The position numbers were made by a program, and so were the translations under genes. Shown one piece after another: positions 1 through 47,242 of a DNA stretch of 47,242 bases. The stretch spans positions 1-47,242 of the forward strand of contig JAKATE010000001.1 in the NCBI GenBank assembly GCA_021828085.1, read 5' to 3'. The number at the start of each line of letters is the position of its first letter. Positions within the stretch are counted from its first letter, which is position 1. The notes below the pieces were generated by a model. The model made no database searches. It was not told where the DNA came from and saw nothing but the letters and a program-made list of their open reading frames with translations. Origin of the DNA: Thermoplasmata archaeon (lineage in GTDB: Archaea > Thermoplasmatota > Thermoplasmata > Lutacidiplasmatales > UBA184).

Positions 1-2
1 TC

Positions 3-227
3 TGGGTCATCCTGACCCTGCTCGCCCTTGCGGGGATCGCCTGCGGGATCCTCGGCTACAGCTCCTTCGCGAGCGCGCTCGGGGGACAGGCCGTCCTCCT
101 CATGACCGTCCTCGGGGCGCTCGGCACCGCGGGATTCCTGTTCTTCCTCTATCTCACGCTCGGGGTGCTCTATCGGCTGGACCGCCTCCGCCACCCGCTC
201 TCGCGCCGTTTCCGGATCTTCGAGTGA
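3..227 (+). CDS. membrane protein, C-terminal fragment (5' end outside window)
   Basis: Frame is open from the window edge to TGA 225-227. Translation WVILTLLALAGIACGILGY...VLGALGTAGFLFFLYLTLGVLYRLDRLRHPLSRRFRIFE shows two hydrophobic helices and G/C-rich third positions. The stop lies 6 nt before the next start. Not in the supplied ORF track. Confidence 0.4.
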   Translation, partial: WVILTLLALAGIACGILGYSSFASALGGQAVLLMTVLGALGTAGFLFFLYLTLGVLYRLDRLRHPLSRRFRIFE

Positions 228-233
228 GGAAGG

Positions 234-2489
234 ATGCGTAGCGGTCTGGTCCTCCTGGGCGTCGTCCTTCTCGTCGTCGGCGGCGCGCTCCTCGTCTCCC
301 CCGCCCATCCCACCTTCAGCTTCGAGGTCACCGGCGTCCCCGCCGGCTCGACCGGCCCTCAGCCGATCAATCCCTCCCAGGTGGTCGGCTACAGCGCCCC
401 CTACGGCCTCGGGCAGGACGTGGTCTACAACGTGAGCTGGGTGAGCAACGACAACACCACCGTGATGCAGGTCTTCTCCTGCGGAACGGATCCCTCCTGC
501 TCGACCCTGGGACCGCGCCTGGCCGTCCTGGGGGGCGCGTCGAACGGCTTCCAGCTGGACGTGGCCCCGGGGCAGTACTTCTACGTCAACAGCTCGACCC
601 CGCTGACCAGCCCCATCTCCGTCACCGTGACCGGTTACGCCCAGGGGGTCCTCGGCGAGATCGGGCTCTTCCCCTTCGCGGCGGGGGCCTTCCTCGCCCT
701 CGCCGGCTCGGTCACCTACCCGTCCGGGGTCGACGTCCCGGAGGGGCTCAGCCGCAAGCTCGACTACTACCTGGGGGGGATGATCCTGGTGCTGGCCGGC
801 GAAGGGGTCCTCGCCGGCTTCGTGCTCACCCTCCCCCCGCTCACCACCCCGGGCGTCGAGAGCACCTTCGGCTTCGCCCTCGGGTTCATGGCCCTGGGGG
901 GAGCGCTCCTCTTCCACGTCGTGGACGTGATCTACCGCGGACGGGATATCGCGGCCCAGAAGCTGGCGCGCCGGAGCACGCTACCGCGGTGGTTCCGCCG
1001 CTACGTGCTGCGCTGGCTGGTGACGACCGACCACAAGGAGATCGGCCTCCTCTACATCGTCTTCGCCTTCCTCATGTTCTTCGTCGGCGGGACCTACGCG
1101 ATCCTCATCCGGACGGACCTGGGGATCCCGGCCTTCGGGATCTCGGCGAGCCAGATCGGCATCTCCGCGGACATGTACTCCACGCTCTTCACCGAGCACG
1201 GGGTGATCATGATCTTCCTGTTCATCATGCCCCTCATGTCGGGGTTCGGCAACTACCTGCTCCCCACCATGGTCGGGGCGCGGGACATGGCCATGCCCCG
1301 GCTCAACAACTACGCCTTCTGGCTGCTCCCCCCGGCGGCCTTCCTCATCCTCATCTCCAACGCCAACGCGGGCTGGACCGGCTACGTCCCCCTGGCCACC
1401 CTCGAGCCCGGCCACGGCATCGATCTCTGGATCGCGGGGCTCCACATCCTCAGCGTCTCCTCCATCCTCGGCGCCGTCAACTTCATCCTCACGGTGGTGA
1501 AGCACCGCGCCCCGGGCGTGACCTACTGGAACATGCCCATCTTCGTCTGGTCGGTGTTCATCAACAGCTTCCTGGTGCTCGCCGCCATGCCCTCGCTCTC
1601 GGTGGCGCTGAGCATGATCCTCTCCGACCGGAACTTCGGCACGCACTTCACCTACGCGGTGAACGGCTCGCCCCTCGGGGGGCCGCTCATGTACCAGAAC
1701 CTGTTCTGGTTCTTCGGCCATCCCGAGGTCTACATCCTCATCCTCCCGGCCTTCGGTCTCGTCTCCACCGTCCTCCCCAAGATGGTCCGAAGGCACCTCT
1801 TCGGCTACACCGCCATGGCCCTCGCCATCGCCGCCATCGGCATCCTCGGCTTCGTGGTCTGGCAGCACCACATGTTCACCACGGGAGAGGCCACCGACGT
1901 GCGCTTCACCTTCATGCTCACCACCATGGCCATCGCGGTCCCCACCGGGGTGAAGATGTTCAACTGGCTCGGAACCATGTGGGGCGGCCACATCCGCCTG
2001 GAGACCCCCACCTGGTTCATCATCGCCTTCCTGACCATGTTCCTCATCGGAGGGCTCTCCGGCGTGATGCTCGGGAGCATCCCGGTGGACTACCTCGTCC
2101 ACGCCACCTACTTCGTGGTGGCGCACTTCCACTACACCATCCTCGGCGGCACGCTCATGGGCTCCTTCGCCGCCATCTACTTCCTCTACCCGATCATCAC
2201 CCGGCGCTGGTACAACCAGGAGCTCGCCAACTGGCACTTCGTCCTGAGCTACGTCGGGGCGAACATGCTGTTCTTCCCCATGTTCTTCCTCGGCATCGCC
2301 GGGATGCCCCGGCGGGTGTACACCTACCTGCCGTACATCCAGACCCCGGTGGGGCTCAACTTCGCCCAGCTGAACCTGCTCTCCACCATCGGCGCGGGGA
2401 TCTTCGGGATCGCGCAGCTGTTCTTCGTCTTCAACATGGTGATGAGCCGCTACCGCGGTACCCCCGCGGCGGAGGACCCGTGGGCGTGA
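234..2489 (+). CDS. ctaD: heme-copper oxidase subunit I with ~250-aa N-terminal membrane/extracytoplasmic extension
   Basis: From about aa 260 the sequence is canonical CoxI: [84 protein letters not shown] lies just upstream of ATG 234. The first ~250 aa are a signal-anchor helix, a ~120-aa S/T/V-rich domain and three more helices. Confidence 0.9.
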
Positions 2490-3022
2490 GCCCCGCTTCC
2501 GAGGTCCCCCGCTCCGTCTGGGGCGACCGCTGGGTGCGCATCGCCTCCGTCGTCACCCTCGCCTGGACCTACGTGACCATCGTCGTCGGCGCGGACGTGA
2601 CCGCCACCGACTCGCAGCTCGCCTGCGTGAGCTGGCCCACGTGCACCGGCCAGAGCCTGCTGCCCACCTCGTACACGGGGGGCGTCCTCATCGAGTTCAC
2701 CCATCGGGTGGCCGCCCTGGTGCTGAGCCTGCTCATCCTCGCGCTCCTGGTGCTCATCCTCCGCTATGAGCGCCACCGCCGCTCGGTCCGGAGGCTCGGC
2801 GTCTTCGCCTTCGGGCTGTTGATCTTCCAGGCGGCCCTCGGCGCCGTCATCATCTTCACCCAGGCGGCGGCCGTGGTGGTCATCCTCCACCTGGCGGTCG
2901 CGACCCTCCTCTTCGCGGTCCTCCTGGTGGTGGCGCTCCTGGTGAACCTCCCTCATCTGCCCCCGCGGTGGCGCGTGAGCCTCTTCGGCGAGGAGGATGT
3001 CCGCGGATCCCCCGGGCCCTGA
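2480..3022 (+). CDS. ctaA: heme A synthase, short four-helix type
   Basis: Last ~181 codons of frame 989..3022. Motifs: LACVSWPTC (C-x5-C loop), EFTHRVAAL and VVILHLAVA (helix histidines), four hydrophobic helices. GTG 2480 (or GTG 2486) overlaps the coxI stop at 2487-2489. The gene sits between coxI and ctaB. Confidence 0.7.
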
Positions 3023-3953
3023 AACGGGCCCCTCGGTCCTTGCGCGGGATGGGCCGGCGACCCCCCCGGACTCCCCCGCGAGGCTCCGGGACTATCTCAC
3101 GCTGACCAAGCCGGGGATCACTGGGCTCATCCTGCTCATGGCCGTGGCCGGCTTCTTCGCCGCTGATCCCTCCTACCCGCCCTCCTGGCTCTCGCTCGTC
3201 GAGCTGCTGGTGGCCGGCGGGCTCGCCTCCGCGGGGGCTGCGGCGCTCAACCACTGGTACGACCGGGATGTCGACCTTAGGATGAACCGGACGCGCCGCC
3301 GCCCAGTCCCTGCCGAGCGCGTCGGCCCGCGGGGAGCGCTCGTCGTGGGGATCTTCCTGAGCGCGCTCGGATGGTCCCTCGCCCTCGTCTGGCTTCCCCT
3401 GGAGGCCTTCCTCGCCATCGCCTCGGGAACCCTGGTCTACGTCGGGGTCTACACGATCTGGCTCAAGCGCCGGACCCGCTGGAACATCGTGGTCGGAGGC
3501 TACGCCGGGAGCGCCCCCGTCCTGGCCGGGGCCGCCGTCGCTGCGGGGCACATCGCCCTGGCCCCGGTGCTGCTCGCCCTCCTGGTCTTCCTGTGGACCC
3601 CGCCACACTTCTGGTCGCTCGCCCTCGTCCTCCGGGACGACTACGCCCGGGCGGACCTCCCCATGCTCCCCGTGGCGAACGATCCGGTCCGCTCGGGACG
3701 GAGCGTCTTCGCCAGCGGGCTGCTCCTCCTCCTGCCCACCTTGGCCTTCGCCGTCGTCCTCGGTGACTACGGCCTCTTCCTGGCCCTGGCCCTGGTCCTT
3801 GGCGTGGCCTTCGCCGGCCTGCTGGCCGGGCTCCTCCGGGACGTCAGCCGCAAGGTGGCCCTGCGGGCGTTCATCTTCTCCGGCTTCTATCTCATGGGGA
3901 TCGGGGTCGCGATGGTCGTGAACTGGCTCTACTACCGCTGGCCGGGGGTCTGA
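2997..3953 (+). CDS. ctaB: protoheme IX farnesyltransferase (heme O synthase), UbiA family
   Basis: YLTLTKPGITGLILLMAVAGF, NHWYDRDVDLRMNRTRRRPVP (Asp-rich UbiA motif), WTPPHFWSLAL. The start overlaps the ctaA 3' end by 26 nt. Confidence 0.9.
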   Translation: MSADPPGPETGPSVLARDGPATPPDSPARLRDYLTLTKPGITGLILLMAVAGFFAADPSYPPSWLSLVELLVAGGLASAGAAALNHWYDRDVDLRMNRTRRRPVPAERVGPRGALVVGIFLSALGWSLALVWLPLEAFLAIASGTLVYVGVYTIWLKRRTRWNIVVGGYAGSAPVLAGAAVAAGHIALAPVLLALLVFLWTPPHFWSLALVLRDDYARADLPMLPVANDPVRSGRSVFASGLLLLLPTLAFAVVLGDYGLFLALALVLGVAFAGLLAGLLRDVSRKVALRAFIFSGFYLMGIGVAMVVNWLYYRWPGV

Positions 3954-3983
3954 GGCCGTTCCGGACGGCCTCCGGTCCACCGG

Positions 3984-3991
3984 AAGCTTAT
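3984..3991 (+). promoter_or_regulatory. TATA-like box upstream of 4018 gene
   Basis: AAGCTTAT is an AT-rich island in GC-rich DNA, 27-34 nt upstream of ATG 4018. This fits archaeal TATA spacing for a leaderless mRNA. Confidence 0.4.
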
Positions 3992-4017
3992 GGGGGCGAC
4001 CCTCCCTCTCGCCGCGC

Positions 4018-4758
4018 ATGGCAGAGGATTTCGGGGGCCTGAACCCGACACGGACCCTCCAGCGAGTGCTCGAGAGCCTCGGCTACCGCCTCGAGGGGCT
4101 TCCCTCCGGGCGGCGCGTACCGGGAGCGGACTTCTGGGTGCATACCCCCGGCTTCCCCCCCCGGGCCCTTCCGGTCTTCTCCTCCCTCGCCGAGGGTTCG
4201 CGCCCTCCGGAGGCACCGGGGTCGCTCGCCTCGCGCTGGGCAGCCGGGGTCCGTGAGGCCCGGCCCGAGCCCCCGTGGGGGACCATCCTGGTGGTGGAGG
4301 GGGAGGAGAACGCGCGCCGCCTCGGGGAGGACCTCTCCCGGACCTCGCCGGAGCCGGACCCGCTCGCGCCGTTCTTCGCCCGGATCCTCATCCGCGACCC
4401 CTCGGCCCTCGAGGGCCAGAAGGTCTCCTGGCGCTGGGCCCGCCGCAAGGTCAACGGCCGCGAGCTGCTCACCTTGGCGACCGGGACCTTGGTCGGGCTC
4501 GCCCAGCGTTCCCTGGCCGAGTCCCCGGAGGAGGGCTTCAACGTCGATTTGGTCGGGATGCTCCGCGAGCTCAAGGGGACTCTCCTGGTGGACCTGGAAG
4601 GCTCGCTCGGGGTCGAATCCACCGAGGATGCCCTCTTCCTGCTCTATCAACTGGCCCAGCGGTACGGCTACGCCCCGGGCGCGCAGGGAGGGGACCTGCA
4701 CGAACTGCTGGTGAGGGCCCAGGGCCCGGCGAGCCGGCTTCCCTGGTTCGCCTTCTGA
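4018..4758 (+). CDS. hypothetical protein
   Basis: 246-aa ORF with balanced composition and G/C-rich third positions. A TATA-like box lies at the right distance upstream. No motif recognised. Competes with antisense shadow 3988..4701. Confidence 0.55.
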   Translation: MAEDFGGLNPTRTLQRVLESLGYRLEGLPSGRRVPGADFWVHTPGFPPRALPVFSSLAEGSRPPEAPGSLASRWAAGVREARPEPPWGTILVVEGEENARRLGEDLSRTSPEPDPLAPFFARILIRDPSALEGQKVSWRWARRKVNGRELLTLATGTLVGLAQRSLAESPEEGFNVDLVGMLRELKGTLLVDLEGSLGVESTEDALFLLYQLAQRYGYAPGAQGGDLHELLVRAQGPASRLPWFAF

Positions 4759-4781
4759 GCCTCCGCGGGCGGCGCGAGGAG

Positions 4782-6080
4782 ATGGGCACGCCCCCCGGAA
4801 CCCCGGAGCCCGCCTCCGGGGCCGCGGGAGAGCCGCTGCCGGGGGGGAGGAGCCCCCCCACGGGGCCGAGACTCGCCCCGGACTTCCCCCACTGGCGCCG
4901 TTCGCTCGCCTTTCTCACCACCAGCCGGATCCTCCGGAGCTTCGCCGCCGGCTTCCTCAACCTGGCGTTCCCTTACCTCATCCTCACCCAACTGCACGAA
5001 AGCGCGACGGTCCTCGGACTCCTCTACGCCGCCGGAGGGCTGTCCACGGCCGCCCTCGCCTTCGGCTTCGGGAGGTTCGGGACTCGGGTCCACCAGCGCT
5101 ACGGCTACTACCTCGCCCTCGCCCTTCTGCCGGTCGCCTGCCTGCTGCTCACCTTCCCGGGCTCGTTCCCCCTGGTCGCGCTGGGGGCCGCCCTCGGCGG
5201 GTTCAGTGCCACGGGCTCGCTCGCGGGCGGGGGCGTGGGCGGGGCGGTCCAGCCCTTCCAGACCGCCATCCTCTCCGACCTTGTCCCGCCGGCCGACCGG
5301 ACGCGCTGGCTCAGCGTACTGTCTTTCCTCAATGGGCTCAGTGCGGCCCTCGGTGCGCTCCTCGTGGCCGGTGTCTCCCTGGGAGAGCTCTTCCCTGTGG
5401 GTCTTGCCCTCTCGCTCGGCGCGCTCCTGTTGAGCCTCCCGATCGAGATCCGGGAGACCCGACGCGGCCATCGGCCCGCCTCCCGCTCCCGGCGCGCCAT
5501 CCGCCGGTTCACGGCCACGGGAATCCTCAACGGGTTCTCCCAGGGACTGCTCACCCCCTTCCTGATCCCGTTCTTCCTGCTCATCTACCATATCCCGGCC
5601 TCGGAGATGGCCTACTACACGGCGGCGAGCGGGACCTGCGCCACCGTCGCGCTGCTCTTCGCCCCCTGGCTCGAGCGGCGGCTGGGCTTCGTCCCCTCCA
5701 TCTCCTACACCCGGGGAGTGGGGGCGCTCCTCGCCATCGTGATGCCCTTCGTGAGGATCTTCCCGGTCTCGGTGGCGATCTACCTGGCCCTGCCGGCGCT
5801 CCGGGTCGCCGCGCTGCCGACGCAGACCTCCGCGCTCATGGGGATGGTGGCCCCCGCCGACCGGGCCGAGGCGAGCGGGACGAACCAGGCCGCCCGCGTC
5901 GCCGCGGCCGGGGGGGCCACCGCGCTCTCCGGCTTCACCATCGACGAGGTCGCCATCTCCGTCCCCTTCCTGGGCTACGCCGCCGCGGTCTACGCCAACG
6001 TCTACCTGTACATCCGCTTCTTCGGCTGGCAGGGACACAGTTCGGTCTACGACGAACCGGAGAAGGGGGAGGCGGGCTGA
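4782..6080 (+). CDS. major facilitator superfamily transporter
   Basis: ATG 4782 lies inside frame 4275..6080, 23 nt after the previous stop. About 12 hydrophobic segments. GFGRFGTRVHQRYG resembles the MFS loop 2-3 motif. Confidence 0.7.
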   Translation: MGTPPGTPEPASGAAGEPLPGGRSPPTGPRLAPDFPHWRRSLAFLTTSRILRSFAAGFLNLAFPYLILTQLHESATVLGLLYAAGGLSTAALAFGFGRFGTRVHQRYGYYLALALLPVACLLLTFPGSFPLVALGAALGGFSATGSLAGGGVGGAVQPFQTAILSDLVPPADRTRWLSVLSFLNGLSAALGALLVAGVSLGELFPVGLALSLGALLLSLPIEIRETRRGHRPASRSRRAIRRFTATGILNGFSQGLLTPFLIPFFLLIYHIPASEMAYYTAASGTCATVALLFAPWLERRLGFVPSISYTRGVGALLAIVMPFVRIFPVSVAIYLALPALRVAALPTQTSALMGMVAPADRAEASGTNQAARVAAAGGATALSGFTIDEVAISVPFLGYAAAVYANVYLYIRFFGWQGHSSVYDEPEKGEAG

Positions 6081-6087
6081 TCCCCCG

Positions 6088-6909
6088 TCAGCCCCGCGGA
6101 GGGCCGGGGGGTTGTCGGCCCGGAGCGAGGGAATAGACGTCGTAGGAGAGGGCCGGGACGAAGCCGAGCTTCAGCAGCGGAGAGGGACGGCCCCCCGGGA
6201 CGGAGAGGGCGAAGGGAAGCGTGGCCCCCGGGCCCTCCTCCCGGAGCACCCCGGCCACCAGCGCGCTCGCCGCCCCCCGGCCTCGGCTCTCCGGCTTGGT
6301 GGCGACCCCGTGGAGGGTGCTGCCGTAGGCGCTCCGGTGGAAGAGTCCAGCCGCCACCCACTCCCCTCCCGCGAGGGCCAGATAGGCGACCGTGCGGTCC
6401 CCCTGGTTCGGGTGGGACTCCGCCACGTCGAGGTATCGGACCAGTTCCTCGCGGAAGCGCTCCTCGGCGTAGAAGGTGGCGAAGTCCGTGCGTTCCTCCT
6501 CCCGGGCGGGGCGGACCTGGTAGCGTCCGTCCAGCTCCGGGAGGGGCTGGGGCCGCCAAGCGAAGATCTCCCGGGGAGCGCCCCCGCGCTTCTCGAAACC
6601 CTGGTCCTCGAGCGCCCGGACGAGCTCGGGCTGCGCCAGGCCGCACGGTAGCTCGAAGGAGGGCCGGAGCGCCCGCTGATAGTAGTGCTCGAGCGTCCGC
6701 TCGAGGAAGGCGCTCGTCCGCCCCCGGGAGACGCGGACGTCCTGGGCGTAGTTGAACCGGGGGACCGGGACGCGCTCGTTGACCACGAGGGTGGCCTCCG
6801 GGAGCTCCACGGCGTACCCGCCGAAGAGCAGCGCGAAGGCGCGGTCCTCGCGCAGCAGGCGCAGCCGCTCGGGAAGCCCGAGGGCCGTCGGGGAAGGGGG
6901 CTCGGGCAC
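6088..6909 (-). CDS. GNAT-family N-acetyltransferase
   Basis: C-terminal half has the acetyl-CoA motif A-like HGVATKPESRGRGAASALV (R-x-x-G-x-G/A). GTG start 6909 has GATTAGCGATTG, an AT-richer box, about 29 nt upstream. Confidence 0.65.
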   Translation of the reverse strand: MPEPPSPTALGLPERLRLLREDRAFALLFGGYAVELPEATLVVNERVPVPRFNYAQDVRVSRGRTSAFLERTLEHYYQRALRPSFELPCGLAQPELVRALEDQGFEKRGGAPREIFAWRPQPLPELDGRYQVRPAREEERTDFATFYAEERFREELVRYLDVAESHPNQGDRTVAYLALAGGEWVAAGLFHRSAYGSTLHGVATKPESRGRGAASALVAGVLREEGPGATLPFALSVPGGRPSPLLKLGFVPALSYDVYSLAPGRQPPGPPRG

Positions 6910-7037
6910 GCGGACCGGAACGGGTGCAGGGGGATTAGCGATTGCGCCCGGGCAACGGCCGGCCCGAGACCCTCCGCGCCTCCTCTGCGCACGCGCGGAA
7001 AGGAAGGGGGCCTAGGACAGCGGGGGCTCAGCGAGCG

Positions 7038-7382
7038 TCAGCTCGCCGGCGATTCGTCGTCGTCATCCTCGTCCTCTTCGTCGTCCTCGGACTCCTCCTC
7101 CCCGTCGCCCTCGGCCTTCGCGTCCTCCTCCTCCATCTCCTCCTCGAAGGCCTCGGCGCAGTCCGGGCAGAGGAAGACGGTACGCCCGTCATCCATGTCC
7201 TCGACGACGGTCCAGCCCTCCTCCTCGAAGCGGAACGCCTCGAAGGGGGTCGGACCCAGGAGCCGGAGATGGGTGGAGTGACGGCATCCTTCCATGCCGC
7301 AGGCGACCGGGAAGGATGCGCTCCGCGGCCCGGCCGGGTTGGACCCTCCCCCGGGCGCGCCGGACGGACCTCTGCCGCTCAT
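7038..7382 (-). CDS. small zinc-ribbon protein with poly-acidic C-terminal tail
   Basis: Four Cys as ACGMEGC ... CPDC. The last ~45 aa are almost only E/D (EEEMEEEDAKAEGDGEEESEDDEEDEDDDDE). CTTAAG box lies 25-30 nt upstream of ATG 7382. Confidence 0.55.
   Translation of the reverse strand: MSGRGPSGAPGGGSNPAGPRSASFPVACGMEGCRHSTHLRLLGPTPFEAFRFEEEGWTVVEDMDDGRTVFLCPDCAEAFEEEMEEEDAKAEGDGEEESEDDEEDEDDDDESPAS
7051..7147. repeat. low-complexity triplet tract (encodes acidic tail)
   Basis: Run of TCG/TCC/GTC-type triplets on the + strand (GAN codons on the - strand) inside 7038..7382. Confidence 0.6.
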
Positions 7383-7406
7383 GGGCGGACGAGGCGGGGA
7401 GCCCCA

Positions 7407-7412
7407 CTTAAG
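7407..7412. promoter_or_regulatory. palindromic CTTAAG TATA-like box in divergent intergenic region
   Basis: Only AT-rich element between divergent genes 7382(-) and 7485(+). Lies 25-30 nt from ATG 7382. The same hexamer recurs at 26412-26417 in another divergent spacer. Confidence 0.4.
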
Positions 7413-7484
7413 GTTGGCTCTCGAGGTTCCGGTACGGCCGGCTCCACCCCGAACCCATTTCTCCCCTTGGGCCTGGGAGCCGAC

Positions 7485-8501
7485 GTGCCGTCCGGAGAGC
7501 GGGAGGAGCCCGACGTCGCCGGGATCGTGCTCGTGGGAGGCCTGGGGACCCGGCTACGCCCGATCACCTACAGCGTGCCCAAGCAGCTCATCCCGGTGGC
7601 CGGCCAGCCGATCCTCTACCATGCGATGGACCTCCTCCCCCCCCGCGTCCGCCGGATCGTGCTCGCGTGCGGGTACAAGGCCGAGGCCTTCCGGGCCTAC
7701 CTGGCCGCCCACCCGTACCGCCGTCCCGTCACCCTCGTCCCCGAGTCGACCCCACTGGGGACCGGCGGGGGGCTCAAGAACGTGGCCGCCGAGGCGAGCG
7801 ACCCGTTCTTCCTCCTCAACGGCGACGTCATCGCGGGGTTCGATCTGGAAGAGCTCTGGGAGCTCCTCCAGGAGGAGGGGGGACTCGGGGCGATGAGCTT
7901 CCTCGAGGTGGAGGACCCGTCCCCGTACGGCGTGGCGACGTTCGACGGGCAGGGCCGGGTCCAGCGCTTCGTGGAGAAACCCCCCCGGGAGAGCGCCCCC
8001 TCCCGCTGGATCAACGCCGGTGCCTCGCTCTGGAGACGCGAGGTCCTCGGGGAGATCCCCGGGGGCCGGGAGGTGAGCTTCGAGAAGGAGGTCCTCCCGG
8101 GGCTGCTCCCCCGGGGCATCCTCGGCAAGTGCTACCGCGCCTGGTGGGAGGACGCCGGCACGCCGGAACGATTGCTCCACGCCCAGCGATTGCTCTTCGA
8201 CCACCCCCGCACCGACCGCTTCACCCCCTCTGCGCGTCTTCCCGGGGCCCGGGTGGTCCCGCCCGTCGCCGTGGGACGCGGCTGTGCCGGCGAGGGGGCG
8301 ACCGTGGGGCGCTACGTGACGCTCGGGGAAGGGGTGCGGCTCGGCGCGGGAAGCCAGGTGGAGGACTCCGTCCTCCTGGACGGGGTGACCGTGGGGGAAG
8401 GGGCCCGGATCGTCCGGAGCCTGGTCGGCCCGGGGTACGCTGTCCCGCCGGGGGCCGTGGTCGAGGGGGCCTGCCTCGCGAGGGTGGACCCCCCCGGCTG
8501 A
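7485..8501 (+). CDS. sugar-phosphate nucleotidyltransferase (mannose-1-P guanylyl/glucose-1-P thymidylyl-transferase-like) with C-terminal left-handed beta-helix
   Basis: GIVLVGGLGTRLRPITYSVPKQLIPVAG (G-x-G-t-R-L signature), LLNGDV, EKP. The C-terminus has hexapeptide-like repeats (GEGATVGRYVTLGEGVRLGAGSQVEDSVLLDGVTVGEGARI). Start is GTG 7485 (alternative TTG 7467) within frame 6942..8501. Confidence 0.8.
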   Translation: MPSGEREEPDVAGIVLVGGLGTRLRPITYSVPKQLIPVAGQPILYHAMDLLPPRVRRIVLACGYKAEAFRAYLAAHPYRRPVTLVPESTPLGTGGGLKNVAAEASDPFFLLNGDVIAGFDLEELWELLQEEGGLGAMSFLEVEDPSPYGVATFDGQGRVQRFVEKPPRESAPSRWINAGASLWRREVLGEIPGGREVSFEKEVLPGLLPRGILGKCYRAWWEDAGTPERLLHAQRLLFDHPRTDRFTPSARLPGARVVPPVAVGRGCAGEGATVGRYVTLGEGVRLGAGSQVEDSVLLDGVTVGEGARIVRSLVGPGYAVPPGAVVEGACLARVDPPG

Positions 8502-8519
8502 TCGGGCGTCCCGGGGGTC

Positions 8520-9359
8520 TCAGGCCCGGGCCGGGGGGACCGGGCGACGTGAGGAGGAGGGCGTCCGGCCCGCACGGGCCTCCTCGAGGACCGTCCGCGC
8601 CTCGGAGACCGTCAGGTGGTCGTGGACGATCCCCCGGAGGGCCTGGAGCATCGCCACGGGATGGTCGGACTGCCAGATGTTCCGGCCCATGTCCACTCCG
8701 TAGGCCCCGGCCTCGATGGCCGAGTGCGCGAGCTCCAGGACGGCCTGGTCGTTCTCCAGCTTCGGTCCCCCGGCGACCACCAGGGGGACCGGGCAACCCT
8801 CCACCACTCGGGAGAAACCCTCCTCGCAGTAGTAGGTCTTCACGACGTGGGCGCCGAGCTCCGCGCAGATGCGGCTCGCCAGCGAGAGGTAGCGGGAGTC
8901 GCGCTTCTGCAACTCCTTGCCCACCGCCGTGATGCCCATCACCGGCATCCCCAACTCCTCTCCCTCATCCACCAGGGTCCCGAGGTTCGTGAGAGAGCTG
9001 TGCTCGTGGGCGCTACCGACGAAGACGCTCATCGCCACGGCCGCCACGTTGAGGCGCACGGCCTCCCGCATCGAAGTGGTGAGGGACTCGTCGGAGAGGT
9101 CCTCGCCGACGATGCTGGCCCCCCCGGAGACCCGGAGGACGATGGGCGTGGAGGTTCCCGGGTCGACGCTCGTCCGGAGCACCCCCCGGGTGAGCGCGAG
9201 CGCGTCACAGAACGGAAGGAGGGGACGGATGGTCTCCTTCGGCACCTCGAGGCCGTGGGTGGGGCCCATGAAGTAGCCGTGGTCCACCGCCAGCATGACC
9301 GTGCGCTTCGTCGGAGCCGGGAAGATCCGGCCCATCCGGTTCTGCCATCCCCAGTCCAT
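8520..9359 (-). CDS. DhnA-family class I aldolase (LsrF/FbaB/AroA'-like)
   Basis: MDWGWQNRMGRIFPAPTKRTVMLAVDHGYFMGP, VKTYY, CPVPLVVAGGPK, GVDMGRNIWQSDHPVAM. It follows my recollection of E. coli LsrF along its whole length. Confidence 0.8.
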   Translation of the reverse strand: MDWGWQNRMGRIFPAPTKRTVMLAVDHGYFMGPTHGLEVPKETIRPLLPFCDALALTRGVLRTSVDPGTSTPIVLRVSGGASIVGEDLSDESLTTSMREAVRLNVAAVAMSVFVGSAHEHSSLTNLGTLVDEGEELGMPVMGITAVGKELQKRDSRYLSLASRICAELGAHVVKTYYCEEGFSRVVEGCPVPLVVAGGPKLENDQAVLELAHSAIEAGAYGVDMGRNIWQSDHPVAMLQALRGIVHDHLTVSEARTVLEEARAGRTPSSSRRPVPPARA

Positions 9360-9483
9360 GGACGTCCTCGGGGGCCGGCGAGGCCGGGAAGGGGTCTAAG
9401 CCTTTGCGGGGACCGTCCGCCGGGTATGGAGTCCAACAATCCTCTCCCCACAGGGGAGGAGGCGAGGAGCACGGGGGGGAAGG

Positions 9484-9508
9484 GCGAGCGAGCGAAGCGA
9501 GCGAGCGC
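9484..9508. repeat. short (GCGA)n microsatellite
   Basis: GCGAGCGAGCGAAGCGAGCGAGCGC in the spacer between the ADH stop and the aldolase start. Confidence 0.5.
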
Positions 9509-9529
9509 AAAGAGGGGCCGGCCGGGCCG

Positions 9530-10564
9530 TCAGGCCCCCGACGTCATGACGACCTTGAGCGTCCCCTGCGGAAGCGCCGCCTGGGCGAAGGCCCGCTCGG
9601 CCTCCTCGAGGGGGAAGCGGTGCGTCACCAGGTCCGCCACCCGGACCCGCTTCGCGGCCAGGAGCTCCAGCGCCCGGTTCGTCCCCACCTCGGTGGTCGC
9701 GTAGGTGGGGACCAGCCGTACCCCCCTCAGGTAGAGCTCCTGGGGGTCCGTCTCGAACGGTCGACCCCGCTCCGGCAGTCCGAAGAGGTTCACCGTGCCC
9801 CCGCGCCGGACCACCCGGGTGGCCTCTGTGATCGCCGCCGGCGCGCCGGTCGCGACGACCACGAGGTCGGGCCCGACCCCGGCGGTCCGCTCAAGGACCG
9901 TGCGTTCCATCCGCTCAGGATCCCGGGGATCGAGGAGATCGTCGGCTCCATCCGCCCCTCCGGCCCGGTCCCGGCGGTAGGCGGAGATGTCGGCCGCCCC
10001 GACCCAGCTCGCCCCGAATGCCCGGAGGAGCCTCAGGTAGATCTGGCCGATGGGGCCGAGACCGAGGAGGAGCACCCGCCGGCCCGAGACCGGGCCCACG
10101 GTGGCGAGCGCCTCCAGGCAGCAACCCATCGGCTCGATGAACGTGGCCTCCTCGTCGGAGACCTCGGGGGGGAGGGGCAGCACCGCTCCGCGCGCGACGT
10201 GCGTGGAAGAGACGCTGAAGACCTCGGAGAACCCGCCGGGGTCGATGTTGGTCCGCTGGAAGTCCGGACAGAAGGTCGGGGCGCCCGCGCGGCAGACCGC
10301 GCAGCTCAGGCACGGCACGTGATGATGGACGAAGACCCGGTCGCCGGGTCGGAAGGCCCCCAGGCCGTCGGCCACGGACCGGACCACACCGGCCGGCTCG
10401 TGTCCGATGCGGCCGGTGGCCGAGTAGTTCCCCCGGATCTTCTCCAGGTCGGTCCCGCAGATCCCGCAGGCGCGGAGGGCGACGGTGAGGCCGCCGGGAG
10501 GGGCCTCCGGCGTGGGGAGCTCCGTGAGGGAGATCCCTCCGGGACGCAGGAGCACCGCGTGCAA
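9530..10564 (-). CDS. zinc-dependent medium-chain alcohol/polyol dehydrogenase
   Basis: ACGICGTDLEKI, GHEPAGVV, CLSCAVCRAGAPTFC (structural Zn cysteines), LLLGLGPIG (Rossmann). Start is TTG 10564 (alternative GTG 10555), 20 nt after the upstream aminotransferase stop. The longer track ORF to 10723 overlaps that gene. Confidence 0.8.
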   Translation of the reverse strand: MHAVLLRPGGISLTELPTPEAPPGGLTVALRACGICGTDLEKIRGNYSATGRIGHEPAGVVRSVADGLGAFRPGDRVFVHHHVPCLSCAVCRAGAPTFCPDFQRTNIDPGGFSEVFSVSSTHVARGAVLPLPPEVSDEEATFIEPMGCCLEALATVGPVSGRRVLLLGLGPIGQIYLRLLRAFGASWVGAADISAYRRDRAGGADGADDLLDPRDPERMERTVLERTAGVGPDLVVVATGAPAAITEATRVVRRGGTVNLFGLPERGRPFETDPQELYLRGVRLVPTYATTEVGTNRALELLAAKRVRVADLVTHRFPLEEAERAFAQAALPQGTLKVVMTSGA

Positions 10565-10584
10565 GAGGTCTCCCCGGGGTCGGC

Positions 10585-11973
10585 TCAGGCCCCGGCGGCG
10601 GCCCGGAGGGAGGCCTCCAGGATCTCCACGGCCTCGTCGATGTGCTGCTCCTGGACGATGAGCGGAGGGACGAAGCGGAGCGACGAGGCTCCGCAGCCGA
10701 GGAGGATGAGCCCCCGCCGCCACGCCTCGGTCTCCACACGGTCACGGAACTTCGGCGCCGGCTCCTTCGTCCGGCGGTCCTTGACGAACTCGGTCGCGGC
10801 CATGAGGCCGAGGCCGCGCACATCCCCGATGACCTCGTGGCGGTCCATGAGCTCCTCGAGGCGCTTCTTCAGGTACTGGCCCTGGCGCGTGGCGTTCTCG
10901 AGCAGGTGCTCGCGCTCGTAGACGTCGAAGGTGGCGAGGGAGGCGGCGCACGCGACGGGGTTCCCGCCGAAGGTGTTCGAGTGCGCGCCCTGGTACGGGT
11001 AGTCGAGCTCCCGGTCGAAGATGGCCGCCCCCAGCGGAAGGCCCCCGCCGAGCGCCTTCGCGGTGGTCACCAGCTGGGGCTTCACCCCGAAGTGCTCGAT
11101 GGCCCACATCTTCCCGGTCCGCCCCATCCCGGCCTGGACCTCGTCGTCGATGTGGAGGATGCCGTGCGGCTCGAGGATCTTGCGGGCGGTGGAGAAGTAG
11201 TCCTTCGGGGGGACCAGGTAGCCCCCTTCCCCCATGACCGGCTCGACGATGAAGGCGGCCACATCCTCGGGAGGGAGGACGCTCGGGAAGTACAGCTCGT
11301 CGAGGATCTTCAGGCAGTAGAGCCCGCAGCTCGGGTACTCGAGCTTGTAGGGGCAGCGGTAGCAGTTGGGAGGCGGGATGTGCACCCCTCCGCCCATCTG
11401 CGGCTGGAACTTCCTGCGCTGCGCGGCCTTGCTCGCGGTCACGGTGAGCGCGCCCATGGTCCGGCCATGGAAGGCGCCGATGAGCCCCAGGAAGAGCGGT
11501 CGGCCGGTCTTGAAACGGGCGAGCTTGAGCGCGGCCTCGACGCTCTCCGTCCCCGAATTGACGAAGAAGACCTTGCGGTCCCCGCCCCCCGGGGCGATCT
11601 TGGCGAGCTTCTCCGCGAGCCGGGCCTGGACCTCGTAGTAGTAGTCCGTCCCGGCGAAATGCATCAGGCGCGCCGCCTGCTCCTGCACCGCCTTCACCAC
11701 GGTGGGGTGGCAGTGCCCAGTGTTCAGCACGCCGACGCCCGCGGCGAAGTCCAAGAGACGGTTGCCGTCGACGTCGGTGACCCAGACCCCCTCCGCATGG
11801 TCGGCGGCGATGGGCGCGGTCTTGGTGGACGTCATGAGGAAACGCTGGTCGGTCTCGACGATCGCCTTCGCCTTCGGACCGGGGATCTCCCCATGGATCA
11901 CCACCCCCCGGGCCGGGCGCTTCTCCGAAGGGCGGGCGGCGGGGGCTTGTTTCCGCGCAGAGGAAGCGACCAT
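10585..11973 (-). CDS. class III pyridoxal-phosphate aminotransferase (4-aminobutyrate/acetylornithine aminotransferase-like)
   Basis: DVDGNRLLDFAAGVGVLNTGHCHP, FVNSGTESVE, GAFHGRT, HIDDEVQAGMGRTGKMWA, TTAKALGGGLPLGA (PLP lysine context). Start is ATG 11973 (MVASSARK); the upstream part of the track ORF is P/R-rich. Confidence 0.85.
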   Translation of the reverse strand: MVASSARKQAPAARPSEKRPARGVVIHGEIPGPKAKAIVETDQRFLMTSTKTAPIAADHAEGVWVTDVDGNRLLDFAAGVGVLNTGHCHPTVVKAVQEQAARLMHFAGTDYYYEVQARLAEKLAKIAPGGGDRKVFFVNSGTESVEAALKLARFKTGRPLFLGLIGAFHGRTMGALTVTASKAAQRRKFQPQMGGGVHIPPPNCYRCPYKLEYPSCGLYCLKILDELYFPSVLPPEDVAAFIVEPVMGEGGYLVPPKDYFSTARKILEPHGILHIDDEVQAGMGRTGKMWAIEHFGVKPQLVTTAKALGGGLPLGAAIFDRELDYPYQGAHSNTFGGNPVACAASLATFDVYEREHLLENATRQGQYLKKRLEELMDRHEVIGDVRGLGLMAATEFVKDRRTKEPAPKFRDRVETEAWRRGLILLGCGASSLRFVPPLIVQEQHIDEAVEILEASLRAAAGA

Positions 11974-12100
11974 GGATGCCTCGGCTCGGGAGCGGGGGCC
12001 CGGTCTAAAAAGAGTTCGTGGACGCCCGGGCACACCTCCCCCGCGACCCCCGGCCTCCACGCTGAGAGCTCGGAGAGGGAGAAGGGGGTTCCCCGCCCGC

Positions 12101-12973
12101 TCACGCCAAGAGCAGGGCGAGGAGCACGGGGGCGAGGAGGGTGAAGAGGGTACCCACCGCGAGCGCGAGGGCCGCGGCATCCCTCCGCCCGTAGCGCGTC
12201 ACGAAGTAGAGCGTCGTGTCCATCGAAGTGGCTCCCCCGGAGGCGGCGATGGCCGGCGCGCCGGCCCATCGACCGACCCAGGGAGCGCTCACCATGGTGA
12301 GGTCCTCCCTCAGGAAGTTCACCAGGAAGGCCAACGTCCCGGCCACCGGGGAGACCGCCTGGGCGACGGCCGGACCGGCGAGGGTGTACCAGCCGAAGGC
12401 CAGGGTGCTCGCGAAGGCCACTCTCCACGGCTCTCCCGTAAGGAGGAAGAGGACGACCGCCCCCGCCGCGGAGGCGAGGAGGCCGGCGAGGAAGGGCAAG
12501 GGGAGCTCCCGGAGCGCCTTCAGCTCGAGCTTCGCCTCCCAGCCGACGAGGAAGAGCAGGGCGAGCAGGAACACCTCCACGGCGGTACCGGCCGGTGCCC
12601 TCAGTCCCGGCGAGGCCGTGCCGACGAGGTAACCGATCACCACGCCCGCGACGATGGCCGCGGGGAGCGCCCAGGGCGAGCTCGTCCTCGGCTCGGAAGG
12701 CGCGCTCACTCGGTCGGCGCGAGGGCGACGGACGCCCCGGACGACCAGCACCGCTACCGCCAGCATCGCGACCGCGGCCCCCAGGGCAGGGAGGAGGAGT
12801 TGGAGGAGTCCGAGGGAGGGTTCGCTCGCCAGCGTGACGCCGAGCGCGCCGACGAGAAGGAGGATGCAGGCCCGGGTGAGCGCGGAGCACCGGGCGGGGA
12901 AGGGCCAGACCCGCCCCAACGCGAGGCCGAGCCCCAGGGCGCCCGCGAGCAGGAGTTCGCTGAAGGCCTCCAT
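12101..12973 (-). CDS. LysO/DUF340-like membrane exporter
   Basis: Polytopic hydrophobic protein with ASGGATSMDTTL near the C-terminus, as I recall for LysO (YbjE). AT-richer TCATCAATGA lies 25-34 nt upstream of ATG 12973. Confidence 0.6.
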   Translation of the reverse strand: MEAFSELLLAGALGLGLALGRVWPFPARCSALTRACILLLVGALGVTLASEPSLGLLQLLLPALGAAVAMLAVAVLVVRGVRRPRADRVSAPSEPRTSSPWALPAAIVAGVVIGYLVGTASPGLRAPAGTAVEVFLLALLFLVGWEAKLELKALRELPLPFLAGLLASAAGAVVLFLLTGEPWRVAFASTLAFGWYTLAGPAVAQAVSPVAGTLAFLVNFLREDLTMVSAPWVGRWAGAPAIAASGGATSMDTTLYFVTRYGRRDAAALALAVGTLFTLLAPVLLALLLA

Positions 12974-13228
12974 CCCACCGTCGGGAGGGACCTTCCCTCA
13001 TCAATGAGCCGCTCGGCGCTCGTCCGAGAGGTTATCTGGGGACCGAATGTGGGGTCCGCGTGCGCGCTCCGTGGAAAGCCCCGAGCCTCCCTCCGAGACC
13101 TCCCATGCCCGCCCCCTACCCCTCCCCGCCTCAGCCCTACCCGCTGGGAGAGGACGAGGAGAGCCCTTTTCCGTGACGGCGGAACCGTCGGGTGCCCTGC
13201 CCTGACAGTTTCCCGCACAGGGAAGCCA

Positions 13229-13262
13229 TTATATCGATTTTCCGATATCGGTAATCCGATAT
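13229..13262 (+). promoter_or_regulatory. padR promoter with nested palindromes/direct repeats (candidate PadR operator)
   Basis: TTATAT 13229-13234 lies 27-32 nt upstream of ATG 13261. ATCGAT at 13233-13238, perfect palindrome CCGATATCGG at 13242-13251, and TCCGATAT repeated at 13241-13248 and 13255-13262. Confidence 0.5.
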
Positions 13263-13683
13263 GTGGACGGGAGGGAGCACCGGACGGAGGCCTCGCGGGC
13301 TGCGCATCTGGGTCCTCCGCCTCGTCGGCAACCGCCCCCGGAACGGGGCCGAGATCATCCAGGACATGGAGGCGATGACCCACGGCTGGTGGCGCCCTTC
13401 CCCCGGTTCGATCTATCCCCTCCTCGAGCAGCTCACGGAGGAGGGCGTCCTCCAGCGCCGCCCCGATGGCCGCTACGAGCTCAGCCGCGAGGCCCGCGCG
13501 CAGCAGCAGGGCTGGAACTGGGGAGGTCTCCCTTTCCCCAAGCGGCCGGAAGAGGTCGTCCGGGAGATCGACGGGTACGTCCGCTATCTCGAGGACCTCC
13601 GGACCAGCGACCAGGCCGCCGTGAAGGACCAGTCCGCGACCCTGCGCAGGATCGCGGAGAGGCTCCGGGAGCTGGGGAACTGA
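13261..13683 (+). CDS. padR: PadR-family transcriptional regulator
   Basis: LRIWVLRLVGNRPRNGAEIIQDME...WRPSPGSIYPLLEQLTEEGVLQRR is the typical PadR winged helix, followed by a C-terminal helical extension. Confidence 0.85.
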   Translation: MWTGGSTGRRPRGLRIWVLRLVGNRPRNGAEIIQDMEAMTHGWWRPSPGSIYPLLEQLTEEGVLQRRPDGRYELSREARAQQQGWNWGGLPFPKRPEEVVREIDGYVRYLEDLRTSDQAAVKDQSATLRRIAERLRELGN

Positions 13684-13772
13684 TGGACCCTGTCCGGACG
13701 GCCGAGACGCCTGCCCGGTCTCGAGCGGGTCCTCCCCCCGGGTGTGGCTAGGACCCCCCAGGAGGATCGACC

Positions 13773-14773
<1,001 letters not shown>

Positions 14774-14777
<4 letters not shown>

Positions 14778-15607
14778 CCCTGCGGGCCTTCTCTGCGCTC
14801 ACCGGCCGTGAGCTTCGGCGCTGGGTGCGCACCCCCACGGCGATCATCGCCTCGGTGATGACGCCGTTCTTCTACCTCATCCTCTTCGGCCAGGCGTTCA
14901 ACATCGGGAAGTTCCTCTCGGCCGGCCCTGCCTCGGAGACCCTGGCGGCCTTCCAGGGGGCGCCCAACTACTACTCGTACTTCTCCTCGGGAATGGTGAT
15001 CTTCGTCGTGCTCTTCTCGAGCCTCTTCATCGGGGCGAACGTCATCTTCGACAAGCGGCTCGGCTACATCAAGAAGCTCACCGTCGCCCCGGTGAGCCGG
15101 TCCGTCATCCTCGCCGCCAACGTCGCGGCCGGGGTCATCCGCTGCCTCCTCTTCGGGGGCGTGGTCTTCCTGCTCGCCGTGGTCTTCACCCACGTCCCCG
15201 GGCTCAACGGCCTCACCACCACCGTGCCGGTGAGCGCGCTGGGGGTGATCGAGATCTTCCTCGCCATGGCCCTCCTGGCCGCGGCGTTCACCAGCCTGTT
15301 CGTCACCGTGGGGTACGTCATCGAGCAGGTGGAGGCGTACTTCGCGCTCATCAACCTGGTCAACCTCCCGCTGCTCTTCTCCTCCACCGCGCTCGCGCCG
15401 GAGACGATCATGCCGGGCTGGCTCAAGACCATCGCCAACGGGAACCCCGTGACGCTTTCAATCAACGTCCTTCGCGAGAACCTCTTCCCCTGGCAGGGAT
15501 ACTACAGCTACAGCCCCGAGGTCTACCTCGGGGTGCTCTTCGTCTTCGCCTTCGCGCTCATCGCGCTCTGCGTGGCGGTGACGCTCAAGACCCTCGCCCC
15601 CCGGTGA
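14774..15607 (+). CDS. ABC-2 type transporter permease
   Basis: Six hydrophobic segments. The GTG start overlaps the ATPase stop (GTGA at 14774-14777). Confidence 0.8.
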
Positions 15608-15618
15608 TCGGCGGGGTC

Positions 15619-15640
15619 GGTCCGGGGCGCCGCCCGGACC
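15619..15640 (+). terminator. GC hairpin downstream of ABC operon
   Basis: GGTCCGGG-GCGCCG-CCCGGACC, an 8-bp perfect stem, starts 12 nt after stop 15605-15607. No T-tract follows, so a terminator role is uncertain. Confidence 0.3.
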
Positions 15641-15859
15641 GGCCGCCCGGGTGAGCCCGAGACCCTCCCTCCCCAAGCCGATCCCCCCTCTCCGCCCCGG
15701 GCCGACCCGGCGTCGGGCCTGCATACCCTGGGCCCCGGGTCCCGGTGACACCGAGGAGGTGCGTCGACCCAGCGGGGCCCTCGCCCCCCCAGAGGGTCCG
15801 GGCCGCCCGGCGGGGCCTTGGGGCAACCGCAACGCGGCGGTCGTCGCCGAGGGGGCGCC

Positions 15860-16609
15860 CTACGCCGACCGGTTGCGGAAGGCCCGCTCGATACCTGCCG
15901 CGAGGATCCCCCCGATGATCGGAGCGACCCAGAACAGCCAGTCCTGCGTGATGGCCCACCGGGTGCTCGAGGAGAAGGCCGTGAGCAGGGCGGGGGCGAA
16001 GCTCCGAGCGGGGTTGACCGAGGCCCCGTCGATCGGGATGGCGATGAGGTTGGTCATGATCAGCGTGAACCCGATGCCGAGGGGAGCCAGGTTCTTGGCG
16101 AACCCCTCCTCCCGCGTGGCGAGCAGAACGACGAAGACGAGGAAGAAGGTCAGCACAACCTCGAGGAGGAAGACGCTGCCGAGCGCGACCGTGTAGGGGG
16201 ACCCGTTGCCGGAGTAGCCTTGGGAGGCCAGGGCGACCCCCGAGGAGGTGGCGGAGTTCCACAGGGGGGTGGAGCCGTAGGCGATCCCGGCCACCACCCC
16301 GACCGCGAGGATGCCCCCGAGGACCTGGGCCACAATGTAGGGGACCACGTCCCGGCCCTTGGTCCGGCCGGCGAGCCACATGCCGATGGTGATGGCGGGG
16401 TTGAAGTGCGCCCCGGAGACGTCCCCGAAGGCGTAGACCATCCCGATGACCCCCAGGCCGAGGGAGAAGCTGATCAGCATCACCCGGGCGTTGAAGACCA
16501 GTCCCTGGTCCGCGTTCAGCGAGAGTACCGCCGCCCCTGTGACGGAGAGGAGGAGCCCGAAGGTCCCGAGGAACTCCGCGAGGTACCGTTGGCCGGAAGT
16601 CCAGGTCAT
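15860..16609 (-). CDS. aqpM: aquaporin / MIP-family channel
   Basis: Two NPA boxes (HFNPAITIG, SVNPARSFAP) and YLAEFLGTFGLL. ATG 16609 is preferred over GTG 16633 because the GTTTAAG box (16633-16639) lies 24-30 nt upstream of it. Confidence 0.9.
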   Translation of the reverse strand: MTWTSGQRYLAEFLGTFGLLLSVTGAAVLSLNADQGLVFNARVMLISFSLGLGVIGMVYAFGDVSGAHFNPAITIGMWLAGRTKGRDVVPYIVAQVLGGILAVGVVAGIAYGSTPLWNSATSSGVALASQGYSGNGSPYTVALGSVFLLEVVLTFFLVFVVLLATREEGFAKNLAPLGIGFTLIMTNLIAIPIDGASVNPARSFAPALLTAFSSSTRWAITQDWLFWVAPIIGGILAAGIERAFRNRSA

Positions 16610-16632
16610 ACCCTGGCCGGAGAGTCGGCGCA

Positions 16633-16639
16633 CTTAAAC
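16633..16639 (-). promoter_or_regulatory. TATA-like box for aquaporin gene
   Basis: GTTTAAG on the - strand, 24-30 nt upstream of ATG 16609. Confidence 0.4.
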
Positions 16640-16787
16640 GCTTCCGCTCCACGGTACCCGTAGGGAAGAGCGACCCCGGCGAACCGGCCCCCCGGGGGGT
16701 CCGAGACGGGCCCGGGCACCCTGATGCCGACCCTCGGACGGGCCGGGGGGTTCGGGTCGCGGCCCCGAGGCCTCGCTCCGTGTTGGA

Positions 16788-16799
16788 ACAAAATTCTAA
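16788..16799 (+). promoter_or_regulatory. TATA-like box for 16824 gene
   Basis: ACAAAATTCTAA, the most AT-rich stretch in this spacer, lies 25-36 nt upstream of ATG 16824. Confidence 0.4.
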
Positions 16800-16823
16800 G
16801 GGGACCCGGGGACATGGCCGGCC

Positions 16824-17468
16824 ATGGCGCCCTTCATCCCCGGGGGACGCTTGGACCTCCGGGCGCCTCCCACCGCTCGGGGCGTGAAGGCCGGAAAGGG
16901 CCTCTTCCAGCCCGTCTCGGTCCTCTGGGCCTGGTACAATGAGGCCGCCGGCCTCGTGGAGTGGACGTTCCACAATGCGTCGGCGGCGGTCGCGACGGTC
17001 GCCCTGTTGCGCAACGGCTACTACTTCGGGGATGCCTTCTGGCCTGTCTACCTCGCGAATCCTTCCTTTCGGACGGTCTGGGCGACGGCCCTCCGACCGC
17101 TACCGGACCAGGGCGCCTCCCAGAATTCTCCCCCTCTCGTGATCCTGGGAGTGGGAGGCTCCCCTACGGTGGCCTTCGCCTTCACCCTTGGTCCGGGGCA
17201 GACCTGGTCCATGCTCGAGGGGGGCTTCTCCCCCGCCACTCCCCCGGACCCCCAGGCGGCTCCGCTCTGCGCCGTGGAACTCGAAGCGGAGTTCTGCGTG
17301 GGGTACAGTCCGCAGGCGGTCTCCCAGTGGGACCAGCAGAGTTCGACCAGCCTGCAGGGATACTCTCCGAACCCCGCGTCGTTCCGGACGCTGGAGCTGA
17401 GTGCCCCCGCGGCGCCTCTCCCCACCTTGAAGCTCTTTCCTGTGAGCGTCCGGCCCGGACCTTGCTGA
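16824..17468 (+). CDS. hypothetical protein
   Basis: 214-aa ORF with a promoter-like box at leaderless distance. Aromatic-rich, non-repetitive sequence (WAWYNEAAGLVEWTFHNASAAV, NGYYFGDAFWPVYLANPSF). No motif recognised. Confidence 0.5.
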   Translation: MAPFIPGGRLDLRAPPTARGVKAGKGLFQPVSVLWAWYNEAAGLVEWTFHNASAAVATVALLRNGYYFGDAFWPVYLANPSFRTVWATALRPLPDQGASQNSPPLVILGVGGSPTVAFAFTLGPGQTWSMLEGGFSPATPPDPQAAPLCAVELEAEFCVGYSPQAVSQWDQQSSTSLQGYSPNPASFRTLELSAPAAPLPTLKLFPVSVRPGPC

Positions 17469-17523
17469 ACCACCGGGACCTCGAGCGGGGAAACGGTCGG
17501 ATCGGCCTTCGAGTCCTCTCGCG

Positions 17524-18195
17524 TCAGCTGCCCAGGGGTTGCCGGACGATGGGGTTGTCGATGTACTCGAGGGTCTTCTCCTCCCCCTGCTCGAGGGCCA
17601 GGGCCCGGGCCATGTCGAGCACCTCCCGCTTTCGTTCGGGGCTCATGGGAGGGATCCGGGAGACGGTGGTCTCCACCGGATCGTGATGCCGGTCGATGCA
17701 GAGCAACAGGGATTCGAAGCCCGGGAAGGCCAGTTGGAAGAGCTCCATCTGGAGGGCGACGTCGGGGGGTGGGGGGACCGCGCGATAGCTCTTCATCTCG
17801 TAGAAGCGCCGCGCGGTGTCCCAGTAGTCCGGCTGCGCGTAGATCCCCGCCTCCTCGCCGATGAGGACCAGGCGGGTGCGGGGACGCGGGAGCCCCAAGG
17901 CAGGGCTCTTGCGGAAGGCCTGGAGGACCCCGTCGAGCTGCCGAGCGATCCTTTCGAGCTCCTCCGGGTCCAGCGAAAGGTCCGCGTCGCGGAAACCCTC
18001 CTCGAGGAACGAGCGGCCGAGGCGGGCCATGGCGGCGCGGGACGGGTGGCGGCCCTCCCGCACCTCGTAGCTGAAGCGCGAGAGGCAGTCGTCGATGGCC
18101 TTGCCGACCACGAGCCCGATCTCGTCCTGGGGCGTGACGGGACGCGGATGGACGTGGTGGACCACCTGGTAGGCCGCGAGCGTCCGGACCTTCAT
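17524..18195 (-). CDS. PD-(D/E)xK nuclease-like protein (Cas4/RecB-like fold, no Fe-S cysteines)
   Basis: GIYAQPDYW (motif II Asp) ... RFYEMKSYR (E-x-K) ... LQMELFQLAF (Q-x3-aromatic). Start is ATG 18195 (MKVRTL), directly preceded by GGAGG; the GTG 18255 extension is G/A/P-rich. Confidence 0.5.
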   Translation of the reverse strand: MKVRTLAAYQVVHHVHPRPVTPQDEIGLVVGKAIDDCLSRFSYEVREGRHPSRAAMARLGRSFLEEGFRDADLSLDPEELERIARQLDGVLQAFRKSPALGLPRPRTRLVLIGEEAGIYAQPDYWDTARRFYEMKSYRAVPPPPDVALQMELFQLAFPGFESLLLCIDRHHDPVETTVSRIPPMSPERKREVLDMARALALEQGEEKTLEYIDNPIVRQPLGS

Positions 18196-18281
18196 CCTCC
18201 AGCTCCCCGGCGCCCCGCCCCCGTGCGCGGCGGGCGCGCGGAGAGAGGAGGGCACTTAACCCAGGAGAAGTATCCCCCCTT

Positions 18282-18692
18282 ATGACCTCCGCAGCGCCCC
18301 CCTCGCGCTACGCCTCGCGACCCCTGGGCGTGTCGATCCTCTCCATCCTCATCGGCATCTACGGCTTCCTGCTCTTCCTCGGCGGGCTCCTGCTCGCCGT
18401 GCTGGCCAGTGCCACCCTGAGCTTCGCCAGCCTGGGCTATCTGGGCCTCTCCGCGACCGACCTGGGGATCATCACGGCGATCATCGGCCTCATCGTCCTC
18501 GCCGTGGCCGTTGGTCTCTGGCATCTGCGGATGTGGGCGCTCGCCCTCGCGGTGATCGTCCTGCTGCTGGAGATCGTCTCCCCGATCATCGGCCTGGCGC
18601 GGGGGACCCTCGGCACCTCGTCCATCGTGGACCTCGTCATCGCGGTCCTCCTGCTGGCCTACCTGCTGGCGGTGCGGCATCACTTCAGCTGA
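18282..18692 (+). CDS. small integral membrane protein (4 helices)
   Basis: 136 aa with four hydrophobic helices. ACTTAA box 18254-18259 lies 23-28 nt upstream of the ATG. Confidence 0.65.
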   Translation: MTSAAPPSRYASRPLGVSILSILIGIYGFLLFLGGLLLAVLASATLSFASLGYLGLSATDLGIITAIIGLIVLAVAVGLWHLRMWALALAVIVLLLEIVSPIIGLARGTLGTSSIVDLVIAVLLLAYLLAVRHHFS

Positions 18693-18758
18693 GCCGAAAG
18701 CCTCCGGGGCGGGCGATCCCCTCCGTCCCGGAGGGCGGGCCTTCCTTCGGGCCGGTCC

Positions 18759-19388
18759 TCAGACCACGGTGATGGTGCCGGTCATGTACCCCGGGACCCC
18801 CATGGGGGGAGCCGTGGGCGAAGCCCCGCCGCACGGGGCCACGCACATCCAGGTGAACGAGCCGGTCTCGTTGAAGTAGGCGCTGAAGGTGACCACGGTC
18901 TCGGCCGGGCTCAGCACGTTGATCCCCAGGCTCGGGACGTCGAAGGTGTGGGCGACGTTCGTGTTGCTCACGAGAGCGGTCGGGGTGCCGTTGATGAGCT
19001 CCACCCCTCCGAGGGTCCCGCTCACGTTGCATTGGCAGCCGGGGAAGGCCATCGGAACGTCATCGTCCACGATGGTGATGGTCACCTCTCCCTTGCCCAC
19101 CGAGAAGTTGGCGGGGGTGTACTGGGGCCAGCCGGTGATGGGGTTGATGGCGATGGTCAGGACGACGTGCGACGGACCGGCGGTCTCCGAAGGGGTGGCC
19201 GCCGGGGCCGGTGCGAGCGCACTGCCGAAGGCGAGGAAGCCCCCCCCGGCGACCACCAGCCCGAGGACCAGACCGAGGGCCAGGAAACGGGTCTTCGTGC
19301 GCGTGGGTGGGTAGATCACCTGGTAGATCGGGTCGGCCGGCGCGGACGCAGGAGGAGGGGAGGCCTCCGCTTTCGCTGACATGGGCAT
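18759..19388 (-). CDS. membrane-anchored cupredoxin-like protein
   Basis: N-terminal anchor helix [20 protein letters not shown] followed by a beta-rich domain ending HTFDVP...(34 residues)...CVAPCGG...[17 protein letters not shown] box on the - strand (19412-19417) lies 24-29 nt upstream of ATG 19388. Confidence 0.55.
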
Positions 19389-19529
19389 CGGCCCCTATCT
19401 TGGGCCGGGGCCTTATCCCCCATTCGTGAAGCGGAGTTGACTTCCCTTCCGGAGGCTGTTCGAGGGGGACCGGGAAGATGCTCCCTCCCCTCCCGTTCCC
19501 CGATCCCCACAGTGCCCCTTCCGGGGGAG

Positions 19530-19535
19530 TTAATA
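19530..19535 (+). promoter_or_regulatory. TATA-like box for purE
   Basis: TTAATA, 25-30 nt upstream of ATG 19560. Confidence 0.45.
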
Positions 19536-19559
19536 CCCCCCTCCCCCTCCACGTCGTGC

Positions 19560-20033
19560 ATGCCGCTCGTGAGCGTGGTGATGGGGAGCAAGAGCGACTC
19601 CGACTGCATGTCGAAGGCCATGGAGCTGCTCCGGCAGTTCGAGGTGGACTTCGAAGCTCAGGTGCTCTCCGCGCACCGGACGCCGGAGCGGATGTTCGAG
19701 TTCGCGAAGAGCGCGAAGGACCGGGGCGTCGAAGTGATCATCGCGGGCGCGGGAGGGGCGGCCCACCTCCCCGGTATGATCGCCTCCCTCACGCCCCTGC
19801 CGGTCATCGGGGTGCCGGTGCCCTCCCGGCACCTCTCGGGCCTGGACTCGCTGCTCTCCATCGTGCAGATGCCCTTGGGGGTCCCCGTGGCCTCCGTGGC
19901 CATCGGAAACTCGGGGAACGCCGCCCTTCTGGCGGTCCGGATCCTCGGCCTCCGTCACCCGGACCTCGCCCAGAGGATGGTCCGATACATGGCCGAGCAG
20001 ACGGAACGCACCCTCCAGGAGACCCTTCCCTGA
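19560..20033 (+). CDS. purE: N5-carboxyaminoimidazole ribonucleotide mutase
   Basis: [44 protein letters not shown]. Confidence 0.9.
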
Positions 20034-20110
20034 CCCATGGAGCCCCGCCGGCGCTCCTTCGGACCGCTCCTCCACCGGCCCCCGGTCTCCCGCAGGGCGG
20101 TCGCCTTGCC

Positions 20111-21199
20111 ATGAACGTCGGGATCGTCGGTACCGGCCAGCTCGGCTGGATGATGATCAACGAGGGACGCCGGCTCCCTCATCGCTACTTCGTGCTCGGC
20201 GAGCCCGGGGGCCCGGCTTCCCGGGTCGCCGATGGGGCGTTCGCCCCCGAGGCGTACCGCCGCTTCGTCGACAAGTGTGACGTGGTGACCCCGGAGTTCG
20301 AGCACACGGACCTTCGGACGCTCCGCTACGCCAGCCGGCAGGGGAAGCTCGTCCCCCCGATGGGGGCGCTCACGCTCAAGCTGGACCGGGGGCAGGAGAA
20401 GACCTTCCTGCGCGACCGGGGGTTTCCCCTGGGAGAGTTCCATCTGGCACGCTCCCCGGAGGAGGCGCGGAGGCTCGCGAGGAACCTGGGACGCGCCGTC
20501 GTGAAGGCCTCCCGAGGGGGCTACGACGGGAAGGGGCAGTACTACCTCGGGGGCCCTCGGCCCTCGCCCGAGGAGAAGCTCCCCGCCGGCGAGTTCGTGG
20601 TGGAGGAGTACATCGACTTCGACGCCGAGGCCTCCCTCCTCGGCTCCCGGGACCGCGAGGGAAGGAAGCTCTTCCACTCCCCGTCCTTCAACGTCAACCG
20701 GGCGGGGATCCTCCTCTCCAACGAGGCCCCCTGCGAGGATCTCGGGATGCGGCGAATCGTCTCCCGCCTGCTCGACGAGCTCGATTATGTGGGCGTGCTG
20801 GCCGTGGAGTTCTTCCTGGTCGGGGGCCGGGCCCTGGTGAACGAGTTCGCCCCGCGGGTCCACAACTCCGGCCACCACACCCTGCACGGCTCGTCGATCT
20901 CACAGTTCGAGCATCACCTTCGGATCGCCACCGGTCTCCCGGTCCCTGCGCCGGTGCTCTTCCGACCCAGCGGGATCGTGAACGCCGTGGGCCGGGAGCT
21001 GGAGGGGAAGCTCCCGGCGGAGCTGCTCTCCCTCCCCGAGACCCACACCTACTCCTACGGCAAGGCCGAGGTCCGCCGCCGACGGAAGATGGGGCACGTC
21101 AACCTCACGGCCCCCAGCCGGAAGGTCCTCCGGGAAAGGACGCGCCGGGTGGTCCGGATCCTCTACGGGAAGGACCCCTCACGCTTCTTCGGGGCCTGA
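20111..21199 (+). CDS. purK: N5-carboxyaminoimidazole ribonucleotide synthase (ATP-grasp)
   Basis: MNVGIVGTGQLGWMM, VVKASRGGYDGKGQY, NEFAPRVHNSGHHT, RKMGHVNL. Lies directly after purE. Confidence 0.85.
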   Translation: MNVGIVGTGQLGWMMINEGRRLPHRYFVLGEPGGPASRVADGAFAPEAYRRFVDKCDVVTPEFEHTDLRTLRYASRQGKLVPPMGALTLKLDRGQEKTFLRDRGFPLGEFHLARSPEEARRLARNLGRAVVKASRGGYDGKGQYYLGGPRPSPEEKLPAGEFVVEEYIDFDAEASLLGSRDREGRKLFHSPSFNVNRAGILLSNEAPCEDLGMRRIVSRLLDELDYVGVLAVEFFLVGGRALVNEFAPRVHNSGHHTLHGSSISQFEHHLRIATGLPVPAPVLFRPSGIVNAVGRELEGKLPAELLSLPETHTYSYGKAEVRRRRKMGHVNLTAPSRKVLRERTRRVVRILYGKDPSRFFGA

Positions 21200-22344
21200 G
21201 GACGCGCCCTCCCCGCCCGGGTCCGGCGCCCCCTACCGGGAGGGAGCACCACCCGTCGTCCCTCCGACGCGCGGAGGAGCCGGTCCATCACGGCGAGCCC
21301 CAGTCCCCGCGAGGGGAAGCCCTCCACCAGCATCTCCGGGAACCCCCGGGCGTCGGCCTCTCGGATCGCCGAGAAGAGCCGGCGGGCGACGGCGGAAGGG
21401 CGGCGCCGCGAGCCCAAGACCCAGACATCCCTTCCCCGCAGGGGGGATTCCTGGCTCACCAGCAGGGCCGAGCCGACCCCCGCCCTCGCGAGCTCATCCT
21501 GCCGGGTGCGAAGGGCTTGCCAGACCTGGCGGGGGGGGCCGACGTAGACGGTCATGCGGGCGCGCGGAGCGTAGTGCCGGTGCCGTAGGCCGGGGGATCG
21601 GGGCGGGGAGGACCCGGCCCGGCGCGAGGGCGAAGGGGCTCTGACCGAGGGGACGGTCCGACGGATCCGCTCCAGGGAGAGCCCCCCCGGCCGGAGCACC
21701 ACGGGGGGGCGCGCGGTCACGTCCACTACCGTCGACTCGACGCCGAGGGGCGAATCCCCGCCCAGGAGCAGGACCTCCACCCTCCCGGTGAGCTCCTCCA
21801 CGAGGTGCGAGGGGGACGTGAGGCTCGGTCGGCCGGAAAGATTGGCGCTGGGGGCGGCGATGGGGACCCCGGCGGCGGCGATGAGGCGGCGGGCGACCGG
21901 GTGGCCGGGCACGCGGACCGCCACCGTCCCCAGACCGGCCGTCGTCACCGACGGGACGCGGGGGTGCTTGGGGAGGACCAGCGTCAGCGGTCCCGGCCAG
22001 AAGCGGGCCGCGAGGCGCTCGGCCACGGCCGGCCAACGGCGCGCGACGCGGGGCAGCTCCCGGGACGAGGAGAGATGGACGATGAGCGGGTTGTCGGAGG
22101 GCCTTCCCTTCACCCGGAAGATCCCCTCAACGGCCTCCGCCGAGAGGGCGTTGGCCCCGAGGCCGTAGACCGTCTCGGTGGGGAAGACGACCAGACCGCC
22201 GCCCTGGAGGACGGAGGCCGCCTCGGCGATCTTCGCCCGGTCCCCTTTCCCTCCCGTGAGGCGGAGGATCCGGGTCCGGATCGGTGGGCGAGGGCGCGCA
22301 CCGCTTCCCGTTCCGGAGGAGCCTGGCGCCTCCCCGGGGGTCAC
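21163..22344 (-). CDS. sua5: L-threonylcarbamoyladenylate synthase (Sua5/YrdC)
   Basis: VFPTETVYGLGANA, KGRPSDNPLIVH, WPGPLTLVLP, IAAPSANLSGRPS, plus a C-terminal Sua5 domain. GTG 22344 overlaps the icd stop (GTGA). The 3' end overlaps purK convergently by 37 nt. Confidence 0.8.
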   Translation of the reverse strand: MTPGEAPGSSGTGSGARPRPPIRTRILRLTGGKGDRAKIAEAASVLQGGGLVVFPTETVYGLGANALSAEAVEGIFRVKGRPSDNPLIVHLSSSRELPRVARRWPAVAERLAARFWPGPLTLVLPKHPRVPSVTTAGLGTVAVRVPGHPVARRLIAAAGVPIAAPSANLSGRPSLTSPSHLVEELTGRVEVLLLGGDSPLGVESTVVDVTARPPVVLRPGGLSLERIRRTVPSVRAPSPSRRAGSSPPRSPGLRHRHYAPRARMTVYVGPPRQVWQALRTRQDELARAGVGSALLVSQESPLRGRDVWVLGSRRRPSAVARRLFSAIREADARGFPEMLVEGFPSRGLGLAVMDRLLRASEGRRVVLPPGRGRRTRAGRARPQAPKKREGSFP

Positions 22345-23810
22345 TGACCCTGGCCCAGCGAGAATCCCGGCTTCCCGTCGAAGGTGAAGAGCCCCTCCGT
22401 CTTGATGGGCGGCACCCCGCCTCCCACCAGGCGGGAGAGGAGAGCGACGACCTGCTCCGGGGTGACCGGCCCCTCCCCCTGGGCGCTCTGGAAACGGCAT
22501 CGCCAGTGGTCCACGCAGAGCGTCTCGGGAACCCCCTCCGGGTACACCTTCGTCCCGCGGTTGGTGATCATCACGAGCCTAAGGTCCGGGGCCGCCAGCC
22601 GCTCGAGCATCTGGCCGAGGTCCTTGGGCGCGCCGAGCCACTCCACGAAGACGTCGGTCCCCACCAGCTCCTTGTGCGGCCGCGCCCGGGGCTTCACGGT
22701 GACGGTGATGGGGCGACCGTGGGCCGGGTAGTGGACGGCCTTGAGGACCTTCGGCTCCTTCCCCAGCCGCTCGATCACGGCCGTGGCGAACTCGCGGGTC
22801 CCGACCTTCTCCTTCGAGACGGAGGGGTTGAAGATGTCGTAGGTGTGGACCCCGTCCTCGAGGGTCGCCAGCCAGGCGTTGTGCACCCGGGTGGCGACCT
22901 CCCCCTGGCCGATGTGCACCAGCATCTGCACCCCGGCCAGCAGGAGGCCCGAGGGATTCGCCTCGTTCTTCCCCGCCCGCCGCGGGGCCGATCCGTGGAT
23001 CGCCTCGAACATGGCCACCTCGCTACCGATGTTGGCGCTGCCGGCGATCCCCACCGAGCCCGCGACCTGGGCGGCCACATCGGAGAGGATGTCCCCGTAC
23101 AGGTTCGGCATCACGATCACGTCGAACTGCTCCGGGGCGGTGGCCAGCTTCGCCGCCCCGATGTCCACGATCCAGTGCTCGTTCTGGATCTCCGGGTACT
23201 CGGCCGCCACCTCGTCGAAGACGTGGTGGAAGAGGCCGTCGGTGATCTTCATGATGTTGTCCTTGGTGAAGCAGGTCACCTTCCGCCGCCCGTACTGGCG
23301 GGCGTACTCGAAGGCGTAGCGGACGATCCGCTCGCTCCCTGGCCGGGAGATGAGCTTGAGGCACTGGGTCACCTCGTCGGTCTGGCGGTGCTCGATCCCC
23401 CCGTAGAGGTCCTCCTCGTTCTCCCGGACGATCACCACGTCCATGCCCGGGTACTTCGTGGCCACGAAAGGGGCGTACGACTGGCAGGGGCGCACGTTGG
23501 CGAAGAGCCCCAGCGACTTGCGGACGGTGACGTTGAGGCTCTTGAAACCGCCCCCTTCCGGTGTGGTGATGGGCGCCTTCAGGAAGACCTTGGTCCGGCG
23601 GAGGGACTCCCAGGAGGCCGGCTCGATCCCGGCGGAGATCCCCCTCTCATACACGGCACGGCCAATCTGGATGGTCTCGGGCGCGAGCTGGGCGCCCGCC
23701 GCGTCCAGGACGCGCAGGGTCGCCTCCATGATCTCCGGGCCGATCCCATCCCCGTAGGCCACCGTGATGGGCACCTTCCCGCGACCCGCCCCGCCGCTCG
23801 TCTCGGTCAT
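22341..23810 (-). CDS. icd: NADP-isocitrate dehydrogenase (long form with C-terminal extra domain)
   Basis: GDGIGPEIM, VIVRENEEDLYGGIEH, MPNLYGDILSD, HGSAPRRAG. About 100 extra C-terminal aa, as I recall for the Thermus-type enzyme. Confidence 0.85.
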   Translation of the reverse strand: MTETSGGAGRGKVPITVAYGDGIGPEIMEATLRVLDAAGAQLAPETIQIGRAVYERGISAGIEPASWESLRRTKVFLKAPITTPEGGGFKSLNVTVRKSLGLFANVRPCQSYAPFVATKYPGMDVVIVRENEEDLYGGIEHRQTDEVTQCLKLISRPGSERIVRYAFEYARQYGRRKVTCFTKDNIMKITDGLFHHVFDEVAAEYPEIQNEHWIVDIGAAKLATAPEQFDVIVMPNLYGDILSDVAAQVAGSVGIAGSANIGSEVAMFEAIHGSAPRRAGKNEANPSGLLLAGVQMLVHIGQGEVATRVHNAWLATLEDGVHTYDIFNPSVSKEKVGTREFATAVIERLGKEPKVLKAVHYPAHGRPITVTVKPRARPHKELVGTDVFVEWLGAPKDLGQMLERLAAPDLRLVMITNRGTKVYPEGVPETLCVDHWRCRFQSAQGEGPVTPEQVVALLSRLVGGGVPPIKTEGLFTFDGKPGFSLGQGQ

Positions 23811-23831
23811 GGGGGGGCCTACGCGTGGCCC

Positions 23832-23848
23832 AATATAGCTTAATCAAA
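23832..23848. promoter_or_regulatory. AT-rich TATA-like element upstream of icd (possibly bidirectional)
   Basis: AATATAGCTTAATCAAA. On the - strand CTATATT lies 23-29 nt upstream of ATG 23810. Confidence 0.45.
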
Positions 23849-23997
23849 GGCTGTTTGAGGGATGGGTCCCCCGACACCGGAGAGAGGCGGGCGCCCACGG
23901 GCCCGCGGGGCGGAGCGCGGACCCTTCTCCGCGCAGGACCGATCCGGCGACTCCGGTCGGGTCCCAGCCCTGTGGGGGCCGACGGCACCATCGCTAA

Positions 23998-24534
23998 ATG
24001 CCCCGGGAACCGCTTCTCCCCTCGATGGGGAGGAGGGTTCGGAGGGGGTCCCGGGGGAAGGGCAAGGCCACCCCTACCGCGGACCCGCGCCTCGCCGGAC
24101 GGCAGGAGCTCAGCGTCCGGTTGGGGGTCCTGCGCCCGAGCCCGGAGCGGACCACCTGGGGGATGCTCTACCTTTCGAGGCCGGGGGAACGGCGGGACCC
24201 GATCCCTCTCTGGTTCCTCGCCCGCCTCCCCTCCCGCTTCCAAGGGCTCCGCCGGCGGGGAGAGCGGCTCCCCCCCGACCGACGGTCGCTCCCGGGGTGG
24301 GCGCGGGAAGTGGTCTTCCCGGAGCTGAACGTGGAGGAGAGCGACCTCGGGAGCGTCCTCGAGGCGCGCTGCCGGGTCCCCCAGGGGGTCCGGCTCGAGC
24401 TCCGCTCCACGGGCCCGGCCCCCCCCGGGGGACGCCCCCTCCACCGGCGTTGGCGACTCGCGCTGGACCGCGGAGAGGGGACATGGGAGGCAGGAGTCCC
24501 CCCCGCCAGCCTCTGGGTCCGGGTGGAGCGATAG
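23998..24534 (+). CDS. hypothetical Arg-rich protein (weak call; alternative start ATG 24163)
   Basis: Best-looking of several overlapping ORFs in a 767-bp gap. Third positions are mostly G/C and it contains F/W/L/E/V (IPLWFLARLPSRF, EVVFPELNVEESDLGSVLEARC). No motif recognised. Confidence 0.3.
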   Translation: MPREPLLPSMGRRVRRGSRGKGKATPTADPRLAGRQELSVRLGVLRPSPERTTWGMLYLSRPGERRDPIPLWFLARLPSRFQGLRRRGERLPPDRRSLPGWAREVVFPELNVEESDLGSVLEARCRVPQGVRLELRSTGPAPPGGRPLHRRWRLALDRGEGTWEAGVPPASLWVRVER

Positions 24535-24577
24535 GCCGATATCCCCTCGATGCGCTGGGAGCCGGGGTCGACGGACC

Positions 24578-25339
24578 ATGTCCTCACCGAACTCGCTGTC
24601 CAGCCCGAACTACTTCCGGCCCTATCTCGGGGTCATCTACGACCTCGACGGCACGCTGCTCCAGAGCCCCCAGGACTACCCCGCCATGCGGCGGATGGTC
24701 ATCGACCTCGCCCACCGGGCCGGCCTGCCGCCCGGTGAGCTCAACGTCCACATGACCATCCCGCACCTCCTTGGCTTCACCCGGGACCGGATGCAACAGC
24801 TGGGGCTCCCCCCGGGGATGTACCTCCGCTTCGAGGCGGAGGTGAACCGCCGGCTCGACGCCCTCGAGCTCGAGGCGCTCCCGGGCGTCCGGAGCTCGCC
24901 CGACGCCCTCGAGCATCTCACACGCATGCACGCGAGCGGCTACCGGCTCGGGGTGCTCACGCGGAGCTCCGAGGCGTTCGCCCGCCAGGCGCTCCACCAG
25001 ACGGGCATGCTCCCCCTCCTCGACCGGCTCCGCACCCGCAGCGACTCCGGTCCGATAAAGCCGGACCCGGAGAGCCTCCGGGTGCTCCTCGCCGACCTGG
25101 GGGTCCCCCGGGACCGGGCGGTCTTCGTCGGCGACATGCCCGCGGACCTCGAGTGCGCGAGCGGGGCCGCCGTGGACTTCGTCGCGCTCGTGCTCGAGGG
25201 GCCGAACGCGGCGGCCCGCGAGGAGGAGATGCGACGCAAGGGCGCGCGCCGGCTCTCGCACTCCTTCCGCGAGCTCCACCGGGAGCTCACGGGGGCGGCG
25301 ATGGACCCGGCCCATCCGGGGGCGAGCCCCCCTCGCTGA
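24578..25339 (+). CDS. HAD-superfamily hydrolase (phosphoglycolate phosphatase-like)
   Basis: VIYDLDGTLLQS (DxDxT), GVLTRS, KPDP, FVGDMPADLE. Confidence 0.85.
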   Translation: MSSPNSLSSPNYFRPYLGVIYDLDGTLLQSPQDYPAMRRMVIDLAHRAGLPPGELNVHMTIPHLLGFTRDRMQQLGLPPGMYLRFEAEVNRRLDALELEALPGVRSSPDALEHLTRMHASGYRLGVLTRSSEAFARQALHQTGMLPLLDRLRTRSDSGPIKPDPESLRVLLADLGVPRDRAVFVGDMPADLECASGAAVDFVALVLEGPNAAAREEEMRRKGARRLSHSFRELHRELTGAAMDPAHPGASPPR

Positions 25340-26330
25340 GGTAGAAACCCCAGGCGTGGATGACCGCCCGCTCGGCGCTGGCCCAGGCCTCGGGGATCTG
25401 CTTCCAGCCGTCCCGCTGGTCCCCCGCCACGTAGAGCCCGGGAAGGATCGAACCGTCCGACGCGGAGCGTACCCGCCCGTCCTCGTCGGAGTCCACGTAG
25501 CCGTCGGGGGTGATGCGCGCGCCCAGCTGACGGGCGATCTCGGCGTGCGTGGAGTACCAGGGGAGCGCGCTGAAGCCCTTGTCGAAGATCTCGTGGTGAC
25601 CGTCCTCGAATAGGACGCCCAGGCGCTTGTCCTTGATTCCGTCGAAGCCGACGATGGCCGACTCCCGGACCGGGATGTGGTGGCGCTCGAGCTCGAGGAG
25701 GAGCTCCTCGCGCTCGGCGGTGGGGCTCTCGGCGAGGAGGGGGTGGCCGTGGGTCAGCAGGGTCACCGAGCTCGGGCCCCAGTGCCCGAGGTCCACGGCG
25801 GTGCGTACCGCGAGCGGCTCCCAGCCGATGACCGCGATGGAGCGCCCGGGCAGGGTGTGGCCATCGCAGATCATGCAGAAGTCGACGATCCCGAAGTTCG
25901 CCCACGGGAAGATGGCGTCAATTTTGCCCCCCACCTCGGGAATGCGGTCCACGACCCCGAGGGCGAGCAGGAGCACGCGGCTCCTCACCGAATAGCGGGC
26001 CTTCAGCCGCTCGAAACGGGTGACGAAATGCGCCCCCTCCCGGTGGACGGACTCCAGGTTCACGGGCGTGAGATAGTCGGTGAACCGGGCCATCCGGCGG
26101 ACCTGGGCGATCTGCAGGTCGAGCAGCTTGTGCCCGGAGATCCCATCGGGGAAGCCGGGGATGTTGTCCATGGCGGGGGCGTAGTACGACCGGCTGTACT
26201 TCGGCCCGCGGTCCAGCAGGAGCGCGGTATGGTTGAGCAGCCCCGCCTTGAGCCCTGCCTGCAGCCCGGCGTGGCCCGCGCCGAGGATGACGAAATCGTA
26301 CTCGGCCTTGGGGCGGAGGAAGCCGGCCAT
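25287..26330 (-). CDS. thioredoxin-reductase-like FAD/NAD(P) oxidoreductase
   Basis: YDFVILGAGHAGLQAG (GxGxxG), CMICDGH (TrxR-type CxxCDG), IAVIGW, LYVAGDQ. Start is ATG 26330. The 3' end overlaps the HAD gene convergently by 53 nt. Confidence 0.75.
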   Translation of the reverse strand: MAGFLRPKAEYDFVILGAGHAGLQAGLKAGLLNHTALLLDRGPKYSRSYYAPAMDNIPGFPDGISGHKLLDLQIAQVRRMARFTDYLTPVNLESVHREGAHFVTRFERLKARYSVRSRVLLLALGVVDRIPEVGGKIDAIFPWANFGIVDFCMICDGHTLPGRSIAVIGWEPLAVRTAVDLGHWGPSSVTLLTHGHPLLAESPTAEREELLLELERHHIPVRESAIVGFDGIKDKRLGVLFEDGHHEIFDKGFSALPWYSTHAEIARQLGARITPDGYVDSDEDGRVRSASDGSILPGLYVAGDQRDGWKQIPEAWASAERAVIHAWGFYLSEGGSPPDGPGPSPPP

Positions 26331-26506
26331 GGGACCGCGCCGAGGGCCGGAGCGTACTTGAGCGTCCTCGTTGCGGCGCTCCCGTCCCCCGCGAGGTCTC
26401 CGTGGGCAAGCCTTAAGCGCAGGCCGAAAGTGCCGAGACCCCGGGTTAGCCACTGACGCCGGGCGGGGCTCGCCGGCACACGCCCACGTACGACCGCCCC
26501 GGATGC

Positions 26507-27616
26507 TTGCTTCTCGAGGACGGCACCTATTTCGAGGGGGGCGGGGCCGGGGCCTCCGGCCGCGTGGTCGGGGAGGTGGTCTTCACCACCGGGATGGTCG
26601 GCTACCCCCAGGCCCTCACCGACCCGTCCTTCCGCGGGCAGATCCTCACCTTCACCTATCCGCTCCTGGGCAACTACGGGGTTCCCGACCCCGCGGGGCG
26701 GGACCGCTGGGGGCTCCCCTATCCCTTCGAGTCCGGCTCCCTCCAGGTTCGGGCGGCCATCCTGGAGAGCCTGACCCCGCCCCATCACTTCGCCTCGCGG
26801 CTCTCCCTCCCCGAGTGGGCCGAGCGCGCCCATGTCCCCCTGCTCCATTCCGTGGACACCCGCGAGCTCACCTCCCATCTGAGGACCCGCGGCGTGCTCC
26901 GGGGCGTCGTGGCCGTGGGGGACCCGCTCCCGCCCCGCCGGGAGCTCCTGCGCGAGCTCGAGCGGGCCCCGCGCTACGAGGAGGAGGACCTGGTCCGGCA
27001 GGTGAGCCCGAAGGCCCCCGAGCGGACACGCTCGGGCCGCCCAGACGCGCCCCTCGTCGCCGTCACCGACTGCGGCTGCAAGGCCAGCATCCTCCGCTCG
27101 CTGCTCTCGCGCGGGCTCGACGTGGTCCGCCTCCCCTCCTCCGAGGGGATCCCGGAACGCTTCGAGGGCCAGCGGGTCGTCGGGGCGCTCGTGGGCAACG
27201 GCCCCGGGGACCCGGCCACGCTCACCCCCGTGGTCGAAGGGGTGCGCGACTGGCTCAAGCGCGGAAAGCCCACGCTCGGGATCTGCCTCGGCCAGCAGCT
27301 GATCGCCGAGGCGAAGGGAGCGCGGACCTTCAAGCTCAAGTTCGGGCACCGGGGACAGAACAAGCCGGTGGTCTTCCCGGACGGCCGGGCCTACATCCTC
27401 TCCGAGAACCACGGTTACGCGGTGCTCCCGCGCTCGCTGCGCGGGACCGGGCTGCGGCCCTGGGCGTACAACCCGGACGACGGGACCCTCGAGGGGATGC
27501 GGGACGCCTCGGGCCGGCTGATCAGCCTCCAGGGCCATCCGGAGGGCGCCCCGGGTCCGGGCGAGGCGGGGTTCGTCTTCGACCTCTTTGCGGCGAAGCT
27601 GAAGAGGAGGCATTGA
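26507..27616 (+). CDS. carA: carbamoyl-phosphate synthase small (glutaminase) subunit
   Basis: LLEDGTYFEG, VFTTGMVGYPQALTDPSFRGQIL, GICLGQQL (catalytic Cys), QGHPE. TTG start at 26507. Confidence 0.9.
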   Translation: MLLEDGTYFEGGGAGASGRVVGEVVFTTGMVGYPQALTDPSFRGQILTFTYPLLGNYGVPDPAGRDRWGLPYPFESGSLQVRAAILESLTPPHHFASRLSLPEWAERAHVPLLHSVDTRELTSHLRTRGVLRGVVAVGDPLPPRRELLRELERAPRYEEEDLVRQVSPKAPERTRSGRPDAPLVAVTDCGCKASILRSLLSRGLDVVRLPSSEGIPERFEGQRVVGALVGNGPGDPATLTPVVEGVRDWLKRGKPTLGICLGQQLIAEAKGARTFKLKFGHRGQNKPVVFPDGRAYILSENHGYAVLPRSLRGTGLRPWAYNPDDGTLEGMRDASGRLISLQGHPEGAPGPGEAGFVFDLFAAKLKRRH

Positions 27617-30600
27617 CGCGCGACCGTCGCCTCCGCCGCGTCGTCGTCCTCGGCAGCGGCGCGCTCAAGATCGGCGAGGCGGGGGAGTTCGACTACTCGG
27701 GCAGCCAGTGCCTCAAGGCCCTGGGAGAGGAGGACGTCTATGCGGTGGTGGTCAACCCCAACATCGCCACCCTGCAGACCGATCCCCCCCGGCGCGGCCG
27801 GGTCTACTTCCAGCCCGTGACCCCCGAGTTCGTCGAGCCCATCCTCGAGAGCGAGCGGGTGGACGCCATCCTGCTCTCCTTCGGGGGGCAGACCGCGCTC
27901 AACTGCGGGGTCACGCTTCACCGCAAGGGAGTCCTCCGGCGCCTCGGGGTCCGGGTCCTGGGGACGCCGGTCCGGGGCATCGAGGACACCGAGGACCGCG
28001 CGCGCTTCCTCTCCCTCATGGGGCAGGCGCGCGTGCCGGTGCTGAAGAGCCACCCGGTCTACAGCCTTGAGGAGGCACACCGGCAGGCGAAGGAGCTCGG
28101 CTATCCGGTGATCTCCCGCGTCGCCTACACCTTGGGCGGGAAAGGAGGAGGGGTGGCGCACGACCCGGAGGAGCTCTCCCGGGTCGCCGAGCGGGGGCTC
28201 CGGGCGAGCCCGGCGGGACAGATCCTGCTCGAGCGCTACGTCGGCTCGTTCAAGCAGATCGAATACGAGGTAGTGCGCGACCGCAAGGGCAACGGGCTCA
28301 CCGTCTGCAACATGGAGAACGTCCTGGGGATGCGCGTCCACACCGGGGACAACATCGTGGTGGCCCCGTCGCAGACCCTCACCGACGAGGAGTACCAGCG
28401 CCTGCGCGCCGCGGCCCTCCGGGCCGCCGACGCGGCGGGGATCGTGGGGGAGTGCAACATCCAGTTCGCCCTCGACCCCGCCTCCGAGGAGTACTACGCC
28501 ATCGAGATCAACGCCCGGCTCTCCCGCTCGAGCGCGCTCGCGAGCAAGGCGACCGGCTATCCGCTCGCCTACGTCGCCGCGAAGCTCGCCCTGGGCTACA
28601 CCCTCCCCGAGCTCAAGAACCGGGTGACCGGGGTGACCACTGCCTGCTTCGAGCCGGCGCTCGACTACGTGGTCGTCAAGCATCCCCGCTGGGACCTCGA
28701 GAAGTTCCCGCGGGCGCGCCGCGAGCTCGGCCCCACCATGAAGTCCGTGGGGGAGGTGATGGGCGTGGGGACCACCTTCCAGGAAGCGCTCCTCAAGGCG
28801 GTCCGGATGACCGAGCCCCGCCACGAGCTGCTCGCCCCCGCCGAGCCGCGGGAGCGCACAGAGATCCTCGAGGACCTCTCCCACCCCTCCCCCTCCATCC
28901 TCTTCCACGTCATGGAGGGGCTCGCGGCGGGCCTCTCGGTGGAGACCATCTCCTCGTCGAGCTGGATCGACCCGTGGTTCGTCGACCAGCTCGCCGGGGT
29001 GCAGGGGATCTCCCGCGAGCTCTCCTCGGCCGCGGGGACGGCCCCCTCCCCGGAGCTGCTCACGCGGGCCAAGCGCGCCGGGTTCTCCGACCGTGCCATC
29101 GCCCGGCTCCTGCGGAAGGACGAGGAGGAGGTCCGCGCGGCCCGAATCCGCGCCGGGATCGTCCCGCACACCCGGATGATCGACACCCTGGCCGGCGAGT
29201 GGCCGAGCCGGACGAACTACCTCTATCTCACCTACCACGCCGACCACGACGAGGTCGGCCCGAGCCCGGCCGGGAGCGCCCTGGTCCTGGGCGCCGGGCC
29301 GTACCGGATCGGGAGCTCGGTGGAATTCGACTGGTCGACGATGAACCTGGTGGACGGGCTCAAGGCCGAGGGGGTCCCCTCCGTGGCGGTGCTCAACTCG
29401 AACCCGGAGACCGTCTCCACGGACTACGACCGCTCCGACCGTCTCTACTTCGAGGAGATCACGCTGGAGCGCGTGCGCGACGTGGTCGACAAGGAGTCCT
29501 TCTCGGGGGTGGTCACCTCGGTGGGGGGGCAGCTCCCGCAGAACCTCACCCCCCTCCTCGCCGCCTGCGGGATCCCCATCCTCGGGACCTCCAGCGACTC
29601 CATCGACTCGGCGGAGGACCGCCAGCGCTTCAGCGCCCTCCTCGAGAAGCTCAGGATCCCCCAGCCCGCCTGGCGGGCCTTCACCACCCTGGAGGAGGCC
29701 GAGCGCTTCTCGGCCGAGGTGGGCTACCCGGTGCTCGTCCGCCCCTCCTACGTGCTGAGCGGGGCGGCCATGCGGGTCATCCCGGGGAGGGCCGATCTCG
29801 AGCGCTTCCTCAACGCCGCCGTCCGCCTCTCCCCGGAGCATCCGGTGGTCATCTCCAAGTTCCTCGAGGGGGCTTTCGAGCTCGACCTCGACGCGGTGAG
29901 CGACGGGGAGCGCGTCCTCGTGGCCGGCATCCTCGAGCACGTGGAGAGCGCGGGGGTCCACTCCGGCGACGCGATCCTGGTCCTTCCCCCCCGACGCACC
30001 TCCCCGGAGGTCCATCGCAAGATGGTCGAGCACTCCGAGGCCATGGCCCGGGCGCTGCGCATCCACGGCCCGTTCAACGTCCAGTTCCTCGCGGTGGGGG
30101 ACGAGGTCTACGTCATCGAGCTCAACCTGCGGGCCTCCCGGAGCCTCCCCTTCGTCGCCAAGGGGGCCGGGGTGCCGGTCCTCCGGGAGGCGGCCCGGGC
30201 GATCCTCGGGAAGGGGCTCAGCCGCTCGGGCGTCGCCCCGGTGCCGTTCGGCCGCTGGGGGGTGAAGGCTCCCCAGTTCTCCTTCCTCCAGGTGGAGGGC
30301 GCCGACCCCCTCCTGGGGGTGGAGATGCAGTCCACGGGAGAGGTGGCCTGTTTCGGACCGACCTTCCCCGACGCCCTGGTGAAGTCCCTGGTCGCCACGG
30401 GGGTGCGCTTCGTGCCGCGGGGCGGCGAGGCCTTCCTCTCCGTGGGGGGGCCGGTGCTCAAGGAGCGGCTCCTCCCCGCCGCGGCGCTCCTGCGCCGGCT
30501 CGGGTTCACTCTGAAGGCCACCGAGGACACCGCGGCCTTCCTCGAGTCGCGGGGGGTGCGGCCGGTCTCGGTGCTCTACAAGCTCATGGAGCCGGAGCGC

Positions 30601-30975
30601 GAGCCCAACCTGCGCACGGAGCTCGAGGGGGGCCGGCTGGACCTCATCCTGAACGTCCCGGCCTCCTTCACCCAGGAGAAGTTCGAGCGGATGCTCGAGG
30701 ACGAGTACTTCCTGCGCCGCCGCGCCGTGGAGCTCGCCATCCCGCTCTTCACCAGCGTCGACAGCTTCAGCGCCTACGTGGAGGGGCTGGCCTGGCTGCG
30801 GGAGCACCCGCTCACGGTGGAGCCGCTCTACGGCTCCGACCTCTCCCCGCCGAGCGTCTCCTGGAACTCCCCGAGGAGCGTCCATCTCAGCCGGGCATCC
30901 TCCCGGGCGGCCTCCCACCGGCGTCGCCAGCGGCCGCGGCCCGCCGGGTCCGGCTCCCGCCAGGGGAAGTCGTAG
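27613..30975 (+). CDS. carB: carbamoyl-phosphate synthase large subunit
   Basis: VVVLGSGALKIGEAGEFDYSG, two ATP-grasp halves (second: VLGAGPYRIGSSVEFDW), IELNLRASRS, and a C-terminal MGS-like domain. TTG 27613 overlaps the carA stop. There is no in-frame stop before 30973-30975. Confidence 0.9.
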   Translation: MTRDRRLRRVVVLGSGALKIGEAGEFDYSGSQCLKALGEEDVYAVVVNPNIATLQTDPPRRGRVYFQPVTPEFVEPILESERVDAILLSFGGQTALNCGVTLHRKGVLRRLGVRVLGTPVRGIEDTEDRARFLSLMGQARVPVLKSHPVYSLEEAHRQAKELGYPVISRVAYTLGGKGGGVAHDPEELSRVAERGLRASPAGQILLERYVGSFKQIEYEVVRDRKGNGLTVCNMENVLGMRVHTGDNIVVAPSQTLTDEEYQRLRAAALRAADAAGIVGECNIQFALDPASEEYYAIEINARLSRSSALASKATGYPLAYVAAKLALGYTLPELKNRVTGVTTACFEPALDYVVVKHPRWDLEKFPRARRELGPTMKSVGEVMGVGTTFQEALLKAVRMTEPRHELLAPAEPRERTEILEDLSHPSPSILFHVMEGLAAGLSVETISSSSWIDPWFVDQLAGVQGISRELSSAAGTAPSPELLTRAKRAGFSDRAIARLLRKDEEEVRAARIRAGIVPHTRMIDTLAGEWPSRTNYLYLTYHADHDEVGPSPAGSALVLGAGPYRIGSSVEFDWSTMNLVDGLKAEGVPSVAVLNSNPETVSTDYDRSDRLYFEEITLERVRDVVDKESFSGVVTSVGGQLPQNLTPLLAACGIPILGTSSDSIDSAEDRQRFSALLEKLRIPQPAWRAFTTLEEAERFSAEVGYPVLVRPSYVLSGAAMRVIPGRADLERFLNAAVRLSPEHPVVISKFLEGAFELDLDAVSDGERVLVAGILEHVESAGVHSGDAILVLPPRRTSPEVHRKMVEHSEAMARALRIHGPFNVQFLAVGDEVYVIELNLRASRSLPFVAKGAGVPVLREAARAILGKGLSRSGVAPVPFGRWGVKAPQFSFLQVEGADPLLGVEMQSTGEVACFGPTFPDALVKSLVATGVRFVPRGGEAFLSVGGPVLKERLLPAAALLRRLGFTLKATEDTAAFLESRGVRPVSVLYKLMEPEREPNLRTELEGGRLDLILNVPASFTQEKFERMLEDEYFLRRRAVELAIPLFTSVDSFSAYVEGLAWLREHPLTVEPLYGSDLSPPSVSWNSPRSVHLSRASSRAASHRRRQRPRPAGSGSRQGKS

Positions 30976-31646
30976 CGGACCTCCGCAAGCACCAGCGCCT
31001 CCGGCTCGGCCAGGGGAAGGCTCAGCCGCCGGCGGCCCTCGAGCGACTCGGAGAGCGCCCGGAGCGAGAGCTTCCCCTCGGAGAGGGCCCGGAGCGCGCT
31101 GACCATCTTGCGCACCTGTCCCCAGAGGAAACCCGGGGCCTCCACCTCGAGCACGAGGTCGGGCCCCCGGGTCTGGAGCTCGAAACGGTCGACCCGGCGC
31201 CGCGTGGGCCGGGGGGGCTCGTCCCTCCTTCCGAAGGAGGAGAACTCGTGCTCCCCCCGGAAGAGCTCTGCGCCCTCCCGGTAGGTCTCCAGGGCGTCGG
31301 CCTTCCCGCGGTCGAAGTATCGATAGCGCCGGGACCGCGCGTGGCGGGGGTCGAACCCCGGGGGGGCCGGGGAGTAACCCCGGCAGAAGATCGCCGGATG
31401 GAGGGCGCTCAGGGCGCGGGCCGCCGAGGGGCCCGGGACCCTCGGGACGAAGGAGATCACGTTCCCGAGGGCGTGGACCCCTCGGTCGGTCCGGCTCGCC
31501 ACCTTTAGAGGGGTCGACGGATCGAGCAGCCCGCGCTGCTCGAGCCCCTCGACGAGGGTCCCTTCGACCGTGGGCCTCCCCGGCTGGCGGGCGAAGCCGT
31601 AGAAGCCCTCGCCCAGGTACCCGATCCTGAACGCGAAGGGCTCCAC
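30828..31646 (-). CDS. truA: tRNA pseudouridine(38-40) synthase
   Basis: FRIGYLGEGFYGFARQPG, ASRTDRGVHALGNV (catalytic Asp motif), FLWGQVRKMV. Confidence 0.85.
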   Translation of the reverse strand: MEPFAFRIGYLGEGFYGFARQPGRPTVEGTLVEGLEQRGLLDPSTPLKVASRTDRGVHALGNVISFVPRVPGPSAARALSALHPAIFCRGYSPAPPGFDPRHARSRRYRYFDRGKADALETYREGAELFRGEHEFSSFGRRDEPPRPTRRRVDRFELQTRGPDLVLEVEAPGFLWGQVRKMVSALRALSEGKLSLRALSESLEGRRRLSLPLAEPEALVLAEVRYDFPWREPDPAGRGRWRRRWEAAREDARLRWTLLGEFQETLGGERSEP

Positions 31647-31665
31647 GGCCCGGGAGGATCCCCGC

Positions 31666-32358
31666 TCAGAGCGGGAACTTCGTCACGGAATACTCCGGGA
31701 TCAGCGTCGAGGTGTCCTCCACGCCCGGGATCCGGGAAATCTTGTTGATGACGAAGTCAAGGACCGCCCGCTTGCTCGTCCCCGGGACGTTCGCGAAGTC
31801 GAGGACAAGGAAGAGGTCCCAGTCCCCGGCGACCAGGTGCGTCTCCTTCACCTCATCGAAGGCGATGAGCTGGACACGGACCTGCTCGGTCTCCACGGCC
31901 TTGACCTTGAGGTAGGTGAAGGCCCGGAGGTGCCCGAGCTCGGCCGGCAGGACGTTCAGGAGGTTCTGCCAGGTGAAGTTCTCCGCCCCCTCCAGCCGCC
32001 GGCGGGTGTGTTCGACGTCCAGGACGGGGAAGTGCTCCACGCCGCGGAGCGTCCCGTCCATGAGCTGGCGCAGGAGGTTGGTGCGCGCCACATCGACGAT
32101 CTTCACCGCGTAGCCCCGGTGCGGGGCGATCTCCTGGACCAGGGCCACCGCGTGGGCCTGGTCGTCGCTCAGCATGAAGCCGGTCTCAGTGCCGGCAAGG
32201 TCCGGGTTCGCCCCCGCGCTGGGGGCGCCGCCGGAGGGGGCGACGACGGAGCCGCCGGAGGTCGCCTCGGCGCTGACCGGGGAGGCCCGGTAGAAGCTGG
32301 TGACGGTCTTCTTGCTGCGGACGTAGAGCGTGACCTCCCGGTGGGGATGGGGCTGCAT
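31666..32358 (-). CDS. Lrp/AsnC ligand-binding (RAM) domain protein with unusual N-terminal half
   Basis: C-terminal AFTYLKVKAVETEQVRVQLIAFDEVKETHLVAGDWDLFLVLDF...ISRIPGVEDTSTLI is the AsnC-type RAM pattern. No HTH recognised in the N-terminal half. Confidence 0.6.
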   Translation of the reverse strand: MQPHPHREVTLYVRSKKTVTSFYRASPVSAEATSGGSVVAPSGGAPSAGANPDLAGTETGFMLSDDQAHAVALVQEIAPHRGYAVKIVDVARTNLLRQLMDGTLRGVEHFPVLDVEHTRRRLEGAENFTWQNLLNVLPAELGHLRAFTYLKVKAVETEQVRVQLIAFDEVKETHLVAGDWDLFLVLDFANVPGTSKRAVLDFVINKISRIPGVEDTSTLIPEYSVTKFPL

Positions 32359-32382
32359 GCCAGGGGGAGCGCCGCCCCCCCT

Positions 32383-32395
32383 ACATTATTATTCA
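32383..32395 (-). promoter_or_regulatory. TATA-like box for 31666..32358
   Basis: TGAATAATAATGT on the - strand, 25-37 nt upstream of ATG 32358. Confidence 0.45.
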
Positions 32396-32456
32396 CCCCG
32401 GGTGGCGAGGCCGGCCCCCGGCCAGGCCGGGGTCGTTCGAACCCCCCCCGGAGGGG

Positions 32457-32478
32457 CCCTCCCGGAAGACCGGGAGGG
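32457..32478 (-). terminator. perfect 9-bp hairpin downstream of ssb
   Basis: CCCTCCCGG-AAGA-CCGGGAGGG lies 36-57 nt past the ssb stop (32514). No T-tract, so function is uncertain. Confidence 0.3.
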
Positions 32479-32513
32479 AAAGGGTTGGGCTTCCCGACGA
32501 ACGGGTCCGGCCT

Positions 32514-32999
32514 TCAGAAGCGCCGAGGAGAGTCGCGGTCGCGACCGCCCCCGCCGCCGTAGCCGCCGCCCCCGCCACCGCGTCCGTAGCCCCCGCCGCC
32601 GCCTCCGCCGCCCCCGCCACCGAAGTAGCGGCGCTCGGACTGGAACTCCTGGCTGCTCATGTCGAGGGAGGTGTTCACGCTGTCGATGGAGTCGGTGCTC
32701 TTGTTCATGCTGCCGTAGCGTCCCACGTTCAGGCGGATGTGCCCGCGGACGAGGGAGACGTAGCCGTTGTCGATGAGCACGATGTCGTCCTTGGCGATGG
32801 CTCCGATCTGCTCGTTCCACAGGGAGAGGGTGACCACGGCGGTGTCATCCCCGACGACGGCTTCCGCCACCCTTCGGGGGTCCCCGAACTTCCCCATCAC
32901 TTCCTTGGGCTCCCCCACGTTGACGACTTTCGCGAGGACATTCACTTGCTTCGAGCTCGGCGTCAGGTCCTTTACCTTGGTCAATGGCTTGTCGGTCAT
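32514..32999 (-). CDS. ssb: single-OB-fold ssDNA-binding protein (Sulfolobus-type SSB) with Gly/Arg/Tyr-rich tail
   Basis: VNVLAKVVNVGEPKEV...VVGDDTAVVTLSLWNEQIGAIAKDDIVLIDNGYVSLVRGHIRLNVGRYG parallels my recollection of S. solfataricus SSB. The tail is GGGGGGGGGGYGRGGGGGGYGGGGGRDRD. Start is ATG 32999, preceded by GAAGGAAAG. Confidence 0.8.
   Translation of the reverse strand: MTDKPLTKVKDLTPSSKQVNVLAKVVNVGEPKEVMGKFGDPRRVAEAVVGDDTAVVTLSLWNEQIGAIAKDDIVLIDNGYVSLVRGHIRLNVGRYGSMNKSTDSIDSVNTSLDMSSQEFQSERRYFGGGGGGGGGGGYGRGGGGGGYGGGGGRDRDSPRRF
32544..32624. repeat. GCC/GCCGCC triplet low-complexity tract (encodes Gly-rich tail)
   Basis: ACCGCCCCCGCCGCCGTAGCCGCCGCCCCCGCCACC... inside the ssb 3' end. 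Confidence 0.6.
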
Positions 33000-33174
33000 G
33001 GCGTTCTTTCCTTCTTTCGGTTGGTTCGATCCGGCGGGTCCCGCCGCGCTCCCCATGGACGACCCGACACCCAGATTGGTGCGTTTGCGTAGAACAAACA
33101 GACCGCACGGAGGCAGGGGCCGAACGAGGGGCGCTTCGAGATCTTTCGGATCGGACACGTCACAACGGGGGGTG

Positions 33175-33181
33175 TATAAAA
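33175..33181 (-). promoter_or_regulatory. strong TATA box (TTTTATA on - strand) about 175 nt upstream of ssb ATG
   Basis: TATAAAA on the + strand is the clearest TATA in the window. The only downstream gene in the - orientation is ssb. Confidence 0.45.
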
Positions 33182-33251
33182 GCAGGCCCCTGCCCCGTCG
33201 TGGCAGCGCGCGCGAGCCCTCCCCGGGAAGGTCCCTAGGGACCCGGCCCCC

Positions 33252-34739
33252 CTACACGTCGAGGTAGCGGTAGAACTCGTACGGATGGGGCCGAAGGTCC
33301 AGCTGGAGCTGCTCGTCTCGCTTGAGCTCCTCGTAGGTCTCGAGCAGCGACGCCGGAAAGACCGGCCGTAGGAACTCCCCGTCCGAGGCGAGCTCCTCCA
33401 ACGCCTCCCCGAGCGAGCCCGGCAGCTCCCGGATCCCCAGCTCGCGTCGCCGCGCCGGGCTGAGCCGGAAGATGTCCTCGTCGACCGGGTCCCCAGGGTC
33501 GAGCTTCCGCCGGAGACCGTCCAGCCCGGCGAGGGAGAGCGCCGCCTCGGCCAGGTAGGCGTTCGCGGCCGAGTCGGGGGTCCGGTACTCGAGGCGCTTC
33601 GCCCCGGGACGCCCCCGGTGGTAGCACGGGACGCGGACGTTGGCTGAGCGGTTCGCCCGGCTCCACGCGATGTAGACCGGCGCCTCGAAACCGGGGACGA
33701 GCCGGCGGTAGGAGTTGGTGGTGGGGTTGGTGATGGCGCAGAGGGCGCGGGCGTGCGCGAGCAGCCCCCCCGCATAGTAGCGGCCGGTCTGGGAGAGCTC
33801 CGCGTAGCGATCCTCCGGGTCGTAGAAGGCGTTCTCCCGCCCGTGCCAGAGCGATTGGTTCATGTGCAGGCCGAGGCCGTTGTCCCCGAAGACCGGCTTC
33901 GGCATGAAGGAGGCCACCTTGCCGTGCTGGCCGGCCACGTTGCGCACGGTGAAGCGGACGTCCTGGACGTGGTCGGCGGCCGGCACGAGCTCGTCGAAGC
34001 GGATGTTGATCTCCCCCTGCCCGGCGGTCGCCACCTCGTGGTGGTGGGCGTCGAGCCGGATGTGGAAGGAGTCGCTGAGGACGTTGCAGACCTCGGAACG
34101 GAGCCCTTCGAGCGCGTCGGCCGGCGCGCTCCGGTGGTAGCCCTCCTTGAAGCGGATGGCGCCGTGCCCGTCGTTCTCCTGCCAGGGGGCCTCGGCGCTC
34201 TCGAGGGCGTAGCCGGAGCCTCCCCACGCGTCGCGCACGGCGTCCGCCGAGGGGAGCAGGCGCACCCGGTCGAAGACGAAGAACTCCACCTCGGGCCCCC
34301 AGTAGGACCGGTCGAACCCGGCCTCGGCCAGGACGCCCTCCGCCCGTCGCGCGACCCCCCGGGGATCGTGGGCGTAGGCCTGGCCGGAGCTCCCCTCGAG
34401 GATGTCGCAGATGTAGCGCACGGTCCCCCCCAGCGGAGCCCCCCAGGGGATGCTCCCGAAGCTCCGGGGGTCCGGCCGGAGCAGCATGTCCGACTCGAAG
34501 ATCCGGCGGAAGCCCGGGACCGAGGAGCCATCGAGCTTGGGGATGCCCTCCTCGAAGCTCTCACGCTCGAGCGTGGAGGACGGGACGTGCAGATGGTTGA
34601 AGCCGCCCAGGAGGTCCGTGTAGAACAGCTCCACCCAGCGGGCCTGCGAGGACTTGAGCCGCTCGAGGGTCGCCTCGATCGGATCGGCCCTTTCCTCGAT
34701 CTCCACCGCCCCCGTTCCCTGGACCACCGCCCCGGCCAT
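33252..34739 (-). CDS. glnA: glutamine synthetase type I
   Basis: WVELFYTDLLGG, FDGSSVPGF-like KLDGSSVPGF, GPEVEFFVF, NGLGLHMNQSL, NSYRRLVPGFEAP, RSANVRVP, RLEYRTPDSAANAYL. Confidence 0.9.
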   Translation of the reverse strand: MAGAVVQGTGAVEIEERADPIEATLERLKSSQARWVELFYTDLLGGFNHLHVPSSTLERESFEEGIPKLDGSSVPGFRRIFESDMLLRPDPRSFGSIPWGAPLGGTVRYICDILEGSSGQAYAHDPRGVARRAEGVLAEAGFDRSYWGPEVEFFVFDRVRLLPSADAVRDAWGGSGYALESAEAPWQENDGHGAIRFKEGYHRSAPADALEGLRSEVCNVLSDSFHIRLDAHHHEVATAGQGEINIRFDELVPAADHVQDVRFTVRNVAGQHGKVASFMPKPVFGDNGLGLHMNQSLWHGRENAFYDPEDRYAELSQTGRYYAGGLLAHARALCAITNPTTNSYRRLVPGFEAPVYIAWSRANRSANVRVPCYHRGRPGAKRLEYRTPDSAANAYLAEAALSLAGLDGLRRKLDPGDPVDEDIFRLSPARRRELGIRELPGSLGEALEELASDGEFLRPVFPASLLETYEELKRDEQLQLDLRPHPYEFYRYLDV

Positions 34740-34862
34740 GTGCGCCCCGGCGCGGGAGGAGCTCCCCGGAGGATGAACCCATCGCCCCGGGAAATGGACG
34801 AAAAACCACTCCAGTGGCGAAGGATTGAATACAGGTCCAGATTACCATCAAACCCTGGACAC

Positions 34863-35384
34863 ATGTCCGAGATCGACGGCGTGGATCGGGCGATCCTCGA
34901 GGAGCTCCTGGTCGACGCGCGGCGCAGCTGCCGGGAGATCGCCCGCCGGCGGGGGCTCTCCCCGACGACGGTGGCGAGCCGCCTCGAGAGGATGGAGGAG
35001 GCCGGGATCATCCGGGGCTACCTTCCCGACCTCGACGACGAGCGGCTGGGCTTCGACCTCCACGCGGTGATCGGCATCCGGATCGCCCACGGACGCCTCC
35101 GGGAGCTCGAGGAGAAGCTCGCCCGGGACCCCCACCCGTACGCCATCTATGACCTCACCGGCGAGTACGACGCGCTGGTCATCGCCCGGTTCCGCGACCG
35201 GCGGGACCTGGACCGCTTCGTCAAGCACGCCCTCCAGGACCCGCTGGTGGAGCGGACGAACACCCAGGTGGTGCTCAACCGCGTGAAGGAGGAGCGGCGG
35301 ATCCTGCTGCCGGCGCCCCCCGCCGAGCGCCCGAAGCGGACCGCGCGCCGGGAGAGGTCCGGCGAGGCGCGGCCCGGGGGCTAA
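34863..35384 (+). CDS. lrp: Lrp/AsnC-family transcriptional regulator
   Basis: IDGVDRAILEELLVDARRSCREIARRRGLSPTTVASRLERMEEAGIIRGY (HTH) plus a RAM domain. Divergent from glnA. Confidence 0.85.
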   Translation: MSEIDGVDRAILEELLVDARRSCREIARRRGLSPTTVASRLERMEEAGIIRGYLPDLDDERLGFDLHAVIGIRIAHGRLRELEEKLARDPHPYAIYDLTGEYDALVIARFRDRRDLDRFVKHALQDPLVERTNTQVVLNRVKEERRILLPAPPAERPKRTARRERSGEARPGG

Positions 35385-36565
35385 CCGCCCCGTCCGGGGG
35401 GCGGTCCGTCCTCGATCCGGGAGTCGAGCCAGGCGTCGACCTCGCGGCGACGTTCCGCGTGCTCCCGGAGGAAGCGCTGCACGCGCGGGACCAGGCGGGA
35501 CTTGCACTCCCCGCAGAGCAACTCGCCGCTCCGGCAGGTCCGGGTGATCTCGGCGAACTCGGCCGGGTCCGGGGCGAAGCGGCTGCGCCAGAGCGCCCAG
35601 ACCGAGCAGACCTCCGGGTTCGCCCCCAGGCGGCGCTGCTCCTCGATGCTCGCGCGCCCGCCGGTGAAGGCGTGGGAGACCTTGCGCTCGACGTCGGCGG
35701 GGGGGTCGGAGAGGAAGATGGCGTTGTCCTGCCGGTCGGCCGACGAGCTCATCTTCTCCTCCCCGAGGAGCCCGGGGAGCATCCGGTTGTGGATGAGGGC
35801 CGGCTTCGGGTAGCCGAGCGGCTCGGCGACGTCGCGCGTGAGGCGGAAGTGCGGGTCCTGGTCGACGCCGCAGGGGATGAGGCAGGGGACCGGGCGCCCG
35901 GCCCGAACGGAGGGAAGGAAGGCCGGGGCCGACTGGACGGAGGTGAAGAAGATGCTGCCGATGTTCGTGTCGTTGCGGAAGCCGAAGACCGCCTTCGTGG
36001 TGGAGAAGGTCACGCGCTTCGCCACCTCCAGGGCGATGGGGTAGAGGCTCCGGATGGAGAGGGTGTCGAAGAGGACGTGGGTCCTCTTCGGGTCGAACCC
36101 CACGGCGAGGAGGTCGAGCAGGTTCTCCCGCCCGAGCCGGTAGGTGTCCTTCAGGCTGAGCTCCGAGCGGCCCGCCCTCCCGGAGAAGAGGAACTTCTCG
36201 TCGTCGGTGAGCTGGACCCAGAGCTCGACACCGAGCTTCCGCTGGAGGTAGGAGCAGAGCTCGAAGGGGATGAGATGGGCGAGGTGGATCTCCCCGGAAG
36301 GTCCCCGGCCGGTGTAGAGGACGAACGGCGTCCCCCGCTCATAGCCGTCCAGAAGGCGCGGGAGGTCGCGGTGGGAGAGGTAGATCCCGCGCTCGAGGAG
36401 GGGATGGAAGGGCTCGCCGAGCAGGCGACGGAGCCGGGAGAGGAGCTCGTCGTCGAGGGGGCTCGTGCCGAAGAGCTCCTGGAGCCTTCCGTAGTCGATC
36501 CTCCCCTCGACCGCCCAGGGGGTGACCTTGAAGGGTTCCTTCTCCGAGGGCGGGACCGGGGTCAT
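35381..36565 (-). CDS. trpS: tryptophan--tRNA ligase, archaeal/eukaryal type
   Basis: FKVTPWAVEGRIDYGRLQELFGT, GRGPSGEIHLAHLIPF (HIGH-type), KMSSS (KMSKS). Start is ATG 36565. Alternative GTG 36679 lies about 25-30 nt from the AT-rich box, giving a possible 38-aa basic extension. Confidence 0.85.
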   Translation of the reverse strand: MTPVPPSEKEPFKVTPWAVEGRIDYGRLQELFGTSPLDDELLSRLRRLLGEPFHPLLERGIYLSHRDLPRLLDGYERGTPFVLYTGRGPSGEIHLAHLIPFELCSYLQRKLGVELWVQLTDDEKFLFSGRAGRSELSLKDTYRLGRENLLDLLAVGFDPKRTHVLFDTLSIRSLYPIALEVAKRVTFSTTKAVFGFRNDTNIGSIFFTSVQSAPAFLPSVRAGRPVPCLIPCGVDQDPHFRLTRDVAEPLGYPKPALIHNRMLPGLLGEEKMSSSADRQDNAIFLSDPPADVERKVSHAFTGGRASIEEQRRLGANPEVCSVWALWRSRFAPDPAEFAEITRTCRSGELLCGECKSRLVPRVQRFLREHAERRREVDAWLDSRIEDGPPPGRGG

Positions 36566-36695
36566 CGGGGACTGCGGCCCCCCGGTCGCCGCATCGCGGG
36601 AGGGGAGGCGGCGAGCGGACCCGGGAGGGAGGAAAAGCGTTGCCGTGCGCCCTCGCGCGCGCCCCGGGCCCGCGCGCACCCCCGGGAGAACCTCG

Positions 36696-36716
36696 TTCTA
36701 TAAGAAATCTTATGAA
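36696..36716. promoter_or_regulatory. AT-rich bidirectional promoter element between trpS and the giant surface-protein operon
   Basis: TTCTATAAGAAATCTTATGAA. It sits about 35-50 nt upstream of ATG 36749, which is preceded by GGAG at 36740-36743. It is also about 20-35 nt from GTG 36679 on the other strand. Confidence 0.45.
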
Positions 36717-36748
36717 CCCCCTCCCCGCTCGCTCCGCTGGAGCCGCCG

Positions 36749-39700
36749 ATGAGGAACCGATGGCTGCGTTGGATCGCCCTGGCCGTGCCGCTCTTGCTGC
36801 TTCCCACCACCCTCCTGCCCCTCGCCTCCCTGGGGCTCGGGACCGCCCTTCCCGGCGCCGGGACGGACCCGGCCGAGCTCGTGCGCGCAGGCACCGACGC
36901 GCCACTCAGCGCGCAGACGGACGTGAACGTGAGCATCGCGCCCCCGTCCTCCGATCTCGAGGCTGGCGCTTCCCTCGCGCTCCAGGCCGAGGTCACGCGC
37001 GTCGACCCCGCGTACAACATCACCATCGAGAGCTACCATTGGAGCCTCAGCAACGCTTCCGGAGGAGCGAGCCTCTCGCCGGCCTACGAGGCCCGCACCA
37101 CACTCTCGACCCTCTCCACGACGCCCGCCTCCAGGCTCCAGGTCGAGCTCACCGTCACCGGCTGGATCGATGACCTCTACTTCACCCCCTTCTCCGACGG
37201 GGCGACGGCCGTCTTCGCCGTCCTGGCCCCGCTGAGCCTCGGGCCGCTCAACGCGACCCCGGATCCCGCCACGCCGCAGGAGGAGGTCCACCTCTCGGTC
37301 CCGATCTCCGGCGGCGCCGCCCCCTACCAGCTCCAATGGTCCTTCGGAGACGGGACCCGGGCGGAGACCACGGCCTCCGGGGCCGGGACGGCGGAGATCT
37401 CGCACCTCTTCGCGGCCGGCACCTTCCTCCCCTCGGTCACGATCACCGACGGGGACGGGCAGAACTCCACGACCAGTTCCTCGAGCTCCGTCGTCGTGGG
37501 GGAGGCGCTCCGGGCGAGCGTCGCCGGGCCGCCCGGAGGGGACGTGGGCGCCCCCCAGGTCTTCCACGCCTCGGTGGCGGGGGGGACCCCGCCGTACTCG
37601 TACCTCTGGACCGACTCGGAGGGCGCCAGCACACCGGGGAACTCGAGCTTCTCCATCGTCCCCGCGCAACCCGGGGTCCTGGGCGTCTCCCTCGAGGTCA
37701 CCGACTCGGCCGGGAACCAGTTCCTGGCCCCCACCTTCGATGTCCAGGTCCGCCCGAGCCCGACCCTTACGCTCCGTTCGTCCCTCCCGGCCGTGGATCT
37801 CGGGGAGGCGCTGCCGGAGCTGATCTCGATCCAGGGGGGAACACCCCCGTACTCTGTCAGCTGGCAGCCCAGCTCGCAGGCGCCAGAGCTGACAGGGACC
37901 TTCGCCGCCCCGGGGAACTACTCCGAGCCGTTCACCCCTTCCAGCCCGGGAGAGGTGACCGCGGTCGCCAACGGGGAGGACGCGGCCGGAGAGGCGTTCG
38001 GGAGCGTCTCGATCGTCGGCCGGGTGTTGCCGGACCCCACCGCCAGCGTGACCGGACCCGCCGGCCCCCTCGTCTCCGGGGAACCCTTCACCCTCGATGC
38101 CCTCCTTTCCGGCGGCGTCGCCCCGTACAGCTGGAGCTGGCAGTTCACCCGGCCGGTCTCCGCGCTGAGCCCGACGGAGGGGTCCTCCACCGCCGCGGGC
38201 CTGGTCTCCTTCCAGGGGGAGAGCCTGGGAACCGGGACCCTCGAGGCGCTCTTCGAGGCCACGGACGCCCAGGGATTCAACTTCTCGGCCACGCTCGGGC
38301 TCAGCGAGGTCCCGCCGCTCTCCGCGAGCTTCCTCCTGCCCCTTCCTCCGGCCGAGCAGGGGGTCCCGCTCCCGCTCTCGCTGGAAGTGACCGGAGGAAC
38401 GCCCCCTTACACGGCGGAGCTCGTGGGCTCGGACGGCTCGAGCGTCTCCGCCTCCCTGCCGGGCCCTGGCTTCTTCCCCCTCCTCTGGACCCCGCGAGGG
38501 GCCGGCCCGGTGGAGCTCCGGACGACCGTCGAGGACACGGCCGGCCGGACGGCCTACGCCAACGCTTCCCTCGTGGTCGCCTCCCCACCCACCCTTTCCC
38601 TCACGCTCCCCCGCGATCCCACGGATGTGGGTCCCTACCCGCTCACCGTCGTGGTCTCGGGCGGCGCCCCTCCCTTCTCCGGCTTCCTCAACGCCTCCTC
38701 CGGCCCGAGCCTCCCGATCTCGGGGTCCGGCCCCTCCTTCCCGCTGGATCTCCTCTGGAGCGCTCCCGGGGAGGTCTACCTCCGTGTCGAACTCACCGAC
38801 GCGCTGGGGGGACGGGCCTACGCGCAGCAGAGCCTCGCGGTCTACCCCCGCCCGACGCCCGCGCTGGTGCTCTCGAGCGACCGGCTGGACGTGGGGGAGC
38901 CCTTCGAGGCCTCGCTCTCGGTGTCCGGGGGCACGGGGAGCTGGCTGAGCTCCCAGGTGAGCTTCGGGGACGGCACTGGGAGCCAGAGCGCCCCCGCCGA
39001 GCACAGCTACTCCGCTCCTGGGAGCTATCTCGTCACGGGTACGGTGGAGGACAGTGCCGGGGCGTGGGCGAACGCGACCCCCGAGACGGTAGAGGTCAAC
39101 GCGGACCCCACCGTCGCTACCGGGCTCCGGCAGCCGGGAGTCGACGCCGGCCTCGCGGCGAGCTTCTCGAGCCAGGTCTCCTTCGGCACGCCCCCGTACA
39201 GCTATCAATGGGGCTTCGGGGATGGCTCCGGGAGCAGCGAGGCCAACCCCACCCACATCTTCAGCTCGCCCGGGCTCTACGAGGTCAGCCTCACCGTCAC
39301 CGACTCGGCCGGGGTGACGGTGGCCGCCCCGACGCTCAACGTCTCGGTGGAGTCACCCCCCCAGCTCTGGATCGGGGCGAACGCCACCTACGAGGAGGTG
39401 GGACAACCGCTCACCCTCTCGGCCCAGCTCATCGGGGGTGCGCTCCCGGAGAGCGTCCTCTGGTCCCTTCCCGGGGGCCGCTCGGCGGGCGGAACCCAGG
39501 TCGGCTGGATCCCCGCCTCCCCCGGCGAGGTCGAAGTGCGCGCCTCCCTGAAGGACGCGGCGGGCGACTACGCCTTCGCCGAGCTCAATCTCACCGTGGC
39601 CCCGGCCCTTTCGCTCGGTCCCGTCCTTCTCCCCTCGCCGGTCCTCGAGTCCGGCCGGAGCTGGGCGCTCCTCGCCAACGTCGCCGGAGGCGCCGGGGGC

Positions 39701-42097
39701 CTCACGTACCTCTGGAACGTGGGGGGCCAGCAGTTCCAGGGGCTCGGTCTCTCGAGCCTCTCCTACGTCCCCGGGACGCCCGGGGAGACCAACGGCTCCC
39801 TCAGCGTCACCGATGAGCTCGGCGCCCGGGTCAGCGCCGCGTTCACCTTCCGGGTCGTCGGGCCCCCGAGCCTGACGCTGAGCTCCCCCCAGGCCCGGCT
39901 CGACGCCGGTGAGGAGGCCACGGTCGTCGCCACGGTCCAGGGGGGCTTCGGGAACCTGAGCTACCGCTGGTCCCTGCCCCCCGGGGCCTCCGGGCTCGGG
40001 AGCGGGGCGGAGGCCTCGCTGACCTTCCCGGCGGCCGGGGACTATCCGGTCGGCGTCACCGTCCTGGACGCGCTGGGGGGACAGGCGAGCGCGCTCCTGG
40101 TCCTCTCCGTCTCCTCCGCGCTGACCGTCTCGCTCCCCGCGGGTGCGCCCGCAGATACCGGCCTCGCGATTCCGATCGTCCCCTCCATCGGAGGGGGGAC
40201 GGGGCCCTTCCAGCTCGACTGGACCCTGCCACCAGGAGCCACGCAGGCCAGCAACGACACCTTCACGTTCGCCACACCGGGGACCTTCTCGGTGGAGGTG
40301 GAGGTCCACGATGCCACGGGGGCCACGGCCTCGGCCCGGGAGAACCTCAGTGTGATGCCGGCTCCCTCGGTCAGCTTCCCGGTCCTCCCGCTCAAGGCCG
40401 CCGCCGGCGTCCCCACCCCTTTCGAGGCCCTGCTGGAGGGAGGCACGTCCCCCTGGAACGCCGACTTCGAGGTGAGCGGGACGGAGAGCTTTCCGGGGGT
40501 GTTCGCCAACGTCACCTTCCCCGATCCAGGGACCTATCCGATGCTCTTCGTGGCCACGGACCTGGCCGGGGCCCGCCTGGTGCGCTCCTGGAACGTCAGC
40601 GTCCTCGCCGACCCGCTGGAACTGGCTGGGAACGTGAGCGAGCCCGCCGGGATCGTCCCGTTCGCTCCAGTGGTCCAGGGCGTGTGGAGCGGCGGGGTGG
40701 GGCCTTTCGAGGGAAGGATCGAGTGGAACGGCACCTTCCTCTCCGGCTGGGAACCGCTCGGGACCACCGGTCCTTGGAACGTCTCCGTTCCCCTCTCGTC
40801 CCCGGGCCCGGTCCGGATCGCCCTCTGGGTCGAGGATTCCCTCGGAGCCGTCGCCGAGCGCTCGTTCCAGCTCGAAGGGCTCGCCTCCCCTCCCGACCCG
40901 GAACTCTCCGCCCCGACGGGCGAGGCCGGCCTCCCGGTCACGGTGAGCGCCGAGTGGCCGAGCCCCTGGATCGCTCCCGGGGAGCGGGTATCCGAGCGCT
41001 GGTGGGGACCCGGCCTCGCCCCCTCCTCGGGGCCTTCGGCCACCTTCCTCGAGAACGCCAGCGGGGTGTACTCTCTCTCGTTCTCCGTCGTCCTCCTGGA
41101 CGAAAGCGGCGCCGCCCTGGAGAACCTCACCTTCCGGGCCCTCCTCCGCGTCGAGCCCGGGCCCCCCGTGGCGCTCGTGCCGGCCGGGGACCCCTCGGCA
41201 GGGTACGCCGGGGAGAACCTCTCGCTCCTCTTCGCCAGTGTCGACTCCTGGGGGAACGTGAACACCTCCGCGGGGGGGAACGTGACCCTCACCCCCTCAG
41301 GGGCCGGTTCCGTCGGGGTAGGGGACCTCTCCGGTGGCTACGTCCGCTTCCCGGTGAGCTCCACCTCCGCGGGGAACGTGAGCTACGCGGTCTCCGCCCC
41401 CGGCCTCCAGGGCACGAGCGTTGCGATCCTCTGGACGGCCGACGCGATGAGGGGGACGATCCGTGTCCTCTCGTGGAGCCGGGAAGGCTCCTCGCTCTGG
41501 CTCAACCTGAGCGTCGTCGACGTCTTCGGGAACCCGCTCTCCGGCTACCCCGTCGAGGCGAGCGCACCGGGGCTCCCGACCGTGGGCGGGACCGCCGAGG
41601 GCGGGACGCTCTCGCTCCTCCTCCCCGGGGCGGCCTCCGTGGGGGAGGTGACCCTCACCGGGCAGCACGGGGCCTCGACCACCCTGGAGCTACCGGGTCC
41701 GGCGACCCCCGAGGGGGGCTGGGTGGAGAACGCGCTCCTCGCCCTCTTCCTCGGGGGGGTCCTCGGCGCCGCGCTCTTCTTCCGGGTGCGCTCCTGGCGG
41801 CGCCGTCGCCGCCCCCCGGAGGACCGGACTCCTGACCCGCTCCTCGAGGCCGTCGAGGAGTCGCCCGGTGAGGAGGTCGGGGCCCTGGGGGAGATCGCCC
41901 GTCTCCGCGGCTGGAGCGGGAACGATGTGGAGGGAGGGCTCTCCGCCCTTGAGCGCGCCGGCCAGGTCCACCGCGAGCCCGACGGGGCCGGGGGTACGCG
42001 CTACTACCCGGGACCGGCGCCGACCCCTGGAGAGCCGGCCACGACCGATCCCCCGGCCCCCGGGGAGGAAGCCCGGACGGAGGCGGAGCATGCGTGA
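36749..42097 (+). CDS. giant (1782-aa) secreted PKD/Ig-like repeat surface protein with C-terminal transmembrane anchor and ~100-aa cytoplasmic tail
   Basis: Signal peptide MRNRWLRWIALAVPLLLLPTTLLPLASLG. At least 14 hand-counted copies of a GG-x-x-P-Y/F-x-x-x-W motif about 85-100 aa apart, three with the PKD-type FGDG (WSFGDG, VSFGDG, WGFGDG). 30 hand-counted N-x-S/T sequons. Big-like domains near the end (SVDSWGNV, VVDVFGNP). TM helix ALLALFLGGVLGAALFF at 41732-41782, then RRRRR. Confidence 0.85.
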   Translation: MRNRWLRWIALAVPLLLLPTTLLPLASLGLGTALPGAGTDPAELVRAGTDAPLSAQTDVNVSIAPPSSDLEAGASLALQAEVTRVDPAYNITIESYHWSLSNASGGASLSPAYEARTTLSTLSTTPASRLQVELTVTGWIDDLYFTPFSDGATAVFAVLAPLSLGPLNATPDPATPQEEVHLSVPISGGAAPYQLQWSFGDGTRAETTASGAGTAEISHLFAAGTFLPSVTITDGDGQNSTTSSSSSVVVGEALRASVAGPPGGDVGAPQVFHASVAGGTPPYSYLWTDSEGASTPGNSSFSIVPAQPGVLGVSLEVTDSAGNQFLAPTFDVQVRPSPTLTLRSSLPAVDLGEALPELISIQGGTPPYSVSWQPSSQAPELTGTFAAPGNYSEPFTPSSPGEVTAVANGEDAAGEAFGSVSIVGRVLPDPTASVTGPAGPLVSGEPFTLDALLSGGVAPYSWSWQFTRPVSALSPTEGSSTAAGLVSFQGESLGTGTLEALFEATDAQGFNFSATLGLSEVPPLSASFLLPLPPAEQGVPLPLSLEVTGGTPPYTAELVGSDGSSVSASLPGPGFFPLLWTPRGAGPVELRTTVEDTAGRTAYANASLVVASPPTLSLTLPRDPTDVGPYPLTVVVSGGAPPFSGFLNASSGPSLPISGSGPSFPLDLLWSAPGEVYLRVELTDALGGRAYAQQSLAVYPRPTPALVLSSDRLDVGEPFEASLSVSGGTGSWLSSQVSFGDGTGSQSAPAEHSYSAPGSYLVTGTVEDSAGAWANATPETVEVNADPTVATGLRQPGVDAGLAASFSSQVSFGTPPYSYQWGFGDGSGSSEANPTHIFSSPGLYEVSLTVTDSAGVTVAAPTLNVSVESPPQLWIGANATYEEVGQPLTLSAQLIGGALPESVLWSLPGGRSAGGTQVGWIPASPGEVEVRASLKDAAGDYAFAELNLTVAPALSLGPVLLPSPVLESGRSWALLANVAGGAGGLTYLWNVGGQQFQGLGLSSLSYVPGTPGETNGSLSVTDELGARVSAAFTFRVVGPPSLTLSSPQARLDAGEEATVVATVQGGFGNLSYRWSLPPGASGLGSGAEASLTFPAAGDYPVGVTVLDALGGQASALLVLSVSSALTVSLPAGAPADTGLAIPIVPSIGGGTGPFQLDWTLPPGATQASNDTFTFATPGTFSVEVEVHDATGATASARENLSVMPAPSVSFPVLPLKAAAGVPTPFEALLEGGTSPWNADFEVSGTESFPGVFANVTFPDPGTYPMLFVATDLAGARLVRSWNVSVLADPLELAGNVSEPAGIVPFAPVVQGVWSGGVGPFEGRIEWNGTFLSGWEPLGTTGPWNVSVPLSSPGPVRIALWVEDSLGAVAERSFQLEGLASPPDPELSAPTGEAGLPVTVSAEWPSPWIAPGERVSERWWGPGLAPSSGPSATFLENASGVYSLSFSVVLLDESGAALENLTFRALLRVEPGPPVALVPAGDPSAGYAGENLSLLFASVDSWGNVNTSAGGNVTLTPSGAGSVGVGDLSGGYVRFPVSSTSAGNVSYAVSAPGLQGTSVAILWTADAMRGTIRVLSWSREGSSLWLNLSVVDVFGNPLSGYPVEASAPGLPTVGGTAEGGTLSLLLPGAASVGEVTLTGQHGASTTLELPGPATPEGGWVENALLALFLGGVLGAALFFRVRSWRRRRRPPEDRTPDPLLEAVEESPGEEVGALGEIARLRGWSGNDVEGGLSALERAGQVHREPDGAGGTRYYPGPAPTPGEPATTDPPAPGEEARTEAEHA

Positions 42098-42500
42098 GCA
42101 GGCCCCGGTCTCCCGGGTCGCACTCGCCACCCTCCTCATCGCCGGTCTGTTCCTCGCGGGCCTCTCGATCGGGGGCGCGCCCCGGGAGACCCCTCCCGCG
42201 CGCCCCTCCGCGGGCGGGCTCGCTGCCGTGCATCCGGAGCTCGTCCACCCGTCGGACAACGCCACGGGCAACCTCACCGCCGCGCTCAACCGGGTCCTCT
42301 TCCTCACCGGGCTCGTCTCCGGCGCGGTGGTGACCCTCGTCTGGGTCCGCGTGGCGCTGAGCTGGTTCTCGCACGACCCGACGCGCAAGGTGCAGGCGAA
42401 GGAGCGCGCGCGCGACGCGCTGCTCGGCAGCCTGGTCCTCCTCGCGGCCGTCACGGGACTCGCCTGGGGGCTCGCCCACTGGGTCCTCACGGGGGTCTGA
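42090..42500 (+). CDS. VirB2/TrbC-like pilin candidate (signal peptide + two-helix hairpin)
   Basis: ATG 42090 overlaps the upstream stop by 8 nt. Signal peptide VALATLLIAGLFLAGLSIGGAP. Helix 1 LTAALNRVLFLTGLVSGAVVTLVWVRVALSWF, basic loop SHDPTRKVQAKERARD, helix 2 ALLGSLVLLAAVTGLAWGLAHWVLTGV. Assignment rests on topology and context only. Confidence 0.6.
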   Translation: MREQAPVSRVALATLLIAGLFLAGLSIGGAPRETPPARPSAGGLAAVHPELVHPSDNATGNLTAALNRVLFLTGLVSGAVVTLVWVRVALSWFSHDPTRKVQAKERARDALLGSLVLLAAVTGLAWGLAHWVLTGV

Positions 42501-42511
42501 GCGGGGAGCTC

Positions 42512-43672
42512 ATGGGGATCGGGGCGCTGGTCAAGGCGGTCCTCTTCGCCCTCTTCGGCGCGCTCTCCGCCGCGGTCTCGCTCGCGGTCGAGCCGACCTA
42601 CGACCGGCTCTTCGTCCCGGAGATGAGCCCGTCAGCGCTCTTCGCCCCCTGGACCGGGGGCGGTCTCTTCGGCGGGGCCGTCCGCATGAGCTCCTTCCTC
42701 CTCGTCAACGTCGTCGACCCGTTCGCCGTCCTGGTCATCGCGGGCGTGGGGGTGCTCTACCTCGCCCGGGCCAGCCTCCCCTCGCTCGCGGGAAGGCTCC
42801 AGGACCTGGGTCCCCGTCTCCTCCTCGGGATCCTCATCGCCAACCTCGCGGTCCCCCTCGCCCAGGTCATCTTCCTCCTCGGCGCCGCGGTCTACCCGGT
42901 CTTCTACGCCTACCAGGGAGGGGCCTGGCAGAGCTACGCCAACCTCGTCGGGCCGGCCGGGCTCAGCGTCGCCTGGGACAACGGGCTGCTCGCGCTCATC
43001 GGGGCCCTGGCGCTGCTCGGGATGACGCTCCTCCTCGCCTTCCTCGTCGCCTTCCGGGACGCCCTCCTCGCGGTCCTCCTCGTCCTGTTGCCGATCTTCA
43101 CGCTCTTCTGGCCCTGGCCGTTCGCCTCCTCGCTCGCCTCCCGCGGTTGGAAGCTCTTCGTCGAGATGACCTTCCTGCCGTGCTTCCTGGTGGTCCCCCT
43201 GGCCCTCGCCGTCGGGTCCCAGAGCGTGCTCATCGTCCTCGCCCTCTTCGGTCTCGCCCTGGGCATGCCGAGCCTCCTCTCCCTCGGAGGGCGGGGACTC
43301 GGAGCCCTGGGCTCCCCCTCCCCCGCCGGGTTCGTGGCGGCCGGGCTCGGGCGAGGTCCGGGGATGGGGGTGGATTCAGTGGGGGGAGTGGCCCAGCACG
43401 GCACCCGTTCCTTCCGGTCCTCCCTCCCCCGCGGGGGTGCTGGAGCACGTCCCACGGCCCCCTGGCCCTCCGCCGCGCTGGGGCCGGCCTCGGCCGTGGT
43501 CTGGGGGATCGGGGAAGGCGTGGGCAAGCTGGCCCATCATCTGGGGAGCGCCGCGAACCGGCATCTCGGGCACGGCGGCGGGGGCTCCGGAGCGTCTCCC
43601 GCGATGAGGACGCGCCCCCCCTCCGCGCTGCGGGACGTCCCGGGAGCGGCCCGAGGGCGTCCCGTGGCATGA
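42512..43672 (+). CDS. polytopic (~7 helix) membrane protein, VirB6/TrbL/CedA-like candidate, with G/P/R/A-rich C-terminal tail
   Basis: ATG lies 11 nt after the previous stop, with GGGGAG upstream. About seven hydrophobic helices in the first ~270 aa. The last ~110 aa are low complexity. Confidence 0.6.
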   Translation: MGIGALVKAVLFALFGALSAAVSLAVEPTYDRLFVPEMSPSALFAPWTGGGLFGGAVRMSSFLLVNVVDPFAVLVIAGVGVLYLARASLPSLAGRLQDLGPRLLLGILIANLAVPLAQVIFLLGAAVYPVFYAYQGGAWQSYANLVGPAGLSVAWDNGLLALIGALALLGMTLLLAFLVAFRDALLAVLLVLLPIFTLFWPWPFASSLASRGWKLFVEMTFLPCFLVVPLALAVGSQSVLIVLALFGLALGMPSLLSLGGRGLGALGSPSPAGFVAAGLGRGPGMGVDSVGGVAQHGTRSFRSSLPRGGAGARPTAPWPSAALGPASAVVWGIGEGVGKLAHHLGSAANRHLGHGGGGSGASPAMRTRPPSALRDVPGAARGRPVA

Positions 43673-43678
43673 ACGGAG

Positions 43679-44488
43679 ATGTCCCGGGCGCTGGAGGTGC
43701 CCTTGCCGGAACGGCAGGGGCACCGGATGCTGATGGGTCCCTTCCAGGGGCCCACCGAGCTCCTCCGCGCCCTCCTCGGAGCCGGCGCCGGGCTCCTCCT
43801 TGCGCTCGCGGTGGGCCCGATCGAGGGCCTGCTACTGGCCGCTGCGTTCCTCGGGCTCAACCTGGTCCGCTGGAGGGACGAACCTCTCTGGGACCTCCTG
43901 CGCGATGCGCTCGCCTACCAGCTGCGTCAGGCGCTGACCTCGAGCCGCGCCCCACCCGCGGCGCTCGGCATCGACACCGACCTCCTGGTCGACCCGGAGG
44001 GAGGACGCTGGGCCGCCTGGGAGGCCCCCCTGCTCCCCGTCTCGGGCCACGACGTGAGGGACCTCTTCGCCGAGGCGCAGCGGCTCCTGGCCGCGCTTCC
44101 CGCGGGATGGGGGGAGGTCTTCCTGGCCCGCCGCGCCGTCCCCTGGACGGCCGTTCTCCCCTCCGGTCCTCCACGCCCCGCCGCCGAGCGGCTCGCGTGG
44201 GAAGGTTACCGGACGCTGCTGCGCGAGCTCACGCGGAACTGCTACCGCCACCGGCTGTTCGTGCTCGTGCCCGCCCGGTCCCTGGCACCCCCCAAGGACC
44301 CGGACGGGCCGGCGCCCTTCCATCCACCGGCGGGTTTCACCCGGGTCCGCGGCGCGGAACTTCGGGTCGTCGCTCGCTGGGACGAACCCATCGTATCCCC
44401 CGAGCCCGTCCGTCTCCCCCCTTCGCACCTGCCCTCGCCTCCCCCGGGAACCCGTTCGGGCCGTGGACCGGCTACGCTACCGCGGTAG
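43679..44488 (+). CDS. membrane-anchored protein, VirB3-like N-terminal hairpin plus soluble domain
   Basis: ATG lies 6 nt after the previous stop. LLRALLGAGAGLLLALAVGPIEGLLLAAAFLGLNLVRW is a helical hairpin. The soluble part (GIDTDLLVDPEGGRWAAWEAPLLPVSGHDVRDLFAEAQRLLAALPAGWGEVFL) resembles VirB4 N-domain-style sequence. The last ~25 codons are P/S/R low complexity. Confidence 0.5.
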   Translation: MSRALEVPLPERQGHRMLMGPFQGPTELLRALLGAGAGLLLALAVGPIEGLLLAAAFLGLNLVRWRDEPLWDLLRDALAYQLRQALTSSRAPPAALGIDTDLLVDPEGGRWAAWEAPLLPVSGHDVRDLFAEAQRLLAALPAGWGEVFLARRAVPWTAVLPSGPPRPAAERLAWEGYRTLLRELTRNCYRHRLFVLVPARSLAPPKDPDGPAPFHPPAGFTRVRGAELRVVARWDEPIVSPEPVRLPPSHLPSPPPGTRSGRGPATLPR

Positions 44489-44802
44489 CCCTCCTTTCCG
44501 GGGCGCTCGGCTTCTACGGCGTCGCCGAAGGGACGACCCCCTCGCTCGTCCTCCTCGTCTGGGTCCTCCTCGTGGCCCGGATGGGGAACTCGCCTCCGGC
44601 GGGACTGCCGAGCGGGGGGAAGTACGGGGGGGCCCGCTGGGCCCCCGCGGTCGCGGCCGGGCTTCTCGGGGCTACACTGTACCTCGACCCGGCCCTTCCG
44701 CTGGGGGAGGGGGCGCGCACCCTTCTCCTCGCCTGCGTCTCCGCCGGCCTCGCTTGGGCGCTCGCCCCCCGGGGGTCCTTCCACGCCGGGGAGGGGGGCT
44801 GA
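44461..44802 (+). CDS. small multi-helix membrane protein; 5' boundary undefined (no canonical start before first helix)
   Basis: Frame 1 reads PWTGYATAVALLSGALGFYGVAEGTTPSLVLLVWVLLVARMG...WAPAVAAGLLGATLYL...ARTLLLACVSAGLAWALAP with 3-4 helices. The first in-frame ATG/GTG/TTG is GTG 44572. The stop TGA 44800-44802 shares its A with the next ATG. Confidence 0.45.
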   Translation, partial: PWTGYATAVALLSGALGFYGVAEGTTPSLVLLVWVLLVARMGNSPPAGLPSGGKYGGARWAPAVAAGLLGATLYLDPALPLGEGARTLLLACVSAGLAWALAPRGSFHAGEGG

Positions 44803-46493
44803 TGCCCGGCTCGCCGCCGTCGAGGGGGGAGACGCCGGAAGGGGTGATCGCGGCGGACGGCCTGACCTACCTGCGCCTCTTCCGGCGTTTTCCCACCCGG
44901 GCTTCGGTGCCCGGCTTCCCGGCCCTCGGGCGGACGGACGCCCCGCTCGAGTCGGTCCTGCGTCTGCGCGGGATCCCTCCCGCCGAGGCGCTCCGCCAGG
45001 TCCGCGAGGACCTCGCCCATCTCGAGGCGGACCTCCGCGGCCTCCGGGACCGTTCCGATCCTCGCCGGGCAACGCTGGAGCCGCAGCTCGAGGGGGCTGA
45101 GCGGCTCGAGCACGGGCTCGTGCGACGCCAGACCCGCCTCTGGGAGGTGCTCTGGGGGCTCCGGGAGTCCTCCCGACGGGGCAGGCCTTCCACCCTCGCC
45201 GGGACCCAGGGAGCCTTGGAGTCCGAGGGGGCCCGCTTCTGGAACTCCCGCTGGAGGAGCGCACCCTTCCGCGAGGCCCTCCGCCCGGGGGGGCGGACAC
45301 GGCCGGAGTGGTTCCACCGGCTCGACGAGGAGGGGCTGGCCGCGCTCCTCCCGCTCTGGGAGGACCGCGCGACGGAGCTCGAGGGTGTGCTGCTGGGGAT
45401 GCACGCCGAGAACGGGACCCCGGTCTTCCTCGACCGCTTCCGGCACCCGCACCACTCCTCCGCCATCCTCGGGGAGACCGGCAGCGGCAAGAGCTATGCG
45501 AGCGCGCTCGGGCTCCTGCGTGCGCGCTGGGCGCACCCGGACCTCAGCGTCTTCGTCCTCGACCCGCTGGGCGGCCTGGCACGCTTCGTGGGTCTCCTCG
45601 GAGGGCATGTGGTGGTTCCCGGCCGGGGGGCCCTTCCGATCAACCCGCTCGATCCGGCCACCTCCGGCGGGGATGTGCGCCGGAAGATCGCGACGGTCTC
45701 GGTGATGCTCCGTGCGCTCTACCCCTCGCTGCACGATGAGGAGGCGGCCGTGCTCGACGTGGCACTCGAGGAGCTCTACCGGCGGTCAGGGGACCGCTCC
45801 CCGCAGCTGGGAGACCTCCTCACGTCGCTTAGGCAGCGGCTCCCGGCCGACCACCGGTTGCTCGCCCTCCTCCAGACCGCGGTCACGGGCTCCCTTGCCG
45901 GGCTCGACGGTCCGACACGATGGGACCTCGGGGGACCGCTCTGGGGCTTCGACCTCTCCCGGATCACGCCGGCCGAGCTCCCCTTCCTCCTCGTGCTCCT
46001 GCTCGACTTCATCGAGGGGGAGCTCCGGGGGCGGGAGGGGCCGAAGCTGCTCATCATCGACGAGGTCCACTACCTCTTCCGCTCCTCCGCCACCGCCGGT
46101 TACCTCGACCAGCTCGTCCGCCACGTCCGTCACTTCCGCACCGGTGTCGAGCTGCTCAGCCAGAGCCCCAACGACCTCACTGGGTCCGCGGCGGGGCGCG
46201 CCATCCTGGCCAACCTGGATTCCCTGCTCCTGCTCCGATTGAGGGAAGGAGGGCGCTCGCTCGGGGCGATCTACCCGCTGGCCGAGGAGGAGCGCGCAAG
46301 CCTTCGAGCGGCGCCGCTCCCCCGGGACCAGGGGTATTCGGGGGGACTGCTGCTTACCGGGGGTCGCCACTTGCCGGTCGCCATTCTCGCCTCTCCCGCC
46401 GAGGATGCCCTCCTTCGGGCGGGCTTCGACCGGGAGGGGAGCGAGCTCGCGGAAAACTCCGAGGGGAGCCGAGCGGGCGTGTCGGACCCGTGA
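44802..46493 (+). CDS. VirB4/TrbE/CedB-type conjugation ATPase
   Basis: GETGSGKS (Walker A, 45471-45494), FVLDPLGG, LPINPLDP, LLIIDEVHYLF (Walker B, 46047-46070), ELLSQSPNDL. The N-terminal domain has GLTYLRLFRRFPTRASVPGF...ESVLRLRGIPPAEA, typical of VirB4-like proteins. Confidence 0.8.
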   Translation: MPGSPPSRGETPEGVIAADGLTYLRLFRRFPTRASVPGFPALGRTDAPLESVLRLRGIPPAEALRQVREDLAHLEADLRGLRDRSDPRRATLEPQLEGAERLEHGLVRRQTRLWEVLWGLRESSRRGRPSTLAGTQGALESEGARFWNSRWRSAPFREALRPGGRTRPEWFHRLDEEGLAALLPLWEDRATELEGVLLGMHAENGTPVFLDRFRHPHHSSAILGETGSGKSYASALGLLRARWAHPDLSVFVLDPLGGLARFVGLLGGHVVVPGRGALPINPLDPATSGGDVRRKIATVSVMLRALYPSLHDEEAAVLDVALEELYRRSGDRSPQLGDLLTSLRQRLPADHRLLALLQTAVTGSLAGLDGPTRWDLGGPLWGFDLSRITPAELPFLLVLLLDFIEGELRGREGPKLLIIDEVHYLFRSSATAGYLDQLVRHVRHFRTGVELLSQSPNDLTGSAAGRAILANLDSLLLLRLREGGRSLGAIYPLAEEERASLRAAPLPRDQGYSGGLLLTGGRHLPVAILASPAEDALLRAGFDREGSELAENSEGSRAGVSDP

Positions 46494-46516
46494 CCGGTTC
46501 CGGTGCAGCGCCGGGC

Positions 46517-46524
46517 TTTATGTA
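46517..46524 (+). promoter_or_regulatory. TATA-like box for 46550 gene
   Basis: TTTATGTA, 26-33 nt upstream of ATG 46550. Confidence 0.4.
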
Positions 46525-46549
46525 GGGCCAAACGGAAATCGTCCGACAC

Positions 46550-47017
46550 ATGTCCGACGTTTCTCCCTCCTCCCCGCCGCGCGCACGTCCGACCCCCTGG
46601 TCCGTCCGGAAGATCGTCGAGCAGGTGACGGGCCAGCCTCTCAGCGCGGTGCAGGGGAACGGGCCGGCACCCCCCCTCCGCGGGAGGTCGCCGGGGGAGC
46701 CTCGCCTGGGCCTGCCGGCCTTCCTGCCCGGCGGCCTCGGTGAGGACGCCCCCGCTTCCCTCCCCCTCCCCCATCCTCTCCATTTCGGCCCGCTCGGCGA
46801 CGAGCAGAGTGGGGAGCGCGCGCTCCCCCATGGGGAGGGGCACCGGGCCGGGGGGGACCGCCCCGCCTCCAAGGGACCCCGCTCCGGCGCCCTCGAGCTC
46901 GAGCGCGTCTACCTCCACTATCTGCTCCTCCACCTGGACCGGCTCGGCGAGCCCGCGCTCAAGTACCTGCGGCATGCCGTGGAAGAGGAGTGCCGGGACC
47001 GGGGCTGGGAGCCCTAG
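46550..47017 (+). CDS. hypothetical protein
   Basis: 155-aa ORF with G/C-rich third positions, its own promoter-like box, and a helical C-terminus (LELERVYLHYLLLHLDRLGEPALKYLRHAVEEECRDRGW). No motif recognised. Confidence 0.45.
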   Translation: MSDVSPSSPPRARPTPWSVRKIVEQVTGQPLSAVQGNGPAPPLRGRSPGEPRLGLPAFLPGGLGEDAPASLPLPHPLHFGPLGDEQSGERALPHGEGHRAGGDRPASKGPRSGALELERVYLHYLLLHLDRLGEPALKYLRHAVEEECRDRGWEP

Positions 47018-47026
47018 AGGACCGCT

Positions 47027-47242
47027 CTACCTTCCCGCCGCCGTGGCGGAGGGCGGGGAAGACTGTGGGGGAACGTACCGGAGCAGGAGCACGCCCTCCA
47101 CGGCCGCCCAGAGGAGCACGGGGGCGAGGATGAGCCGTTCCATCCCCCCTACCTGGAGCGGACCGTAGGTTCCCGCGGCGAAGAGTCCGACGGCCACGAG
47201 ACCGACGGCACCGGAGAGGACGGAGTAGATCTCCAGATCGGA
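47027..47242 (-). CDS. membrane protein, C-terminal fragment (5' end outside window)
   Basis: The - strand frame is open from the window edge to TAG (47029-47027). Translation SDLEIYSVLSGAVGLVAVGLFAAGTYGPLQVGGMERLILAPVLLWAAVEGVLLLRYVPP shows two hydrophobic helices. Not in the ORF track. Confidence 0.45.
   Translation of the reverse strand, partial: SDLEIYSVLSGAVGLVAVGLFAAGTYGPLQVGGMERLILAPVLLWAAVEGVLLLRYVPPQSSPPSATAAGR

What the first reader, a model, noticed from the sequence alone, without database searches (positions are those of the whole stretch)
36749..46493. Chromosomal VirB2/VirB6/VirB3/VirB4-like (Ced/Ted-type) pilus gene cluster translationally coupled to a 1782-aa PKD-repeat surface protein
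Seen: six consecutive same-strand genes have coupling-type junctions. The giant-gene stop 42095-42097 is overlapped by the next ATG 42090. Gaps of 11 nt (42500 to 42512) and 6 nt (43672 to 43679) follow. Gene 43679..44488 overlaps the next coding frame, and TGA 44800-44802 shares its A with ATG 44802. The products read as follows. (i) A secreted, C-terminally anchored PKD/Ig-repeat giant. (ii) A 136-aa protein with a signal peptide plus two long hydrophobic helices split by a short basic loop. (iii) A ~7-helix polytopic protein. (iv) A helical-hairpin protein with a soluble domain. (v) A small multi-helix protein. (vi) A 563-aa ATPase with GETGSGKS, VLDPLGG, INPLDP, LLIIDEVH and SQSPNDL. Established: bacterial conjugative T4SS cores, and the archaeal Ced (Sulfolobales) and Ted (Thermoproteales) DNA-import machines, are built from a VirB2-like pilin, polytopic and small membrane proteins and a VirB4-like ATPase. 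Inference: this is a related pilus or DNA-transfer machine in a different, very GC-rich archaeon. Its operonic fusion to a giant adhesin-like protein is not part of the described Ced/Ted loci as far as I know. No relaxase, VirD4/TraG, integrase or tRNA/att repeat is visible, and the upstream flank is core chromosome (trpS, glnA). It therefore looks host-encoded rather than ICE- or plasmid-borne.
Basis: partly seen in the sequence, partly recalled or inferred. Interest (0 to 1): 0.9.

Follow-up and report, generated by a model that had tools for sequence, protein, structure and literature searches.

The report
Chromosomal conjugation-like pilus machine in Thermoplasmata
A soil archaeon (class Thermoplasmata) carries, as a fixed part of its chromosome, a stripped-down relative of the bacterial conjugation machine, always paired with a surface adhesin whose tail inside the cell looks like a DNA-binding domain; this is a third, undescribed family of such archaeal machines after Ced and Ted.

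Summary
Seven same-strand, tightly packed genes (36749-47017) follow the only AT-rich promoter-like island in the region.

- **ATPase:** it is VirB4-type (PDB VirB4 E 3e-34, HerA 4e-8).
- **136-aa protein:** it is a signal-peptide helical hairpin. Its distant relatives pass Pfam's T4SS_pilin threshold.
- **386-aa protein:** the model's five best PDB matches are all VirB6 of plasmid R388 (probability 0.99, E 0.07).
- **VirB3 assignment:** weak.
- **Mobile-element genes:** no coupling protein, relaxase, integrase or tRNA was found in the cluster or its flanks.

The cluster is conserved in more than 20 Thermoplasmata genomes, on contigs up to 2 Mb. It sits at two fixed chromosomal sites and co-diverges with neighbouring housekeeping genes.

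Two findings are new.

- The adhesin is family-wide, about 500-760 aa in most genomes and about 1800 aa only in this clade. It always ends in a membrane anchor plus a cytoplasmic winged-helix domain.
- Homologous clusters in cultured Aciduliprofundum boonei are multi-copy and lie near a weak integrase match. A more distant relative of unknown organism also carries a coupling protein. Both suggest domestication from a mobile element.

It is not a sequence member of Ced or Ted. DNA exchange is inferred, not shown.

The parts
36696..36716 (.). AT-rich island (TTCTATAAGAAATCTTATGAA) between divergent trpS and the adhesin gene; candidate archaeal TATA/promoter region for the whole unit
   Evidence: One of only 10 islands with at least 8 of 10 A/T in the 47-kb window. 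None lies inside 36749-47242. Its promoter function is inferred.
36749..42097 (+). 1782-aa surface protein: signal peptide, many PKD/Ig-like repeats (30 N-glycosylation sequons), membrane anchor, cytoplasmic tail
   Evidence: Pfam PKD and PKD_4 score E about 1e-47. Hydrophobic segments lie at aa 9-27 and 1662-1680. Orthologues sit directly upstream of the pilin gene in nearly all loci. They are 490-760 aa in most and about 1800 aa in the window clade.
41723..41788 (+). Membrane anchor of the surface protein (aa ~1659-1680), followed by RVRSWRRRRRP stop-transfer stretch
41834..42016 (+). Cytoplasmic winged-helix-like domain of the surface protein (aa ~1696-1756)
   Evidence: The domain is conserved in 17 orthologues. 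Pfam hits are DUF5817_CT in 10 of 17 (best 1.8e-5), Rrf2 in 9 of 17, plus GntR, TrmB, MarR and HTH_24. The PDB profile search hits the CodY and Lrp winged helices at 0.003-0.005. The same tail is present in low-GC relatives L034 and L036.
42090..42500 (+). 136-aa VirB2-type pilin precursor: signal peptide, NAT/NLT sequons, two long hydrophobic helices joined by a short basic loop
   Evidence: The AF2 model has pLDDT 76 with helices H7-26, H58-92 and H97-134. The family has more than 885 clusters with a near-invariant hairpin. Distant relatives hit PF18895 T4SS_pilin in 9 of 10 cases, four above the cut-off.
42512..43672 (+). 386-aa polytopic membrane protein, VirB6-like, with disordered C-terminal tail
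   Evidence: Seven hydrophobic segments. AF2 pLDDT is 68. The top five Foldseek PDB matches are all TrwI/VirB6 of R388; the best is 7o3v_F with probability 0.99, E 0.069 and TM 0.33/0.43. No sequence-level match was found.
43679..44488 (+). 269-aa protein: conserved N-terminal motif (LPE..R.L.LGPF), membrane segment, cytoplasmic domain; occupies the VirB3 position
   Evidence: 15 orthologues align. One of 15 has a weak PrgI (VirB3-like) hit at 0.0023, and one has TraC_F_IV at 0.15. The A. boonei-type counterpart scores hhalign probability 95.5.
44458..44802 (+). Small multi-pass membrane protein (gene v); coding stretch shown from its first helix to TGA 44800-44802; true start unresolved
   Evidence: There is no canonical start between 44197 and 44572. 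Positions 44461-44580 are 118/120 identical to L029, and a 3-nt indel keeps the frame. Orthologues of 119-148 aa are present in relatives.
44802..46493 (+). 563-aa VirB4-family ATPase (Walker A GETGSGKS, Walker B LLIIDEVH)
   Evidence: about 100 homologues at E below 1e-68, all from Thermoplasmata/Euryarchaeota MAGs.
46550..47017 (+). 155-aa soluble protein with conserved N-terminal (RRR.SWS.K.IVE.V.G.P) and C-terminal (PER.YLHYLLLH.DRL) motifs; seventh conserved member of the unit
   Evidence: It lies downstream of the ATPase in most loci. It has no Pfam or PDB match.

Best explanation
This is a host-encoded, minimal type IV secretion (conjugation-type) machine of a Thermoplasmata archaeon. 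It probably descends from an archaeal mobile element and is now fixed in the chromosome.

**Proposed mechanism**
- One transcript is made from the AT-rich promoter region at about 36.7 kb.
- The pilin precursor and the adhesin enter the membrane through Sec.
- The VirB4 ATPase docks on the membrane through the 269-aa and small membrane proteins. It sits on a VirB6-like channel.
- The ATPase extracts pilin from the membrane to build a conjugative-type pilus or short conduit.
- The PKD-repeat adhesin holds partner cells together. Its cytoplasmic winged helix links that contact to DNA or to regulation of the operon.

**Most likely cargo.** The cargo is most likely chromosomal DNA exchanged between cells of the same kind, as in Ced and Ted, because the machine lacks a coupling protein and a relaxase.

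**Shown and inferred**
- Shown: the identity of the ATPase and the pilin, the synteny, the chromosomal fixation, and the adhesin-anchor-winged-helix architecture.
- Inferred: pilus formation, the single transcript, DNA as cargo, its direction, and the role of the winged helix.

The confidence given is for 'host-fixed T4SS-derived pilus/translocation machine'. For DNA exchange specifically I would give about 0.45.
For: **Components**
- The ATPase is VirB4 family.
- The pilin links to Pfam T4SS_pilin through intermediates found with the family profile at E 1e-19 to 1e-7 in 1.84 billion proteins. It models as a hairpin.
- The polytopic protein's best structural matches are VirB6.

**Organisation**
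- Start and stop codons overlap or lie 6-11 nt apart.
- There is no internal AT-rich island.

**Chromosomal fixation**
- The same seven genes occur in more than 20 genomes.
- In 20 genomes they lie between fibrillarin and OMP decarboxylase. In the window clade they lie next to trpS.
- Contigs reach 2.0 Mb.
- ATPase and VirB6-like identities co-vary with flanking genes (r 0.6-0.7) at least as well as housekeeping genes co-vary with each other (0.45-0.49).
- No T4CP, relaxase or integrase lies in or beside the cluster, and none lies beyond the window edge.

**Likely mobile origin**
- Homologous clusters in Aciduliprofundum boonei are multi-copy and lie about 7 kb from a weak Phage_integrase match.
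- A more distant relative of unknown organism (L034) carries VirD4 and an integrase.
Against: - There is no experimental evidence: no transcript, no filament, no DNA-transfer data.
- The VirB6 match has E 0.07 and TM 0.33-0.43. The VirB3 assignment rests on position plus one weak hit.
- Foldseek could not tell the pilin hairpin from any other helical hairpin.
- The pilin hairpin is more conserved (50-73% identity) than the ATPase (40-52%). From memory, that is unusual for an exposed pilus subunit and could mean a membrane-embedded role.
- Chromosomal T4SSs of Patescibacteria also lack relaxases and are thought to serve host attachment or uptake rather than conjugation (PMC12102498). Loss of the relaxase therefore does not by itself mean DNA import.
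- A VirD4-like gene elsewhere in the genome cannot be excluded from a 47-kb window.
Confidence: 0.8

Rival explanations
1. The machine builds a pilus or conduit for cell-cell attachment or for exchange of proteins or nutrients, not for DNA. This would resemble the chromosomal T4SS of Patescibacteria.
For: The components are the same as in the best explanation. There is no relaxase or coupling protein. An adhesin is an obligatory partner. Patescibacterial chromosomal T4SSs with VirB2-like pilins and no relaxase are linked to an epibiotic lifestyle (PMC12102498).
Against: - The adhesin carries a cytoplasmic winged helix of DNA-binding type.
- A DNA methyltransferase gene lies convergently next to the cluster in 20 genomes and in A. 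boonei.
- The characterised archaeal chromosomal relatives, Ced and Ted, import DNA (PMC9905601).
- From memory, these archaea are free-living heterotrophs rather than epibionts. The genome size of about 2.1 Mb is from PMC9287336.
Confidence: 0.3
2. The cluster is part of an integrated conjugative element or a decaying remnant of one, not a host function.
For: Homologous clusters in A. boonei are present in at least three near-identical copies. They lie near a weak integrase match and an 849-aa methyltransferase. L034 has an integrase, VirD4 and a weak relaxase-like hit.
Against: - In the high-GC lineage there is no integrase, T4CP, replication gene or tRNA.
- GC content equals that of the flanks.
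- The insertion point is identical between housekeeping genes in 20 species, and the cluster co-diverges with them.
- All genes are intact, and the ATPase catalytic residues are invariant.
Confidence: 0.07
3. The ATPase is a HerA/FtsK-type DNA pump, and the membrane proteins are unrelated to type IV secretion.
For: The only Pfam hit above the cut-off is DUF87 (HerA central domain), at 25.7 bits against a cut-off of 23.2. There are weak PADLOC mad8 and HerA hits.
Against: VirB4 models and the VirB4 structure score many orders of magnitude better. The neighbouring pilin belongs to a T4SS pilin family, and the polytopic protein resembles VirB6.
Confidence: 0.03
4. The five small genes are a dedicated export or anchoring system for the giant adhesin.
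For: The adhesin gene is always first, and its stop overlaps the start of the pilin gene.
Against: The adhesin has its own Sec-type signal peptide and a stop-transfer anchor, so it needs no special exporter. The same machine accompanies adhesins from 490 to 2183 aa with different domain types: PKD, Big_7, Big_13 and beta-helix.
Confidence: 0.05

Closest known systems
Ted system of Thermoproteales (TedA/TedB/TedC) and Ced system of Sulfolobales (CedA/CedA1/CedA2/CedB), PMC9905601
   Same: - It is chromosomal, not on a plasmid.
- It is reduced to a VirB2-like pilin, a VirB6-like polytopic protein and a VirB4-like ATPase.
- It has no relaxase and no coupling protein.
- The pilin has a cleavable-looking Sec signal peptide, as reported for TedC.
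   Different: - No sequence membership was found. No Ced model was hit except a weak, partial CedD match, and no solved pilin chain matched.
- It occurs in a different phylum (Thermoplasmatota).
- It has extra conserved partners that, as far as I could find, are not reported for Ced or Ted. These are an Ig/PKD adhesin with a cytoplasmic winged helix, a 269-aa and a small membrane protein, and a 155-aa soluble protein.
- None of the ParA, Rad50 or HerA genes described near Ted was seen among the genes I annotated.
Monoderm-type conjugation systems (MPF-FATA class: VirB4 of the CD1110 / PrgJ type, PrgI = VirB3, PrgH = VirB6)
   Same: The ATPase's best family models and best solved structure are from this class. 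The gene order (small membrane proteins, then the ATPase) is similar. An adhesin is part of the system, as PrgB is in pCF10 (from memory).
   Different: There is no relaxase, coupling protein, VirB8-like protein or cell-wall hydrolase. A VirB2-type pilin is present, which PMC12102498 reports as absent from MPF-FATA. The adhesin is membrane-anchored and has a cytoplasmic domain.
Chromosomal T4SS of Patescibacteria (PMC12102498)
   Same: It is chromosomal, widespread in one lineage and mostly without a relaxase. It has PF18895/VirB2-like pilins next to virB4, sometimes in arrays. Relatives L036 and L038 also carry pilin arrays.
   Different: It is archaeal. No adhesin was detected in the Patescibacteria survey, whereas here the adhesin is obligatory.
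VirB4 gene cluster noted in Thermoplasmatales genomes (arCOG04034 with arCOG05340 and arCOG05369; Cuniculiplasma, PMC5155288)
   Same: It is a chromosomal cluster in Thermoplasmata made of a VirB4 component plus multipass membrane proteins. The paper mentions it in one sentence without analysis.
   Different: I could not test orthology with the present cluster, because no Thermoplasmatales sequence appeared among the hits. That paper names no pilin, adhesin or winged helix.

Membership tests
Type IV secretion / conjugation-type machine (VirB4-based) | VirB4-family ATPase with intact Walker motifs | tested here: met
   NCBIfam VirB4 families score 1.7e-25, 1.6e-16 and 5.5e-10, all below the equivalog cut-offs. 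PDB VirB4 4ag5 scores E 3.3e-34 over 350 residues, against HerA at 4e-8. Walker A and B residues are invariant.
Type IV secretion / conjugation-type machine (VirB4-based) | VirB2-type pilin: signal peptide plus two hydrophobic helices with a basic loop | tested here: met
   The AF2 model is a hairpin. Relatives found with the family profile hit PF18895 T4SS_pilin in 9 of 10 cases, four above the 26.6-bit cut-off. The window protein itself does not reach the Pfam model.
Type IV secretion / conjugation-type machine (VirB4-based) | VirB6-type polytopic channel protein | tested here: inconclusive
   The top five Foldseek matches are R388 VirB6 chains, with probability up to 0.99 but E 0.07-0.4 and TM 0.25-0.43. 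There is no sequence match. Some homologues carry a precomputed PF19590 label that I could not reproduce or name.
Type IV secretion / conjugation-type machine (VirB4-based) | VirB3-type small membrane protein next to VirB4 | tested here: inconclusive
   Position and topology fit. Only one of 15 orthologues hits PrgI, at 0.0023. Comparison with R388 VirB3 and Pfam scans of low-GC relatives gave nothing.
Self-transmissible conjugative element (plasmid or ICE) | Coupling protein (VirD4/TraG), relaxase, integrase or replication genes, attachment site | tested here: not met
   None lies in the cluster or among the flanking genes scanned. The window has no tRNA. None lies beyond the right edge in 94%-identical contigs. 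The chromosomal site is fixed and the cluster co-diverges with its flanks. The rest of the genome is not visible.
Ced system (Sulfolobales) | Proteins of the CedA, CedA1, CedA2 and CedB families | tested here: not met
   The NCBIfam scan of six proteins gave only a partial CedD match, 3.3e-5 over about 60 residues of the ATPase. I do not know whether models for the other Ced proteins are in that library.
Ced system (Sulfolobales) | Imports DNA between cells after DNA damage | not testable with these tools
   This needs genetics and expression data.
Ted system (Thermoproteales) | TedC, TedA and TedB families; neighbouring ParA, Rad50 and HerA genes | tested here: not met
   Two pilin profiles found no solved pilin chain by sequence. 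None of ParA, Rad50 or HerA was found among the cluster and flanking genes scanned. No Ted profile was available. Ced and Ted themselves share no recognisable sequence similarity (PMC9905601).

The most novel reading that the evidence does not exclude
The adhesin is a transmembrane coupling receptor that stands in for the missing coupling protein and relaxase. Its Ig/PKD ectodomain recognises a partner cell of the same kind. Its membrane-tethered cytoplasmic winged helix binds DNA, or the ATPase, at the base of the VirB6 channel. Cell contact is thereby wired directly to the choice of DNA substrate, or to switching on the operon. The neighbouring, conserved DNA methyltransferase would then mark DNA as self. 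This would be a previously unknown way of gating DNA exchange in archaea, conserved from mobile elements of Aciduliprofundum to the fixed chromosomal machine of soil Thermoplasmata.
Probability: 0.15. Interest if true: 0.85.

Novelty: new variant of a known kind. Interest (0 to 1): 0.72.

Why it matters
Chromosomal, domesticated conjugation machines are so far described in archaea only for two orders of hyperthermophilic Thermoproteota (Ced and Ted).

- **Wider distribution.** A third, sequence-unrelated family would show that domestication of conjugation machinery happened repeatedly. It is fixed in a large group of mesophilic, acid-soil Thermoplasmata, so such machines may drive gene exchange in abundant uncultured soil archaea.
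- **Evolutionary series.** The family runs from mobile-element-like copies in cultured Aciduliprofundum boonei to fixed chromosomal copies.
- **New component.** The surface adhesin with a cytoplasmic winged helix gives a concrete, testable handle on how partner recognition and cargo choice are coupled.

Tried and rejected
- **Foldseek of the pilin model against PDB.** It returned only generic helical hairpins, with nothing at E of 0.001 or better, so it says nothing either way.
- **Profile searches of PDB sequences.** The pilin (two profiles), the VirB6-like protein, the 269-aa protein and the 155-aa protein gave no meaningful hit.
- **hhalign against single R388 sequences.** Family profiles compared with TrwL/VirB2, TrwM/VirB3 and TrwI/VirB6 gave probabilities below 1%. 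A single sequence is too weak a target, so this is not evidence against homology.
- **Pilin against the VirB6-like N-terminus.** This tested the relation reported for CedA1 and CedA. The probability was 5%, so it is rejected here.
- **PF19590 label.** Some VirB6-like homologues carry it as a precomputed label, but fresh Pfam scans could not reproduce it, so I do not use it.
- **PADLOC defence models.** Only weak P-loop matches appeared.
- **Plasmid collection.** The nearest plasmid-borne ATPases are haloarchaeal megaplasmid proteins at about 24% identity, in differently built clusters.
- **NCBIfam 'PamR' hit of the adhesin.** It is explained by shared Ig-like repeats and scores far below the cut-off (72 against 300 bits).
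- **Literature.** Seven searches found no description of this cluster. There is only a one-sentence arCOG mention for Thermoplasmatales.

Full report

Yes. The window is about 72% G+C throughout and has no tRNA gene. On the + strand the ORFs are 36749-42097 (1782 aa), 42090-42500 (136 aa), 42512-43672 (386 aa), 43679-44488 (269 aa), a frame open to TGA 44800-44802, and 44802-46493 (563 aa).

The junctions are as described:
- ATGCGTGA at 42090-42097.
- Gaps of 11 and 6 nt.
- TGATG at 44800-44804.

Two corrections are needed:
- Gene (v) has no ATG, GTG or TTG between 44197 and 44572, although its first membrane helix is encoded at about 44458-44570.
- A seventh gene, 46550-47017, belongs to the unit.

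In the whole 47-kb window only ten islands have at least 8 of 10 A/T. One sits at 36696-36716, between divergent trpS and the first gene, and none lies inside 36749-47242. This fits one promoter and one long transcript, which is an inference.

**2. Whose genome is it?**

All close homologues of the ATPase, the pilin and the polytopic protein come from MAGs labelled Thermoplasmata or Euryarchaeota archaeon. The high G+C and the cytochrome oxidase gene at 234-2489 match the published description of the soil order Lutacidiplasmatales: about 69% GC, about 2.1 Mb and aerobic (PMC9287336). That assignment is an inference.

**3. What are the parts?**

*ATPase.*
- The best NCBIfam models are VirB4 families: CD1110 1.7e-25, Mycoplasma ICE VirB4 1.6e-16, TIGR00929 5.5e-10 and TraC 4.5e-8. 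All are below the equivalog cut-offs.
- A 17-sequence profile hits the Thermoanaerobacter VirB4 structure 4ag5 at E 3.3e-34 over about 350 residues. HerA-type helicases reach only 4e-8 to 1e-3.
- The Walker A and B residues are invariant.

*Pilin.*
- The 136-aa protein belongs to a family of more than 885 clusters.
- The architecture is a signal peptide, a variable linker, conserved N-x-T sequons, and two hydrophobic helices joined by a short basic loop.
- AlphaFold2 gives helices 7-26, 58-92 and 97-134 with pLDDT 76.
- A profile search of 1.84 billion representative proteins found only 35 members.
- Of ten distant members scanned, nine hit Pfam PF18895 'Type IV secretion system pilin'. Four exceed its 26.6-bit cut-off. 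This is the profile used for VirB2 in the Patescibacteria survey (PMC12102498).
- Homology to T4SS pilins therefore rests on intermediates, not on the window protein alone.

*Polytopic protein.*
- It has seven hydrophobic segments.
- The AF2 model (pLDDT 68) has as its five best PDB matches the TrwI/VirB6 chains of the R388 machine. The best has probability 0.99, E 0.069 and TM 0.33/0.43.
- This is supportive but not conclusive. No sequence-level link was found.

*269-aa protein.*
- It has a conserved N-terminal motif, a membrane segment and a cytoplasmic domain.
- One orthologue weakly matches PrgI, the VirB3 of monoderm systems (0.0023). Another weakly matches the N-domain of TraC (0.15).
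- The VirB3 label remains a guess based on position.

*Gene (v) and the 155-aa protein.* Both have no recognisable relatives outside the family.

**4. The adhesin is the surprise.**

tblastn shows a PKD-type protein directly upstream of the pilin gene in nearly every locus. It is 490-760 aa in most genomes and about 1800 aa only in the window's clade. The giant size is therefore a local expansion, while the partnership itself is ancestral.

All of these proteins end the same way: a membrane anchor, a basic stretch and a conserved cytoplasmic module of about 60 aa.
- That module matches winged-helix families: DUF5817_CT in 10 of 17 (best 1.8e-5), Rrf2 in 9 of 17, plus GntR, TrmB, MarR and HTH_24.
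- It also matches the winged helices of CodY and Lrp in the PDB at 0.003-0.005.
- The same tail is found on the 743-aa Big-domain protein of L036 and the 2183-aa beta-helix/Ig giant of L034. Both loci have about 43% GC.
- A surface Ig-repeat protein with a cytoplasmic winged helix is thus a hallmark of this whole family of machines.

**5. Host gene or mobile element?**

In the high-GC lineage the evidence points to a host gene.
- The cluster lies between SSB/trpS and cell-envelope genes in the window, L001, L005 and L029-L032.
- In 20 other species-level genomes it lies at one site: DUF885-RidA-fibrillarin | cluster | N6_N4 methyltransferase-OMP decarboxylase-truA.
- Contigs reach 0.8-2.0 Mb.
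- No integrase, coupling protein or relaxase is present, also beyond the window's right edge.
- Across 14 genomes, pairwise identities of the ATPase and the VirB6-like protein correlate with those of flanking housekeeping genes (r 0.6-0.7). That is at least as good as housekeeping genes correlate with each other (0.45-0.49).

Relatives look mobile.
- The L036 cluster is homologous gene by gene: ATPase hhalign probability 100 (E 3e-55), VirB6-like 98.7, and 269-aa-like 95.5.
- The L036 ATPase is in one 90%-identity cluster with three proteins of cultured Aciduliprofundum boonei T469.
- In A. boonei the cluster lies next to an 849-aa methyltransferase and about 7 kb from a weak integrase match.
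- L034, of unknown organism, adds a VirD4-type coupling protein (1.5e-36), an integrase and a weak relaxase-like hit.
- The simplest reading is domestication of an archaeal conjugative element. The coupling protein and integrase were lost, while the pilus core, the adhesin and often the methyltransferase were kept.

**6. How it most likely works.**

See the best explanation. The steps from 'T4SS-derived membrane machine' to 'pilus' and then to 'DNA exchange' rest on analogy with bacterial VirB4/VirB2 biology and with Ced and Ted (PMC9905601). They are inferences.

The main rival is a non-DNA contact or uptake role, as proposed for Patescibacteria (PMC12102498). The winged helix and the linked methyltransferase tilt the balance towards DNA, but only mildly.

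**7. Comparison with what is known.**

The system works like Ced and Ted: it is chromosomal, minimal, and lacks a relaxase and a coupling protein. It is not a sequence member of either.

Its ATPase is nearest to the monoderm MPF-FATA class. The nearest plasmid-borne ATPases are about 24% identical and sit in differently built clusters.

Seven literature searches found no description of the cluster. The only mention is one sentence on a VirB4/arCOG cluster in Thermoplasmatales (PMC5155288), whose orthology I could not test.

**8. Verdict.**

It is a new variant of a known kind of system: a third family of domesticated archaeal conjugation-type machines. It has one new component, the adhesin with a cytoplasmic winged helix, and cultured A. 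boonei carries a homologous cluster for experiments. Function remains untested.

Noticed in passing
window 44197-44802: Gene (v) has no canonical start codon upstream of its first membrane helix, and gene callers also skip it in 94%-identical contigs. The stretch is nevertheless under coding-like constraint: 118/120 identical to L029, with a frame-keeping 3-nt indel. Its frame is -1 relative to the 269-aa gene. Candidate explanations are a near-cognate start (CTG 44377 or ATC 44395), a frameshift fusion, or a short form from GTG 44572.
   Followed up: partly
L003-L025 (e.g. L004 12208-12972, - strand); L038 11857-14406; L039 4631-7180: An N6_N4 DNA methyltransferase gene lies convergently just downstream of the cluster in 20 high-GC Thermoplasmata genomes. 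A larger one (849 aa) holds the same position in Aciduliprofundum boonei. None is present in the window. It may be linked to DNA transfer, for example by marking self DNA or protecting it from restriction.
   Followed up: partly
L036 7985-9981; proteins P0359, P0362-P0365, P0368, P0369, P0371: Some relatives encode pilins of 260-340 aa. In these, a beta-rich N-terminal domain and a Gly/Trp-rich linker are fused in front of the hairpin. They occur in arrays next to an ordinary pilin and could be pilus-decorating or tip subunits.
   Followed up: no
window 42261-42500 and orthologues (alignment A4): The pilin hairpin is the most conserved part of the system. It has 27 invariant positions in 39 sequences and is 50-73% identical where the ATPase is 40-52%. 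From memory, that is unusual for an exposed pilus subunit.
   Followed up: partly
Aciduliprofundum boonei T469 (P0388, P0389, P0390; loci L038, L039): A cultured archaeon carries at least three ATPase copies at 90% identity or more, from a cluster homologous to this one. The copies lie about 7 kb from a weak integrase match and near HTH regulators.
   Followed up: partly
L034 1-12058: A distant pilin relative of unknown organism (GC 0.42) sits in a mobile-element-like block. The block holds an integrase, a 2183-aa beta-helix/Ig giant with the same anchor and winged-helix tail, the pilin, a 209-aa protein with weak relaxase-like hits, and a VirD4-type coupling protein.
   Followed up: partly
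window 46550-47017 and orthologues (alignment A9): The 155-aa soluble protein has strongly conserved motifs (RRR.SWS.K.IVE.V.G.P, YDPV..YPP, PER.YLHYLLLH.DRL) and no known relatives. In L001 it lies about 7 kb away from the cluster.
   Followed up: partly
window 234-2489: The cytochrome oxidase subunit I domain starts only at residue 270 of a 751-aa ORF. This suggests an N-terminal extension or a fusion with another subunit.
   Followed up: no
window 12004-36716: Only ten short AT-rich islands exist in 47 kb of 72% GC sequence. The one checked (36696-36716) lies in the intergenic gap between trpS and the first gene of the cluster. They may mark archaeal promoters.
   Followed up: no

Follow-up and report, generated by a model that had tools for sequence, protein, structure and literature searches.

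A putative VirB2-class pilin precursor in a chromosomal, probably T4SS-derived gene cassette of an uncultured Thermoplasmata archaeon

The window analysed here, i.e., the whole stretch of 47,242 nucleotides from a Thermoplasmata archaeon (contig JAKATE010000001.1), carries a cassette that encodes, in this order, a PKD-repeat surface protein, a pilin candidate, a seven-helix membrane protein, two small proteins and a VirB4-like ATPase. The genes, and the segments of the pilin gene, are the following:

36749..42097, + strand: PKD-repeat surface protein, 1782 aa, first gene of the cassette (Pfam PKD_4 8.9e-48, PKD 1.1e-47)
42090..42500, + strand: pre-pilin candidate gene, 136 aa, VirB2-like, T4SS_pilin family
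42090..42182, + strand: signal-like segment, residues 1-31 (hydropathy; AF2 helix 7-28)
42258..42278, + strand: NATGNLT, with N-glycosylation sequons at N57 and N61, capping the N-terminus of helix 1
42261..42365, + strand: helix 1, residues 58-92 (AF2, invariant columns)
42366..42416, + strand: basic turn region FSHDPTRKVQAKERARD, residues 93-109 (alignment)
42378..42491, + strand: helix 2, residues 97-134 (AF2, alignment)
42512..43672, + strand: polytopic membrane protein, 386 aa, with about seven long helices followed by a disordered C-terminal tail rich in Gly/Ala/Pro/Arg
43679..44488, + strand: 269-aa protein, N-terminal hydrophobic segment 27-63, a divergent cassette member
44455..44802, + strand: small membrane protein, encoded immediately 5' of the ATPase gene and overlapping its start; start codon uncertain
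44802..46493, + strand: VirB4-like AAA+ ATPase, 563 aa, Walker A GETGSGKS (224), Walker B LLIIDE (416)
46550..47017, + strand: conserved hypothetical protein, 155 aa, closing the cassette

The 136-aa reading frame proposed in a preliminary description is borne out by translation and, as judged from its GC3 and its conservation across hundreds of homologues, is a genuine coding gene, present in one copy within the window. Its GC content by codon position is 0.76/0.54/0.94 (GC3 0.94), compared with 0.71/0.69/0.89 and 0.88/0.72/0.68 for the two long antisense ORFs. The gene begins within the end of the preceding 1782-aa gene, its ATG overlapping that gene's stop codon (ATGCGTGA); translational coupling of the two is therefore probable.

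The encoded protein runs from a signal-like helix through a linker and the sequons to helix 1, the basic turn and helix 2. The signal-like segment consists of an n-region MREQAPVSR, an h-region VALATLLIAGLFLAGL and a c-region SIGGAP; translation and hydropathy (helix at about residues 9-31) thus confirm the N-terminal helix ending in IGGAP, and cleavage is predicted near G28-A30 (about 28-31). Across the family this N-terminus varies yet stays hydrophobic throughout. The linker comprises about 25-29 aa rather than the ~35 aa first estimated. An AlphaFold2 model (core pLDDT 82-86) places helices at residues 7-28, 58-92 and 97-134. The two long hydrophobic helices originally described do form a hairpin in the model, but their strictly apolar spans are limited to 69-86, with the invariant R68 and R87 on either side, and 110-133. 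Similarly, the 16-residue basic loop SHDPTRKVQAKERARD exists (residues 94-109), but only about four residues (93-96) are non-helical in the model, and most of the “loop” belongs to the charged start of helix 2. The basic turn region is the best-conserved stretch of the family (invariant S91, W92, F93, S94, D96, K100, A103, K104, R106 and D109; the basic segment has a family mean net charge of +1.8) and is predicted to face the cytoplasm while the protein is in the membrane and the lumen while it is in a pilus. Helix 2 leads into a C-terminus, WVLTG, that is conserved across the family (...HWVLTGV in the window protein).

Both sequons announced ahead of helix 1 are present (N57, bases 42258-42266; N61, bases 42270-42278), but only that of N61 is universal in the close family. 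Its column is a sequon in 124/124 close members, and N61 itself is invariant in the alignment (A1). The N57 position is a sequon in 43 of 144 family members and aligns with an NGS/NAS/NST sequon of distant relatives. Taken more broadly, an N-x-S/T lies at most 16 residues upstream of the invariant R68 in 141/144 members. Since, in addition, the membrane and cytoplasmic proteins of the cassette contain only 0-1 sequons each, as against 30 in the upstream surface protein, the pattern appears to be more than chance. By topology, N57 and N61 are predicted to lie outside the cell. Indeed, three independent features point to one and the same topology: the charged n-region followed by a hydrophobic helix, the sequon on the outer side in 141/144 members and the basic loop on the inner side.

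The search for relatives returned 324 homologues, and the protein occurs in at least 144 Thermoplasmata GTDB species representatives. Among the 80 retained loci, the label is Thermoplasmata, Thermoplasmatales or Lutacidiplasmatales in 78 and “bacterium” in two. In some relatives the pilin domain is fused to large extracellular domains on its N-terminal side, and arrays of pilins also occur. Distant relatives lie in cassettes of the same kind, with an AAA_10/TraG-P-loop ATPase.

The assignment to a pilin class comes from the family as a whole. PF18895 (T4SS_pilin; profile length 71, cut-off 26.6 bits), which published work employs as a profile for VirB2-like pilins (PMC12102498), matches more often and with better scores across the family than any other of 24,736 models and is the top Pfam match in 18/44 close homologues. 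Scores of 23.0, 22.7 and 23.6 bits are reached by the three closest relatives, their matches covering profile positions 2-70 of 71 (8-70 in one), and the family consensus reaches 26.1 bits, just under the cut-off, over nearly the whole profile. Moreover, the family profile recruits P0131, P0133, P0134 and P0141 from 1.84 billion proteins at E 5e-15 to 3e-8, and distant relatives recruited in this way (E 1e-8 to 1e-15), these four among them, exceed the cut-off (28.0, 33.9, 28.0, 32.8 and 31.3 bits). The window protein itself gives no PF18895 match even at E<=10 and none in NCBIfam; its only Pfam matches are weak ones to DUF4235, DUF1345 and DUF6703. Neither phmmer nor profile searches matched it to the solved pilin chains (VirB2, TraA, TrbC, CedA1 8DFU, TedC 8DFT), hhalign against the Agrobacterium-type VirB2 family was not significant and no better than the reversed control, and Foldseek with the pilin model returned non-significant, generic helical hairpins only (best E 0.74). 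The reading as a pilin of VirB2/TrbC topology is thus supported at family level, through PF18895 similarity and operon context, but not by a match of the window protein itself. Lack of both profile and structural similarity had been named as what would speak against it: the former similarity is found at family level, while the Foldseek and solved-pilin searches were negative. Homology of the candidate to T4SS pilins is, in our judgement, very probable.

The cassette was compared in 84 related loci, recovery differing by gene. Sequence similar to the PKD-repeat protein lies upstream of the pilin in 70/84 (tblastn; 24-46% identity, partly PKD repeats); in the window, the PKD protein has an N-terminal signal-like helix, a C-terminal TM anchor (~1658-1681) and a cytoplasmic tail by hydropathy, and is a candidate adhesin. 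The polytopic membrane protein gene lies directly 3' of the pilin in 84/84 loci, and its product is by position the equivalent of VirB6/TrbL/CedA/TedA. Its likeness to VirB6 is only suggestive: a precomputed PF19590 (TrbL_3) annotation on 14 of 120 listed family members and on two L001/L002 gene products was not reproduced by hmmscan, and Foldseek with a mediocre AF2 model (pLDDT 64) gave five weak PDB matches, two of them TrwI/VirB6 chains (E 8-10). The 269-aa protein matches no Pfam or NCBIfam family; in 13 loci a homologue occupies the same place, and in others a gene of 230-260 aa is found there. The small membrane protein is a positional analogue of VirB3; its frame (frame 1) has a GC3 of 0.85 at 44400-44700, no ATG, GTG or TTG occurs between 44395 and 44572, and its homologues in L005-L009 share the motif AV.LLSGA.G..G. 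The ATPase matches the NCBIfam models conju_CD1110 (2.8e-25), VirB4_plasma (2.8e-16), VirB4_CagE (8.7e-10), TraC (7.7e-8) and CedD (5.2e-5) and Pfam DUF87 (2e-5). A mechanical 676-aa version of its ORF, starting at 44463, was rejected as over-extended by start and frame analysis. The ATPase is found in 62/84 loci; those without it end at most about 1 kb past the membrane-protein gene, except L009 (too short) and L038. The 155-aa protein, for which no Pfam or NCBIfam family was matched, has tblastn matches in 21 loci, mostly directly after the ATPase (exceptions L005 and L034).

The setting of the cassette is chromosomal. Housekeeping genes (TrpRS, GlnA, CPSase, TruA, IDH) lie upstream of it in the window and also flank the cassettes of L001-L004, and no integrase or relaxase-type domain was seen among the Pfam domains of the scanned flanks at these five places. 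The window contains no tRNA gene, its GC content is uniform (0.70-0.75), and the adjacent TrpRS gene is syntenic in nine related genomes. Within the cassette, Pfam and NCBIfam revealed no relaxase, coupling protein, ParA, Rad50 or HerA, and no effector-like gene is linked to it.

Among known systems, Ted of Pyrobaculum calidifontis (Thermoproteales; TedC, PDB 8DFT; PMC9905601) shares a small pre-pilin that carries a Sec-type signal sequence and is disordered at its N-terminal end before a two-helix hairpin, a pilin gene immediately 5' of that of a seven-TM protein (tedC directly precedes tedA; PMC9905601), a VirB4-like ATPase nearby and a chromosomal location without relaxase (here, none among the Pfam domains of the scanned flanks). 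However, sequence similarity to TedC is undetectable by PDB sequence and profile searches, the host is a Thermoplasmatota (mesophilic soil MAGs), a giant PKD-repeat protein is present while ParA, Rad50 and HerA neighbours are absent, and the pilin has a conserved N-glycosylation sequon and a longer, highly conserved inter-helix segment. Ced (Aeropyrum pernix; Sulfolobales/Desulfurococcales; CedA1, PDB 8DFU), a chromosomal DNA-import system, likewise combines a VirB2-like two-helix pilin with polytopic CedA and a VirB4/HerA-like CedB. In contrast, CedA1 has no signal peptide and is unprocessed (PMC9905601, PMC11823120) and shows no sequence similarity to our candidate; conjugal VirB4 models also fit our ATPase far better than the weakly matching CedD model. 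The PF18895 family, abundant in Patescibacteria, is the only curated one with a reproducible collinear profile match, its pilins accompany chromosomally encoded T4SS that lack relaxases, and both groups have pilin arrays. The window protein and its close clade nevertheless fall under the cut-off, the host is archaeal, and the conserved sequon and the motif SWFSxDxTKKVQAKxRARDA mark a distinct subfamily.

Several other readings must be weighed against a surface pilin. A VirB2-related protein could remain in the membrane as part of a translocon that lacks a pilus, either as a small integral subunit or as a short stalk, an arrangement found in monoderm bacterial T4SSs; Sulfolobus CedA1 was reportedly assumed to be membrane-bound until pili became visible in Aeropyrum. 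No Ced pili have ever been observed in Sulfolobales, although a CedA1 homologue is present there (PMC11823120). Moreover, the best-conserved part of the candidate is the cytoplasmic or interfacial basic segment, where the ATPase or the membrane protein might dock, and hhalign gives a weak local similarity (P=0.013) between helix 2 and one TM helix of the neighbouring protein, which hints at packing in one complex. We consider this rather unlikely, given that a near-universal extracellular sequon and a variable exposed N-terminal tail are expected of a surface polymer subunit, that relatives carry big extracellular domains and pilin arrays occur, and that the two archaeal homologues of this class with solved structures both form pili (PMC9905601). 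An unrelated two-TM protein, e.g., a holin-like or DUF4235/DUF1345-like accessory of the PKD protein, would account for the weak DUF matches and the negative searches against solved pilins, and two-helix hydrophobic hairpins can match one another by composition. Yet PF18895 stands out among all models and matches collinearly over its whole length, its cut-off is exceeded by relatives linked at E down to 1e-15, and the VirB4-like ATPase is linked in nearly all loci that extend far enough, which makes this explanation very improbable.

A mating pilin that serves a mobile element, either a plasmid or an integrated conjugative element, rather than the host would be in line with the conjugal-transfer families (conju_CD1110) that best match the ATPase and with the distant relative P0131 (L087/L088), which adjoins genes for a MazE antitoxin and a phage-type integrase. 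The housekeeping flanks free of integrase and relaxase-type Pfam domains, the absence of tRNA genes, the uniform GC content, the TrpRS synteny and the spread over at least 144 species all render it improbable, and the cassette is probably not a plasmid transfer apparatus. More weight, though still that of a minority view, goes to a true pilus used for adhesion or biofilm formation, delivery of proteins or effectors, or interspecies contact: no DNA-processing gene was seen in the cassette, unlike in many Ted loci, the giant adhesin candidate is an integral member, and the relaxase-less T4SS of Patescibacteria with PF18895 pilins is thought to be co-opted, with a proposed role in interspecies contact (PMC12102498). 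On the other hand, Ced, which alone among chromosomal archaeal T4SS derivatives has been characterised experimentally, imports DNA (PMC9905601, PMC11823120), and effector-like genes are not linked here.

We thus regard it as fairly probable that the gene encodes a VirB2-class pilin precursor in a T4SS-derived apparatus that is chromosomal and vertically maintained in uncultured soil/peat Thermoplasmata of high GC content, and lean slightly towards its forming an extracellular filament. The product is most likely a sugar-decorated subunit of a conjugation-type (VirB2-like) tube, and the cassette is best read as a third, Thermoplasmata-specific Ced/Ted-like system. In such a system, the N-terminal helix would insert the pilin via Sec with the N-terminus in the cytoplasm and probably be removed near residues 28-31. 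The linker, rich in Pro and Ala, and the helix 1 cap would then lie outside the membrane, where N61, and here also N57, may be N-glycosylated, as the near-universal sequon suggests. Helices 1 and 2 would form a membrane hairpin with the basic segment on the cytoplasmic face, in keeping with the positive-inside rule. By analogy with F, T, CedA1 and TedC pili, the VirB4-like ATPase and the seven-helix protein would extract the pilins, probably with lipids, and polymerise a tube whose lumen is lined by the basic segment and whose surface is coated by the glycosylated N-terminus. The co-transcribed PKD protein may provide cell-cell adhesion. That the cassette mediates DNA exchange is a tentative proposal, somewhat short of an even chance; as no relaxase or integrase domain was found in the scanned, housekeeping flanks, exchange would most likely take place between cells of the same species, as in Ced/Ted. 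A DNA-exchange machine so far known only from heat-loving Thermoproteota is thereby suggested in a second archaeal phylum.

The Agrobacterium VirB2/TrbC pilins (PF04956; PDB 8CUE, 8EXH) differ from the Thermoplasmata protein by an inter-helix segment about 13 residues shorter, and the profile-profile comparison is not significant; VirB2 is not known to be glycosylated, unlike what the sequon would imply here. They are nonetheless collinear with it (signal peptide, polar N-terminus, helix 1, basic turn, helix 2) and likewise share an operon with proteins of the VirB4 and VirB6 types. In both, helix 1 ends in I/L-S-W-(M)-F and the C-terminus contains T-G-G/T-G.

With a GC content of about 72 %, the window is rich in mechanical ORFs (117 of at least 150 aa), and real genes were told from artefacts by their codon-position GC. 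The ORF at 42090..42500 (+), translated as MREQAPVSRVALATLLIAGLFLAGLSIGGAPRETPPARPSAGGLAAVHPELVHPSDNATGNLTAALNRVLFLTGLVSGAVVTLVWVRVALSWFSHDPTRKVQAKERARDALLGSLVLLAAVTGLAWGLAHWVLTGV (136 aa), shows values of 0.76/0.54/0.94, resembling those of the TrpRS and GlnA genes; the same frame upstream of its ATG gives 0.64/0.85/0.84. Two long antisense ORFs at 41655-42479 and 41690-42490, one with values of 0.88/0.72/0.68 and one with 0.71/0.69/0.89, were dismissed as genes. The candidate pilin gene is real and its family is conserved. Its ATG and the stop codon of the preceding 1782-aa gene overlap (ATGCGTGA), and in the window it belongs to a cassette that includes:

36749-42097 (+), PKD-repeat surface protein of 1782 aa
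42090-42500 (+), candidate VirB2-like pre-pilin of 136 aa
42512-43672, membrane protein of 386 aa
44395-44802 (+), small membrane gene preceding the ATPase, in the frame of 43147
44802 (ATG), start of the VirB4-like ATPase of 563 aa

A word-indexed search retrieved 324 homologues of the pilin, none of them named; those with a label come from Thermoplasmata or Euryarchaeota MAGs, on contigs of up to 2.3 Mb. In the alignment the N-terminus is variable and the core very conserved, with N61, R68, W85, R87, V88, S91-S94, D96, K100, A103, K104, R106, D109, A110, G113, A120, G123, W126, L128, T134 and G135 invariant. When 1.84 billion cluster representatives were searched exhaustively with HMMER, the family profile matched just 34 at E<=1e-3, which makes the family a narrow one. 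In GTDB species genomes a scan located 144 loci encoding it, i.e., at least 144 species; two of the 80 loci kept bear the label "bacterium", and the other 78 are assigned to Thermoplasmata, Thermoplasmatales or Lutacidiplasmatales. The Lutacidiplasmatales live in soil and have about 69 % GC (PMC9287336), which fits the composition of the window.

The protein has the size and signal sequence of a VirB2-class precursor (typically about 100–160 aa): its 136 residues open with a basic n-region, followed by a 16-residue hydrophobic h-region as judged by hydropathy, and AF2 places a helix at 7-28. Two further helices are modelled at 58-92 and 97-134 (44-sequence alignment; mean pLDDT 75, core 82-86), with apolar cores at 69-86 and 110-133 by hydropathy, and the loop has a mean net charge of +1.8 across the family. 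Together with the predicted side of the sequon, this gives the second trait of the class, two long hydrophobic helices joined by a short positive turn, with both termini outside. Members of this class assemble into a hollow filament outside the cell, as a rule together with stoichiometric lipid. The sequence features listed in the preliminary description, which had proposed a pilin of VirB2/TrbC topology with two sequons, were all found in the protein. Since the AF2 helix limits are 7-28 and 58-92, however, the linker measures about 25–29 aa rather than about 35, and what had been taken for a basic loop is mostly the charged start of helix 2.

Searched directly, the window protein gave nothing meaningful in Pfam, NCBIfam, PADLOC or the PDB, and it does not match PF18895 (T4SS_pilin) even at E<=10. 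Similarity to PF18895 is seen at the level of the family: 18 of the 44 aligned homologues scanned singly match it, far ahead of any other family.

Matches of the pilin family to PF18895 (curated cut-off 26.6 bits; profile length 71)
P0002, P0005 and P0007, closest relatives (66–73 % identical): 23.0, 22.7 and 23.6 bits; profile positions 2-70 (P0005: 8-70) of 71
Family-core consensus (hmmemit): 26.1 bits, E 9.4e-6
P0131, P0133, P0134 and P0141, distant relatives: 28.0, 33.9, 28.0 and 32.8 bits
177-aa gene in the related locus L089: 31.3 bits

The family profile recruits the same four distant relatives at E 4.6e-15, 2.1e-13, 3.6e-11 and 2.6e-8, respectively, and on the hairpin the regions matched by it and by PF18895 coincide. 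PF18895 and PF04956 serve together as VirB2-like pilin profiles (PMC12102498). From these alignments the pilin appears to be a borderline, distinct PF18895 subfamily. TrbC/VirB2 proper (PF04956) was not matched in the family scans, with the exception of one distant relative at E 0.056. The profile comparison with the VirB2 family that had been suggested at the outset, run with hhalign against 120 VirB2 homologues, did no better than its reversed control (P 0.1-0.46 in both cases) and was non-significant in local, low-MAC and global mode, against either a single VirB2 or the 120-member alignment; the narrowness of this alignment (Neff about 1.6-3.7) makes it a weak test.

Solved pilins of the TraA, CedA1 and TedC type were likewise not recovered: profile searches of all PDB chains with the close-family alignment and a broader one matched no pilin, and for CedA1 or TedC neither phmmer nor the profiles gave a hit at E<=10 in the full set of PDB chains, where 8DFU and 8DFT should be represented; NCBIfam likewise yielded none. 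Such an outcome is not unexpected, because the Ced and Ted pilins resemble neither one another nor VirB2 in sequence (PMC9905601). The AF2 monomer did yield the anticipated two-helix hairpin, but Foldseek found only generic helical hairpins for it in the PDB (best E 0.74, no pilin in the top 50), with a query model that held the signal helix and disordered linker and a hairpin that has little discriminating signal. An unrelated hairpin protein is the rival reading that these searches leave to be weighed. On its side stand the missing solved-pilin and Foldseek matches; on the other stand the family-level PF18895 matches and the VirB4-like context. It is on PF18895 and gene context that the proposed class membership rests. 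Identity with VirB3 was also considered and is unlikely in view of the signal peptide, the T4SS_pilin matches, which point elsewhere, and the separate small membrane gene that directly precedes the ATPase.

Synteny was followed by tblastn of the window cassette proteins against 84 related loci, and the called genes in L001-L004 and L089-L090 show the same order. A large surface protein comes first (70/84 loci), then the pilin (84/84) and, beginning a few to about 60 bases past the pilin stop, the membrane protein (84/84). Two divergent small genes separate the latter from the ATPase, which is found in 62 of the 84 loci; the rest, bar L009 and L038, stop within about 1 kb of the end of the membrane-protein gene. 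A protein of about 155–170 aa closes the order. Pilins of this class are encoded with a VirB4 ATPase and a VirB6/TrbL-type polytopic protein; here a VirB4-like ATPase and a putatively VirB6-like polytopic protein stand beside the pilin in all loci of sufficient length, and the synteny of the pilin with the VirB4-like ATPase is invariant.

The true start of the ATPase overlaps the stop of the small frame-1 gene (TGATG). The mechanical 676-aa ORF at 44463-46493 (+) is over-extended, its first approximately 340 bases being read in another frame according to codon-position GC. In NCBIfam the ATPase matches conju_CD1110 (2.8e-25), VirB4_plasma (2.8e-16), VirB4_CagE (8.7e-10), TraC (7.7e-8) and CedD (5.2e-5); it also matches Pfam DUF87 and contains Walker A and B motifs. 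The small gene before it is conserved in L005-L009 with the motif "AV.LLSGA.G..G...TPSLV", its conserved part running from about 44455 and overlapping the end of a 269-aa gene (stop 44488). No ATG, GTG or TTG start occurs for it in 44395-44572, a gap that could be explained by an assembly error or frameshift, by initiation at a non-canonical codon, or by programmed frameshifting out of the 269-aa gene.

In the 386-aa neighbour, about seven long helices are followed by a disordered tail. Precomputed PF19590 (TrbL_3) matches exist for 14 of the 120 listed proteins of its family (e.g., P0153, P0171 and P0174) and for two gene products of L001/L002, but hmmscan with the current Pfam-A, on 27 and then 7 members, did not return TrbL_3 even at E<=1 for proteins with precomputed matches. 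The neighbour-family profile found nothing in the PDB, and Foldseek with the AF2 model gave no more than five weak matches in the PDB, including two TrwI/VirB6 chains at a non-significant E of 8-10. As TrbL_3 was not reproduced and Foldseek was weak, we call the neighbour VirB6-like by position and topology, homology being only suggestive. A resemblance of the CedA1/CedA type between the pilin and the neighbour's N-terminus was absent by hhalign. A weak match (P 0.013, non-significant alone) pairs pilin helix 2 ARDALLGSLVLLAAVTGLAWG (42414-42476) with an internal helix of the neighbour FRDALLAVLLVLLPIFTLFWP (43052-43114, residues 181-201); although not N-terminal here, it recalls the reported CedA1/CedA and VirB2/VirB6 similarity.

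There are 30 N-x-S/T sequons in the PKD-repeat protein, or 1.7 per 100 aa. At its C-terminus a TM helix or anchor precedes about 100 aa of cytoplasmic tail rich in Arg, Pro and Glu. Lineages differ in the length of the protein (about 650 to about 2180 aa), and its place before the pilin gene is kept.

The cassette is set in the chromosome. On its 5' side lie TrpRS, GlnA, an Ssb-like OB protein, an Lrp/AsnC regulator, TruA, carbamoyl-phosphate synthase, IDH, Sua5 and PurK; TrpRS adjoins it in nine related genomes, and in others it is next to fibrillarin, DNA ligase, OMP decarboxylase and similar genes. The window contains neither tRNA genes nor a compositional break, and a general domain scan of the cassette flanks in the window and other genomes saw no integrase or relaxase domains. 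Like Ced and Ted, the cassette is a chromosomal and non-mobile locus that combines a pilin with a polytopic protein and a VirB4-like ATPase, no relaxase being seen in the scanned flanks. A mobile-element pilin, the rival reading here, has to be set against this neighbourhood; on its side is a low-GC relative of the cassette (L087 2214-14058 / L088 62-10631; a 2183-aa surface protein, a 67-aa gene, the pilin P0131, then genes of 314, 209 and 602 aa), which adjoins a phage-type integrase, with a mazE antitoxin gene nearby. The pilin family may thus also occur on integrated mobile elements and probably descended from integrative conjugative elements, while the Thermoplasmata cassette looks domesticated, as has likewise been argued for Ced and Ted (PMC9905601). 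The Ssb-like gene (32514-33158 (-), OB-fold ssDNA-binding, Pfam 4e-14), 3.6 kb upstream of the cassette past GlnA and TrpRS, is probably a housekeeping, RPA-like gene.

All but three of the 144 family members (141) have an N-x-S/T sequon within 16 residues upstream of the invariant R68, and two of those three are N-terminally truncated fragments. In the close family it occupies the N61 column (124/124); in distant relatives it stands one helical turn earlier, aligned with window N57, and the window's clade carries both. The signal sequence and the positive-inside rule, given the mean loop charge, predict an extracellular location for this side. The corresponding part of VirB2-type pili faces the outer surface, as established for F, T, CedA1 and TedC pili, and for the CedA1 and TedC pili Beltran et al. 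described just a diffuse density at the periphery, "consistent with glycosylation" (PMC9905601). In the present family the nearly universal sequon, placed where helix 1 begins, points to one defined candidate site for such a modification.

The Ced/Ted class is defined by DNA import between cells for recombinational repair, with induction by DNA damage. Read from its genes alone, the Thermoplasmata system may be likened to them in its working, yet it is no member of either by sequence or taxon: their hosts are Thermoproteota, whereas the cassette hosts bear Thermoplasmata-type labels in all but the two "bacterium" loci. In the model that we favour, the window protein would be a Sec-inserted, probably signal-peptidase-processed and N-glycosylated VirB2-like pilin; the VirB4-like ATPase, together with the polytopic protein, would pull it out of the membrane and assemble it into a tube, with the PKD-repeat protein as putative adhesin. 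Given that neither relaxase nor mobile-element genes were seen in the flanks scanned, intercellular DNA exchange is the proposed function. For this system we infer cleavage and glycosylation of the pilin, the formation of a filament, the orientation of its lumen and the transfer of DNA. The protein could also be a membrane-resident subunit, and a pilus might serve adhesion, for which the surface protein next door would be suited, or protein delivery, instead of the exchange of DNA. Going beyond the pilus model, we tentatively suggest, with rather more doubt than confidence, a third, independently diverged and domesticated T4SS in uncultured soil and peat Thermoplasmata, whose pilin would be obligatorily N-glycosylated at the helix 1 cap and co-expressed with a giant PKD adhesin.

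To our knowledge, structures of archaeal conjugation-type pili come from only two hyperthermophilic Thermoproteota. The current literature describes Ced and Ted in Thermoproteota only, with the suggestion that their mechanism is possibly a common trait of that phylum (PMC11823120), and literature searches returned no description of the present cassette or pilin in Thermoplasmata. The main interest lies in conjugation-type pili, and possible DNA exchange, in a second archaeal phylum, and in a conserved glycosylation site. A chromosomal cassette of VirB2-VirB6-VirB4 type that is conserved in at least 144 species of Thermoplasmata would bring the machinery to mesophilic soil organisms and supply a concrete gene set with which to test DNA exchange. 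If the third-system proposal is true, the exchange of chromosomal DNA through pili would be widespread among archaea, mesophiles included, and not peculiar to hyperthermophilic Thermoproteota; its pilus would also be the first of the conjugative type to have a defined glycosylation site. The family also connects archaeal pilins with their PF18895 counterparts in Patescibacteria, a link relevant to the spread of VirB2-like pilins among monoderm-type envelopes.

In distant relatives (L089 8451-12203 and L090 2374-6126; P0135, P0138, P0142 and P0146) pilin-domain genes form arrays, in which a 177-aa T4SS_pilin is followed by proteins of 339, 326 and 406 aa. These longer proteins consist of an N-terminal domain of about 200 aa, a Gly/Ser/Trp-rich linker (GGSWWSGGG...) and a C-terminal pilin hairpin, and may be minor or tip pilins that display the domain on the filament.
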